This document shows, in pieces, positions 1-64,000 of a DNA stretch of 64,000 bases. Source of the stretch: Eledone cirrhosa (taxonomy: Eukaryota); NCBI GenBank assembly GCA_964016885.1, contig OZ024745.1, forward strand, positions 95,480,001-95,544,000. Reading direction: 5' to 3'. A model generated the notes under the pieces. That model had not been told where the DNA came from. It saw nothing but the letters and a program-made list of their open reading frames with translations, and searched no databases. Made by a program: the position numbers and the translations under genes. Positions within the stretch are counted from its first letter, which is position 1; each line of letters opens with the position of its first letter.

Positions 1-214
1 GATCAGTTCTCACAACCTCTATCCAGGTCTTCCTTGGTCTACCTTCCTTCCACTGGGATTTTCTGGCACTTCTTCACCCAATGATCATCATCCATGTCCG
101 TATCAACACAGTCTTCTCTCTAGCACATTACTCCAGATTCTTCTTAAACCCAGTTTCCCCCTCAGTTCATCCAAGCTCTACTCACAGACATGATACAGTT
201 AAGATTTACACAAT

Positions 215-556
215 GGAGGCACATGGCTTAGTGGTTAGAGCATTGGCCTTGCAATCGAAAGGTTGTGAGTTCAATTCTCAGACCAGGTGATGTGTTGTTT
301 CCTTGAACAAGACACTTTATTTCACATTGCTCCAGTTTACTCAGCTGTAGAAATGAGATGATAGGGACTGGGGTGCCTATCATTCCACTGCAAAGTGGTC
401 GTTAGGTGCCACGGCAAAAAAGCACCCAGCACTCACTGTAAATGAGGTTGGTGTTAGGAAGGGCATCCAGCTGTAGAAATCAAGCCAGAATCAGTTCCCG
501 TCCCACCCTTGCAAGCAGGGAAAAAGCAGACGTAAAATGAAATGATGATGATGATG
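215..556 (+). mobile_element. tRNA-derived SINE with RTE-type (GAT)n tail
   Basis: A-box-like TGGCTTAGTGG and B-box-like GAGTTCAATTC; the 3' part (GGTGTTAGGAAGGGCATCCAGCTGTAGAAA...GACGTAAAATGAAATGATGATG) is shared with the RTE LINE 3' ends in this window. Confidence 0.7.
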
Positions 557-1104
557 ACATACTGGGAATTATGCCAATATTATGAAGTATCAACCGAAAA
601 AAGCTGGTGCAAACACACACCAGGAAAGGTGTCAAAGAATGACAACACTCTGAAATATGCCAATACACACGGGCAGGGAGATCAAAGCCAACTGACTGTA
701 TATTATAGTCAAAGAGCAAAAAGAAAAAAAAATCTTCTAATTTATGTGTCAATCTTCACAAATGACAATATATCTACCAAGGAAATGGAGAAACTATTCA
801 AATATAAATATAACCTGTATGTGGATGATGAAAACTGAAACAATACATATAATAATAGGTACTCTGTGAATGATAAATAAAACCCACATAAGCACATAAC
901 CAAAACCTCCAGACTTACAGTTATATACAGCATACCAAAAATAGCACTACTAAGCACTGTACGCATATAAGGAATTGGACCCTCTAGTCAACAGAAACAA
1001 CACAACCAAAATCCACGCAACACATACCCAAGGTGCACAGAACTGTGCTTAGTAATGCAGTGACCACACACAATAAAAATAAGAGTAACAATACTATTAT
1101 TAAT

Positions 1105-1320
1105 AATTGTTTCTACTTTTTGGACAGGGTCAGTAATTTGAAGAGATAATAAAGTCAATTAAATCAGCCCTACTTCATTACTGATACTATACTTTATTTT
1201 AATGACCCCCTTAAGGATGAAAGGCAAAGCTAACCTCAGCAGGATTGGAACTCAGAATGTAAAGATCCAGGAAAAATTATGCCAAGCATTTGTCGGATGC
1301 TTTAATGACTCTGCCAAACC
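1105..1320 (-). mobile_element. SINE with Nin/Deu-like central domain, diverged copy
   Basis: Reverse complement of the family motif GTTAACTTTGCCTTTCATCCTTA...GTAGAAACAATT seen at 36713-36905. Confidence 0.75.
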
Positions 1321-1833
1321 ACCACCACCACCACCACCACCACCACAACAACCACAATAGTAATCACAACAACAAAAGGTATGTAAGTGCATATAAAAGA
1401 TCTAACCTGAGAAATAGTTATGTAAAAATTGTTTCCTGTTTACATGAGATTAATTAATTGTACCTACAGTGCATTAGCCAACAGGACATCTATACTACCT
1501 ATATGCTTTCCAGGTACAAGCTGCAGCAAACATAATTTGGTCGTCCTTTATGCAATGATATAATGTTGGCAAGCGAATCTCGGAGTATGCCAATTCTGAG
1601 ATGTAATTGAAATCATTACAAATGTTTCCTTCTATCTCTCTTTCTCTCTCATTACATTTTTTCTTTTATAAATAATATGGGTACATGTATGTGTCTATGT
1701 GCATGGAAATGTGTGTGGGTATACATATATATATGTGTGTGTGTGTGTGTGCATATATATATAAGTGTGCATTTATAAATAGATATACATGTATCGTCAT
1801 TGTTTAACGTTCATTTTCCATGCTAGCATGGGT

Positions 1834-1871
<38 letters not shown>

Positions 1872-2060
1872 TATATATATATAGAGAGAGAGAGAGAGGG
1901 AGAGAGACAGACAGAGAGATAAATGGTTCTTTTGTTCTTTATTTATATATCTATATTATATAAGTAAAGACCAAAAGCAATGCTTTTTGAGGGAACTCTT
2001 ACACACAACAGTTACAGATGACAGTGCAAGCAACTTCTATGGACAAGTTAGGCTGTACCA

Positions 2061-4979
2061 GCAATCCTACATTTTATCATGACACCAGCACTTCAACATT
2101 TTATCATGACACCAGCACTTCAACATTTTATCATGACACCAGCACTTCCACATTTTATCAAGACACCAGCACTTCCACATTTTATCAAGACACCAGGAAT
2201 TCTACATTTTATCATAACACCAGCACTTCCACATTTTATCATGACACCAGCACTTCCACAATTTATCATGACACCAGCTCTTCCACATTTTATCAAGACA
2301 CCAGCACTTCCACATTTTATAATGACACCAGCACTTCCACATTTTATCATGACACCAGCACTTCCATATTTTATCATGACACCAGCACTTCCACATTTTA
2401 TCATGACACCAGCACTTCCACATTTTATCATGACACCAGCACTTCCACATTTTATCATGACACCAGCACTTCCACATTTTATCATGACACTAGCACTTCA
2501 ACATTTTATCATGACACCAGCACTTCCACATTTTATCATGACACCAGCACTTCCACATTTTATCATGACACCAGCACTTCAACATTTTATCATGACACCA
2601 GCACTTCCACATTTTATCATGACACCAGCAATTCTACATTTTATCATGACACTAGCACTTCCACATTTTATCATGACACCAGCAATTCTACATTTTATCA
2701 TGACACCAGCACTTCCACATTTTATCATGACACCTGCACTTCCACATTTTATCATGACACCAGCACTTCCACATTTTATCATGACACCAGCACTTCAACA
2801 TTTTATCATGACACCAGCACTTCCACATTTTATCATGACACCAGCACTTCAACATTTTATCATGACACCAGCACTTCCACATTTTATCATGACACCAGCA
2901 ATTCTACATTTTATCATGACACTAGCACTTCCACATTTTATCATGACACCAGCAATTCTACATTTTATCATGACACCAGCACTTCCACATTTTATCATGA
3001 CACCTGCACTTCCACATTTTATCATGTCACCAGCACTTCCACATTTTATCATGACACCAGCACTTCCACATTTTATCATGACACCACCACTTCCACATTT
3101 TATCATGATACCAGCACTTCAACATTTTATCATGACACCAGCACTTCCACATTTTATCATGACACCAGCACTTCAACATTTTATCATGACACCAGCAATT
3201 CTACATTTTATCGTGACACCAGCACTTCCACATTTTATCATGACACCAGAACTTCCACATTTTATCATGACACCAGCAATTCTACATTTCATCATGACAC
3301 CAGCACTTCAACATTTTATCATGACACCAGCACTTCCACATTTTATTATGACACCAGCAATTCAACATTTTATCATGACACCAGCACTTCCACATTTTAT
3401 CATGACACCAGCACTTCCACATTTTATCATGACACCAGCACTTCCACATTTTATCATGACACCAGCAATTCTACATTTTATCATGACACTAGCACTTCAA
3501 CATTTTATCATGACACCAGCACTTCCACATTTTATCATGACACCAGCACTTCCACATTTTATCATGACACCAGCAATTCTACATTTTATCATGACACCAG
3601 CACTTCAACATTTTATCATGACACCAGCACTTCCACATTTTATCATGACACCAGCAATTCTACATTTTATCATGACACTAGCACTTCCACATTTTATCAT
3701 GACACCAGCAATTCTACATTTTATCATGACACCAGCACTTCCACATTTTATCATGACACCTGCACTTCCACATTTTATCATGACACCAGCACTTCCACAT
3801 TTTATCATGACACCAGCACTTCCACATTTTATCATGACACCACCACTTCCACATTTTATCATGATACCAGCACTTCAACATTTTATCATGACACCAGCAC
3901 TTCCACATTTTATCATGACACCAGCACTTCAACATTTTATCATGACACCAGCAATTCTACATTTTATCATGACACCAGCACTTCCACATTTTATCATGAC
4001 ACCAGAACTTCCACATTTTATCATGACACCAGCAATTCTACATTTTATCATGACACCAGCACTTCAACATTTTATCATGACACCAGCACTTCCACATTTT
4101 ATTATGACACCAGCAATTCAACATTTTATCATGACACCAGCACTTCCACACTTTATCATGACACCAGCACTTCAACACTTCATCATGACACAAGCACTTC
4201 AACATTTTATCATGACACCAGCACTTCCACATGTTATCATAACACCAGCACTTCCACATTTTATCATGACACCAACACTTCCACATTTTATCATGACACC
4301 AGCTGTTCCACATTTTATCATGACACCAGCTGTTCCACATTTTATCATGACACCAGCACTTCCACATTTTATCATGACACCAGAACTTCCACATTTTAAC
4401 ATGACACCAGCAATTCTACATTTTATCATGACACCAGCACTTCCACATTTTATCATGACACCAGCACTTCAACATTTTATCATGACACCAGCACTTCCAC
4501 ATTTTATCATGACACCAGCACTTCAACATTTTATCATGTCACCAGCACTTCCACATTTTATCATGATACCAGCACTTCCACATTTTATCATGACACCAGC
4601 ACTTCCACATTTTACCATAACACCAGCACTTCCACATTTTATCATGACACCAGCACTTCAACATTTTATCATGATACCAGCACTTCAACATTTTATCATG
4701 ACACCAGCTCTTCCACATTTTATCATGACACCAGCAATTCTACATTTTATCATGACACCAGCACTTCCACATTTTATCATGACACCAGCACTTCCACATT
4801 TTATCATGACACCAGCACTTCCACATTTTATCATGACACCAGCACTTCCACATTTTATCATGACACCAGCACTTCCACATTTTATCATGACACCAGCACT
4901 TCCACATTTTATCATGAGACCAGCTCTTTCACATTTTATCATGACACCAGCACTTCCACATTTTATCATGAGTGCAGCT
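2061..4979. repeat. 27-bp minisatellite array 1 (about 108 units, consensus ACATTTTATCATGACACCAGCACTTCC)
   Basis: Direct reading; constant 27-bp period with recurring variant units and no spacers. Confidence 0.98.
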
Positions 4980-5057
4980 CTTTTTGAGGGAACTCTTACA
5001 CACAACAGTTACAGATGACAGTGCAAGCAACTTCTATGGACAAGTTAGGCTGTACCA

Positions 5058-7450
5058 GCAATCCTACATTTTATCATGACACCAGCACTTCAACATTTTA
5101 TCATGACACCAGCACTTCCACATTTTATCAAGACACCAGCACTTCCACATTTTATCAAGACACCAGGAATTCTACATTTTATCATAACACCAGCACTTCC
5201 ACATTTTATCATGACACCGGGCACTTCCACAATTTATCATGACACCAGCTCTTCCACATTTTATCAAGACACCAGCACTTCCACATTTTATAATGACACC
5301 AGCACTTCCACATTTTATCATGACACCAGCACTTCCATATTTTATCATGACACCAGCACTTCCACATTTTATCATGACACCAGCACTTCCACATTTTATC
5401 ATGACACCAGCACTTCCACATTTTATCATGACACCAGCACTTCCACATTTTATCATGACACTAGCACTTCAACATTTTATCATGACACCAGCACTTCCAC
5501 ATTTTATCATGACACCAGCACTTCCACATTTTATCATGACACCAGCACTTCAACATTTTATCATGACACCAGCACTTCCACATTTTATCATGACACCAGC
5601 AATTCTACATTTTATCATGACACTAGCACTTCCACATTTTATCATGACACCAGCAATTCTACATTTTATCATGACACCAGCACTTCCACATTTTATCATG
5701 ACACCTGCACTTCCACATTTTATCATGACACCAGCACTTCCACATTTTATCATGACACCAGCACTTCAACATTTTATCATGACACCAGCACTTCCACATT
5801 TTATCATGACACCAGCACTTCAACATTTTATCATGACACCAGCACTTCCACATTTTATCATGACACCAGCAATTCTACATTTTATCATGACACTAGCACT
5901 TCCACATTTTATCATGACACCAGCAATTCTACATTTTATCATGACACCAGCACTTCCACATTTTATCATGACACCTGCACTTCCACATTTTATCATGTCA
6001 CCAGCACTTCCACATTTTATCATGACACCAGCACTTCCACATTTTATCATGACACCACCACTTCCACATTTTATCATGATACCAGCACTTCAACATTTTA
6101 TCATGACACCAGCACTTCCACATTTTATCATGACACCAGCACTTCAACATTTTATCATGACACCAGCAATTCTACATTTTATCGTGACACCAGCACTTCC
6201 ACATTTTATCATGACACCAGAACTTCCACATTTTATCATGACACCAGCAATTCTACATTTCATCATGACACCAGCACTTCAACATTTTATCATGACACCA
6301 GCACTTCCACATTTTATTATGACACCAGCAATTCAACATTTTATCATGACACCAGCACTTCCACATTTTATCATGACACCAGCACTTCCACATTTTATCA
6401 TGACACCAGCACTTCCACATTTTATCATGACACCAGCAATTCTACATTTTATCATGACACTAGCACTTCAACATTTTATCATGACACCAGCACTTCCACA
6501 TTTTATCATGACACCAGCACTTCCACATTTTATCATGACACCAGCAATTCTACATTTTATCATGACACCAGCACTTCCACATTTTATCATGACACCAGCA
6601 CTTCCACATTTTATCATGACACCAGCAATTCTACATTTTATCATGACACTAGCACTTCCACATTTTATCATGACACCAGCACTTCCACATGTTATCATAA
6701 CACCAGCACTTCCACATTTTATCATGACACCAACACTTCCACATTTTATCATGACACCAGCTGTTCCACATTTTATCATGACACCAGCTGTTCCACATTT
6801 TATCATGACACCAGCACTTCCACATTTTATCATGACACCAGAACTTCCACATTTTAACATGACACCAGCAATTCTACATTTTATCATGACACCAGCACTT
6901 CCACATTTTATCATGACACCAGCACTTCAACATTTTATCATGACACCAGCACTTCCACATTTTATCATGACACCAGCACTTCAACATTTTATCATGTCAC
7001 CAGCACTTCCACATTTTATCATGATACCAGCACTTCCACATTTTATCATGACACCAGCACTTCCACATTTTACCATAACACCAGCACTTCCACATTTTAT
7101 CATGACACCAGCACTTCAACATTTTATCATGATACCAGCACTTCAACATTTTATCATGACACCAGCTCTTCCACATTTTATCATGACACCAGCAATTCTA
7201 CATTTTATCATGACACCAGCACTTCCACATTTTATCATGACACCAGCACTTCCACATTTTATCATGACACCAGCACTTCCACATTTTATCATGACACCAG
7301 CACTTCCACATTTTATCATGACACCAGCACTTCCACATTTTATCATGACACCAGCACTTCCACATTTTATCATGAGACCAGCTCTTTCACATTTTATCAT
7401 GACACCAGCACTTCCACATTTTATCATGAGTGCAGCTCTTCCATATTTTA
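5058..7450. repeat. 27-bp minisatellite array 2 (about 88 units), tandem duplicate of array 1 including its flank
   Basis: Same unique flank (CTTTTTGAGGGAACTCTTACAC...) at 1983 and 4980, and the same order of variant units. Confidence 0.97.
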
Positions 7451-9194
7451 TTCTTTTTTCCCAGGACTATGGCCCTCTATACTCTATTCCACTGCCTATA
7501 TTTCCTACAAAAGTCAAGATGGGGCTGCTAAACTTCTCTTTTCTTTTTCCCTTTCATTAAATAATAAAAAAAAAAATCCCTATGATTTAAATTAAGACAA
7601 TCAACTGGGGCAATTATGATTGATTTTATTTTTACCAATAAAATATATCAATTAAGTAGATATCATGAAAATATGTTGCTTATTCATTTTCTAATTCATA
7701 CATTTTAAAGAGTGAAGGAGGATTGTTCAGGGAAATTTGTTGCTGCATAGTAGAGTTCAGGTGACTAATTAAAAACTTTCTCTTGTTATCTTCTTCTCAC
7801 TTATCTATGGCAGTATAATTTGGTTTCTTCTAAAAATATGAGAAAGTATATATTTCATTGTGACAGAATAATGCACTTCACTGTAATTTTTTGATAATTT
7901 TAACTGATAAACATAGATTTTCACCCTCACTGTAAAAAATATGTTGCATGATTACAGCATAGGTTACCACTTCTAAGATATCTCTTTGCACACAGAGAGA
8001 GAGAGAGGGAGATTAAAAAAAAAATTGGGAATCTTTGTTTTCCACAGCAATGCTAAAATTGTAGAAACAAATCAATCTGATCCCACTTTTTCTATATTAT
8101 AGTGTGACCATTTTGGTTTTCAGAATAGTTACACCATATCCCTGCATGTTGTAAATACCAACCTAGTGTTGGCACCAGGAAGGACATTCTAGTTATAAAA
8201 CATTGCTTCCAAAAACCTCACCTAACTGATGCCAGCATAATGATGATACACAAATACACAAACAACTGGCTTCTGTATAGTTTTCGTTGAGCAAATTTGA
8301 CTCATAAGGCATTGGTGAAATTAAAGCTATATTAAAAAAATCCTTTTCCAAGATGCTGTACCATGGGAATAAAACTGAAACCACATGATTGCAAAAAAAA
8401 ACCTTGACACATGGTTGCAAAAAGAACTTGGAAACAGCCAAACCTAGACCTATGTGGAATCATCTAATACATTTTGACATTGAAAGATAGAACTATATAG
8501 TAATCTAAAGAAATTGTGAAGAGAATTTAAGAATATTGTCTGGTTTAAACAAGTATTTTATCTGTAAAATCTTCTAAACTATTTCCTGATGTAGCTTTCT
8601 ATTTTAGTGTTTTAGTTACTTAAGTAGTAGGAGATAGTCAAAGATATATAGATTGAATTGCAGCTTGCCAAGTCAGGGTTAATGTTTCTTGTGCTGTCAC
8701 TAAAACATATGACTATGTGAATGTGACTATGATACTTTTTTAAATTTCTTGTTAGCTCAAGAATATATATATTGGTATTTTACATAGGAAAATCTAACAG
8801 TTGTAAGCACTAATTGGTAACTTTGTTAGCTTTTAGGGATGTTTATACATTCTATAAAACTGCTACACCCAAGAATCAAAACTAATTAGACAATTTGATT
8901 CCTAAATATCTTTGCATCTATTCATGTGGTTGTGTTGACTAGATGACCAAGTAGATAAGTTAATTAGCGACCCCAAGAGTTCTGGGTTTATAAACACAGC
9001 AGATGTAAATATGTGTAAGAATCTTCATTGTACATGTCTCAATTTACCCACTATCTATAATAGATTCTAAAGTTATGAAAATGTTACTTATGACAAACTG
9101 ATGCCTTTTCTTTCATCTATATTAAAATATAGAATTAGTAAAGAATTTAAATATTTCAAGGATTTGAATATATTTACATTTATTTTATATATCC

Positions 9195-9486
9195 TAGAAG
9201 AAATTAGTGCCAATTGACAGTTGGTTGAAACAGTAAGGAAGAGGAAACTTCAGTATTTTGGTCATTTTATCAGGGCCCCAAATTTGACTACCCACATCCT
9301 TGAGAGATGAATACATGGGAAAAGGGCCAGGGGAAGGCAGAAAAGGAGATGGACAGATGATATTAAGGAATGGACAGGAAGGTGTTTGGCGAAATGTACG
9401 GCAATAGCAAGAGACAGGAAATGATGGAGAGTGTTGGTCCATAAATGTTGGTACCCCACCCTCAGATATGAGGATGGGATGAGGCA
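9195..9486 (+). mobile_element. RTE-clade LINE 3' fragment (decayed)
   Basis: Broken translation RKRKLQYFGHFIRAPNLTTHIL...GKRARGRQKRRWTDDIKEWTG, typical of an RTE ORF2 C-terminus. Confidence 0.8.
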
Positions 9487-9617
9487 TACATATATACATT
9501 TATTTTATGGTGCTCCCTTCTAATTTTAAATCAAAGCATCACAGAGTAACAATATATTCTTTTAAATGCATGTGTCAAACTTAAAGCAAAGAAAGAAACA
9601 GTTTTATTTTGCCTCAC

Positions 9618-9695
9618 CTTATCCATTATTTCAAATATTTTATTTACTCGTTTCTCCGGCGTGTTTTCTTCTTCTGGTAATTTTACCATGTTTCC
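9618..9695 (-). CDS. NCS1: NCS-1/frequenin exon ([26 protein letters not shown])
   Basis: 78 nt, acceptor cattttttag, donor gtgagg. Matches NCS-1 [26 protein letters not shown]. Confidence 0.96.
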
Positions 9696-11807
9696 CTAAA
9701 AAATGAATCAATAAAATATTAAAACTCCTCAGGTTAATAGATTATAGTATTACCAATTGAAATGTATTTTGAAGTAATAATACTCTCTATTCAATTCAAA
9801 AAACACCAAAAGATTATTTTCAATAAACTATCGATACCAACTATTATTACAGCTGTTAAAATTTAATAATTCTAACAAATTGTCTGTTCATTTATAATTT
9901 TTTCAGTTATACCTTCAATGATTAGGGTGTTGGGCTCACAGTCATAAGATTGTGGGTTTGATTCCGTAGCCAGTCACTTCATTTCACAGTGCTTTTCTTA
10001 TAGTACTAACCCTAACCCTTACATCCAAGAATCCTGCAATGAAATGCAGCCTCATAGGAGGACAGCTAAAAAAACCTACATAGGTATGAGCTGTAACACT
10101 AAATTTGTTGTTCATAATACATATAGATTTTTATTTACTTAGTTCAACATTTTTATAATCATTTATCTGGCACAAGTACATACTGTTTGAGCCAACCTAT
10201 TTTTAAGATGCCAGTAGGATTTCAATCTAAACTTTACATGAATGAAATTAAATCATCTGATGTTTCATTGTTTATGTCAACTAAGAATTATGAAAACAAT
10301 ACTAATTATATTAATGAAATAAGGTTGTATCAGTTTTGTGATACTGTCAATATGCTTATCTTAATCTGCTTTGCTAAAGATAGGTAAATATAATAAAGTA
10401 GATTTCAGTAGAAAAAGTATTTAACTGTAAAATATCTTCGCAATACATACATGAATATACAGACAGGTTTTTATTATTATTATTATACAGTACACCTCAT
10501 TACCAATAGGTGAAAATGGTTCTTTGATGAAGAGGAGACGTGGATCCATATAAAATGATGGAAGTAGCATAAATAAAAATAGGATGGAAATGACAATGAT
10601 GAACATTTGCTAGATGTGAATACTTTTATATGTCAGAACATCAGGTTGAAAACATATAAAAACATTCTAAACCACATGACATAACTGTCATCATCTTAAA
10701 TGGTGGAAAATCAATTGTATCTTCTCATTACTACTTTCTAACCAATGTTAAATTTGGTACATTGTGCTTGTAGGAAGAGTGACATTTTAAACAACTAAGT
10801 TAATTAGTGATATATTTATATCTTATCAAAATTCAAAATTCCAATTTATAACAGCATCAGAGCAAAGGTACAGCTCACCTTTAAAAGACCATTGGGCAAT
10901 GTAAAAGTAACAAGTACTTTATTAATTTGCAATGCTGAGTTCATAGTCTTCCTATAGGTTTATAAAACAAAAGCTGCTCTCTCATTTTGTCAGTAATCTT
11001 GCTCAAACTTGCCATTAGATATAGGCTACGATTTTCATTCAGATTGCATGTAAGGGGTATTGTGCAACAACTTATCTTGCATTGAACTCACCATGTACTC
11101 TTAACTACCATAAGGTGGATACATAATTGGGCTTTGATGAAAACACTGATAATAATAGGTACATATTGAATAATGTCAACATATACAACTTAATAAATCC
11201 AATGAAGTCTCAATGCAAACACAAAAGGATGCAATGAAATAAACTTACATTAAAATCTATCAAGCATAGTACTGAGAGATTCTATTTGCTAAATTCAGAT
11301 ATTCAGCCTGATATATTGAGAAATACGGTTTGATATATTGAGTGTCTTAACTGAGAAAACTGAGAATCTTAGCTTGAGACCTCAGCTTGATCACGTGTCT
11401 CAACTTGGCAAATTGAGATGATGTCATAATACCATCCAACACATCCTCTTAGCATTTATCCTCTTAGTCTGCAGTAATTATATGCATCTTCCAAATGATA
11501 TATGGTGTAGTACAGATCTCTGTTATAAAGTGTGTTAATATAAAATTGATAAGTTTTCATTAGCATGCAATGATGACATCAACTTCTATGAGTACAATGT
11601 AAAAAAGAATAGGTTTTCCCCACCACTTACATAGCACAAAATGAAATAAGTGTCCAGTACTGATTCTACTATATAATTACAATAGCTTACTATTCTTATA
11701 CTCTACATCTTGATCAATATTTTTTCTGATAAATTCATTAAACCAAAATGATAGAGTTAAAGTGGGTAAATAAAATTAAAAAAAAATTAAAGATAAAAAC
11801 AACGCAC

Positions 11808-11896
11808 CACCATCTTGTAGATAGCATCTACAATATCTAGAAGTTCCTCCCGCGTTATGAAGCCATCACTGTCAAGATCATAAAGACGGAAAGCCC
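11808..11896 (-). CDS. NCS1: NCS-1/frequenin exon, EF-hand 3 ((W)[29 protein letters not shown])
   Basis: 89 nt, acceptor aattacag, donor gtgcgt. Completes the split TGG codon; canonical EF loop [12 protein letters not shown]. Confidence 0.96.
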
Positions 11897-13159
11897 CTGT
11901 AATTATATAACAAAGAACTATTTAATGTGGTAGGAAGAAAAGCAGTAATATTTTATAAATACACATACAAAATTAAAAACAGTAATGAAATCAATGCAGT
12001 GAATATTTATTCAAATTCAATTTACTTTCTGAAATTTTGATTTATTTATATATTTTAACCTTTTTACCTAGTAGAAATGAGTATTTTAAATTCTGTAACT
12101 AAAACTTATTTCATTTTTCCAGCTATTTTAGTAACATTAAACAGTAAAGAGATTACAGCTGGAAACAGTTACAAGCTACCTTGCAGCCATTTTTCTTTTC
12201 AACAATAACATTCTTTCAAGTTATTGGGAATATTAATTTTATGGTTAAGTTATAGGAAGGGAATTAACTCTTTTATGACCATATTTATAATGGAATATAA
12301 CATGTTTCTATTCATTAAGAAATAATTTTGAGGGATTTACTAAAATTATAAATGATTTCATAACTAAAATGGAAACTTAACATATGGTTCTTATATAAAA
12401 TTATATGAGGGGATTTTAATTTAAATAGGAACCTTTTAGACCTTTAGAATGGGTAGATTTATTTCATAGAATCAGAGTTGGTTTTTTCTAGGTTGGTATC
12501 AAAAATGTTATGTAATGGTATACCCATATACTCATGTGTTACGGATATACATGTATTCATAGTTAAGAAATATGTATTTCCATCCATATATACAATTTAA
12601 CTCAACCAATTAGTTTAACCTATTTTTAAATATAAGCATATATTAAAAACAATTTTGTGAGAAACAATTAAATAAATATGTTATATCTATAACTAATACA
12701 GAAATACAAACTGTAATATGTTTTTATAAAGAATTGAAATATTAAAGGAAAAATCAAGACTAAATATATGGGACTGCAAAAGGGAAAATTCTACGAAAAG
12801 AAACATTGTTTATAAAGAAAGTTTCAAAAAAATTAGAAAATTACGTTACAAGTATAAGTAATAAGTTGTAGACTTAATGAAAGGGCAAAATATTAAAATT
12901 AGTTGTAAAATCATATGAAAAACACTCAATATGGAAGTATTAAAGCACATAGAAAGGAACTTAGTAATAATTCAAATAATACTGAATACTGAAATATATA
13001 GTAGAATTAGTTATTCAATAATAATGGTCAGGTCTTGTGGAGTCATAGGGGTGCCATATTGACATTCAGCATTTATCTTCTCTCCAAGTGTGAACACAGT
13101 AGATTTCCTCCAGCAAAGGATAGAGAATAACAGAGAGAAGTAAGAAAGAGATATAAAGG

Positions 13160-13325
13160 AAGAATCAACCCCAGTACTAGACTGGTACTTTTTTTTTTAT
13201 CGACCTCGGATGGATGAAAGGCCAAGTTGATCTTGGTGGGATTTAAACTGAGAGAGCAGAGAGCCGGAATGAAACCCCCAAAGTGCTCTATCTGACGCTC
13301 CAACGACTCTGTCAATTCGCTGTCA
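13160..13325 (-). mobile_element. SINE (Nin/Deu-like domain)
   Basis: CTGGTACTTT...ATCGACCTCGGATGGATGAAAGGC, antisense to the family motif. Confidence 0.75.
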
Positions 13326-13570
13326 TATTTAATAAAATGAATATAAATTATGCAAAGTAAAATAATCAAACTACAAATAGATGACAATAAACACCCACAC
13401 AGTAGTGCTGGACTTACCTATAAGCTAAATAAGTTATAGTTTAGGGCCACACACCCTTGAGGGCCTCCCTTTTAAAAATATTTTTTAAATTTTATTATTA
13501 GTTTTTTTATTCTTTAACACTAAATAATAAAAAAAATTATATATATGTGTGTGTCTGTACATATATATGT

Positions 13571-13720
13571 ATATTCATTTTATTAAGGCTGAACAATGAG
13601 TTTTGTTACTCTGGAGTTTTGCTAACTCCAGAGTAACAAGACTCACTATTCAGCCTTAATAAAATGAATATTAAAACTCTACTTTAGTATTGAGTACTCC
13701 TTTCTCCCAGCTGTCAACCA
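13571..13720 (+). repeat. Short palindrome (about 50-bp arms) with a half-hammerhead and an AGTATTGAGTACT tail; Penelope-like end
   Basis: ATATTCATTTTATTAAGGCTGAA...TACTCTGGAGTTTT GC TAACTCCAGAGTA...TTCAGCCTTAATAAAATGAATAT, flanked by TA/TG repeats. Confidence 0.75.
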
Positions 13721-13961
13721 TATATGGATATATATATATATATATTATATATAGAGTTATAAACTCAAATAGTCTTTTACAATTAACTCAAAGAAAGGAA
13801 TATATATGATAGGGATAAACACTGATACAAGTATACATGTGTTTGCATTGCAAATGACCAAGTTAGCTAGGTTGAAAAATACTAATGAAAATAATACGAT
13901 TTGCATGTCTCGATTTAAAATAATAAATCAATAAAAACAAACCTATATTAGCAAAAGCTCT

Positions 13962-14051
13962 GATACCTGGACAAATTTAAATTTTAAATTTCAAATTTGT
14001 TTCGCAACAATTAAGTGAAAGTTCCTATTCCTGTGCTCTTCTGCAGGTATC
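13962..14051 (-). ncRNA. Type I hammerhead ribozyme-like fold with U4-to-A core variant, sense to NCS-1 pre-mRNA
   Basis: GATACCTG-CAGAAGA-GCAC...TTGC-GAAA-CAAATTTGAA...TTTAAATTT-GTC-CAGGTATC: perfect 8-bp stem I, G-C closed stem II, about 11-bp stem III, GUC triplet. Confidence 0.6.
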
Positions 14052-14453
14052 CAGAAATTGGTAAGTCTCACTTCAAAATACTAATGAAGACTAGGAGATG
14101 TGTTTTTTAATGCACATGTGTCACAGTGTCTAGCGCGTCCTATACTCGTGCCGCTAAAAATAGCAGCCGGTTTTATCAGTGTTTATCCCTATCATATATT
14201 CATTTGTATTACACGGCTCAGAAATATTCCTTTCTTTGAGCTAATTAATTGTAAAAGACTATTTGAGTTTATAACTCTCTATATATAATATTCTCGGCTC
14301 CATCCATTGAGCTAATTTTTAGTCCCACAAAACCGGCTGCTATTTTTAGTGGCACAAGTATGGGACGTGCTAGACACTGTGACACGTGTGCGTTAAAAAA
14401 CACATCTCTCCCAGTCTTCATTAGTATTTTGAAGTGAAACTTACCAATTTCTG

Positions 14454-14543
14454 GATACCTGCAGAAGAGCACAGGAATAGGAACTTTCACTTAATTGTTG
14501 CGAAACAAATTTGAAATTTAAAATTTAAATTTGTCCATGTATC
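14454..14543 (+). ncRNA. Type I hammerhead-like fold, inverted copy
   Basis: Same motif as 13962-14051 with one stem I mismatch (CATGTATC). Confidence 0.55.
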
Positions 14544-14708
14544 ACAGCTTTTGCCAATATAGGTTTGTTTTTATTGATTTATTATTTTAAATCGAGACAG
14601 GCAAAGCGTATTATTTTAATTAGTATTTTTCAATCTAGCTAACTTGGTCATTTGCAATACGAACACATGTATACTTGTATCAGTGTTTATCCCTATCATA
14701 TATTCATT

Positions 14709-14744
<36 letters not shown>

Positions 14745-14867
14745 TATATTATTTATTATTTATCATTAACATTAATATAAAAATAATGATTATATTTATT
14801 TAGAGAAGGTCCTCAAATTTCATATAAGGCCTCAGCAGGGGTAAGTCTGGCCCTGCCAAACAACAAG

Positions 14868-15225
14868 ACAACCATTTTCCCCAATGAAGGAGGGTAAATA
14901 TCTAATTATGGACACTGCATGTTGTAACACACTCTCCAGCTCCAGCCTTGTTACTTGGCCACAAACCGAGGTTCTGCCACCCATAATGCCAAGAAGTAAA
15001 AGATATTCAAATACTAGGACTGTACTGATCAATTCCTTTTCATACTGATCAAGACCTCTGGAGTTCCTGGTCCCTGAACTACCATTTTTCCCCATGCCTG
15101 AAGGAACTCTGTGGGGTGGATTGGCTGATACAGCAGGTGTTGCTGGCTGTTCTCCAGGGAACAGCTGAGATATACTGTTAGGGCAGGGGTGTAGAGTCTG
15201 TGCCCTATTTCTCCCTTCCCCATTT
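14868..15225 (+). mobile_element. Decayed CRE-like non-LTR element 3' end (restriction-like endonuclease region)
   Basis: Broken translation TIFP..KEGKYLI.DTACCNTL...KIFKY...KTSGVPG...LIQQVLLAVLQG resembles the WDxTCxxT...KxxKY...ETxG...QRxSxAxxRGN motifs. Confidence 0.5.
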
Positions 15226-16424
15226 TTTTATTATTATTTTTTTCCTCTTTATTATGTGAAATATTTATGTAAATAAAATTCAGTTTAATTTAATGAGTTG
15301 TGGTAGTGGCATAAATAGTAATGTGTTGGATTAAATGTCTTGCAGTAAGTATATTTAGTTTTGTCCCTATATTGATATGACTAGTTATGCTTTACAGTCT
15401 GATAAAATAGTTTCCAGTGATGTACAGAGTTGATTTATTCTACTGTTTCTCTACTAATGTCAGGCCTTGTCCCAGAGTGATGGTTTGGCAACATAGTGTT
15501 CCAAAACTGCACAGATTCCAGTAAAAACTGTCAAATTTCCAACAAAACTTTTATCAAATTACTAAAACTTTTACTTAAAAATATAAAATAATTAAAATTC
15601 AATAAATGACCATGCCTGGGTTTAACAATGCCTAAAATAGATACAATCACATTAATTCATCATACTTTTGAATAAATAACTTAATAAAGATGCCAGAAAT
15701 CTTTATTTGGTCTAGGAATGCTGATTCCTTCAAAATTGTGTCATCCAAGCAATTCAGATTATAGTTCAAATTGAACTTCATTAAAATAAGTAACAAATAA
15801 ACAGACACAGAAACTGAAACAACATTTCACTCCTACATTTTTACATTACATTTTCTGTGAAATCATAAAAAAAAAAAAACTATAACAAGTTATGTAATTA
15901 TTCTATATATATATATATATATTTCTCCAATAGGTGCAGGCATAGGCTGTGTGACCCCATGGCAAAGTGTCTTCTATCATACTCATGGGTTGATCAATGC
16001 TTTGTGAGTGAAATTTAATACATGTGCATGTGTGTGTGTGTGTGTTCTGTAACTCAGTGGTTTGGGAAAAAAAGATCGATAAAATAAGTACCAAGCTTGA
16101 AAAATAAGTACTGGGATCGATATGGTCAACTAAATTCATCTAAGGTGGTGACCCAGAATGACTGAAACCAATAAAAGAATAATTGTTAACTTTTTCCAAT
16201 GATTATTGCAATGCTAAGGGGTATACACATTTCTTAGATTTTCTAAAAATGCAGGAAGTATTAGATATAATGTAACATAGCCTATGATCTTCTCTTACAA
16301 AAAAGTCACCTAGATAGGTACAAACCTATGAAAAAATATATAAATTAATATAATTAGTAATATAGTTATAAAAATATTAGATAATTTAAATATTAACATA
16401 TTAATATTAGATAATTTAAATATT

Positions 16425-16602
16425 AACAAGATGGTTGGATAACACCCATGAGCTTAGCTGATCTAACTTGGGGATTCAACCGGATTAGTTGGGGATTCAG
16501 TCGGATTAGTTGGAGATGATTGCTTCCATTGGGACCTGCTGGGAGGAGTGTTTGAGGACACTGTTCCCACAACCCTCTCAAGAAAGAAGAAGGGAAGAAG
16601 AA
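16425..16602 (+). mobile_element. Rex3/Expander-like RTE LINE 3' tip
   Basis: Similar to 56650-56805 (AACAAGATGGTT...GGAGTGTTTGAGGAC...GAAGAAG tail). Confidence 0.65.
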
Positions 16603-17109
16603 CATTAAATATAGTAAGCCAGATAATTTTGATTTCATGGTACTGTATTTTAAAACCCTTCAGAATGAAATGTATGAAGTCTTAGAAGGATTGGTTATAT
16701 TTTTCCATCATGGAGGAACAGGATGAAAATAGCCATAAATATTACAGTAATTCAACATATTAATAGAGAAATACATTTTTAGTAGAGTTACTATCATAAA
16801 GGAAAAGAAATTCTTAGCAAACAATGATTATTTTAAATTAGAAAACATTTTCTTGTTAAAATACAGGAATAAATTATGACATCATCCAAGTACTATTCCT
16901 GGTTAACACGTTCTTTACTGTTATAAAAATAAACGATAATAAAAATAGTAATTGAAAAATGATAAACGTATGTATTTATGTTGATACATATAAGATTTAC
17001 TCACTATAAATAATAACTTGTTCAAAGATTTTACAGACATAACTCTAGAATTGAAACTAAAAGAAGAAAAAAAATGATACAAAAACACTAGAAATGTCAA
17101 GACATTGCA

Positions 17110-17341
17110 TTAACCCTTTAGCATTTACAATACTCTATATTTACATTACTCTATATTTAATATTGTATTTTCGCAGTAAATGTTTTATTTGACATAATAT
17201 TGAATCTTTGAGACTTTGATACTACTTATTTTTAGAAGAATACCTTAAGATCAATATGAGTGGCTGGTTACAGCTGGTTTGAACAAAAAGGGGTAAGAGA
17301 ATTCTGGCTTGATACAGCCAGTTTAAATGCTAAATGGTTAA
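17110..17341 (+). mobile_element. piggyBac-like MITE, family 1
   Basis: TTAACCCTTTAGCATTTA ... TAAATGCTAAATGGTTAA; TTAA flanks with CCCT termini. Confidence 0.8.
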
Positions 17342-17854
17342 AAAGAGATAATAGACAATATAATATAAATAAGATAGTAATCAATGTAAGAAACTATTTT
17401 ATGCAATAGTACAAATAAAAGTTTTAAGACCTGAAAAGAATAGTAATGATAACAATGGACTTTCTAGATAATATAGAAGAATATAGAATGCCTCAACAAG
17501 AACTGAATGAATAACAATGCTCAAGATAAAAAATACAAAAGATATATAATGAAAATAGTATTATAAAAATAAATTGGAATTAATAATAGAAAATGTTTAT
17601 TTGAATCAAAATGTATCTGATATCTTGACAACCACATACACACAATGGAACAATAACCATGAATAAGTAGGTTAATTTGGAACTAGCAGAGTAGCATGAA
17701 AAATTAGGCCTTTTGACTGTAAGGCTGCATTGTGAATGGTTACAGAGTGTATTTTAAAAAAAATCTAAAATACTATAACAGCGAAGTTAATTATCCCTTT
17801 AGAAATACTGGATAGTTTTTTTTTTTGTAATCTTTAGTTTCATAGTATCAAAGT

Positions 17855-18066
17855 CAATCTTGCAAAATGGGGATATTGTGTATGACTGCGACATCAAAGC
17901 ACAGACTATGCAGCACTTCCTGATATGCCCCCTGCTGGAACATCCCTGCACAGCATTGGACTTGGCAGAGTTTAATGAGAAAGGACAGCAATGAGTTCAG
18001 CTGTGGTGGAACCACATCTAGCCAAGTTTGTAACTGATACTCTTGTGGACATGACAAGAAGAAGCA
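17855..18066 (+). mobile_element. Vingi/Ingi-like LINE 3' end
   Basis: Translation KWGY...DCDIKAQTMQHFLICPLLEHPCTALDLAEFN..., a CCHC-like knuckle followed by a short UTR and AAG tail. Confidence 0.6.
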
Positions 18067-18163
18067 TAGTGTAAAAAAACAAAAGAAACTTTTATGCATA
18101 AATGATATCTGTACAATAAGGAATCATGTCCAAATCTAAATAACTTAATACATATTTAAAGAA

Positions 18164-20900
18164 TCTATACTATAAAGCTGACGGCCGTATGTAAGTAACA
18201 AACTTTCCGCGAAGCGACTGGACCAAACAGCACCATAGATGTAACTTTTTCCAAGTAAGAAAGTGAGGGTATTTTTGTCTACTGAATTTTGTTAAAAGAT
18301 TAAAGACATTATTTAAATATTCATTTCTTTAAAATTTTCAAATGTCAACACTTCCAGTTATATGACATTCCTAACGTCTTCACGAACCAAAGTATCGTCT
18401 TCCTGTTTTCTTTTGGTTGCAACGTTTTTCGAAATATTTACTTCTGCGTTCACAGATTGATTTCTTTAGTTTAAGAAGATTCCATTAAGGGTGAAAGCAG
18501 CGATTCTTTGCTTAAACTTTAATCTGTTATTTTGATATATATATATATATATATATAGTTATATATTTGTGTACAGATATTTTTGCATACATAAAAACAA
18601 AATATAAACAAACGTATTTATTTCACGAAAGCACAGACGGCTTATTGTCATTGTTACTGCTGATATGCCACCCAAAAAGTCCTAGCCTGGCCGCAAGATC
18701 AGATTTTCCAGAAGAAAATATGTTACTAGAGCAACAGAGAGACTAAGCTTCGCGATTACCATCAACAAAGCTCAGGGTCAAACCCTAAAAGTGGCTGGCC
18801 TTCATCTGGGAAAACCATGGTCAATTGTATGTAGGATGCTCTAGGGTGAGCTAAGGAAGAGAGAGAGGAAGGAGAGAAGGAGAAAAGAAACCTATCTGCA
18901 GGTTCATAGCAAGCTTACTGGCGCTTTAGTATGGTATTCAATTCTCATATCGTTTTTGATTGATTCATATGTTTTAAACATTAGATAACGATTGCTGATG
19001 TATATTGTACGACAGAATTAGCTGAAAAATATTTTGAATGAACAAATAAAAGAGATATAAAAGAGAGATGTTGGTTGGTTGGTTCCTTCCCGTATCACAC
19101 GAAAAAAACGAAAAGTGACAATCGGAAAGTATGTACAGGATTGGAATAAGAGTATCTCCAGGAAAGTTTATTGATACTAATTTTATAACACCAAAGAAGA
19201 AGAAAGACATACCACGTATGCTAACCAGCCTGACTGCTATTTCTAGCAGGTTGGGAATGAACCATAAGGGATTCTCTCTGCGAGTTCGTTGTCAGTGATG
19301 ATCGTGTTTCGCGGCCTATATCTCCGATTCCAACGGTGGATTACACACACACACACACACGCACATGCACACACACGAACACTCACACAGGCACACACAC
19401 ACACATATACACACACATATATATATACAAACACACACACATATATATACACAAACACTCATAGCTGAATCAATGGCTGAACTAGAGAAGAAATTCCAAA
19501 CTTGGAAGCATGGCCTAGAATCAAAAGGCCTTAAAATTAACTTGTCTAAGACTAAAAAAAGTTCTAGTATGTAGGAAGGAAAATAGGGCACTGGTCCCCT
19601 CTGGGAAATGGCCATGCTCAGTGTGTAGGAAAGGAGTAGGCAGAAACTCCATTTTATGTCCCAAATGCAAAGTATGGGTGCATAAAAGATGTAGTGGGAT
19701 CACAGGTAAACTAACCAAGAACATAGCTTTTATATGTGGCCGGTGCTCAGGTGCAATAAGTAGTAGCAAGTGCCCACAGGATACTAGCTCATTCCATTGC
19801 ACAGATGGTTCTATAGAAATAGTGCACACCTGGGTGGCAAAATCACCAGTGGTGGTGGGTGCTCTGAAAGTACAGTAGCTCGTGTCAGAACGGGATGGAA
19901 AAAGTTCAGAGAGCTTATACCACTGTTGGCCGCTAAAGGTTTCTCTCTAAAAATGAAAGGCAGACTGTATGATGCCTGCATACAAGCAGCTATGTTACAT
20001 GGCAGTGAGACATGGGAATTGTGTGCAGAGGATCTGCACAGACTGGAGAGGAATGAAGCTTGCATGCTCCGTTGGATGTGTAATAGTAATATACACGAAC
20101 GGCAAAGCATAAACGAACTAAGTGAGAAATTAGGAATAAGAGGGATCAGATGCTGTTTACTCGAGAGAAGACTACGTTGGTATGGTCACGTGATGCGCAT
20201 GAAAGACGACAGCTGCATAAAAAAGTGCAGGGCGATCAAAATAGATGGAAGCTACGGAGTAGGTAGACCCAGAAAAACCTGGGACGATTTGATAAATTCT
20301 GATCTTACACACTTACACCTCTCCAAGACAATGTCACTGGACTGAGATCTTTGGCGCTACACAGTAATCCAGAAGACCTGCCTTGCCTAAGTACAAAGCG
20401 AAACCTACAGTCAGTAGGCACCTCCTAACCACAATACACCCCCATCCCACTACCCTTACCCCCACCCCCATCTACACCTAAAGTTACATTGGTGCCACAA
20501 CATCCAGTCCTAAATAAATGAGGTTGTGTAGGCGTCACGACAAAAAAAACAAAACACACACAGTCCACGCTGTAATGTGGCCATGTAGGTGACACGGTAA
20601 AAACCTCCCAACCCACACTGTAAACGTGGTTGGTGTTAGGAAGGGTATCAAGCCATAGAAAACCCGCCAGACAGTCCTATACGAGCAAGACAACCAATCT
20701 TGCCTCATGTGGGACAATTCCCCTCTAAACCCATGCTAGCGTGGAAGATAGACGTTAAACGATGATGATGATGATGACACACAAACATACACACACACAC
20801 ACACTGTAAACAAGACAATGCATTCAATACAGACGTTTTCTCTTCTGCCAGTCTTCTCTTATCATTTGTTAACCTTGGCAAAGCTGGGTACCTCAGCTAG
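18164..20900 (+). mobile_element. Non-autonomous Helitron relic with nested LINE
   Basis: 5' A|TCTATACTATAAAG; 3' CCTTGGCAAAGCTGGGTACCTCAGCTAG|T (decayed hairpin plus CTAG); internal PIF1-helicase motif RLSFAITINKAQGQTLKVAGLHLGK...HGQLYVGCSRVS at about 18740-18852. Confidence 0.8.
19458..20777 (+). mobile_element. 5'-truncated RTE LINE with PHD-like finger, (GAT)n tail
   Basis: LIAESMAELEKKFQTWKHGLESKGLKINLSKTK, C4HC3 motif, ...RLYDACIQAAMLHGSETW...RRLRWYGHVMR...GRPRKTW; possible TSD ACACAAACA (19449-19457 and 20779-20787). Confidence 0.92.
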
Positions 20901-23029
20901 TAGTATATAAAGTACTGACTTATTGTATGGACATTTATATAAAATGCTACAAATATATTGTTTAAAAAACCAGATCAGCACTGATTGATCAGACATATGA
21001 TCAAAGGCACAATTGCTGTGACCATTTCATTTTTTCAGAAATTATATATCCATTGTGTGTGTGTGTTTTTTTAAGATAGCGAGGTACAATTTGAAAGAAA
21101 TTTAGCTCATATTTCCATCAGATTAAGCAGAAAAAAAAAAGGTTGTTTTTTTGTTGCTCCTTAACTTGATGTCTCATGCTGAAGTGGAGTTCATCAGATG
21201 ACATATAACAATAGAGATATAGTCAAATGTATATTAATTTCCATAGATAGCTGTAGCAAGTGTAAAGGCAACATCAGAATTGGTTTTCTCAAACATAACT
21301 CTACCTTCAGCAATGAGGAAAAGAGAGATATCATAGATTTATCTACCTATGTATGAACAATGAAAGATTGATGATCTGATCATTTTAACTAATACTATAA
21401 AAGAGAATTAAAGTAATGGGAACAAAATCAACTATTACAATAAATGTTTTATTTTCTCTACAGTATATATGAAGTTATCTTTTTTCATGCTACTACTTGC
21501 AAGACTAATATTATATTTAAATAATGTAGTATGTGCAACCTGGTTTTTAGAATAGTTACACCATATCTCTGCATGTCATAAGAGGTCACTAAAAGTGTTT
21601 GCATCAGGAAGAGCATACAGTTGTAAAATGTTGTCTCAAAACAACCCATCTAACGCATGGCAGCATGGTAAAGGGCATGTAAAAACGATAATGATGCTGG
21701 TGAATACATTTGCAAATGCAAAATAAGATGGAAAAAAGTAAACAGAAGTGCCTCCAGGAAATGAACCTTGTTTCTGTTGTATACAGGACAACCATACTAC
21801 CAATACAATAAAACAACATATCAAATTCTCACAGTGTATGTAAACATATAAGTGAACAGCTACAATTGTTAAACCTCTGTTGGTATTTTACAAGCTTTGT
21901 TTGTTCTTTACAAGCTTTGCTGTTATGGTAGTTGTTAGGTTGTCTTAGTGAAATGGTAACATAGTCTGATTCACATTGGTAGTTTTGTTCATTTTTTCCA
22001 TCTTATGCTGTGTTTATAAATGTATTAAAGTCTATTATAAATAAATTGGAAAAAGATCTTAGCTATATATATTGCATACATATTTATATGTATGCAATAT
22101 ATATACACACACATATGAATGATCATCACCATTTTACATCTGTTTTTCCATGATTGCATTGATTGGATGGGTGTCAGCACACTGTCTCACTCTGTGTTTT
22201 CATTTTTTGTTATTGTCATCCTAGACTCAGCCTCCTGAGATCTAATTTCACCACTTTTTACTACTTCTTCCTCTACTGCAGGTTTCTTCCATTTGGATTG
22301 CCTGCCAATTTGTCAAGTGACAGTCATCTTGTATGTGCATCATATGTTAGTTACTAGCTGTCTTCTTTCTTATTATTCATCCAATGATTTAGCCTCTGGC
22401 CAGGCTAGAAGGACAGTTGCTCCAATTGAATTTTGACTTGGTCCCTAACAACCCATCCAAACTATGCCAACATGGAAAAACAGACATATCGTGATGATGA
22501 AACAATTTTTTCTCAACTTATTTGTTCTTTGACATTCATGCCCTTTAACACATTCTTTCCAGCTTTTGTACATCCTTGACATTCATTTGCCCAAGTCTGG
22601 TTTCTATCAACATTGTGCATCATACACAAGCAACATACAATCTGTCACTCAAAAAAACTCCTTGCTGACAGCAGAAGCAAGAAAGAAAAAGAAAATGGCA
22701 AACTTGACAGGTAATGCAGCAGATGATTTACTATTGAGTAGCACTAATAGAAACTCTGTTATTGTTTAGCCTCATCAGGACGCTAATTGAGAAGATGTTA
22801 GGATGAAGAGCATTTTAGCCATGAATATCCCATTTTACTTTCACACCTTGTATAGCTAAGGTTATATGATTTTTTTCCTATGCCAGTAGGTATTATTTGA
22901 AGGTTATGTAGCTGCTATTATGAATCAGCCAAGTGATTGCATAGAGGCTTTCTCTCATTGGCTCATAACAAACCTGTCTTGAAACATATGGTGGCAAAAA
23001 TATGAGACTGCTATGTTGATAGTCATAAT

Positions 23030-23121
23030 TGTTTCTACTGTTGGCACAAGGCCAGCAATTACCAGTGCATTACTGGTACTTTATTTTATCGACCCCCGTA
23101 AGGATGAAAGGCAAAGTTAAC
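23030..23121 (-). mobile_element. 5'-truncated SINE with perfect 19-bp TSD
   Basis: CTATGTTGATAGTCATAAT at 23011-23029 and 23122-23140. Confidence 0.9.
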
Positions 23122-24632
23122 CTATGTTGATAGTCATAATGATGAACAAGTGGTATTCATACTGCTTGTTTTAAGAAGTGTTTGTTACAATAATAACTTG
23201 AACTGATTTCTTCTGATAGAATATAACTTTCAGCTTCACTGATAATGAGTTATTTTAGTTTATGTTTGTGAGTGAAACAATGTTTCTCAATGTAATATTT
23301 AACATATTGATATTGAACTTAAAACTAGCTTAGTGATAAAGCCTTTGATTGGTAGATAATTGTTTCTGTTGGTTAGCCTTACTAAGCTCAGTTAAGCAGA
23401 TAAATATATACCAAATAAATACCTGATTAAAAGCTTGATATGTCCATATATTTAGCATCACAGATATCTTATTGGATATCTTACTTCTATAACAGTATGT
23501 ATGATGAGAAAATCACTCAATCGTGCCAAGACTTAGAATTATATCATCAAACAGCTCCTTCAAATGTCAAATTCTAATTGATATACAGAAATTGTCAAGT
23601 GAAACTAGATTGTATTTTATATAATACAATTTAAAATATGTATATCCTACTGCATTGAATAATTCAAATGAAAGTAAATTTATATTTGATGGTCCATGAA
23701 GTTATCCTCATGAATGTTACAGATCATCTTCTCGAAAAGATAGTGCATCGCTGCCTCAGATGACCCAGATGGGGTAATTACTGTATTTTTGCAGTTTGAA
23801 TTATTTCTGATAGACTAGCGTTCTATCCACAGAAAAAATATTTCACATTTGGTAAATGCAATAGAACATGAGAGTTCAGCACTAATCTTGTGGCTAAATA
23901 AAATCTGTGACAAATAAAAGTATTTATTTTTACTTTAACTAATATAGTAAGTCCAAATTCTGAATTTGTTTTCAAAACATCCTGAAAGATACTTAGAAAC
24001 AATTACGACAGATAGTATTAATTTAAAAGAGGCAGATTTGTATATTATAGGATGTAAAATATTAATAGATAATAGGTTCTATACATATAACAAAACAAAC
24101 AGTATGATAGTTAAGTGGATAAAATGTCAGTCACATTTGAATCTGAATATTTTATATATTAAATTGTAGCTCATTTTACTACCAAGTACCACATTCATTT
24201 AAATGAAATGTTCCACTCATTCTACTCTTTTGAAAGGTTTGTCTATTCAAGACACGCATGCTCTTGCCCCAAGAACTCATCATCATCATCGTTTAAAATC
24301 CAGTGGTTTTCAGACCATGGATTAGGAACTGCTGAGGTAGCTACGTACTGGAAAAAAAACTACAAAATATTGATTCTGTTCAAGCTGAGTTACCTGGAAA
24401 CAAATGAAGCATGTAAATGGAGAGAATAACTCATTGAAGTACAAAACTGACTTGAAACAAAGAAAACTAGCAATTTACATTTCTTGAGATCAAACTATCT
24501 CATACAAGATTGAACAGCTAAATTGAAAAAAAAAAAAAAAATGGTTTGTATTAAATTAATTCCATTATCAATGTATCAATACTCATGCATTGATTTGTGC
24601 CCCCCCCCCCATATTCTTAAATGTGTACTTAC

Positions 24633-24711
24633 ACCGTAACTTTTCATCCACATTACCTCGGGAGGTTACTGATAAGGCTTGTAGAAATTCGTCAAATTCT
24701 ATGTAACCATC
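24633..24711 (-). CDS. NCS1: NCS-1/frequenin exon, EF-hand 2 loop ([26 protein letters not shown] + first base of W)
   Basis: 79 nt, acceptor tccttgcag, donor gtaagt. Continues in frame from the upstream exon to give the loop [12 protein letters not shown]; matches NCS-1 [27 protein letters not shown]. Confidence 0.96.
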
Positions 24712-25010
24712 CTGCAAGGAGTAAATAATAAGAAAACAGTTTATAACCAATAATGTTGCAACTATATATTATCAATACATTTTTTTCAACACATTTTAGT
24801 ATACATAGAATGTATAAGTAAAGGGAAATAGTTGATTTAATGAGATATTGAACAATCAGCTCAAAGCTTGTAAATGTGAATGTAATTTACTTAATTGCAG
24901 TAAATATTCGGGAAATGTCTGGGTATGTTATATACAATAATCTAGCATATAATTTGAGAGATTAATTTCTTATACACATGCTGTAACCGAATTTTGAAAT
25001 AACCACCAGC

Positions 25011-25214
25011 TTAACCCTTTAGAATTGACATCACTCTATATATACTATTGTATTTCTGCCACATAATATCTAATCTATGAGATTTTGATATTATTTATTT
25101 TGAGAACAGTACCTTCAATAACATCAGTATAAGTGGCCTGTTGCAGCTGGTTTGAACAGAAAAAAGTGAGAGAATTCTGGCCGGATATGGCCGGTTTAAA
25201 TGCTAAAGGATTAA
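25011..25214 (+). mobile_element. piggyBac-like MITE, family 1
   Basis: TTAACCCTTTAG...TAAATGCTAAAGGATTAA. Confidence 0.8.
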
Positions 25215-25973
25215 TAAATGCATGAAATATTTGAAAATAACTGTTTATTACAGAAGCAAAGTGTAGCCAGATTGATACAATATTGAGCAACCAGACAATG
25301 CTTTGCAAGTTCAATATAACACTATTCAATTTGAACTTTTGTAATATCTTTGGTGAGACATAGCATTTTAAGATTTGACATCAAAATATCTTTCCACACC
25401 TTCCTATTTCGTAGATATGCTCCATTAACAAAACACGAAACTGTATCCCCCAGCCATATTCATCAACCGTTTCTATATTCATATCAACATATTTCTATTG
25501 CTTGCACACCTCTGATGATGCTTTTAATTCCCATCTGTACTTTCAATTCACTTGTGCATCGAATTTCCTGCAGGTTAACATAACATGTTAAACTGATTGT
25601 GTCAACACCATTTCTTATCTCTCTTCAGTTTCCACAGATCCTTCACATTCAATGATTATATCTCATTATTATGCAGCATCACATTTCTTACACAAGCCTC
25701 ATACAATCTAACAGAATGAAAAAAATTTAACCAGCAGAAGCAACATTTCCTTGAAAATTTTCCACATCCTTTTTATGTTCCACTTAAATGATTATGATGA
25801 TGATGATGTTGATAAACATCTTCATATTAATCTATGTTTAAAAAAAGGAAATTATCTGGGAATAAACAATGTCAATGATCGCAATGAGCCTTTTAAGGCC
25901 ATTTTCTCTGCTAGTGCTAGACACAGCCTTGCAGAGACCCTATGACAAGCGTTATTCCTATCATGGGCTCCTT

Positions 25974-26189
25974 TTAATCCTTTAGCATTTACATTACTCT
26001 ATATATACTATTGTATTTTCACAGTAAATACTTTATTTCACATAATATTGAATCAACAAGATTTTGATATTATTTATTTTGAGAACAATACCTTAACATA
26101 AATATGAGCAGCCAGTTATGATCGGTTTGAACAGAGAGAGGTGAGAGAATTCTGGTCGGATATGGCTGGTTTAAATGCTAAAGAGTTAA
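25974..26189 (+). mobile_element. piggyBac-like MITE, family 1
   Basis: TTAATCCTTTAGCATTTAC...TAAATGCTAAAGAGTTAA. Confidence 0.8.
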
Positions 26190-27787
26190 AATGCTATTTT
26201 ACGGCTGGATATCCTTTCTGCTGCCAACTCTTTTAGCTGTCTCTTACAATGAAAATCATCAGAATCATACATATTTCAGTAAATTATAAATTGACATTTC
26301 CTCAGTAGGAAGATAATGATAATATTGCAAATAAAACAGAGCAGACAATTAAAAATAAAACAATAAGAACACTTAAATCAAATGATTTGAAATATACTAA
26401 CTTTCCATAAAAATTAAGAAAATTATAGACTAAAAAATTAATTCCTCTAGTTATATCCAACTGAAATGTTGATCATTTGAAGAAATTAATAAATAAAACG
26501 ATTTTAAAAAGTGTATATTGTTTCATGTTTTATATGACAGAACTGAATATTGCAATATTGGGGTTAATACCTGACTGACTGGGTTTTTATTATAAAAACC
26601 AAATTTTAATGAATTTATAAATACGAGAAAAAGATTTACACTTGACTGCATTTTATGTTAATACTCGGCTGTTTGGAGTGGAACCAACTTTCTTGGAGGC
26701 TATAAATATTTAATTTTCAATTGACCAAAATTGATAAACAAAAATGAAAATGTTAATTTCACAACAGCTACGAGATAATGATACTGTGATGATATAATTT
26801 ATAACTGAGAGGTCAGTGGTTTCTTATATATAACCCACCAATTAGCATTAAGCCTCTTAGCAAAATAAATCTAAATTCATAACAATAACAAATTATTTTT
26901 CAAATCCACACCAGACCAAGTCTATAATATATTTGTCTGTTAACAGAGTCATCATCATCACCGTTTAATGTCCATTCTTCCACACTAACACGGGTTCATG
27001 CTATTTTATATTGGCAAAGTTGAACTGTAATTTTTCTGTATAGTTTTGTCAGGAGGTTTGGCAGTGCCCATGACCCTTTTCAGTACCTCCAAGACTGGTG
27101 CAAGGATGGTAAGAAATTAACCTCAAACCAGATATATAGCCTATATGTTTGCAACAGAGTGGACTGTTAAATACACAAGGACCAAGCAGTGGCATTAAAC
27201 TGGGTAATTGATTAAGTCTGACACTCAAGTAAGGCATGGTGGGATTTGAACTTGATATACAAAGAGCTGGAACAAATTCTATTTAATGCTCTAATGACTC
27301 CACCAGTTCAATGCTATAAACTGGTACTTTATTTACCAAACGTGGAAGAATGAATAGCAAAGATGACCATTATAGGATTTGAAGTTAGAAGATAAGAAAA
27401 ATTTATAAATCAGACAAAAAACTTCCTCTGATGCTCTATTGCTTCAGTTAATTTGCTGCCTAACAATTTCAGGCAATTCAAATCTTCAATATCCTCATCA
27501 TCATCCAACATCTGTTTTCTCTCCTAGAAAGGATTGGACAAATCATCAGAGACCAGATCAGCACTTAATTAGAACCACTGCTCTCGCAGAATAGCCCCAA
27601 CCCATCCCATTTACATACATTCCTGCACTCTTCTGAGTGAAGAATGCATGTAATCATAACACTAGCACTGGCAAGGTCATCATGTCTTTGACACAACTGA
27701 GAGTCCTCTCTACCTTTTGTTTGGCAAGTTTTCTGCAGCTGGATGTCCTTGCTATCACCAAACACTTTACATTATACATACATATAG

Positions 27788-27981
27788 ATACTTGGGGTAG
27801 TAGAGTGGGTAATATGAACAATTCGGGCTGAGCTCCTGCCGTTACAATAGCTAGCTGTTGAAAGAGCAGGAGCTCAGCCGTCGGGGTCCCAAATTGCTCA
27901 TATTACCCATGCTACTAACCCAAGTATTGGGTACTTTGGTGAATAATGGTCTAACTAGTTTTTACTGCATCTATTCTGATT
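27788..27981 (+). repeat. Palindromic Penelope-like end (same family as 52900 and 58866)
   Basis: ATACTTGGGGTAGTAGAGTGGGTAATATGA...GGCTGAGCTC...GAGCTCAGCCGTCGGGGTC...TCATATTACCCA...CCCAAGTAT, next to TA repeats. Confidence 0.75.
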
Positions 27982-28135
27982 TATATATATATATATACAC
28001 ACTCTGCAAATACAGGTGCCTTAAACCTGGAGCACAACCTAACGAGAGACGGACAGCAGTGTAACCAAGAGCAAAGAAAATGCTTTGTTGAATCTGATTA
28101 ATATGAACCAAAAAATTATTTTATATATTCAGTGT

Positions 28136-29583
28136 TTAACCCTTTAGCATTTACATTGCATCTGGGAAATGGCCATGCTCAGTGTGTAAGAAAGGAGTAG
28201 GTAGAAATTCCATTTTATGTCCCAAATGCAAACTATGGGTACATAAAAGATGTAGTGGGATCACAAGCAAGCTATCTAAGAATGTAGATTTTATATGTGG
28301 CCGATGCTCAGGTGCAATAAGTAGCAGGTGCCCACAGGATACTAGCTCCTTCTACTGCCCAGATGGTTCTATAGAAATAGTGGACACTTTCCGTTACCTG
28401 GGTGACAAAATCAGCAGTGGTGGAGGGTGCTCTGAAAGTACAGTAGCCAGAATTAGAACGAGATGGAAAAAGTTCAGAGAGCTTATACTGCTGTTGGCCA
28501 CAAAAGGTTTCTCTCTAAAAATGAAAGGCAGATTGTATGATGCTTGTATACGACTGGCAATGTTACATGGCAGTGAGACAAGGCATTGCGTGCAGAGGAC
28601 CTGCGCAGACTGGAAAGGAATGAAGCATGCATGCTCCGTTGGATGTGTAATACACGAACGGCTAAACATAAACGAACTAAGTGAGAAATTAAGAATAAGA
28701 GGGATAAGATGCTGTTTACTTGAGAGAAGATTACGTTGGTAAGGTCACATGATGCACATGAAAGATGACAGCTGTATAAAAAATTGCAGGGCGATCAAAA
28801 TTGATGGAAGTTATGAAGTAGGTAAACCCAGAAAAACCTGGGACGACTTGATAAATTCTTACCTTGCACACTTGCACTTCTCTAAGACAATGTCACTGGA
28901 CCGAGATCTTTGGCGCTGTGCAGTAATACAGAAGACCCGCGTTCCCTACGTGCAAAGTTAACCTACAGTCAGTAGGCCTCTCCAAACCAAACATACTTCC
29001 AAACTCACTACCCCTACTCAACCCTTTCTCTATAAAGTTATGTTGGTACCACAACATCCAGCCCAAACTAATGGGGTTGTGTAGGTGTCATGACAAAAAA
29101 AAAAGAAAAGAGAAAAAAAAAAGGGAGAAAGAAAAAAGAAGGAAGAGAAAAAAAAACAGTCCACGTTGTAATGTAGTCATTTAGGTAACACGGTAAAAAG
29201 CTCCCAGTCCACACTGTAAATGTGGTTGGTGTTAGGAAGGGAATCCAACCGTAGAAAACCAGCCAGAATCAGTCCTATACGAACGAGACATGGTCACCCG
29301 ACCAATCTTACCTCAAATGGGACAATTCCCGTCTAACCCATGCTAGCGTGGAAGATAGACATTAAATGATGATGATGATGATAATGATGATTGCTCTATA
29401 TATACTAGTATATTTTCATGGTAAAAGCTTTATCTCATATAATTATCTCACATAATATCGAATCTATGAGATTTTGATATTATTTATTAAAATAAATATG
29501 AGTGGCCAGTTACAGCCAGTTTGAACAGAAAGAGGTGAGAGAATTCTGGCCGGATATGGCTGGTTTAAATGCTAAAGGGTTAA
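28136..29583 (+). mobile_element. piggyBac-like MITE split by a LINE insertion
   Basis: Left TIR at 28136; the MITE body resumes at 29390 and ends TAAATGCTAAAGGGTTAA. Confidence 0.85.
28160..29389 (+). mobile_element. 5'-truncated RTE LINE with PHD-like finger
   Basis: ORF 28182-28742 (CKKGVGRNSILCPKCKLWVHKRC...FRYLGDKISSGGGC...) plus (GAT)n tail; TSD ATTGC at 28155-28159 and 29390-29394. Confidence 0.92.
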
Positions 29584-31560
29584 GACCTAACACACATTTG
29601 AGCCTCATACTATGGTTTCAAATTCTATTTTAGACTAAATTAATTCAGCTAACATTAGCCTTGTAATATTTCTAATGAAATACACTACCTAAGTGATTCA
29701 ATTAATTTTGAAATTATTTCAAGATTTTGAAAAATTTGATATAATATAAGCAAGTACTTTATTAGTAAGCTGGTATTTAGAACATTACTTAACAAAAATT
29801 TCTAAAATAAATTATGATAGAAGATTTTACTATAAGGATAAATATTTAAAAATGAACAGTTTTGTATCATTAAACCCTGTGATTTTAGGTAGTTTGGTAT
29901 TAAGAGGGTTAACAATACCAATTACTAAATACTTCATACATTTACACTTATACTCACTACATACAATTTGGTTAATATTGCCTCCTTAAGAGAAACATGT
30001 CACCAAGATACGGAGGAAATGTAACATAACAGCATACAACTTCTAATCTCAACCACAATTATTTTTAGTTGCTATAAAACATGTAAATAATGGTTTCTGA
30101 TTTAGGCATAAAGCCAACAATTTTGGGGGAGGAGAAAGTCAATTAGATCGACTCCAGTGTGATACTGGAACTTTATTTTATTGATCACGTAAGGATGAAC
30201 AGCAAAGCTAACCTCAGCGGGATATGAACACAGAATGTAAAGGGCCATAAACTCGATGCTGCAAGGCATGATGCGAATCAAGTCCTCTGAACTGATCTCT
30301 CACAAAGGCACTGCCCGTTCTACCCATGCTAGTGTGGAAAATGGGCATTAAACACTGATGATGATGATGATGATGATGATGATAGAATAAAAATACCCAT
30401 CGGGAGGACCTACTAAAAGTTTACATCAATTGACCCTTTAGCATTTATTCTATATTTACTATTGTTTTCCTGGTGAAGGCTTTACCACACATAATAATGA
30501 GATACTGATATTATTTATTTTGAGAACAATACCTTAATATCAGTATGATTGACTGGTTACAGCTGGTTAGAACAAAAAGAGGTGAGAGAATTCTGGCCGG
30601 ATATAGCCAGTTTAAATTCTAAAGGGTTAATGAAATGATATAAAAAAAAAAATGGTTATAGCCACCACCCACCTCTTTCCTGCCTCTTATAAGGTTTAGG
30701 AATACAAGAAGAATATTTATATATGAGTGAATAATAATAATTGTTTCTACTTTTGGTACAAGGCCAGCAATTATCCCAGTGTATTACTGGTGCTTTAGTT
30801 TATCGAACCTGTAAGGATGAAAGGCAAAGCTAATCTTGGCGGGATTTGAACTTAGAATGTAAAGGGCCATAACTCTATGCTGCAAAGCATGGTGTCTGAC
30901 GCTCTACTGATACTGCCAATCCACTGCCAAGAAAATAATGGAGTTTAGTTGATCTCAAAATAGAAGTCAAATCTCCCTTAAACTACACCTTTTATTGTCT
31001 CAAAAACAAAAGGATACATTAGATAATGTAGTCCTAGATATACAAAAGATAGGATGGACATGGTTAAATACCATTTACCATAGACCAGTTTGACCAAGAA
31101 TGATGTGGCTAAAAGCACAATAGCTATTGCAATATGATCTGTCTGCAAATAAAATACAAATTATCTTGCTTGAAAATGATAATGTGAAAGCACCACTGAA
31201 AGTTATCTAATTTTTTTTTTTTGGTAAATTTTTCATAAAATATTACTAGTGACTTACTTACAGGTAGGGTGGCTGTTGCAGTGGGTGTTGCTGGTTATTG
31301 TCTGCAGAATGCTTTTGAAGTTTTATCCACGGGGAGCAACCCCGATACCACCACACCCTAGGCCAAGAGCCCATCACCCTCCCCATCCCCATCTCATTCC
31401 CATTCTTCTGTGACCCTAGAGCCCCTGCCTTTCCCTTCCTTTTCAGTTTTTCTAACCCCAAAAGACTCTAGAATTTTTTTTACAACAAAACATTTTTTGT
31501 ATTTTTATGTTTTCTATGTGCAATAAAAATATTTCCAAAAAATTTGTGGCTGATTATAAC

Positions 31561-31731
31561 TACCGTATTTCCCGGCGTCAAAGAAGCTACTTTTTTCCTA
31601 AAATAAGTCTCAAAAATCTACCATGCGTCCTGGAGGCTGAAGGTTTTTTATTATTTTTTTCAAATTTTTGTTTGTCAAAATTAGGGTGCGTCCTCAAGGA
31701 CGAAGAGTCTTCAGCGCCAGGAAATAAGGTA
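31561..31731. mobile_element. Tc1/mariner(pogo)-like MITE (duplicate at 34386-34539)
   Basis: TA-CCGTATTTCCCGGCG ... CGCCAGGAAATAAGG-TA inverted termini. Confidence 0.7.
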
Positions 31732-32833
31732 ATTTATGAAACAAAAATGATTCCCTTACCAAATCAATAATGAGAATTAAGCAGAGAATCTGGAAGTAAC
31801 AAACATCTTTTAAGATTTCATGCTAAAATTTCTGAATATGCTGAACTATTTATCAGTTAGAAAATGTTTAAGAAATCCTATATCCTTTCTGTTTTAGTAT
31901 TTTGGGAATAGATAAAGAAAGTTTTACTTACAAGAAGCAGCTTATTAATTTTAGAGTTTTACTGTGAAAATAGACAATTTAAAAGGGATCATTCCAGCTT
32001 AGTAGAAATACAGTATAGTTATCTCATTTTAGAGGATTGTCTAATATTCAGCTACTTTTGTGAACATATTGAAAGTAGATTAGATGCTCAAATATCTGGC
32101 TAATATTCAAATATATTTTCACAAACATTTTCCTTAACAATATTATCAACAGCTTTTCAGGTCCATTTTCTGTCTGGATAGGCTGGCTAATTCAGTCCAC
32201 AATGACTATTTGTCCTTTGCCAATTTTGGCTTCAGTAAAGTGACATGGATAAGTGGTTAGGGTGTTGAACAACCAATTCAGAAATTATTATTTCAAATTT
32301 ATTGAAGGCATCTCATTGTGTATTTTGGTAGTAAACTTAATTATACATATCATAGCTCATCTAGCTGTTGGGAAGAGAGGATTAGATCACTAAGGAAGAT
32401 CAGTGTACTCACCAAAAAGAAAATTGTATATCAGCCCCTTATTACCATAACACCAAGGCCAGGCAAAGGTCCTTGGAAAAACCCCATTTTTGCGTTAGAA
32501 AACTTTCCATTTAAAATTTTAGCTTCAGGACAATTTCTTATTGTTATAGAGATACTAAATATCGAAACCTTTTCCTATCTCAAAAAAAAACCTTGCCATC
32601 ATTTTACTTTTATTCACTGTACTGTTTTCTCCAGTATTGATTAGGTCATCAAAATAATAGAAATTCACTGCATCAGTAGATCTCAACCAGATTATTCTTT
32701 TTATTATATCAACCAAATACATTGACAACATATTGTTGCTTTATCATGATGCAAATTACTTATGGACATCTTCTAAAGTTACCTAACGACAAATATTCAA
32801 ACTCTTTCAACCAAACTTCAAACAAGAAAAGTA

Positions 32834-33058
32834 GTTAGCATTTAAACCGGCCATATCCAGCCAGAATTCTCTCACCTCTTTCTGTTTAAACTGGCTGTAA
32901 CTGTCCACTCATACTAATGTTAAGGTATTGTTCTCAAAATAAATATTATCAAACTCTCATCGATTCAATATTATACGAGATATTATGTAAGATAAAGCCT
33001 TTACCATGAAAATACAATAGTATATATACAGAGAATAAAGTAAATGCTAAAGGGTTAA
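32834..33058 (-). mobile_element. piggyBac-like MITE family 1, reverse orientation (duplicate at about 35644-35867)
   Basis: Reverse complement of the MITE body, ending GTAAATGCTAAAGGGTTAA. Confidence 0.8.
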
Positions 33059-36000
33059 ATAAAATATTATTTTTCAATTGTTTATTTTAGTTCCATGCTT
33101 CCACTACCCTTCAGGTACAGCTCAGTGTACTTCGGATACGTGCAATATTTTGTTTTTGTTTTCTTATCAGGATTTCACAGTAGTTTCCCTTTCACACAGA
33201 TTGTGATTTCCTGTTTTTGTAAGGAGTCCAACAATATTTCTATGTCAAAATATAGTTTAACCCTTTAGCATTTACATTACTCTATAAATACTATTATATT
33301 TTCATGGTAAAGGCTTTATCTCACATAATATCGAATCTATGAAATTTTGGTATTATTTATTTTGACAAAAATACCTTAACATCAATATGAGCGGTTAGTT
33401 ATGGCCAGTTAGAACAGAAAAAGGTGAGAGAATTCTGGCAGGATATGGCCAGTTTAAATTCTAAAGGGTTAATGAAATGATATAAAAAAAAATGGTTATA
33501 GCCACCATCCACCTCTTTCCTGCCTCTTATAAGGTTTAGGAATACATGAAGAATATTTATATATGAGTGAATAATAATAATTGTTTCTACTTTTGGTACA
33601 AGGCCAGCAATTATCCCAGTGTATTACTGGTGCTTTAGTTTATCGAACCTGTAAGGATGAAAGGCAAAGCTAATCTTGGCGGGATTTGAACTTAGAATGT
33701 AAAGGGCCATAACTCTATGCTGCAAAGCATGGTGTCTGACGCTCTACTGATACTGCCAATCCACTGCGAAGAAAATAATGGAGTTTAGTTGATCTCAAAA
33801 TAGAAGTCAAATCTCCCTTAAACTACACCTTTTATTGTCTCAAAAACAAAAGGATACATTAGATAATGTAGTCCTAGATATACAAAAGATAGGATGGACA
33901 TGGTTAAATACCATTTACCATAGACCAGTTTGACCAAGAATGATGTGGCTAAAAGCACAATAGCTGTCTGCAAATAAAATACAAATTATCTTGCTTGAAA
34001 ATGATAATGTGAAAGCACCACTGAAAGTTATCTAATTTTTTTTTTTTGGTAAATTTTTCATAAAATATTACTAGTGACTTACTTACAGGTAGGGTGGCTG
34101 TTGCAGTGGGTGTTGCTGGTTATTGTCTGCAGAATGCTTTTGAAGTTTTATCCACGGGGTGCAACCCCGATACCACCACACCCTAGGCCAAGAGCCCATC
34201 ACCCTCCCCATCCCCATCTCATTCCCATTCTTCTGTGACCCTAGAGCCCTTGCCTTTCCCTTCCTTTTAAGTTTTTCTAACCCCAAAAGACTCTAGCATT
34301 TATTTTACAACAAAACATTTTTTGTATTTTTATGTTTTCTATGTGCAATAAAAATATTTCCAAAAAATTTGTGGCTGATTATAACTACCGTATTTCCCGG
34401 CGTCAAAGAAGCTACTTTTTTCCTAAAATAAGTCTCAAAAATCTACCATGCGTCCTGGAGGCTGAAGGTTTTTTATTATTTTTTTCAAATTTTTGTTTGT
34501 CAAAATTAGGGTGCGTCTTCAGTGCCAGGAAATAAGGTAATTTATGAAACAAAAATGATTCCCTTACCAAATCAATAATGAGAATTAAGCAGAGAATCTG
34601 GAAGTAACAAACATCTTTTAAGATTTCATGCTAAAATTTCTGAATATGCTGAACTATTTATCAGTTAGAAAATGTTTAAGAAATCCTATATCCTTTCTGT
34701 TTTAGTATTTTGGGAATAGATAAGGAAAGTTTTACTTACAAGAAGCAGCTTATTAATTTTAGAGTTTTACTGTGAAAATAGACAATTTAAAAGGGATCAT
34801 TCCAGCTTAGTAGAAATACAGTATAGTTATCTCATTTTAGAGGATTGTCTAATATTCAGCTACTTTTGTGAACATATTGAAAGTAGATTAGATGCTCAAA
34901 TATCTGGCTAATATTCAAATATATTTCCACAAACATTTTCCTTAACAATATTATCAACAGCTTTTCAGGTCCATTTTCTGTCTGGATAGGCTGGCTAATT
35001 CAGTCCACAATGACTATTTGTCCTTTGCCAATTTTGGCTTCAGTAAAGTGACATGGATAAGTGGTTAGGGTGTTGAACAACCAATTCAGAAATTATTATT
35101 TCAAATTTATTGAAGGCATCTCATTGTGTATTTTGGTAGTAAACTTAATTATACATATCATAGCTCATCTAGCTGTTGGGAAGAGAGGATTAGATCACTA
35201 AGGAAGATCAGTGTACTCACCAAAAAGAAAATTGTATATCAGCCCCTTATTACCATAACACCAAGGCCAGGCAAATGTCCTTGGAAAAACCCCATTTTTG
35301 CGTTATAAAACTTTCCATTTAAAATTGTAGCTTCAGGACAATTTCTTATTTGTTATAGAGATACTAAATATCTAAACCTTTTCCTGTCTCAAAAAAAAAC
35401 CTTGCCATCATTTTACTTTTATTCGCTGTACTGTTTTCTCCAGTATTGATTAGGTCATCAAAATAATAGAAATTCACTGTATCAGTAGATCTCAACCAGA
35501 TTATTCTTTTTATTATATCAACCAAATACATTGACAACATATTGTTGCTTTATCATGATGCAAATTACTTATGGACATCTTCTAAAGTTACCTAACGACA
35601 AATATTCAAACTCTTTCAACCAAACTTCAAACAAGAAAAGTAGTTAGCATTTAAACCGGCCATATCCAGCCAGAATTCTCTCACCTCTTTCTGTTTAAAC
35701 TGGCTGTAACTGTCCACTCATACTAATGTTAAGGTATGGTTCTCAAAATAAATATTATCAAACTCTTATCGATTCAATATTATACGAGATATTATGTAAG
35801 ATAAAGCCTTTACCATGAAAATACAATAGTATATATACAGAGAATAAAGTAAATGCTAAAGGGTTAAATAAAATATTATTTTTCAATTGTTTATTTTAGT
35901 TCCATGCTTCCACTACCCTTCAGGTACAGCTCAGTGTACTTCGGATACGTGCAATATTTTGTTTTTGTTTTCTTATCAGGATTTCACAGTAGTTTCCCTT

Positions 36001-36712
36001 TCACACAGATTGTGATTTCCTGTTTTTGTAAGGAGTCCAACAATATTTCTATGTCAAAATATAGTTTAACCCTTTAGCATTTACATTACTCTATAAATAC
36101 TATTATATTTTCATGGTAAAGGCTTTATCTCACATAATATCGAATCTATGAAATTTTGGAATTATTTATTTTGACAAAAATACCTTAACATCAATATGAG
36201 CGGTTAGTTATGGCCAGTTAGAACAGAAAAAGGTGAGAGAATTCTGGCTGATATGGCCAGTTTAAATGCTAAAGGGTTAAGGCTACCATCTATAAGGATG
36301 GCAATTTAAAACAATCCTCCCTTTGCAGAAAAATAAAAATATCTCAGCTTTAACACCAAACATTGTACACACACACATATATGTGTGTGTATACACAGAA
36401 CAGATGTAACTAAGACTGTGCAAATGTGTATATGAATTTGCACATTTTTTGTATATAGACATGTAAACATGCTGAACTGGTTAAAGGTGTTTATCACTTT
36501 TTCAATTTACAGGAAAATACGCATATTTAGCATGTTTACATATCTATATCCTCTAAATGTACACATATATTTACACATTTACGCAGTTACAGTTACTTAA
36601 GTTCTGTATATATATATATATACAGATATAACTTTATCATATACTTCGACTGCTTAGTGCACAACTTAATATAAATATAGTCTTCAAATTTATTATTATT
36701 ATTATTATATAA

Positions 36713-36905
36713 GGGCGGTGAATTGGCAGTATCGGTAGAGGGTCGGACGCCATGCTTTGACGCATAGAGTTACAGCCCTTGCCATTCTGAGTTCAAATCC
36801 CGGCGAGGTTAACTTTGTCTTTCATCCTTGCGGGGTCGATAAAATAAAGTACCAGTAATAACTGGGCAATTGCTGGCCTTGTGCCAAAAGTAGAAACAAT
36901 TATTA
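36713..36905 (+). mobile_element. Full-length tRNA-derived SINE with Nin/Deu-like domain
   Basis: GGCGGTGAATTGGCAGTATCGGTAGAG (A box)...GAGTTCAAATCC (B box)...CTTTCATCCTTGCGGGGTCGATAAAATAAAGTACCAG...AGTAGAAACAA(TTA)n. Confidence 0.85.
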
Positions 36906-37286
36906 TTATTATATATATATATATATATTTATTACTAGAACAGACTAAAGTTTAAGCAAAAACATTTCTGCTTTCACCCCATAAGGAATCTTCTGAAACT
37001 GAGAAAAACCAATCTGTAGATGCAGATATTTGCTCTACGGGTTTATATATACTTATATATATATATACCGATATATTTATATATATACAATCCTTATCGA
37101 GCCTCTTTGGATTTTGATATTTGTATTTATTATTACTATATATATATTATATAGAAATAACTTCTTCAAGTTGTAGTGCACCTGAGCACTGTACACAATA
37201 ATTTCATTATTATTATTAGGATCAAGACAACAACTGTTTCATTTGACTGTGGATTTTTCTGATCCCCTTCAGAAAACCATCCTTAA

Positions 37287-37328
<42 letters not shown>

Positions 37329-37339
37329 CTGTCATCTTC

Positions 37340-37560
37340 CAAACAAATCATGGACACATGATGTGAATGGAAGGTGACAGGTGTATAAAGAAATGCAGAG
37401 AAATCTCCATGGATTAGACTGATGTAAGAAATAGAGCTAGGAAGACATGGGATAAAGTAGTGAAGATCAACTTTAAGAAGCTGAATCTTGCAACAGAGAT
37501 GACAATGGACTGTAAGGATTGGCAACATGCAGCGCTGGAGAAAACTAACCTGCCAACATA
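37340..37560 (+). mobile_element. Old RTE LINE 3' fragment
   Basis: HGHMM*MEGDRCIKKCREI...RARKTWDKVVK...EMTMDCKDWQHAALEKT, homologous to the younger RTE copies. Confidence 0.7.
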
Positions 37561-39565
37561 AATATGTGAACCTCTTGCCTCACAGTTTCTCCTTAGAAAC
37601 TACTCTAACCATCGTTGCACACCTTCCTCTATACCCAAGATTTGCCCCGCCGCCTTACACCCGTGACATATTCTTTCACAACTTGAACCCTATACACCTA
37701 TCATAAACTTATTTCTTGTCCTTTACCCATGATATACCTTCCATCCTTCTTGCCTACCTCTCCTTACCCCCACCCTCCATAGGAGGATGGAAATAGGATA
37801 ATGGAGGCACACTCTGTAAAAAGGATTGTATTAGGAAGAGCTTCCAACTATAGAAACTATGGCAAAAAGAGTAGAAAGACCCTTCAATCATGACATGATA
37901 ACCCCTCTAATGCTGGTGCAAAAAAAAAAACAAAAAAAAACAAATGCACCCAGTACACTCTGTCAGGAGATAGGAATCGCATCCTCTCTGTAGAAATCAT
38001 GACAAAAAAGGGTTTAGTAGTCATTTCTATGGTGTCAAAGACACAACAATTTCTCAAGTGTTGGTGATCTACAAGATAAATGCACCTAGTTTGCTCTGTG
38101 AATTAGTTGGTGATAGGAAGGGCATCCGATCAGAGAAAATCTTCCAAATAAATGACTTGGAGGACTTTTCACAAATATATAGCAACCTCTCTTGTGCTAA
38201 AAATAAAGTCTGTCTCGAGGCCAGTGCTTATCCTAGTTTCCATGGCATTAAGCAACTGAGTGTATAAGACTCCGCCTCATTGGACAGTAAGCCCCAGTAT
38301 ATTGCAGGTTTAAAGCCCCAGCTATTGCTGTTACTCATATTCAGTTGAGTCTACTGGAACATGAAATGAAGTGTTTTGCTTAAGAACACAACACACATCC
38401 CAGTCCATGAATTGAACCCACAACAATATGAACGTAAGTTCAACACACAACTAAACCTTCACTCTAGTGCTGGTGCCACAAGAAAATACATCTGGTGTAC
38501 TCTAGTGTGTGGGAATGTATATTAGTGAGATTCTGCTCCCAGCCAGTTTGAGAATTCAAACATTAAATGATGATGACGATGATATATATATATATATATC
38601 ATCATCATCATCGTTTTTACATCTACTTTTCCATGCTTGCATGGGTTTGATGAGTCCTTCTCAGCATAGGGTTGGGAGGACCTTTCAATCATGTCAAAGA
38701 CATGACAATCTCCCTAGTATTGGTGATCTACACAATAAATGCATCCACCCAGTACACACCGTAAAGTGATTGGTGATAAGAAGGGCATCCAACTGTAGAA
38801 AGCTTGCCAAACAAAGGGTTGGGAGGGCCCTTTCAGTTTCATCAAAGACATGACAACCTCTTCTGTGCACACAATAGAACATAATACCATATGTAGGTGA
38901 AATGCAGACCCCTCTGGTCTGTTTGGGAAGCCAGTAGCCCTGCATCAGTACTGATTGGTCTATGTAGACCCATCCAACCCTTGATAGCAGGGAAAGCAAA
39001 CATTAAATGATGATGATGATGATACTCTCTTTTTCATTCACTCTCTCAGTCACATACATTTGCCTTGAATGAATAGAGACAATGTAGAGTATAGGGGTGA
39101 AAGCAAACTCTCAAATGCTGGTCCTATCAAAAATGAATCCAGTAGACTTTTGTAAAGTGGTTGAGGTTGTGAAGTGTGCCAAACAATAGTAACCATGCCA
39201 AAATGGAGCACACAAGGAAGATGTGGTACCTTGGTCCAGTGTAAGAGAGCAGTGACTCAAGAACTGGCTTGAACAATGATGACTTGTCCATCCCATGCTA
39301 GCATGAAATGTGGATGTACAAGAAAGAAATGATTTATGTGTGCGTGTGTGTGCAAGTAAAAACTTGATTTATTTTGAAGTTAAAATATCTTTAGTGGTTA
39401 TTAAAAAGAAATGAATAGAATCTGAATTTAAATCTATTACTTTATTCTATAGCCCCTGGGTGAAAAGGTTGACTCTATGTCCATGTAACACTTTGAAAAT
39501 AGAAACTAAGAAAACTAAGAAAAATTCTAAAAGCGACCACAGGAAAAATGAATCAGTTTTCTTAC

Positions 39566-39655
39566 CTTATTCTCATCGAAGACATTGAAGACAAATGCAG
39601 CGAATTTGCTAGGATCTCCAAATGGGAAAAACTGACGATATATTTTTGTAAATCC
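39566..39655 (-). CDS. NCS1: NCS-1/frequenin homologue, internal coding exon ([30 protein letters not shown])
   Basis: 90-nt exon on the minus strand, acceptor ...ctatttcag, donor gtaag. Translation closely matches human NCS-1 [30 protein letters not shown] (recalled sequence). Phase 0/0. Confidence 0.95.
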
Positions 39656-40863
39656 CTGAAATAGAATGAAAGAGGAAATATTAAAACTTCAATCCTAGTT
39701 TATTTCAAGATGTTTTTTTTAATCATAAACATTCAATAATTCAATAAATATGTAACAATACAAATACAAATTTCTGATAAAAGCCATGTATGTTATAACT
39801 GAAGAAAATCATGATCTTTTAAACAATTTAGCATAAGGCCACAAATTCCTTTATATATATTTTTACTGTTTAGTAGAGAGGGAAAGTCTGTGCCTATGAA
39901 ACTTGATAAACAATTTTCAGGACTGGCAAGAGTGGTGAGAAAAGGGGAAGAAGTTATTCTCAAACTGGAAACAAAGATGAATACTTGCATCACAGTGAAC
40001 TTCCCTAAAGGCAACGGATTAAGTCAACCACCTAAAAACTCAGAATAGAAAATGCCAAATAAAGACTGCACGGCATATCAGCCAATATTTTAATAATTCT
40101 GTCAATCCCCTGCTCTGGATTGCTACTTGATTTTATCAATCCAGAAAATATAAAAAGCAAAGTTGACCTCGACAGGATTTGAACTCTGTGACTAGAGAGC
40201 TGGAATAAATAACAGAATACATTTTGTCCTACATTCTAACAACTTTACCAGTTTGCCACTTTTATACACTGCAGGCATAACTTATTTTTGATGGTGATGA
40301 CCCAGCAAGGTCAGCATACTCTAGATGAACCTAATAAAAGAATAGGAGGCCAGTTCTTTTCATAACAGATTAAAAAAAATCCACCACAGTATTGATTTCA
40401 AAGAGATTTCCTAAGAATTGGCTTCAAGTATTAGAATAATTTTTAAGCAAGTAAAGGAAGTCTGAAAGTTGATACAATAAATCTTATTGATAACGTCTGC
40501 CAGATAAAGAAATATATCACATGGGATGAAAATAAAATTATTATCTAGAAATATCAGTGAGTAGTCAGGAATTATTTCTGGCTACCATTTTAATGCTTCA
40601 TTCATTTAAATATTGCTTTTCAGGTGGCATATCTTAGTTTTGTATTCTCTAAATAATTCTATTTTTCTATGTCAGAGATTCCATCATACCTACTCTAGCA
40701 AGTACAGTGAAGTCTATGCTTTACTGATGAGTTCATATAAGACTAAAACGTATTTGGAGTTGTCTTCTCTACTATGTGTGTTGGTCTTTTGGTCAGTCTG
40801 TCTGTCAGGTTTGATAACACAGAAGAGGGAGGAAAGAGAGAGAAAGAATTAAAACATGATTGA

Positions 40864-40917
<54 letters not shown>

Positions 40918-41478
40918 TGCACTAGTGGTGGGAAGTGTTAATGTTCACAGAGAAAGCAGAGAAAAAAAAGGAAGGTATATAGATGCATAAACACGCATGT
41001 GTACACATACAAACACATAAGTAATTGTCAGCTGTTAAGACAACAAAGGGTAAACTTGACATCCTCATAAATTTCAACATTTGAAACATGATTCTTGCAT
41101 TTCTATAATAGTATTCTGCTATTATCTACATATGTAATACTAATGTATGAAATTAAACATGTAATCTCTTATACAAAAACATTTATATTATTCATAAGAC
41201 ATTTATGGAACGAAATTGAAGACATAATCTATTACAGATACGACATATTATATTATATGTTAAAATAAATATTTTAAATTAACTATATGTATACATATTA
41301 CTGATTTGCTGTGTGTTTCTGGTTTAGAATAGGTACACTATATCCCTGTGTTCTAAATGATGACAAGGAAGGACATTGGCCATAAAACACTGTCTCAAAA
41401 GGAACTGCATGATGAGTATGAAGACTGTAACAGAGCCTGCAAGGCCAAACCTTGCTATTATTGTATATGTGTGTGTGT

Positions 41479-41524
<46 letters not shown>

Positions 41525-41759
41525 GTGTGTGTGTGTGTGTGTGAAGGCACATGGCTGAGTGGTTAGAGAATTGGATTCACAATCGTGAGGTGATGCGTTA
41601 TGTCCTTGAGCAAGATCCTTTATTTCATGTTGCTCCTTCTACCTGGAGTTGCAACCAATAGATAGTATTAACGATTGGAAAGACCAATGGAAACATTGTT
41701 TCGTCGATCCAATTTGACGAAAATCGATGTTCTGTCGATATATATATATCTATATAATT

Positions 41760-41827
41760 AATTCATTTACCAATGGTTTCTTGAAGAGCTTGACACTTAT
41801 GTCTGTCTTCATTCATCAGAATAAGTT
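41760..41827 (-). ncRNA. Minimal type I hammerhead ribozyme motif, sense to NCS-1 pre-mRNA
   Basis: AACTTATT-CTGATGA-ATGAAGAcaGACAtaagTGTCaagcTCTTCAA-GAAA-CCATTG-GTA-AATGAATT: intact CUGAUGA/GAAA core, near-palindromic stem III (ACCATTGGT), GUA triplet. Confidence 0.7.
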
Positions 41828-42492
41828 TATTATTGAATGGGATATGGGTTTGAAAACAGAGTTTAGGATAAATGAAAGTGAGGCTGAAATAAAATAACGG
41901 GCACAATTTGAGTTGAAAAAATATATAAATATCCAAATCCATAAACATATACACAAATACACGTAATCGATTACGTCTATGTGTACACATAAATGTAAGC
42001 GTGTGCGTGTGTGTGTGAGCATATGTATATCTGTGTATACGTGCATGTATAGGCAGATGTGTGTATGTATGTATACACATGTTTGTATGTGTTTGTGTGG
42101 ATATATATATATACACAGATGTATATAAATGTGTGTGTATGTGTAGATATATATATATATATTTATATATATTTATATGTGTATGTATGGAGAGATGTGT
42201 GTATGTATATTTATACGTCAATATTGAGTACGTGTGTGATTGTGTGCCTGAGTGTGTGCATATGTGAGTGAAAGATCGCACGTATATGTGTGTATTTGCA
42301 ATGTAGACGCACATATACTTATGTGTGAATGTATAAGTTTACATACTATTACGTGTATGCGTGAGTTTGTGTATGTTTATGGATTTGGATATTTATATAT
42401 TTTTCCCCTCAAATTATGCCCGTTATTTTATTTCAGCCTCACTTTCATTTATCCTAAACTCTGTTTTCAAATCCATATCCCATTTAATAATA

Positions 42493-42560
42493 AACTTATT
42501 CTGATGAATAAAGACAGACATAAGTGTCAAACTCTTCAAGAAACCATTAGTAAATGAATT
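42493..42560 (+). ncRNA. Minimal hammerhead motif, inverted copy
   Basis: CTGATGA at 42501-42507, GAAACCATTAGTA at 42540-42552; extra mismatches in stems II and III. Confidence 0.6.
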
Positions 42561-43821
42561 AATTATCTTATGTTGTTTATTACATAACTAAAAAGCTCTG
42601 TAACCTACATAGAGCACTCTCTTTTCCTTTACCTTTCCTACGGAAATACTTCATATATATATATATATATTAGAATCTTCATATTAGTGAAGTAGCTACT
42701 GTAATTCGTTCAGTAGGACAGTTGGACCAAGTACACCTATATGCACTGTTCTCTGATATGAAAATAAGGAAGTGATAAAAAACACTCCGGAGAGCTGGAT
42801 AGCAGAAGGTCTTCAGATAAGACACCTCACTCAAGCAAGTGTTTCAGCCCTTAACTTCTAAGTAATACAGTTAATTTTTTACCAATATAGTCATACCATA
42901 GCAGAATTATATGATAGAATGTCTTTGATTTCATTCCATGGTTAAGATTTGCTATATACATAATCATTTCAACATATAATCAATAATCTTAATACCATAA
43001 CCACATTGGAAAGACAAGCAGAAGTGAAATAGTATTTTCGTCATAGACAGTTGTATGTAACTTTTCTAGAACAGATTCACTTTATGACACAAAGATTACA
43101 ATGATAGGTGACAACTCTTCATGAAAAAAAGTTGAAAAATGTATACAAAGAATATAGCTTTTCAAAAAATGTTATCTCTAAAGACTACAACTTCAGTACA
43201 TTTTATGTGAATCTTACACCATCTTAAGAATGAAACACTTCAGAGCAGTATACAAAAAGAAGGGAATTAGATATCTTAATAAAGAAACAGCCATCTAGAG
43301 ATCAACCTTACTAACAAGGGCACTGACCTCTCCAAGCTGTGTTTTCAAGCTTACAAATATATGCTGAGAGCAGGCTCATACATACACCTGGGCCATTCTT
43401 GCTATTATCAGCCATCTTTCAGAAAATTTATTGGAAGGAATCATTTCTCACTTCACCTTCATCTTCTTCTCCAAGTGGGACTTGAAGAAGTTAATGAGAT
43501 CTTTGCCAAAGAGGAAATTGTCTATCTTTAGTTCTTTTAATCTTGTCTACCATGTAATATTTTCTTTTGTCATAGTCACCAGACAGTATAACTACATACA
43601 TTTCTTAGGAAGGTTCATACTTGATATAATCAAGCTGCTACTTATAACCCCATGAATGAAGAATGGGAACAACAATTTTTAACCTAAGCACAATATCACA
43701 AATTATTTGGGCAGAGTAAAAATCAATTAAAATGAACCCAATGCTTAACTGTTGCATGTTTTATGAAATCCAGAACAATGAAAGGCAAAATTAAGCTCAG
43801 AATGTAAAGAGACATATATAT

Positions 43822-45675
43822 TTACCACCAGGTATGTCAACATACCACCAGATATATCTACATACCCCCAGATGTAACTAACTACCACCAGACATATCTA
43901 CATACCACCAGACATAACAACATACCACTAGATATATCATACTACCAGACATAACAACATAACACTAGATATATCATACTACCAGACATAACAACATACC
44001 ACTAGATATATCATACTACCAGACATAACAACATACCACTAGATATATCATACTACCAGACATAACAACATACCACTAGATATATCATACTACCAGATAT
44101 AACTACATACCACTAGATATATCTACATGCCACCAAATATATCGACAAACCACCACATATATCAACATACCACCAGACATATCTACATACCACCACATAT
44201 ACCTACATACCACCAGATATATCTACATACCACTAGTCATAACAACATACCACCAGATATAACATACTACCAGATATATCTACATACCACCAGATATATC
44301 TACATACCACCAGACATATCTACATACCACTAAATATATACCACCAGATATATCAACATACCACCAGATATACCTACATACCATCAGATATACCTACATA
44401 CCACCAGATATATCTACATACTACCAGATAATAATAATAATAATAATAATAATGAAAATATTGTGTACAGTGCTCAGGTGCACTACAACTCATCAAAAGT
44501 GTATGTATAGTACATAGAGTAATGTACAAACGTCAGAAAAATGAACAATGCATGAGTCATGATATACACATGTGTGCATGTGTATGGAAGGGGGACATCA
44601 GGTGTAGTTTTAAAGGATGCAGTGTCTCGGCAGCTAACAACTGACACAGGCAGTTTGTTTCATGCTTCAGCAACTCTAAGCGTGGAAAAATGTTTCCGAA
44701 AGTCATGGGAGCTGTGCTGTTTTCTGACTTTGTAGGCATGTCCACGTGTGTTAGACACATGGAGATCAAAAAGGTGCTCAGGGTTATTGTTGGCGAGATA
44801 GTTAATCATTTTGTGGGTGTTTACCAAGTCCATTGCCAGACATCGGAGCTTCAATGAATCCATGCCCAGGGAAGCAAGGCGTTCAGGGTATGGTAGGTGT
44901 CTGATGGAGGGTATGTGCTTGGTTGCACGTCTCTGAACAGTTTCCAGGAGGTCAGTGTTCTGAGCAAGATAGGGGTTCCAGACTGATGATGCGAATTCCA
45001 AGTGTAGTCGTACCATAGCTGTATAGAGCTTTAAATAGATGGCTGGAGAGCGGCTACAAAGGTCTTGCTGAGTGATGCCAAGACACCTTCGGCCTTCTTG
45101 ACAATTTTAGACATGTGCTTTGTCCAACACAAATCGTTGCTGACAGCCTTGTCTTCTGGTACCCCAATGGCAATTACTTCATGGGTAGCAGATTCCGTGG
45201 TCTTCTCAGTGTGCCCAGATATGGCAAGAGGTACAGGGAGATTCTTTAGCAAGGCGTTCCAATAAGACCCCTCATTGTGGGGTCCTACCCGAATGCTTGC
45301 TTTTATTCCTGTTACTTCCCTTCTTAAAGCAGAAATCATTTGTTGATATAACTACATACCACCAGATATAACTACATACCATCAGATATATCTACATAAC
45401 AATCAGATATAACATATACCGGATATATCTACATACTACCAGATATAACTACACACCACCAGATATATCTACATACCACCATATATATCTACATACCACC
45501 AGATATAACATACTACCAGATATATCTACAAACCACCAGATATATCTACAAATCACCAGATATAACAACATACCACCAGATATAACAACATACCACCAGA
45601 CATAATTAAATGCTGCCAGAGGTAACTAAATGCTGCCAGACAAAACTAAATACCAACACACATAACTACATATCA
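43822..45675. repeat. About 20-22-bp minisatellite (ACATACCACCAGATATATCT-like) interrupted by CR1
   Basis: Units at 43822-44430 and 45345-45675 flank the CR1 insertion. Confidence 0.9.
44428..45340 (-). mobile_element. CR1-clade LINE 3' part with (TAT)n tail
   Basis: LYTAMVRLHLEFASSVWNPY...LETVQRRATK...YPERL...NTRGH...RVAEA; further fragments at 37165-37218, 48705-48866, 50085-50310, 61508-61777. Confidence 0.9.
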
Positions 45676-46728
45676 CTAGGATTTTTATACACTACATCAC
45701 TGTTTCTGCTACTCAATGTTCTCAATAAGCCACTAAGATACAATTTATATAACTAATACTTTAATTAACTGTATGCTCAATATAAATATATATTTTTAAA
45801 TACTATATCTTATTAGATGTAAATATAACTGAAGCAGAGTAGCAGAATCAGCTAGATTTGTGAAACAGGATCAGAATGTACTTTTCTCAAGATAAACATT
45901 TACAGTCCTTATAATGATAAATTCTGCCCACGAGGCTTATTTCCTGAAATAATACACCATATTCTATCAGGATATTCTATTTAAAGATCACTCAAAGCAT
46001 ATATGGAGTCATAATGTAAAGTAAAGCTGTTACAAATGAGCCTAACTGAGTGAATTAACTTCTTAAAGATAAAGCTGCATGATAGATATATGATCTCTGT
46101 CATTTATGGAAATAATCAATGCAGAGATTCTGTAGATCTTTTGCATATAAATGTTTTATCAACTTGTACAACAAACCTGATAAAAGTTTACTTCATATAA
46201 AATGATAACAATTCTATATTATTTGACATCAAACTACTCAGTTAACCATACAGAATTCAATTGAAGAATGTTTTTTAAAAAAAATCAATTTTACGTCCAT
46301 AATTAAATTTACAATTCATGCAAATGGAATTAGCAAGTTACCTACCCATAAGTAACTTATTGATTTATTTCATGTTCAATATATCAATTCAAGAAAGAAA
46401 TAATAGAATTGTTGCACAAATACTCTTGCTAGCGTGGAAGATGGACGTTAAACGATGATGATGATGATAATGATATATATATTTATTGAGAAAGATATCA
46501 CTAGTATGATGATCAGAAATAGAGAGACAGTCCAGAGTAAGATAAAAGGTTCAGAAAAGTAAAACAAAACCAAATGCATCCAGGCATGGCATGAATTGAT
46601 TATGGAAATCACTGTCAGAGTATATCCTAATTCTGGATATCAGAAATCCTGAATATCAACAAAGCCATTCCATTACCAATGTAATATACCAATGATACTA
46701 TATCAAACATGAAAATAGTATCTCAGCA

Positions 46729-46760
<32 letters not shown>

Positions 46761-47317
46761 TAAATGCTTCTTATAGCCACTACTCTATCCCGTGCTAATT
46801 ATGCTAATAAATTATTTAGATCTAATCAACAACAGTGAAAAAACCCTTAGCCATCGATGTAATAATTTAAAATATAGAAAACAAGCCAAAATCAGTGTAT
46901 GTGAATCAAGGTCCTCTGACCTGATCTCTCACAAAGGGACTGCCAGTGTGGAAGATGGATGTTAAACAATGACAATGATGATCTGGAGGACCTACTATCA
47001 ATTAACATTTATCCTTTACATTACTCTATATTTACTATTATATTTTCGCTTTACCTCACATAATATCAAATCTATGAGGTATTGATATTATTTATTTTGA
47101 GACCAATGCCTTAATATCAGTATGATTGGCTGGTTATAGCTGGTTAGAACAAAACGAGGTGAGAGAATTCTGGCCAGATATGGCCAGTTTAAATGCTAAT
47201 GGGTTAATGAAATGATATCAAAAACAAAAACAAAATGGTAATAGCCACCACCCACCTCTTTCCTGCCTCTTATAAGGTTTAGGAATAGATGAGGAATATT
47301 TATATATGATAATAATG

Positions 47318-47670
47318 ATTAAATCGACCCCAGTACGTTACTGGTACTTTATTTTATCGACCCCAAAAGGATGAAAGGCAAAGTTAACCTCAGCGGCATT
47401 TGAACTCAGTCCGTAAAGGGATGTAACTATATGCTAGAAAGCATGGCGCCTGACCCTCTACCGATACTGAAAATCCATATAATAATATTTGGCAGTATCG
47501 GTAGAGGGTCAGATGCCATGCTTTGCCACATAGAGGTACGGCCCTTTATGATCTGAGTTCAAATCCCGCCGAGGTTAACTTTGCCTTTCATCCTCACAGG
47601 GTCGATAAAATAAAGCACCAGTAATACACTGGGGTAATTGCTGGCCTTGTGCCAAAAAGTAGAAAATTAT
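47318..47670. mobile_element. Head-to-head inverted SINE pair
   Basis: Antisense copy about 47318-47478 and sense copy about 47490-47670. Confidence 0.85.
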
Positions 47671-48325
47671 TAATATTAGTATCCACCATGTTAAGAGTAA
47701 AACCAAATTTATATATAAGTGTTTCATCATCTGTATAGCCTACTCATCATCATCATTTAATGTTAGCTTTCCCTGCAAGCAAGGATTGTATGAGCCATCA
47801 CAGATCAAGTCAAAATCAATCAGAGTCATTGATCTCACATTCTACACAGTGCTACATGCATTTTATCAAGACACCAGCACTAGGAAGTTCAGCATTTCTT
47901 TGGCAAAACTGACAAGCCAAAGCTTTCTACATCTTGTTTGACATGTTTTCTATAACTGGATGCCATTTCTATCATCAACCACTTTACAAAGTATATTTGG
48001 TGTATTTTATCATGTCACCAACACTAGCCAGGTTGTTGTCCCCTTGACACAACTGAACAGTCCTCTACTCATTACACATACACAACAGGCTCCCATACAG
48101 TTTCTGTCTACCAATTTCATTCATAAGGCATTGTCCAAGAGACCGTGCAGTGGAATGAATCCAAAATCACATGGTTGTAAAGCAAAATCCTTAACCATTA
48201 ATTATATGATGTTGATGATGATGATAATATAGCGTATGTTTCAGATTTCAGTCCTTCCCTTTCAGTGATCTTTGTTTCTAAATCTTTATAGTTGGGTGCT
48301 TTTCTCATTACCATCTGAAGGGATA

Positions 48326-48428
48326 GAAGAAGAAGAAGAAGAAGAAGAAGAAGAAGAAGAAGAAGAAGAAGAAGAAGAAGAAGAAGAAGAAGAAGAAGAA
48401 GAAGAAGAAGAAGAAGAAGAAGAAGAAG
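48326..48428. repeat. (GAA)n microsatellite, about 34 units
   Basis: Direct reading. Confidence 0.98.
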
Positions 48429-50312
48429 GAGGTTATGTATATCAGAATGAAATGGAGATCCTTGTAGAAAGAGATGCTAGAATGTGAGGACTGAAATTGG
48501 AATCTAATCCTATGGCTGCCTTCGGAATGATAAAATAATGAAATTATGTAGGCAAATATATAACCAAAAGCCCATAGAGAAAATAAGACTCTTAAGCACT
48601 GCAGATATTTTACAAATATTACTTTCAATACAATAGAAAGTAAAAAAAAACAAACAAAACTAAAACACTGCAATGCCTAAGGTCCACAGAGCTACATGTG
48701 AAAATAATAATAATAATTAAATTATTGTGTTCAGTGCTCAGGTGCACTACAACTCATCAAAGGTGCATGTATAGTAAATAGAATGATGTACAAATGTCAG
48801 GAAATTGAACAGTGTGTGTGTCATGATATACATGTGTGTGTGTATGGAGGGGGAATATCAGGTGTGGAGAAAGAACACAAACGTTCTATGCTGGTGAAGA
48901 TGGAATCTTTAGAACCCCCTGTACCATATCACTGGCAATTAAACTCACTTCTTTCTTTCCAGAATTTTCTAATTGCAGTTAGGATTGTTGGGTTATGTCA
49001 CAATATGAAGATTACATTATAAAATGGAGAAATTATCCTTATATAATAAGTAGCACATTTACATTGGAAACAATATTTGAATAAGCATTTACAGAAAACA
49101 GAAAATATTCAAAAGAAATTAAGAATGTTGGAAGGAAAAAACTAAATTACAGTTAAGAAATTAATTTGTACTAGCAATTAAAGTGACTGCCAGCAACAAA
49201 TTAATTACGATAAATATATTTGGTGATAAAATTGATTAATGATAATTCCCATGTAATAAACTGTAAGTTCATTGAACTAAACACCATGAAGAATGCAAAT
49301 GGAAAATGTGGAATAGACAACTGAAATTCTGATATTGGTAAAACATATTAAAGAAAGGCAAAAGTTTTGACAGTATCAAAGGGGAAAGAGATCAAACACC
49401 AGCTGAAATCTTGATTTTCTTTCATTGTCAGATACATAAGTTTGCTTTGAAAGTGTTTTTGAGAAAGACTTCAAAGACTCTACATATACATATGTGTGAG
49501 TGAGTAAGTGATTGAGCATGATGTAGTCAACTAACCTGTCAAATTTTGAAACGTAGCAACCCGTCTAACCCATACCAGAATAGATAATAGACGTAATATG
49601 GTGATGATGATAATATATTTAATATTCTATCTGTCAGTGATCTCCAGAAATGGGGAAAAAATACAGCATATATTATACTCAAATAGTATAATCAAAATAG
49701 AGCATAATTCATAGCTGCCAAAATGTCTTTACCTGCAATCATAAAAACAGGATCTTTATTTGCAGAGTCAGATCAAAATGATGGGTGGAAATACCATGAC
49801 AACCTGACTTATAATGTCACACCCTAGCAAGAAAGTATTGAATAAGGATGCTTTACTTGCTAAAAATAGCTGCAAAATATCCCTCAAATTCCATCCTATC
49901 TTCTTAAAAAACAAGGACAAAATAAATATAGTTCTAGACGAACTCTGCTTGAAAGATCGACAAAATGGTCACACCTGAATGACTTTGAGTATATACTTAG
50001 GAGGTTCATCAAGAGGTACTGTCACATCCACCCTATGTACCAGTGCCCTAGCTTTGGTCTACAATTTTGCAACATATGCCTCCCCCACGCTCAGAGTTGC
50101 TGAAGCATGGAACAAACTACCTGCATCAGTTGTTAGCTGTCGAGACACTGCATCCTTTAAGTCCTCCATGCTTCCCGAGATCCGCCAACACTACAGCTAA
50201 CACATACACACATGTACTTCCCTGACATTTGTGTATTATTCTATGTACTATATTGACGAGTTGTAGTGCACCTGAGCCCTTTACACAATAATTTCATTAT
50301 ATCATTATATTA

Positions 50313-50570
50313 TATGGTGCAGGAGCTCTCATTCTAAGAAGCTAGATAGAGCCTTGAACGACACCTTAAGACTCATCACCAGATGTGCCTATTCTACATC
50401 CACTGAATAATTACCTATGTTCTCAGGCACTGCCCCTGCTCCCCTTTGTAGAGAGCATCACACACATAGGTTTATAACCAAGGCCCTAATAGACTCAATC
50501 ATCTGCTCCTCTACTGAACTGGTCCCATGGACTGATTGCTCTTCTAGTACAGATATAACCTCCCAGTGTT
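50313..50570 (+). mobile_element. Vingi/Ingi-like LINE internal fragment
   Basis: WCRSSHSKKLDRALNDTLRLITRCAYSTSTE*LPMFSGTAPAPLCR resembles the WxRSxH..D..LN...R.ITGC..T..LP..SGI.P..LRR motif. Confidence 0.6.
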
Positions 50571-50835
50571 CTACCACTATATATATATATGCATGGATAT
50601 TATGCCTTATGTAGGCACATATAAATGATGTAGGTATCATATATACATCATCATGATCATCATTATATATATATCATCATCATCATCATCATCATCGTTT
50701 AACGTCCATGTTCCACGCTTGCATGGGTTTGGACGGGAGTTTTCCCACTTGAGGCAAGAGTGGTTGTCTTGCTCCACATCTACAGTGTGGGACCACATTT
50801 ACAATATATATATAATGATGATGATGATGATAATA

Positions 50836-51022
50836 TCGGTGGATTGGCAGTATCAGTAGATGGTCGGACACCATGCTTTGCAGCAAAGAGTTACGGCCCT
50901 TTATGATCTGAGTTCAAATCCCGCCGAGGTTAACTTTGCCTTTCATCCTTACGAGGTCGATAAAATAAAGTACCAGTAATGTACTGGTATTTGCTGGCCT
51001 TGTGCCAAAAGTAGAAACAATT
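50836..51022 (+). mobile_element. Full-length SINE (Nin/Deu-like)
   Basis: Same family as 36713-36905. Confidence 0.85.
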
Positions 51023-51063
51023 ATATATATATATATATATATAATGATGATGATGATATCATC

Positions 51064-51117
<54 letters not shown>

Positions 51118-52566
51118 TTAATGACAGTTATGGGAGTGATTGTTAAAGCATGTATTGTAGGTAGAAATCAAAGATAGAAAATGATAAATGTAAAATAAAA
51201 CACCTTCTCAAGTTTTGATTAAGAGAAAACAGCAGTAGCAAAGAGAAAGAGAGGATGAATATTTATGAAATGTAGTATAAATTCCCCAACTCTATATACC
51301 AGAAACCAGAGAATGTTTAAAATAACAAATACAAACAGTACAAAGATGTGAGAAATGGAGTATTGTACAAAAACAAAACAAACTATTCTTATATAACAGG
51401 AAAGAATTCTCTAGAGACATATATCAGAAGAAAATATGAATAACTAAAGCTCACTAAAAAGCTAGAAATAAAGGAGTCACACACATGCAAAAAAATAAAA
51501 ATAATAAATATAACAGAAGGAATATTTAAAAGGGATAGGATAACCCATGGATAAACTGCATGGAAGTGAGGTTGAAGGAAATGATAAAACGATAGCAATA
51601 ATCCTGATCACAGATACAAAAAAGAAAAAGGAAAACACTTATACAGTTTGATACATATGTTTCAGGCAGCTACATGTAATGCCTGAATGCCTATACAAAT
51701 ATTTTGATTTATTAATAGAAAATCCAAGTAAACGAAAACTTTGATTACTGATTAGGAAAGAAGAAATTGTTGAAGACCAAAATCTGTGATCAGGGTTTTT
51801 TATTTTTAGAAGTCAGTAGATGCAATATGAGTATAGTCTACATTTTTTTTCAGTGACAAGTATATATAAGCACTGAATTAGTAATATATATAATTATTAA
51901 TAACTATATTATTTTAGGTAACTAATATTTGTGGGAATATTTATTTCTAGTGTACACAGACCTCAGATCACTGAAGCTCACGGTGGAGATGACGAAGGAC
52001 CGTGACAAGTGGAGAGATGCTGTGCTGAATAAGACCTGTCCCACCCTTGCAAGCAGGGAAAAGTGGACGAAAAATGATGATGATGATGATGACAATACTG
52101 CTTTGGGTGTTGTTTGTAAAATATGTGAGCATGTACACATATGCAACAGTGCAAGTAACTCTCAAACATACTTATACATTCCTAATCCTACTATGATGGT
52201 TGCTATAAAATAGAAGCTTAGAACATAACAAGTATTTACAAATCAGCACAGTTGCACTTGTAGCAGTATTTAGCTCCAATATCAACTACTGGAAGTCAAA
52301 TGAAATAAAAAATTAGTAGAGAGGTTTCCCAGTGCTCCTCGCAATATTGTTATCTTTTGCTCTGGCAGCGGTTTGTTTGTCCACCCCTTTCGCCTGCTTT
52401 TTGTTGTATGTGGTCCTAGATGTATATATTACCTGCTTATGTGTTTTTTTTGTTTTCTTTTTCGATTTTCTTTTTCTTTTTTCCTTTCCCTTTTCTTTCC
52501 TTTTTTTTCTCTTTCTATTTGTAATATATTGACGGTTACGCCTTAAAATATATTATTCTATATATA

Positions 52567-52585
52567 TAATACTACACGCACACAC

Positions 52586-52616
<31 letters not shown>

Positions 52617-52617
52617 C

Positions 52618-52648
<31 letters not shown>

Positions 52649-52657
52649 ATACTACAC

Positions 52658-52688
<31 letters not shown>

Positions 52689-52761
52689 CACAAATATATA
52701 TATATATATATATATATAATACTACACAAATATATATATATATATATATATATAATACTAC

Positions 52762-52797
<36 letters not shown>

Positions 52798-52801
52798 CTA
52801 C

Positions 52802-52895
<94 letters not shown>
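52567..52895. repeat. Compound minisatellite [AATACTACACAA(AT)n] x about 8
   Basis: Direct reading. Confidence 0.9.
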
Positions 52896-52897
<2 letters not shown>

Positions 52898-52899
52898 CA

Positions 52900-53092
52900 A
52901 AGGAAATGTGGTAAGGAACCAGGTGGACCATAACGCACCAAAGTACTCAATACTTGGGGTAGTAGAGTGGGTAATAGGAACCAGTAAGACCCCGACGGCT
53001 GAGCTCAAGCCGTTTCGACGGCTAATTCTGGAGTCCAGAATTAGCCGTCGAAACGGCTTGAGCTCAGCCGTCGGGGTCTTACTGGTTCCTAT
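52900..53092 (-). repeat. Perfect 59-bp-arm palindrome with half-hammerheads, Penelope-like end in (TA)n
   Basis: 52974-53032 is the exact reverse complement of 53034-53092, with a 1-nt loop. Confidence 0.9.
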
Positions 53093-53654
53093 ATACACAT
53101 ATATATAGATATATATATATATACATATATATATATGTATATATATATATATATGAAAACTTTTTCACATGAAAAAAAAAGTCATCAAAAGGGTGGGCTA
53201 TGAAAAAACTAACAGAGGCAATGCCTACATTTTTATATACTAACATAAATATAAAGGCAGAAACAAACTTCTAAATAACTAGCATTGGAATGAACTCTTA
53301 CCTATAATGATTTATAAAAAACCTGTTTACAGACAATGGAAGCTGCAAACATCTCAACTCTATCTACAAATAGTGCAGTTAAGTTCCAGGTAACAATGTG
53401 AATTTTGCCAGAAGAAAAACAGCAATACGCCAATAAGAATAGCAGTTATAACTTAAAACTGGAAATGTAGGTAAAGTTCCAAACAAAGCATTATCTTGTG
53501 ACTGACCCACTGTAGCTTGAAACTGGTGAATGTAACATGGCATAAACATCTCAGATGTAGCTAATACAAGAGAGAACTAATATCTTAGTTTTAAGTAAAG
53601 AGAGATTACATCTATAGACATAAAAGAGTAACAGAATATTATTCTATATTTTCA

Positions 53655-53855
53655 TCTACATTACTCTATATTTACTATTATATTTACATGGTAAAGGCTT
53701 TACCTCACATAATATCGAATCTATGAGATTTTGATTTTATTTATTTTGAGAGCAATACCTTAACATCAGTTTGAGTGGCCGGTTACAGCCAGTTTCAACA
53801 GAAAGAGTGAGAGAATTCTAGCTGGATATGACAGGCTTAAATGCTAAAGGGTTAA
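53655..53855 (+). mobile_element. piggyBac-like MITE family 1 (left TIR eroded)
   Basis: MITE body ending TAAATGCTAAAGGGTTAA. Confidence 0.75.
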
Positions 53856-55546
53856 TGTAAGGTTCTGATATAAAATTATGCTGGAAGATTCAAATTTAAC
53901 TTGGAAACCTTTAAAATAGGTGGATTTATTTTATAGAACCAGAGCTGGTTTTAGCCAGGATTGCAACTAAAGGGTTAAACAAGTGAAAAGCCTGCTCATA
54001 AAATTAATATGTAAGTGTCTTAGCGTTCCATACACATGTGCTCCTTTAATACAATTCTCAGGGAGATTCAGCATGACATAGAGTGTGACAATCCATTTGA
54101 ATTACATGTATAATTGATTTCTGCCAGCTGAATGGACTTCAGTAACATGACATAAAGTGCCTTGCTCAAGGACACAATGTACACATGGAAATGAAACTCA
54201 TACCTTATTATGATGAGCCAAACACCCTAACCACTTAGCCACATGCCTCTACAGATGTACACTACACATACACACACACTCAATGTACAACAGTCCCTAA
54301 GAAAAAATAACCCAATATATATGCTTTGCTAGTATCTAATATTTAGATACATAATCTGGTGATGTTGGTAAAAGTGATGCATTTATGGTGGTGATGATGA
54401 TCATCATGCTGAAGCTAACTTTGTTTGACATTGTTAGAATAGCCATGGTGTAAGTGCCAAATAAATTTAGCATAAACTGCATTAGGTCCCAAAGGTTAGG
54501 CGCTATATTTTGCTCTTAAATGCAACCATATCCAGTATAAAATGTTATAAGCAAGTAAGGAAATATGAACAAAATGTATTTAGGTTGGTGGTAGTGATGG
54601 AGGTGATGGCATAGATGAAGTTCATAGTGATGACATCCTTACTGCTGTTACTATTAATTTATTCAACCTTATAAGAAATCCTTTATGCTTGCATTGGATT
54701 GAAAAGGTTCAAATTTTTAAAACAGGTAAATCAACCAAAAACATTTTAGAAATAAGTATTTTTATTTTCTTTCTAGCACAAGACTTTCTAGCACAAAACT
54801 TTGAGGAAATTTATTTTAAAAAAGAAGACCTATTTATGATTATAGTTTTTTTTATATTGCCAAAATGTTTAGTCATCTATGTTCTATGTTTTTCAAGTTC
54901 TTATCAATGGAATATCCTTTAGTAAGTTTCACATGCCAGCAAATTTAGTCTTTCAACTGAAAAAAAAAGGAAACCTACTTTATTTTGAGTATTATTATAT
55001 GTTATGCTTCTACAGATACAATTTAGAAGTGATATTGAAAACCACCTTCACACTTTCCGCCTAAAACTTCTGCCTTGCTAGTTATTGTACATAAATACAG
55101 TACCTATTAAATATTGTAAATAGACTTTAATCATTTTACATAAAAGGAACTGTTCACATTCTCTATGAAATGCTTTTTTTTTTTTCCTTCAGTGTTTCAT
55201 CACATTATCTTCTACTGATTGGTAAAAATCAATATGGCTGGGGAACATGATAGTATTATAAATAAAAAGAATAAAATAGAGCATTTACAGTAATGCTACA
55301 TAAAATATATTATGAACAGAAGCAAGTGCTTGTTGACTATGTGAGTTATATAATAATAATAGTTAAAAAATTAATTTTGGTAAAAGTAAAAAAATACATC
55401 TGACTTTTTAACCCTTTCATTATCATATTCCTAATGAAAGACACTGCTTAACGTTTTCAAATCATTTTTTTTTTAAATTTAGGAAAGATTTAATAAAAAT
55501 ATTTCATTATTAAGCTGGTGTTTGGAACCTAACTTAACAAAAGTTC

Positions 55547-56808
55547 TGGATTGACATGCACAGCCGGACTGGAAGTGGTATCACAACTGGCACATGTAGC
55601 ATCAGTTGGTTGGAATTTACAGATGACATGGTATTATTTAACTCAGCGGTGGATTGGCAGTATCGGTGGAGGGTCGGACGCCATGCTTTCCAGCATAGTT
55701 ACGTCCCTTTACGATCTGAGTTCAAATCCCGCCGAGGTTGACTTTGCCTTTCATCCTTACGGGGTCGATAAAATAAAGTACCAGTAATGCACTGGGTAAT
55801 TGCTGGCCTTGTGCCTAAAGTAGAAACAATTATTTAACTCAGCAGGCCGGTGGATTGGCAGTATCGGTAGAGGGTCGGATGTCATGCTTTGATGCATAGA
55901 GTTACGGCCCTTTCCATTGAGTTCAAATTCCGGTGAGGTCAACTTTGCCTTTCATCCGTAAGGGGTCAAGTAATGTACCAGTAATGTACTGGGTAATTGC
56001 TGGCCTTGTGCCAAAAGTAGAAACAATTATTTAACTCAGCAGAAGATAATCTCCGACATGCACTTGATAGGTTTGATGCAGAATGCTGGAATGAAAATCA
56101 ATGCTGCAATGTCTGAGACACTCTTCCTCTCAAAGAAGCCTGCACAGTGCACTCTACATGTGAGTGGAGTTCTACTGAAGCAGACAGAGGAGTTCAAGTA
56201 TCTTGGGACCATGTTCACGAGTGATTGAAGGCAGGAGGTTGAATTAAGTGCAAGAATTGCAGGAGCTGGTGCATTACTGCACCAGCTTTAGCATTTGGTA
56301 ATCAGAAGAAAGGAAGATAGGTATAAAAGTTAAACTTTCTATCTTCAATTCAGTGTTCATGCCAACCCTTACCTATGGTCAAGAATCTTGAGTAATGACC
56401 AAAAGAATATGATCACGAATACAAGTGGCTGAATGAGGTTCATCTGAAGGGTCTTTGGAGTAATGCTAATCAATAGACTGTGTATCTCAGAGATCAGAGC
56501 ATCACTCCAGGTAGAGCAGCTACTTCTCTGAATTGAGAGATCACAGCTCCCATACTATGGGCTTGTGGTTAGAATAACTCAAGAAAGAATCACTGGACAG
56601 ATTTTCCAGGAAAAATCAGCTAGCAGGAGACTCAGGGGTAGACTCTGAACAAGATGGTTAAATAACATCCATGAACTTGGCTGGTTTCACTTGGGGATCC
56701 AGCTAGATCAGGTGAAGATAGTTGTTTCTGACAGGACATCTAGAAGGAGTGTTTGAGGACTCTGCCCCTGTGACCCTCCCAGGAATAAGTGGGAGAAGAA
56801 GAAGTAGG
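55547..56808 (+). mobile_element. Rex3/Expander-like RTE LINE (decayed), interrupted by two SINEs
   Basis: ISWLEFTDDMVLFNSA|EDNLRHALDRFDAEC..GMKIN...EEFKYLGTMFTSD...PTLTYGQE..VMTKR...SRIQVAE...GRL*TRW; GAA tail. Confidence 0.85.
55645..56030 (+). mobile_element. Two tandem SINEs sharing a triplicated 15-bp target site
   Basis: ATTATTTAACTCAGC at 55633, 55829 and 56026. Confidence 0.9.
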
Positions 56809-56840
56809 TTTTTATATAAATATGAATACTTTAAAATAAA

Positions 56841-57889
56841 CATCATCATCATCATCATCATCAGGTTTAGCGTCCGTGTTCCACGCTTGCATGGGTTTGG
56901 ACGGGGGTTTTCCCACTTGAGGCAAGAGTGGTTGTCTTGCTCGCATAGGACTGTCTGGCGGGTTTTCTACAGTTGGATGCCCTTCCTAACACCAACCACA
57001 TTTACAGTGTGGGGCTGGGAGGTTTTTACCGTGTTGCCTACACGGCCACATTACAGCGTGGACTGTCTGGCGGGTTTTCTACAGCTGGATGCCCTTCCTA
57101 ACACCAACCACATTTACAGTGTGGGGCTGGGAGGTTCTTACCGTGTTGCCTACACGGCCACATTTACAGCGTGGACTGTGTGTTTTTTTGTCGTGACACC
57201 TATACGATCTCATTTGTTTCGGCCTGGATGTTGTGGGACCAACATAACTTTACATTGAAAGGGGCGGTGTGGATGGGGTGGAGGTGGTGGGACGGGGGGG
57301 TGTTTTGATAGAGATGCCTACTGACTGTAGTAGGTTTTTACTTTGTATTTAGGTAAGGCGGGTCTTCTCTATTACTGAGTACCGCCAAAGGTCTCGGTCC
57401 AGTGACATTGTCTTGGAGAGGTGTAAGCGTGTGAGGTCGGAATTTATCAGCTCGTCCCATGTTTTTCTGGGTCTGCCTACTCCGTGGCTACCGTCTATCT
57501 TTATTGCCCTGCACTTTGTTATACAGCTGTCGTCTTTCATGCGCATCACGTGACCGTACCAACGTAGCCTTCTCTCGAGTAAACAACATCTGATCCCTCT
57601 TATTTCTAATTTTTTCCTTAGTTCGTTTATGCTTTGCCGTTCACGTATATTACTATTGCAGATCCAGCGGAGCATGCAAGCTTCGTTCCTCTCTAGTCTG
57701 CGTATATCCTCTGCACACAATGCCCAGGTCTCACTGCCATGCAGCATTGCTGTTCGTATGCAGGCATCGTATAACCTGCCTTTCATTTTTAGGGAAAACC
57801 CTCTAGCGGCTAATAGTGGTATAAGCTCTCTGAACTTTTTCCATCCAGTTCTGACTCTAGCTACTGTACTTTCAGAGCACCCTCCCCAC
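56841..57889 (-). mobile_element. Young 5'-truncated RTE LINE of the PHD-bearing family
   Basis: ORF 57349-57786 (RLYDACIRTAMLHGSETW...GRPRKTW); (GAT)n tail; TSD TAAACA at 56837-56842 and 57890-57895; about 112-bp tandem duplication in the 3' UTR. Confidence 0.92.
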
Positions 57890-58865
57890 TAAACAGTTTA
57901 GTATTATAAAACCAGAGGTGGTTTCAGGTATCAAAATGGTTACTGTTCTTTTTTTTCTTTTGCATGTAAGTTTTATCAACTGAGGCTAATATAATACTGA
58001 TGAATTGTCTTTTGAAGGAGGGAAGACAAATTTGTTTGCAGTGTTGTCATTTGAACTGAGAACAGTTTAACACCAGAATGAATGCAGATCAGAATACTCA
58101 TGCCCAAGCATTTTCTCACTATACTATTTAAGCTACAACTATTGATTTTTTTGACAACATGCAAGATGTAAGATATATAAGAGGATATTTATAAATGAAT
58201 ACTGTAATGTGCACATATTTCCCAAAATATAATTTATGGCAGAATAGACCAAGTCAGTACTGAAGCAGGGCTACTGATCTCCCAAACGTAAGCACGATAA
58301 CAGTCCCCTAGCCTTTCTGGGAGGTCAGTAGCCCTGCTTCAGTACTAATTCGGTCTATGTAGACCCATCCAACCCTAGCTAGCAGGGAAATCAGATGTTA
58401 CTATTATGATGATGACAGCATGGAAAAATAGACACTAAATAGGTTATAAACATATGCACACAAATAGATATGTAATCCTTGAATACATATATATGAATAT
58501 TAATAAACCTAAATGCAATATACTTCCATAGTCACATACATTCATACACACCTTCTAGCAACTATTTACATATAAAGTATGATTGTCACTTGGATAAAAA
58601 TATAAAAGATTATATTTTTTACCCAAGTGATAAACATTGTCTTATTACTTCTGACAATTATACATTTATTTGTTAGAGATGCCTACTGGCTGTAGTAGGC
58701 ATCTACTGTAGTAGATGCCTACTGGCTGTAGGTTTTACTATGTATTTAGGTAAGGCGGGTCTTCTCTGTTACTGAGTACCGCCAAAGGTCTCAGTCCAGT
58801 GACATTGTCTTGGAGAGGTGTAAGTGTGTGAGGTCGGAGTTTATATATATATATATATATATAAC

Positions 58866-59062
58866 AAAGAGAGTGTGGTAAGATACCAGGTAGACCATAA
58901 TGCACCAGAGTACTCAATACTTAGGCTAGTATAGTGGGTAATAGGAAAAGAGTCAGGACCCCGATGGCTGAGCTCCAGCCGTTTTGACAGATATGAACTG
59001 GTTCAGATGTCGCAGTCGAAACCGCTGGAGCTCAGCCGTTGGGGTCCTGACTCTTTTCCTAT
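58866..59062 (-). repeat. Palindromic Penelope-like end (arms within 58941-59062) in (TA)n
   Basis: ATAGGAAAAGAGTCAGGACCCC...GTCGAAACCGCTGGAGCTCAGCCGTTGGGGTCCTGACTCTTTTCCTAT; same flank as the 52900 copy. Confidence 0.85.
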
Positions 59063-59479
59063 ATATATATATCTGTAGTCATTTTCTTTAACTCATGTAT
59101 GATACATAATAAAATTGAAATAGTGATCAAACAGGTATCAAGTCTTTCAGTAGTTTATGTATTGATGCAAACTCATATAATTTCATATAATTTACTTTTA
59201 CTGAATGTTGCTTACTTGGAAAAATGTCCATCTAGCTTTATGTAATATTCTGTGTATCTTTATGTATTCTTATTATTTTATAAGTGGGTAAAATGATACA
59301 TACAGACATACAAACATTAATGGAACTGTAAAAATATGTAAAACATTTCAGAAACTCAGCACATAAATCTGCATATACACATGTATAAATAAAGAAAGAT
59401 ATGCACGTTCCAATACCGCATTTGCAGAATACAGCCATATAACTCAAAACATACAGATCCACACATGTAATAACAACCA

Positions 59480-59872
59480 TACCTGTATACAGGCATAAAC
59501 ACATACAGACAAACATATGTATTTACCTAGTTCATGTTGACTAAATTCCAATGAAAGAGTTTTGTTTTTATGTTAGAAACCTATTCTCTTTCTATTGGTG
59601 GAAATTTATAAAATAATAAAACCAGACGAATATATATACATACCAAAACTTCTGCATGTACAGAAACAAAACATATGCACATACACATATATAACTAAAA
59701 ATATACACATCCATACATACAATAACATCCACACATGTACACATGCAGACATATCTACCTAGTTGATGTTGTCTAAATCCCAATAGAAGAGTCTTGTGTC
59801 TATGTTAGAAACTGACTCTTACTCTATTGGTAAACATTTGTAAAATTATAAAATCTGAAGAACATACATACA
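59480..59872. repeat. Diverged tandem repeat, period about 230 bp
   Basis: TACCTAGTT.ATGTTG.CTAAAT.CCAAT...TATGTTAGAAAC...CTATTGGT at about 59524 and 59756. Confidence 0.75.
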
Positions 59873-60228
59873 AAGTTGGTTTTTCTATAAGGTCTCTGAA
59901 CCTTTAAGAATTAGCAGCTAAGTCCCACTCTTTTGTCTTAAAGTGACATTGAACAATATAATCCTGGAACTAATAATGGTAATGAGCAAGGGAGATGAGA
60001 TTATAACAGAGTGGCACTGTGGAGGGAGCAATGGCAGTGAGGATTGGCAATGAGTACAGTTACAAATTTAGAGTAAGTATAGGCTGGAAGAAGTTTACAA
60101 AGCTACTAATTCTGAGCCTATATCTCACTACATTGCAACATTGAACTTTGTTCACCAGCATAATACAATCTACCTTGGCTCTGAAAGAGAATTCTTTCAT
60201 TGCCAACAGAGATAATAACTCTTTGAAC

Positions 60229-60625
60229 TTATTCCACTCTGTCCTTATTCTTATAATATAATATCTTAATTAGGTCACCTGGATAACAGAAGCTATCTAC
60301 TACTACTATGGAACCTTGCTTGGATTTGAAAGAGTTTATTTCCTCTGAGTTCTTACTGATAGCTATCCATGTGCATCTGCCACACACAAAATCTATTTTC
60401 TTTATTAGCCTTCCTGTGATCTCGCCACACCTCTTGTGCACCTATAGTTTACAACGGGTATACTGTCTGGAGTTTCTTCTTACTTCATTTCTGCATATTG
60501 AGTACAGTCATTTCCCTGGTGATAGCAGAGTCCTGTCTTCTTACCTATTTACTAAGATAGGTTTATTCTGTGGCCTTTCAATTTTAGATTTTGTTTCCAC
60601 ACCAGGAGAATTTCTTCTCTAAATC
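60229..60625 (-). mobile_element. Old RTE-PHD LINE fragment
   Basis: HKRCGEITGRLIKKIDFVCGRC...VVDSFCYPGDLI. Confidence 0.75.
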
Positions 60626-60756
60626 TACAGTATAAGTAGTGTGATACAAATTATATGATGCTACCATCCTTTATTATATAAGCTAGACCATATATATGCA
60701 TTTACCAATATATATGTATTATAAGATTAACAACAAAAGACAATACCTCTCAAAAT

Positions 60757-60890
60757 AATTGTTTCTACATTAGGCACAAGGCCAGCAATTACCCAGTGCA
60801 TTACTGGTACTTTATTTTATCGACCCCGTAAGGATGAAAGGCAAAGTCAACCTCGGCGGGATTTGAACTCAGACCGTAAAGGGATATAAT
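60757..60890 (-). mobile_element. 5'-truncated SINE
   Basis: Antisense family motif, AAAATAAT on both flanks. Confidence 0.8.
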
Positions 60891-62019
60891 TATAAAATAA
60901 TGATATCTAAATTATCAATATTACTGTCCAGTATTTGTATCAGCTACAGCAATAAAGAAGAATGTATAAAAGTCAAATCAAAGTCAGGTTTCAATCCCAC
61001 TTGGTAGGATAACTGATGTTGGTTCCAATACCGCATTTGCAGAATACAGCCATCTAGCTTTGGCTTTAAAATTCGTCATTTTGTGAGAAAATGCCTTCCA
61101 GAAAAAAAAAAAAAAAATACAACATTCAAACTAAATGTTATTGTAGTTGCCAAGAAAACAAATAACTGTGTAAGAGAATTTTGCCAAAGAGTGGAAAAAT
61201 ACATCAAACCTACTTTAAACAATCTATTAGCCTTTGTATAATTTGAGAAGTAAGTTGCCAAGTGGGTACTTGGAAATCATTAAGATCAAAAATGTGTAAC
61301 CCATGGAACCATCTAAAACTATGCAAAAAGAAAAAAACTAAAAACAAAAACACAAGCTAAGAATGATAGAATTTTGGATTTTAAATGTGAGATGGTCGAC
61401 AAGGTTCATGAAATGGTAGGATTTAGTACTTCATCAGGGATTGCAATAAAGTTATCTACTGGTCTAAATGGTAAGATACAAGTGTTACACTTTATTAGAA
61501 GGATAAAATAATAACAATAATAATAATAAAATTATTGTGTACCATGCTCAGGTGCACTGCAACTCATCAAAGGTCCATGTATAGTACATAGAATAATGTA
61601 CAAATGTCAGGAAAGTGAACAATGTATAAGTCATGATATACACACAGATATATGCATGTGTGTGTGTATGGAGGTGGAATATCAGGTGTAGTGCTGGTGA
61701 ATTTCAGGAAGCATAGAGATTTTGAAGGATGCAGTGTCCCAACAGCTAACAACTGATGCAGGTAGTTTGTTCCATAATTATTAGGCATTGGAAACATGGA
61801 TGAAACACCTCTTATTGTTGATATGACAAAGGAACAAACTGTGAACTAAATAGGAAAGAAAACAATCCTAGTTGTTCACAAACGGCAAACAACTTAGGCC
61901 ACATGTTGTTCCTCTCCGATTAAAAGCTTTCCTCCCCCCGGAAAACCCCCAGTTGATGGATGCGAAATCCGAAATCTAGGGACAATTAAATCACTTCCAA
62001 GGTAACTCTATCTCGTGTT

Positions 62020-62635
62020 TGGCAGTATCAGTAGAGGGTCGGACGCCATGCTTTGACGCAAAGAGTTACGTCCCTTTCCATTCTGAGTTCAAATCCCGCC
62101 GAGGTTAACTTTGCCTTTCATCCTTACGGGGTCGATAAAATAAAGTACCAGTAATGTACTGGTTATTTGCTGGCCTTGTGCCAAAAGTAGAAACAATTAT
62201 TTTTACACTCTTTCCTACGTTCCTCTACACACTATACGTCTCATTCTACATTCCCTTACATCTCTCTCATCACCACCTAATTCTGTTGCCCGGAGATTTA
62301 CCCATCTGCATTGTTGAGGCTTCCAAAACGACCAATATTATTATTCCACAATGCTTCAAGCAAACTTCAACACTCTCTAATCCTAGTGAAAATTACTTTA
62401 GTTCTATTTGTATGGCAAAAAGTTTTAAATTATAATGGTTTCTGATTTAGGCACAAGACCAACAATTTTGTGGGAGGAGAAAGTCAATTAAATCAACCCC
62501 AGTGCATTACTAGTACTTTATTTTATTGACCCCATAAGGATGAAAGGCAAAGTTAACATCAATTGGGATTTGAACTGTGAACGTTAAGGACCATAACTCT
62601 ATGCCCCGAATCATGTTGACCGACGCTCTATCAGT
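62020..62635. mobile_element. Tail-to-tail inverted SINE pair (62020-62200 +, 62435-62635 -)
   Basis: Family motifs in opposite orientation about 235 bp apart. Confidence 0.8.
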
Positions 62636-63389
62636 AATTCATGTAAGACTTAAGAGTGTTCTACAGTCATTAGATGTTGATACCAATAAACCATTTAAGG
62701 ACATGATGAAGATGTAACTAGATGAAGTAAGATGAAAGATGGAGAAAAATGAGTTACCATTTTTGATCTGAGAATGTGTCTTTAATTCATGCAAGGAAAT
62801 AAAATCTGATAGTATTAATCAAATTATTCAAGAAATGTGGAATTTGTAATATATTGGAAGATGCTTAAGATAAATATCTGTGGAATGCTGATGATGATAT
62901 TGAAGCAGCAGCTGATGATATGCAGACTATAATTACAAACAGTACTAATGAAAAGGATTCATCCTGATGATTAATATAATGGTTTATTCAGTACTAAAGA
63001 TGGTAAACAGCCTAATTTTATAGTATTTTAATTAACTTTTGTGTTTGAAATATTTAAGATTTACTAATTAATTGTAATTTAAATAAACATATCATTCTGT
63101 TCAGCATGTATGAATAAAACTTATGAATTCATTTTCATTGACAGTATTTATCATGGCACCAGCACCAGAGAGTTTGTCACTTGATTGTCCAAACTAAGGC
63201 GTCTACTACGACTCTATAGTGTCTTTGTTTCAACACCAGGCACTGTAGGTCTCTTGAAATAGTATTTAGAATTATTTTTGTTGTTTTTGAGTAGCCTTGG
63301 CTCAGCTCTAACAATACAGAACTATAGGTAGTGTGCCAGTCAACTAGCTGCTCTATTCACATGTACCAATATGTCTGATTACTTTCACT

Positions 63390-63770
63390 GTCAACCTATA
63401 TAGTGTATCCATTGTACACATTGAGTACATTGTTCGAAGCTTCTATCAACTTCTATTCTCCACACTGAGCATGTGTATTTCTCTGATGACAACAAGGTCC
63501 TGTCTTCTTTCTTACTTACTTACACTTTAGCATTTGCTATGTTTATCTTGAGGCCTTTTGATTATAAATTTTGCTTTCATGTTTGGAAGTTCTCTAATTC
63601 TTCTATAGATTCTACTATAAGGTTTAGATCATCAGCATACAGGAGTCCTAATGAACACCCAGTCTTAAACACCTCTAGTCTGACCTTGGAGGTCTATGAT
63701 AAACAGGAGGTGGATGAGAACCGAACCCTAATGGACTCCTGCCTGCATACAAAGTTCAATTCATTTTTGT
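63390..63770 (-). mobile_element. Decayed RTE reverse-transcriptase core fragment
   Basis: AGVH*GSVLIHLLFIIDL...GLLYADDLNLIVESIEELENFQT*K...SKGLKIN, with the YADD motif, stops and frameshifts. Confidence 0.85.
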
Positions 63771-64000
63771 AGTTATTGCTGGCAGTCCTCTTCCATTAAA
63801 TACAGACACACAATAATATATAATAAAGAATTGAAACCAGTTTACAGATTTGACTGTCAGTCAGCTTACCTCTTGCTTTATAGCACTTGTCTGGTAGAGA
63901 TAAAATAACAATAATTAAAAGAAAAGGCTAACAAAGATGCCAAGGGTTAGTAATGTTATAAATACTAGTTGTAAAACCCAATTTGAAGATGAATATCAAT

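What the first reader, a model, noticed from the sequence alone, without database searches (positions are those of the whole stretch)
13743..14710. 375-bp inverted repeat carrying paired hammerhead folds with a non-canonical CAGAAGA core
Seen: both arms fold as a type I hammerhead (8-bp stem I GATACCTG/CAGGTATC, G-C closed stem II, GAAA, about 11-bp stem III, GUC), but the CUGANGA box reads CAGAAGA in both. The best copy (13962-14051) is on the NCS-1 sense strand, and the layout is a rearranged A-B-C/B'-A'/C'-B' between TA runs. Known: Penelope-like elements have hammerhead-bearing pseudo-LTRs, often inverted, and non-coding hammerhead retrozymes exist in animals. Inference: a Penelope or retrozyme-type element with either a natural core variant or a pre-duplication inactivating change. 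In the pre-mRNA the ribozyme fold and the long duplex are mutually exclusive.
Basis: partly seen in the sequence, partly recalled or inferred. Interest (0 to 1): 0.75.

Follow-up and report, generated by a model that had tools for sequence, protein, structure and literature searches.

The report
Core-mutated knotted hammerhead in jumping repeat
This is one copy of a small non-coding jumping repeat whose hammerhead-shaped RNA carries A instead of the usual U in its catalytic core in hundreds of copies while the rest of the fold stays conserved, so it likely still cuts itself slowly (untested) and offers a natural series for asking what such ribozymes do for these elements.

Summary
Confirmed: a 375-bp, 95% inverted repeat in an NCS-1 intron; each arm has a type I hammerhead fold with CAGAAGA. 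It is not a local mutation. The arms are one insertion of a ~500-nt non-coding Penelope-like family (partial tandem, inverted truncated copy, two fixed 3' ends, TA targets). A4 is the family state: 660 exact matches against 13 with U4. Related subfamilies carry U4 or C4, and a sister clade keeps U4. Among the A4 subfamilies the other 13 core positions never change and all five stem substitutions keep pairing. The scan had already noted U4A in an unrelated autonomous Hydra-clade element of this genome. I confirmed that family (19,126 matches) and found it shares a GCTC-GAGC hairpin signal at both 3' ends, so U4A likely arose twice, in satellite and probable helper. Best reading: slowed but still selected ribozyme (0.55); main rival: non-cutting protein handle. 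In the pre-mRNA the long duplex is predicted to mask it. No cleavage or RNA data.

The parts
13742..14174 (-). Inverted, 5'-truncated copy of the monomer (about position 42 to the full 3' end, with a ~29-nt deletion), ending in the left TA run
13962..14051 (-). Type I hammerhead fold with CAGAAGA core (14043-14037); predicted cut between 13970 and 13969; on the NCS-1 sense strand
14066..14073 (-). 5' strand of the predicted pseudoknot; pairs with 14020-14013 in loop II (one G-U in this copy)
14171..14287 (+). 5'-truncated head copy (monomer 3' end including the 78-nt tail); tail hairpin GCTC...GAGC at about 14215-14242
14288..14713 (+). Monomer positions 1-426, ending at the shorter of the two fixed 3' ends; start hairpin GCTC...GAGC at 14297-14312
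14454..14543 (+). Second hammerhead fold (core 14462-14468, C17 at 14535), one stem I pair broken
14432..14492 (+). Predicted 8-bp pseudoknot, 14432-14439 with 14485-14492
13728..13745 (.). Left (TA)n target run
14714..14740 (.). Right (TA)n target run
11808..11894 (-). NCS-1 exon downstream of the host intron (upstream exon near 24690)

Best explanation
The locus is one insertion of a ~500-nt non-coding repeat family, likely mobilised by a Penelope-like retrotransposon protein, whose type I hammerhead fold carries a family-wide U4A change, is predicted to be braced by a pseudoknot, and likely still self-cleaves slowly. SHOWN: family, layout, two fixed 3' ends, TA targets, fixation of A4, invariance of the other core letters, paired stem changes, pseudoknot complementarity. 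INFERRED: a TA-targeting Penelope-like protein (probably Hydra clade) binds a GCTC...GAGC hairpin, starts reverse transcription just upstream of either hairpin, primes on nicked (TA)n, and template switching gives the inverted copy. INFERRED: position 4 is the tolerant core position, and the pseudoknot plus strong stems I and III keep enough activity for whatever the element needs; most insertions were copied from uncut or rejoined RNA. At this locus the antisense arm is transcribed first in NCS-1 pre-mRNA, so the ribozyme is predicted to be buried in a 375-bp duplex and not to cut the host RNA.
For: A4 vs U4 exact matches: 360 vs 3 and 300 vs 10. 222 distinct copies fall in 10 groups up to 24% apart; of 15 core positions only 4 and 7 vary. 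Within the six A4 groups 0 of 13 other core positions vary, against 20 of 48 nearby unpaired columns (P = 0.0009) or 43 of 195 pooled (P = 0.04); 22 of 22 pairs hold in each consensus and all five substitutions keep pairing. On 53 copies: 96.4% of cells paired, three pairs with two-sided changes, slid controls 14-46%. Pseudoknot: 8-9 Watson-Crick pairs in 8 of 10 groups and with one G-U in the other two; different letters at the same 14-nt offset in 22 of 25 sister-clade copies; shuffle rates 0.0015 and 0.0075; 20 of 28 in further sister subfamilies. 3' ends: 229 at the monomer end, 106 about 80 nt earlier, 54 elsewhere, of 389 segments. The Hydra-type element L327 has the same hairpin after both of its 3' ends; background 0.2%. 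Perreault 2011 (PMC3088659, passages): natural U4C stays infectious, and tertiary contacts likely offset core changes.
Against: No cleavage or expression data. Roberts 2023 (PMC9901934, passages) found low activity for all single CUGA mutants of one hammerhead. Against the 3' flank alone (23 of 147 columns vary) core invariance is not significant (P = 0.11); groups are related, so these P values are rough. The A3/E groups spread with C4 plus a 37-nt duplication, and some have a weakened stem III, so a damaged ribozyme did not stop amplification. 5' truncations do not pile up at the cut site: 5 of 296 within 8 nt, about 11 expected; the U4 sister family shows none either, 2 of 41. Frangieh 2024 (PMC11167929, main text) found ribozyme mutants did not impair insertion in vitro. 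RNAalifold predicts a rival helix that sequesters the core. No extended homology with the helper beyond the hairpins.
Confidence: 0.55

Rival explanations
1. U4A killed catalysis, and the fold is kept only as a structural handle or spacer for the Penelope protein.
For: Low activity of CUGA single mutants (PMC9901934, passages); cleavage not needed for insertion in vitro (PMC11167929); C4-plus-duplication groups amplified; no truncation pile-up; a 19,126-copy element also spreads with A4. Earlier scan note e1-10330111 reads its family this way.
Against: G5, G8, G12, A13, A14, C17 and the pseudoknot all stay fixed across the A4 groups, more than a simple handle obviously needs. The positions that vary are 7 (free in the consensus) and 4 (a tolerated natural variant is known).
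Confidence: 0.3
2. A4 is a protein-gated core: the helper protein completes or recognises an A4 hammerhead, and the satellite converged on the helper's core.
For: The same CAGAAGA is fixed in two sequence-unrelated families of similar age (2.4-3.5% and 2.4-4.8% divergence) that share the hairpin signal. A Penelope hammerhead cleaved only with its protein (PMC11167929).
Against: The sister clade has the same signal, similar age and keeps U4 (469 U4 matches; 26 non-U matches with a different pattern). The hairpin also appears in published Naiad and coral Hydra sequences, so the helper is not pinned down. Two hits on the most tolerant position need no special cause.
Confidence: 0.1
3. Neutral decay: the fold is a fossil and its apparent conservation is chance, CpG transitions and hairpin-driven template switching.
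For: The stem I double change is a pair of CpG-type transitions; stem III is a short quasi-palindrome; P = 0.11 against the 3' flank.
Against: No pair-breaking change in 22 pairs over eight consensuses; pseudoknot strands conserved inside fast-changing segments.
Confidence: 0.05

Closest known systems
Penelope-like elements, Hydra clade (Craig et al. 2021, PMC8557442; passages, section 11, supplement passages)
   Same: Partial tandems, inverted 5'-truncated copy, optional tail, (TA)n targets, hammerhead near the 3' end; hairpin signal shared with the Hydra-type element L327.
   Different: No ORF; tail about 80 nt rather than 30-40; large stem III and a pseudoknot; A at core position 4 (the listed Hydra-1_Obim core has U).
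Metazoan non-LTR retrozymes (Cervera and de la Pena 2020, PMC7229834; parts 2-3)
   Same: Non-coding tandem repeats with one type I hammerhead per monomer, low GC.
   Different: Monomer about 500 nt against 170-400; mostly one to three copies with inversions; non-canonical core; circular RNA not tested.
Pseudoknotted and core-variant hammerheads (Perreault et al. 2011, PMC3088659; passages)
   Same: Pseudoknot as tertiary contact between the stem I and stem II sides; natural core variants such as U4C and A6C.
   Different: U4A is not mentioned in the passages I read (the Figure 5 image could not be seen); here it is fixed in a genomic family with U, A and C relatives.
U4A hammerhead of the autonomous Hydra-type element in this genome (earlier scan notes; checked)
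   Same: Identical CAGAAGA core, TA targets, two 3' ends, hairpin signal.
   Different: Unrelated stems, no G10.1-C11.1 pair, no such pseudoknot looked for or seen, protein-coding, 19,126 exact matches.

Membership tests
Type I hammerhead ribozyme | Three stems around the core, open stem I | tested here: met
Type I hammerhead ribozyme | CUGANGA box | tested here: not met
   A at position 4 in both arms and in 660 of 673 pattern matches; U4 in related subfamilies
Type I hammerhead ribozyme | GAAA box, A15.1-U16.1, H17, G10.1-C11.1, C3-G8 | tested here: met
   invariant in 10 of 10 group consensuses
Type I hammerhead ribozyme | Tertiary contact between stem I side and loop II | tested here: met
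   pseudoknot complementarity with cross-family covariation; predicted, not probed
Type I hammerhead ribozyme | Site-specific self-cleavage | not testable with these tools
   no assay; no RNA holder listed
Rfam hammerhead families | Match to a curated model | tested here: not met
   none among 16 hits to E = 10
Penelope-like element (non-autonomous) | Partial tandem (pseudo-LTR) and inverted 5'-truncated copy | tested here: met
Penelope-like element (non-autonomous) | Two fixed 3' ends (tail) | tested here: met
   229 and 106 of 389 segment ends; tail about 80 nt
Penelope-like element (non-autonomous) | Terminal similarity to an autonomous partner | tested here: inconclusive
   shared hairpin signal with L327, but only 11-28-nt weak BLAST matches otherwise; another autonomous family gave nothing convincing
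Autonomous Penelope-like element | RT plus GIY-YIG ORF inside the unit | tested here: not met
   head-to-tail ~500-nt monomers with no such ORF
Metazoan non-LTR retrozyme | 170-400-nt tandem monomers with a type I hammerhead | tested here: inconclusive
   tandems present but the monomer is about 500 nt
Metazoan non-LTR retrozyme | Abundant circular RNA | not testable with these tools
   no RNA run listed

The most novel reading that the evidence does not exclude
A Penelope helper and its non-coding satellite converged on the same U4A hammerhead core because the helper's protein switches on, or specifically grips, an A4 core: a protein-gated ribozyme co-evolving with its retrotransposon, visible as a natural U-A-C series on one pseudoknotted scaffold.
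Probability: 0.12. Interest if true: 0.8.

Novelty: new variant of a known kind. Interest (0 to 1): 0.5.

Why it matters
What hammerheads do for Penelope-like elements is open: they are nearly universal, yet cleavage was dispensable in the one in vitro system. This family supplies U4, A4 and C4 versions of one scaffold, each with a record of how far it spread, plus an independent U4A family in the same genome. Measuring their rates would test directly whether catalysis or only the fold is selected. It also shows that searches requiring CUGANGA miss whole families, and adds a long 5'-flank pseudoknot to animal type I hammerheads. For NCS-1 itself the insertion is probably an ordinary intronic repeat forming a long duplex.

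Tried and rejected
Rfam scan: no hammerhead. Alternative register reading the core as CUGCAGA (A6C): rejected, because those letters covary with the 3' arm as stem I. Local pre-duplication mutation: rejected. Truncation pile-up as a sign of cleavage: negative, and uninformative because the U4 control is also flat. A young autonomous element beside locus L013 as helper: only a 22-23-nt AT-rich match on the opposite polarity and no hammerhead found in six fetched stretches. Sequence look-up among earlier scan notes: nothing. Literature: nine searches were counted; none listed a paper that, from title or abstract, describes a natural U4A hammerhead or this family. Ambros and Flores 1998, Nelson and Uhlenbeck 2008, Tang and Breaker 1997 and Lunse 2017 were not held. 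Figure 5 of Perreault 2011 and the single-mutant values of Roberts 2023 could not be seen, so a prior report or a measured U4A rate may exist. The direction of change at position 4 was not tested with a rooted tree.

Full report
Observation. The inverted repeat, both hammerhead folds and the CAGAAGA cores are present as described. The minus-strand copy folds best (z = -2.88); the plus copy has a broken stem I pair. The element lies in an intron of an NCS-1 gene on the minus strand. Rfam does not detect it.

What the element is. A search of the 3.0-Gb genome gave 1,674 candidates, of which 40 were scored. The copies define a ~504-nt non-coding monomer found as head-to-tail partial tandems with inverted 5'-truncated copies, in TA runs. 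Of 389 aligned segments, 229 end at the monomer end, 106 end about 80 nt earlier and 54 end elsewhere; 93 start at the monomer start and 296 are truncated at scattered places. This is the layout Craig et al. describe for Penelope-like elements (PMC8557442, passages), and two fixed 3' ends match the two reverse-transcription starts found by Frangieh et al. (PMC11167929, main text). The window holds an inverted copy (13742-14174), a truncated head (14171-14287) and a monomer ending at the short terminus (14288-14713). The two arms group together in the tree, consistent with one insertion event.

The core change. Exact patterns give 360 A4 vs 3 U4 for the window's subfamily and 300 vs 10 for a second. 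A looser pattern for non-A states gave 74 hits (44 T, 25 C, 5 G by eye; reversed control 3); 3 of the 30 loci examined were unrelated chance hits. From 251 extracted copies, 222 distinct ones fall into ten seeded groups: two U4 groups (4.5-4.6% from consensus), six A4 groups (2.4-4.8%) and two mainly C4 groups with a 37-nt duplication (2.5-3.0%), the extremes 23-24% apart. The U4 and C4 groups were sampled on purpose, so group sizes are not genome proportions. A sister clade with the same ends and a canonical core exists: 469 U4 matches, against 26 non-U matches with a different pattern (5 A, 21 C by eye). A covariance model of the A4/U4 family finds some sister-clade copies at E about 1e-4 to 2e-2 and misses others. 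The other multi-copy hammerhead families that the descriptor caught in my loci carry U4, apart from one C4 copy. U as the ancestral state follows from these outgroups. The order inside the family is not settled: ages overlap, and the tree was midpoint-rooted, so a reversion to U4 in the two U4 groups is not excluded.

Is the fold still selected? Of 15 core positions only 4 and 7 vary among the ten consensuses. Among the six A4 groups, 0 of 13 other core positions vary, against 42% of nearby unpaired columns, 16% of the 3' flank and 22% pooled (P = 0.0009, 0.11, 0.04; rough). All five substitutions in 22 pairs keep pairing, including two double changes. On 53 of the 222 copies (up to 7 per group, duplication groups left out) three pairs show two-sided changes; the shuffle control is weak for related sequences (86 of 500 shuffles reach three pairs), while slid controls fall to 14-46% paired. 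Against this, the C4-plus-duplication groups still spread, and RNAalifold prefers a helix that sequesters the core.

The loop II letters in that rival helix are complementary to a segment ending 14-15 nt before stem I: 8-9 Watson-Crick pairs in eight groups, and 8-9 with one G-U in the other two. The sister clade has a helix of entirely different letters at the same offset in 22 of 25 copies and in 20 of 28 copies of further subfamilies, up to 12-13 pairs. Shuffles reach such helices at rates of 0.0015 and 0.0075. Perreault et al. (PMC3088659, passages) show that pseudoknots raise hammerhead rates by orders of magnitude and suggest tertiary contacts offset core variants such as natural U4C. 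Roberts et al. (PMC9901934, passages) report low activity for CUGA single mutants in one ribozyme. I found no measured U4A rate.

The probable helper and a second U4A. Earlier scan notes pointed to a U4A hammerhead in an autonomous Hydra-clade element of this genome. I checked it: 19,126 exact matches, the first 100 listed all A4; 32 distinct copies in my loci and the window, all A4 by eye. Locus L327 is a repeat-ORF-repeat unit of 3,259 bp whose frame has the RWR, DKT and CxCx5C motifs given for Hydra. Its stems are unrelated to ours, and a hammerhead of the same layout in another family keeps U4, so U4A likely arose twice. Just after each of its two 3' ends lies a GCTC...GAGC hairpin, as in our family and the sister clade; the motif follows a random point in the window 0.2% of the time. 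By eye it also occurs in a published coral Hydra and in Naiad_Obim, so it marks TA-targeting Penelope-like elements more widely and does not prove which one is the helper.

At this locus. In NCS-1 pre-mRNA the antisense arm is made first, and the predicted probability of stem I is 0.000 in all transcript lengths tried. The copy is therefore unlikely to cut the host RNA and would form a long duplex instead. 5' truncations show no pile-up at the cut site in this family or the U4 control, in line with uncut RNA being the main template (PMC11167929).

Verdict. New are a family-wide U4A on a pseudoknotted scaffold with U4 and C4 relatives, and its apparent convergence with a second family. Slow residual cleavage 0.55, non-cutting handle 0.30, protein-gated convergence 0.10, neutral fossil 0.05. 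Papers seen: PMC4209133 parts 1-2 of 4; PMC7229834 parts 2-3 of 6; PMC11167929 abstract and main text; passages of PMC8557442 (plus section 11 and supplement passages), PMC3088659, PMC9901934 (plus supplement legends), PMC7151607, PMC2632901, PMC6155905 and PMC6765202.

Noticed in passing
window 18443-18547 (+) and 36920-37026 (-): Two end-pieces of the 19,126-copy Hydra-type element with its own U4A hammerhead lie in the same NCS-1 gene.
   Followed up: partly
L067, L114-L138, L285-L314: Sister clade of ~450-480-nt monomers with canonical CUGA core, up to three extra letters after A9 and a pseudoknot of up to 12-13 pairs; a good positive control. One of its subfamilies shows a cluster of C4 copies.
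   Followed up: partly
subfamily consensuses: Master sequences differ by up to 24% while copies are only 2.4-4.8% from their own consensus, implying very fast change of the source elements or long-coexisting lineages.
   Followed up: no
L327 junction; supplement of PMC8557442: GCTC...GAGC hairpin after each 3' end in Hydra-type, Naiad-type and satellite elements; candidate general signal for reverse-transcription start in TA-targeting Penelope-like elements.
   Followed up: partly
L013:2026-2730; L249-L284: A very young autonomous Penelope-like family (150 of 150 scored matches 98-100% identical, many 784-aa open frames) with no hammerhead found in six fetched stretches.
   Followed up: partly
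window 13571-13671: Near-perfect hairpin with 48-bp arms next to the element; probably another small repeat.
   Followed up: no
window about 2000-7600: Long C-rich tandem minisatellite with strong GC skew.
   Followed up: no
many loci: At least six other canonical type I hammerhead families occur within about 1 Mb of sampled flanks.
   Followed up: no

What the first reader, a model, noticed from the sequence alone, without database searches (positions are those of the whole stretch)
41754..42566. Divergent pair of canonical-core hammerhead motifs in a 200-bp inverted repeat inside NCS-1
Seen: each arm ends in CTGATGA...GAAAC...GTA with stem I (TTATT/AATGA), stem II (TGAAGA/TCTTCA plus GACA/TGTC) and a very short near-palindromic stem III. 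The minus copy (41760-41827) is better paired and is sense to the presumed pre-mRNA; position 10.1/11.1 is an A.A mismatch. Known: minimal hammerheads of Penelope-like elements have palindromic stem III and are proposed to cleave as dimers. Inference: an inverted pseudo-LTR pair that could cut, or be silenced within, a neuronal pre-mRNA.
Basis: partly seen in the sequence, partly recalled or inferred. Interest (0 to 1): 0.75.

Follow-up and report, generated by a model that had tools for sequence, protein, structure and literature searches.

The report
Hydra-clade Penelope stub in NCS-1 intron
The two hammerhead-ribozyme motifs are real, but they are the ends of two cut-down, back-to-back copies of a common Penelope-type jumping gene sitting in a TA repeat of an NCS-1 intron, and the 200-base hairpin they form is predicted to keep the ribozyme from folding, so the insertion is likely ordinary and inert.

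Summary
Observation confirmed. The arms are 93.8% identical, each ends in a type I hammerhead motif, and the minus copy is sense inside a 30-kb NCS-1 intron. The arms are 3' ends of a Hydra-clade Penelope-like retrotransposon. At least 1,724 related motifs occur in the genome. Related end repeats flank intact 714-aa RT/GIY-YIG frames with every Hydra hallmark. Published Hydra hammerheads have the same 4+1+4 stem III and the same kind of mismatch at 10.1/11.1. Head-to-head pairs are the family norm: 15 of 26 loci of this subfamily, each with one tailed and one tail-less arm, as here. Stems covary between subfamilies, so the fold was selected in the transposon. At this locus there is no sign of host use. 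The plus arm has decayed, a pre-mRNA carries only one sense copy (no cis dimer), and forming the hammerhead costs about 90 kcal/mol against the arm-arm duplex. Cleavage, expression and editing are untested. The scan reached the same reading for several other intronic pairs in this and other genomes.

The parts
41738..41753 (.). Left (TA)n target remnant (boundary with the arm ambiguous by a few T/A)
   Evidence: sequence; family copies end in (TA)n
41754..41967 (-). Short, tail-less, 5'-truncated pseudo-LTR arm; sense to NCS-1 pre-mRNA. It ends ~22 nt short of the usual first end site, as does one arm of L185
41763..41824 (-). Type I hammerhead motif: stem I 41824-41820/41767-41763, core 41819-41813, stem II 41811-41806/41787-41782, GAA 41780-41778, stem III ACCAUUGGU 41777-41769, A17 41768, predicted cut 41768/41767
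41960..41975 (.). Head-to-head junction of the two arms (abrupt, between 41967 and 41968; no shared microhomology seen by eye; short local palindrome)
41968..42653 (+). Long 5'-truncated arm (microsatellite-rich 3' UTR plus pseudo-LTR plus tail) of the same subfamily; antisense to NCS-1
42496..42557 (+). Decayed hammerhead motif (G-to-A at 42510, 42531, 42549); predicted cut position 42552/42553; antisense in the pre-mRNA
42591..42653 (+). Tail (~63-65 nt between the two family end sites); in full elements this sequence is the 5' leader running into the ORF
   Evidence: 90.7% over 118 nt, 42535-42652, to L095 and L129
42654..42670 (.). Right (TA)n target remnant
   Evidence: sequence
39566..39655 (-). 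Next downstream NCS-1 coding exon (host gene context)

Best explanation
The feature is a head-to-head pair of 5'-truncated end copies of a Hydra-clade Penelope-like retrotransposon lying in a (TA)n tract of an NCS-1 intron, and it is likely a passive insertion whose ribozyme is predicted to be zipped shut in the pre-mRNA. Inferred route: the element's GIY-YIG nuclease opened both strands of the TA repeat. Its reverse transcriptase primed from each strand at one of two internal start sites ~63-65 nt apart, which gave one arm with the tail and one without. The two truncated cDNAs were then joined. The hammerhead belongs to the transposon, where it was under structural selection. In NCS-1 RNA the antisense arm is transcribed first and the sense arm is predicted to pair with it as it emerges, so the hammerhead does not fold and has no same-strand partner for a dimer. 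The resulting ~200-bp duplex is a plausible ADAR substrate (inferred, untested).
For: Shown. Family: 1522 candidates, 42 matches from 40 scored; 863+861 exact pattern matches, control 0; 2978+2973 tail matches. Window 42535-42652 is 90.7% identical to the leader of pLTR-ORF-pLTR locus L095 and ~80% to those of intact 714-aa elements. [quoted passage not shown] By eye it resembles Hydra-1_Obim. Orientation of neighbours within 10 kb among 100 listed motifs: 12 divergent, 2 direct, 0 convergent. In the window's own subfamily, 15 of 26 distinct loci are divergent pairs, and all 15 have exactly one tailed arm. 14 of 15 further very short pairs are the same by script, and the 15th has a partly deleted tail by eye. 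Stems I and II differ in sequence between subfamilies yet pair. Predicted: the whole region folds into one long hairpin (-411.8 kcal/mol); enforcing the hammerhead costs 91-93 kcal/mol; 56-60 of the last 60 nt are paired at five growing transcript lengths; the cost stays 88-95 with 30-50% simulated editing outside the motif. Literature: two RT start sites bound the tail and both strands are cut and extended (PMC11167929); inverted 5'-truncated copy plus tail, and (TA)n targeting (PMC8557442); opposite-strand pairs 100-700 bp apart (PMC4209133).
Against: The sense copy keeps an intact core and better stems than the antisense copy, which is what host selection would also give; at the arm's own divergence this has a ~65-70% chance under neutrality. 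Within the subfamily the core is somewhat more conserved than the rest (1.9% vs 4.1% departures, P=0.06, 30 rows, biased sample). No coding frame was tied to the window's exact subfamily: a junction pattern found 0 matches, and the closest ORF-linked ends belong to sister subfamilies. Folding is thermodynamic and ignores proteins, helicases and kinetics. The junction here shows no microhomology, unlike many short pairs. Twin priming is inferred from a Poseidon element tested in vitro, not from a Hydra element.
Confidence: 0.9

Rival explanations
1. Conditional intronic ribozyme: the sense hammerhead cuts NCS-1 pre-mRNA at 41768/41767 when the duplex is opened (helicase, editing, RNA-binding protein) or when it pairs through stem III in trans with a Hydra RNA, tuning NCS-1 output.
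For: Sense orientation, intact core, stem III self-duplex -8.9 kcal/mol. A PLE hammerhead became active when its protein was added (PMC11167929). Intronic ribozymes can affect host mRNA (CPEB3, abstract start only). Intact Hydra ORFs exist in this genome.
Against: ~90 kcal/mol penalty, little changed by simulated editing. Even isolated, the monomer fold has P~0.001. The core holds 6 adenosines that editing would damage. There is no same-strand partner. PLE hammerheads are slow even as dimers (PMC4209133). No locus-specific conservation shown.
Confidence: 0.04
2. The functional product is the hairpin, not the ribozyme: a ~200-bp intronic duplex that recruits ADAR or yields small RNAs and so affects splicing or editing of the NCS-1 exon 2.1 kb downstream.
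For: Near-perfect duplex predicted. An earlier scan note reports ADAR-type marks in Penelope hairpins of this genome (e1-8671701, not checked here). Cephalopod editing is extensive (recalled).
Against: Such pairs are common: 24 of 100 listed motifs are in divergent pairs. The arms have drifted apart like neutral copies. No RNA data.
Confidence: 0.04
3. A MITE or other DNA transposon with 200-bp terminal inverted repeats and a chance hammerhead-like motif.
For: Inverted arms flanked by TA.
Against: The arms are unequal and end at two different fixed sites. 5' ends vary between copies. The same sequence flanks RT/GIY-YIG frames in direct and tandem layout. Stems covary.
Confidence: 0.02

Closest known systems
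Hydra clade of C-terminal EN+ Penelope-like elements (Craig et al. 2021, PMC8557442; Hydra-1_Obim, Penelope-13_HM)
   Same: Protein motifs, (TA)n target, type I hammerhead with 4-bp/1-nt-loop stem III and a mismatch next to the core; Penelope-13_HM is listed with an inverted 5'-truncated copy.
   Different: Different family: two 14-nt core strings of this family have 0 hits in the supplement. The Hydra-1_Obim hammerhead sequence differs. Unit ~4.3 kb with a long microsatellite-rich 3' UTR versus <3 kb. Tail ~63-65 nt versus the 30-40 bp quoted for PLEs. The window's subfamily has a shortened stem II (6 bp versus 9-11 bp in sisters).
Minimal hammerheads of metazoan PLEs (Cervera and de la Pena 2014, PMC4209133)
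   Same: Type I, 5-bp stem I, long stem II, palindromic stem III; solo and opposite-strand pairs 100-700 bp apart already reported.
   Different: Here the conserved G-C pair of stem II sits two bases from the core on both sides (83 of 94 distinct motifs G-C, 6 G-T) rather than after one extra 5' base, and stem III is longer (9 nt).
Poseidon PAc of Anolis (Frangieh et al. 2024, PMC11167929)
   Same: Two end sites bounding a tail downstream of the hammerhead; AT-rich targets; both strands cut and extended.
   Different: Different clade. In PAc the ORF begins inside the hammerhead; here the start codon lies ~200 nt downstream.
Metazoan non-LTR retrozymes; conserved intronic ribozymes (CPEB3 HDV-like, amniote intronic hammerheads)
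   Same: Type I hammerhead in a non-coding repeat; intronic, sense location.
   Different: Not a tandem array. No evidence of orthologous conservation; one of thousands of dispersed copies.

Membership tests
Hydra-clade PLE | Single ORF, RT followed by C-terminal GIY-YIG nuclease | tested here: met
   714-aa frame in L115-L128, read from motifs (YRDD; VVY...YVG). Pfam itself gave no significant hit. One homologue carries PF01541. Tested on sister subfamilies, not on the window copy, which has no ORF.
Hydra-clade PLE | RWK and DKT motifs | tested here: met
   RMRWK and SDKT in P0001; definition
Hydra-clade PLE | CxCx5C linker, no CCHH, CxxC and CxH around the conserved E and N | tested here: met
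   CSCRKPDEC; no Cys between VVY and YVG; CSLC and CPH
Hydra-clade PLE | Insertion in (TA)n | tested here: met
   both flanks in the window; family copies
Hydra-clade PLE | Placement in the RT phylogeny | not tested
   no tree built; resemblance to Hydra-1_Obim judged by eye from the supplement
Hydra-clade PLE | Window subfamily directly linked to its own ORF | tested here: inconclusive
   0 matches for a leader-to-ORF pattern; linkage shown through 90.7% identity of 42535-42652 to L095/L129. A Hydra-like ORF upstream of a sister copy in L109 is 35% identical to P0001 and may be a nested element.
PLE insertion unit | Inverted 5'-truncated copy at the 5' end, tail on one end only | tested here: met
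   window; 15 of 15 pairs; 14 of 15 by script plus 1 by eye
Type I hammerhead ribozyme (PLE type) | Core C3-A9, G12-A14, A15.1-U16.1, H17 with three stems | tested here: met
   minus copy complete, plus copy with weakened stems
Type I hammerhead ribozyme (PLE type) | G10.1-C11.1 pair next to the core | tested here: not met
   A.A here; A.A 49, C.A 19, T-A 16, others 10 of 94 distinct motifs; the G-C pair is the third position. Published Hydra hammerheads show the same offset.
Type I hammerhead ribozyme (PLE type) | Covariation of stems | tested here: met
   at least four stem I and four stem II sequence types that pair; motifs were parsed by their core, so core invariance in that set is by construction; no formal covariation statistic
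Type I hammerhead ribozyme (PLE type) | Self-cleavage as monomer or dimer | not testable with these tools
   needs an in vitro assay
Non-LTR retrozyme | Head-to-tail tandem units each with a hammerhead | tested here: not met
   one inverted pair, no tandem
MITE | Equal terminal inverted repeats with fixed ends | tested here: not met
   asymmetric ends, variable 5' truncation

The most novel reading that the evidence does not exclude
The sense hammerhead is a masked switch: Hydra protein or a trans-pairing Hydra RNA, acting when the transposon is expressed in neurons, unmasks it and cuts NCS-1 pre-mRNA 2.1 kb before the next exon. Thousands of such intronic stubs would then couple transposon activity to host neuronal transcripts.
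Probability: 0.04. Interest if true: 0.75.

Novelty: new member of a known kind. Interest (0 to 1): 0.15.

Why it matters
As a single locus, little: it is one of thousands of Penelope stubs. The family has some use. The strict rule of one tailed plus one tail-less arm, and junctions that often run through the stem-III palindrome (10 of 36 very short pairs, by eye), are a genomic record that fits two-site, two-strand priming, so far shown in vitro for one Poseidon element. Intact young ORFs make the Hydra clade testable biochemically. If the sense copy did cut NCS-1 RNA it would be a transposon-derived switch in a neuronal calcium-sensor gene, but nothing here points to that.

Tried and rejected
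Rfam found nothing at gathering threshold. Pfam and PDB sequence searches did not name the 714-aa protein; an earlier Pfam scan used off-frame exon coordinates for some pieces and was superseded. The protein atlas gave no answer. No RNA holder was listed; three contig runs of one study hold the stretch and may be the assembly's own sample. No reads were laid, so expression, editing and RNA ends remain open. Test for 5' truncations piling up at the predicted cut (a genomic trace of cleaved templates): mismatch-anchored counts were 94 at the cut, 90 one base upstream and 78 one base downstream. Script-called breakpoints were 13, 7 and 16 of 30 loci each, about 10, 3 and 11 after reading by eye. 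There is no peak at the cut; a possible step upstream is confounded by microhomology, so the test is inconclusive and not used. The 36 very short pairs are dominated by microhomology joins, not by cut-site ends. Search for an ORF-linked copy of the window's own subfamily: 0. L002/L003, 5 kb apart, proved a local duplication around a LINE, not pLTR-ORF-pLTR. Neptune/Nematis assignment was considered and rejected on the linker and the missing CCHH. Lunse et al. 2017 (dimer cleavage of PLE hammerheads) was not held and was seen only as cited in a review; it may describe this variant.

Full report
Observation. The inverted repeat is real: 41754-41963 against 42360-42566, 210 columns, 93.8% identity. 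The minus copy is the only hit of a strict scan of the window. Rfam has no match at gathering threshold. The host gene is NCS-1 on the minus strand: four coding exons with canonical splice sites lie at 39655-39566, 24711-24633, 11896-11808 and 9695-9618, two of them searched and best matching NCS-1. The preceding exon lies 5.7 kb beyond the window. The element is thus in a ~30-kb intron, 2.1 kb before the acceptor, and the minus motif is sense.

What it is. The arm is a dispersed repeat in a 3.0-Gb genome: 1522 candidates, 40 scored. A pattern over the motif gives 863+861 exact matches and 0 for the reversed control. A 22-nt tail pattern gives 2978+2973. The plus arm extends from 41968 to about 42653, and both outer ends abut (TA)n. 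Downstream of the motif, copies stop at one of two sites about 63-65 nt apart. In locus L095 the longer end runs on into a broken RT/GIY-YIG frame, with a second motif 4.6 kb later. A search with that frame found intact 713-715-aa copies in tandem and inverted layouts. Window 42535-42652 is 90.7% identical to L095 and L129 and about 80% to the intact elements. The protein has RWK, DKT, a CxCx5C linker, no CCHH, and CxxC/CxH, the definition of the Hydra clade (PMC8557442 section 11). It resembles Hydra-1_Obim by eye (supplement). Pfam and PDB did not name it; 1507 homologues at E<=1e-20 exist, mostly unnamed. No ORF was tied to the window's exact subfamily.

The arrangement is routine. Among 100 listed motifs on one chromosome, neighbours within 10 kb are divergent 12 times, direct twice and never convergent. 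The window's subfamily has 35 exact matches to a 30-mer. Of the 30 fetched, 26 are distinct loci: 15 divergent pairs, 2 with an inverted tail only, 4 with a different 3' extension and 5 solo. All 15 pairs have one tailed and one tail-less arm, like the window. Of 36 very short pairs, 15 were fetched; 14 follow the rule by script and the last has a partly deleted tail. Ten of the 36 are joined through the stem-III palindrome (by eye). This is known in kind: opposite-strand pairs 100-700 bp apart (PMC4209133, parts 1-2 of 4 read); inverted 5'-truncated copies and a one-sided tail (PMC8557442, passages); two RT start sites bounding the tail, with both strands cut and extended (PMC11167929, parts 1-2 of 4).

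The ribozyme motif. Across 94 distinct motifs parsed from fetched loci, stems I and II change sequence between subfamilies yet pair. Position 7 varies. 10.1/11.1 is mostly mismatched (A.A 49, C.A 19, T-A 16). The third pair of stem II is G-C in 83 and G-T in 6. These motifs were parsed by their core, so core invariance there is circular. In a tail-anchored sample of 30 loci, 20 span the motif and 16 keep the core, counted by eye. Published Hydra hammerheads show the same offset and the same 4+1+4 stem III (File S2).

At this locus. Both arms share two changes from the subfamily majority; beyond these the plus arm has four private changes and the minus arm five. Three of the four fall in the plus motif. 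An intact sense core is expected 65-70% of the time under neutral drift. Within the subfamily the core is only marginally more conserved than the rest (1.9% vs 4.1%, P=0.06). The isolated minus motif folds no better than shuffles (z 0.06), and the monomer hammerhead fold has P about 0.001. Its stem III could pair in a dimer (-8.9 kcal/mol), but the pre-mRNA has no second sense copy. The antisense arm is transcribed first. The two arms fold into one long duplex, the newest 60 nt are almost fully paired at five transcript lengths, and forcing the hammerhead costs 91-93 kcal/mol, or 88-95 with simulated editing. These are predictions.

Mechanism. Shown: identity, family, layout, end asymmetry, covariation, intronic sense position. 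Inferred: both-strand priming at two RT start sites and joining of the two cDNAs; masking of the ribozyme; neutrality. Untested: cleavage, expression, editing, orthologues. No RNA holder was listed and no reads were laid. A test for 5' ends at the cut site was inconclusive.

Novelty. This is a new family of a known clade: its core strings are absent from the Craig supplement. Paper searches found no report of a hammerhead in an NCS-1 gene (0 papers; related searches). Lunse et al. 2017 was not available (cited in PMC6765202, passages). Li et al. 2026 was read in part 1 of 5; its bioRxiv supplements were not seen. My Hydra reading was recorded before the first look-up of earlier notes. Those notes reach the same verdict for other intronic pairs, and none matched this sequence; they are not independent evidence. 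Verdict: real, ordinary, interest 0.15.

Noticed in passing
L031, L006, L036, L037, L038, L040, L041, L042, L043, L044 (3' of the family end): Ten loci of the window's subfamily share a ~85-nt 3' extension ending in a long hairpin with a loop that differs in nearly every copy, followed mostly by CTAG. This resembles a Helitron 3' end (recalled). The four such copies have no inverted partner or tail within 1.5 kb, so a rolling-circle element may have captured and spread a hammerhead-bearing PLE end.
   Followed up: partly
36 very short pairs, (e.g. L287, L294, L297, L299): Ten of 36 head-to-head junctions run through the 9-nt stem-III near-palindrome, suggesting it serves as the microhomology that joins the two cDNAs.
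   Followed up: partly
L203, L206: Copies in which a break falls at a stem I strand; in L203 the whole ribozyme between the two stem I strands is missing, as if RT skipped the folded motif.
   Followed up: no
L115-L128: Young Hydra subfamily with many near-identical intact 713-715-aa ORFs in tandem and inverted arrays; possibly recently active.
   Followed up: partly
L110 and L096: Sister subfamily whose motif begins CCGACGA (U4 to C) in two loci, a core variant.
   Followed up: no
subfamily loci: Many arms of the short pairs begin within 42484-42515, just 5' of or within the motif, which could reflect RT stalling or A/T microhomology.
   Followed up: no
window 43724-44450 and 45321-45700: Minisatellite of 17-20-nt units in two blocks, interrupted by a LINE-like RT fragment on the minus strand at 44660-45351.
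   Followed up: no
window 1990-7560: Long array of 18-nt units giving open frames of up to 988 aa, downstream of the last NCS-1 exon located here.
   Followed up: no
window 19519-20345, 28140-28742, 57349-57888: Three RTE-like LINE fragments within NCS-1 introns (family name recalled).
   Followed up: no
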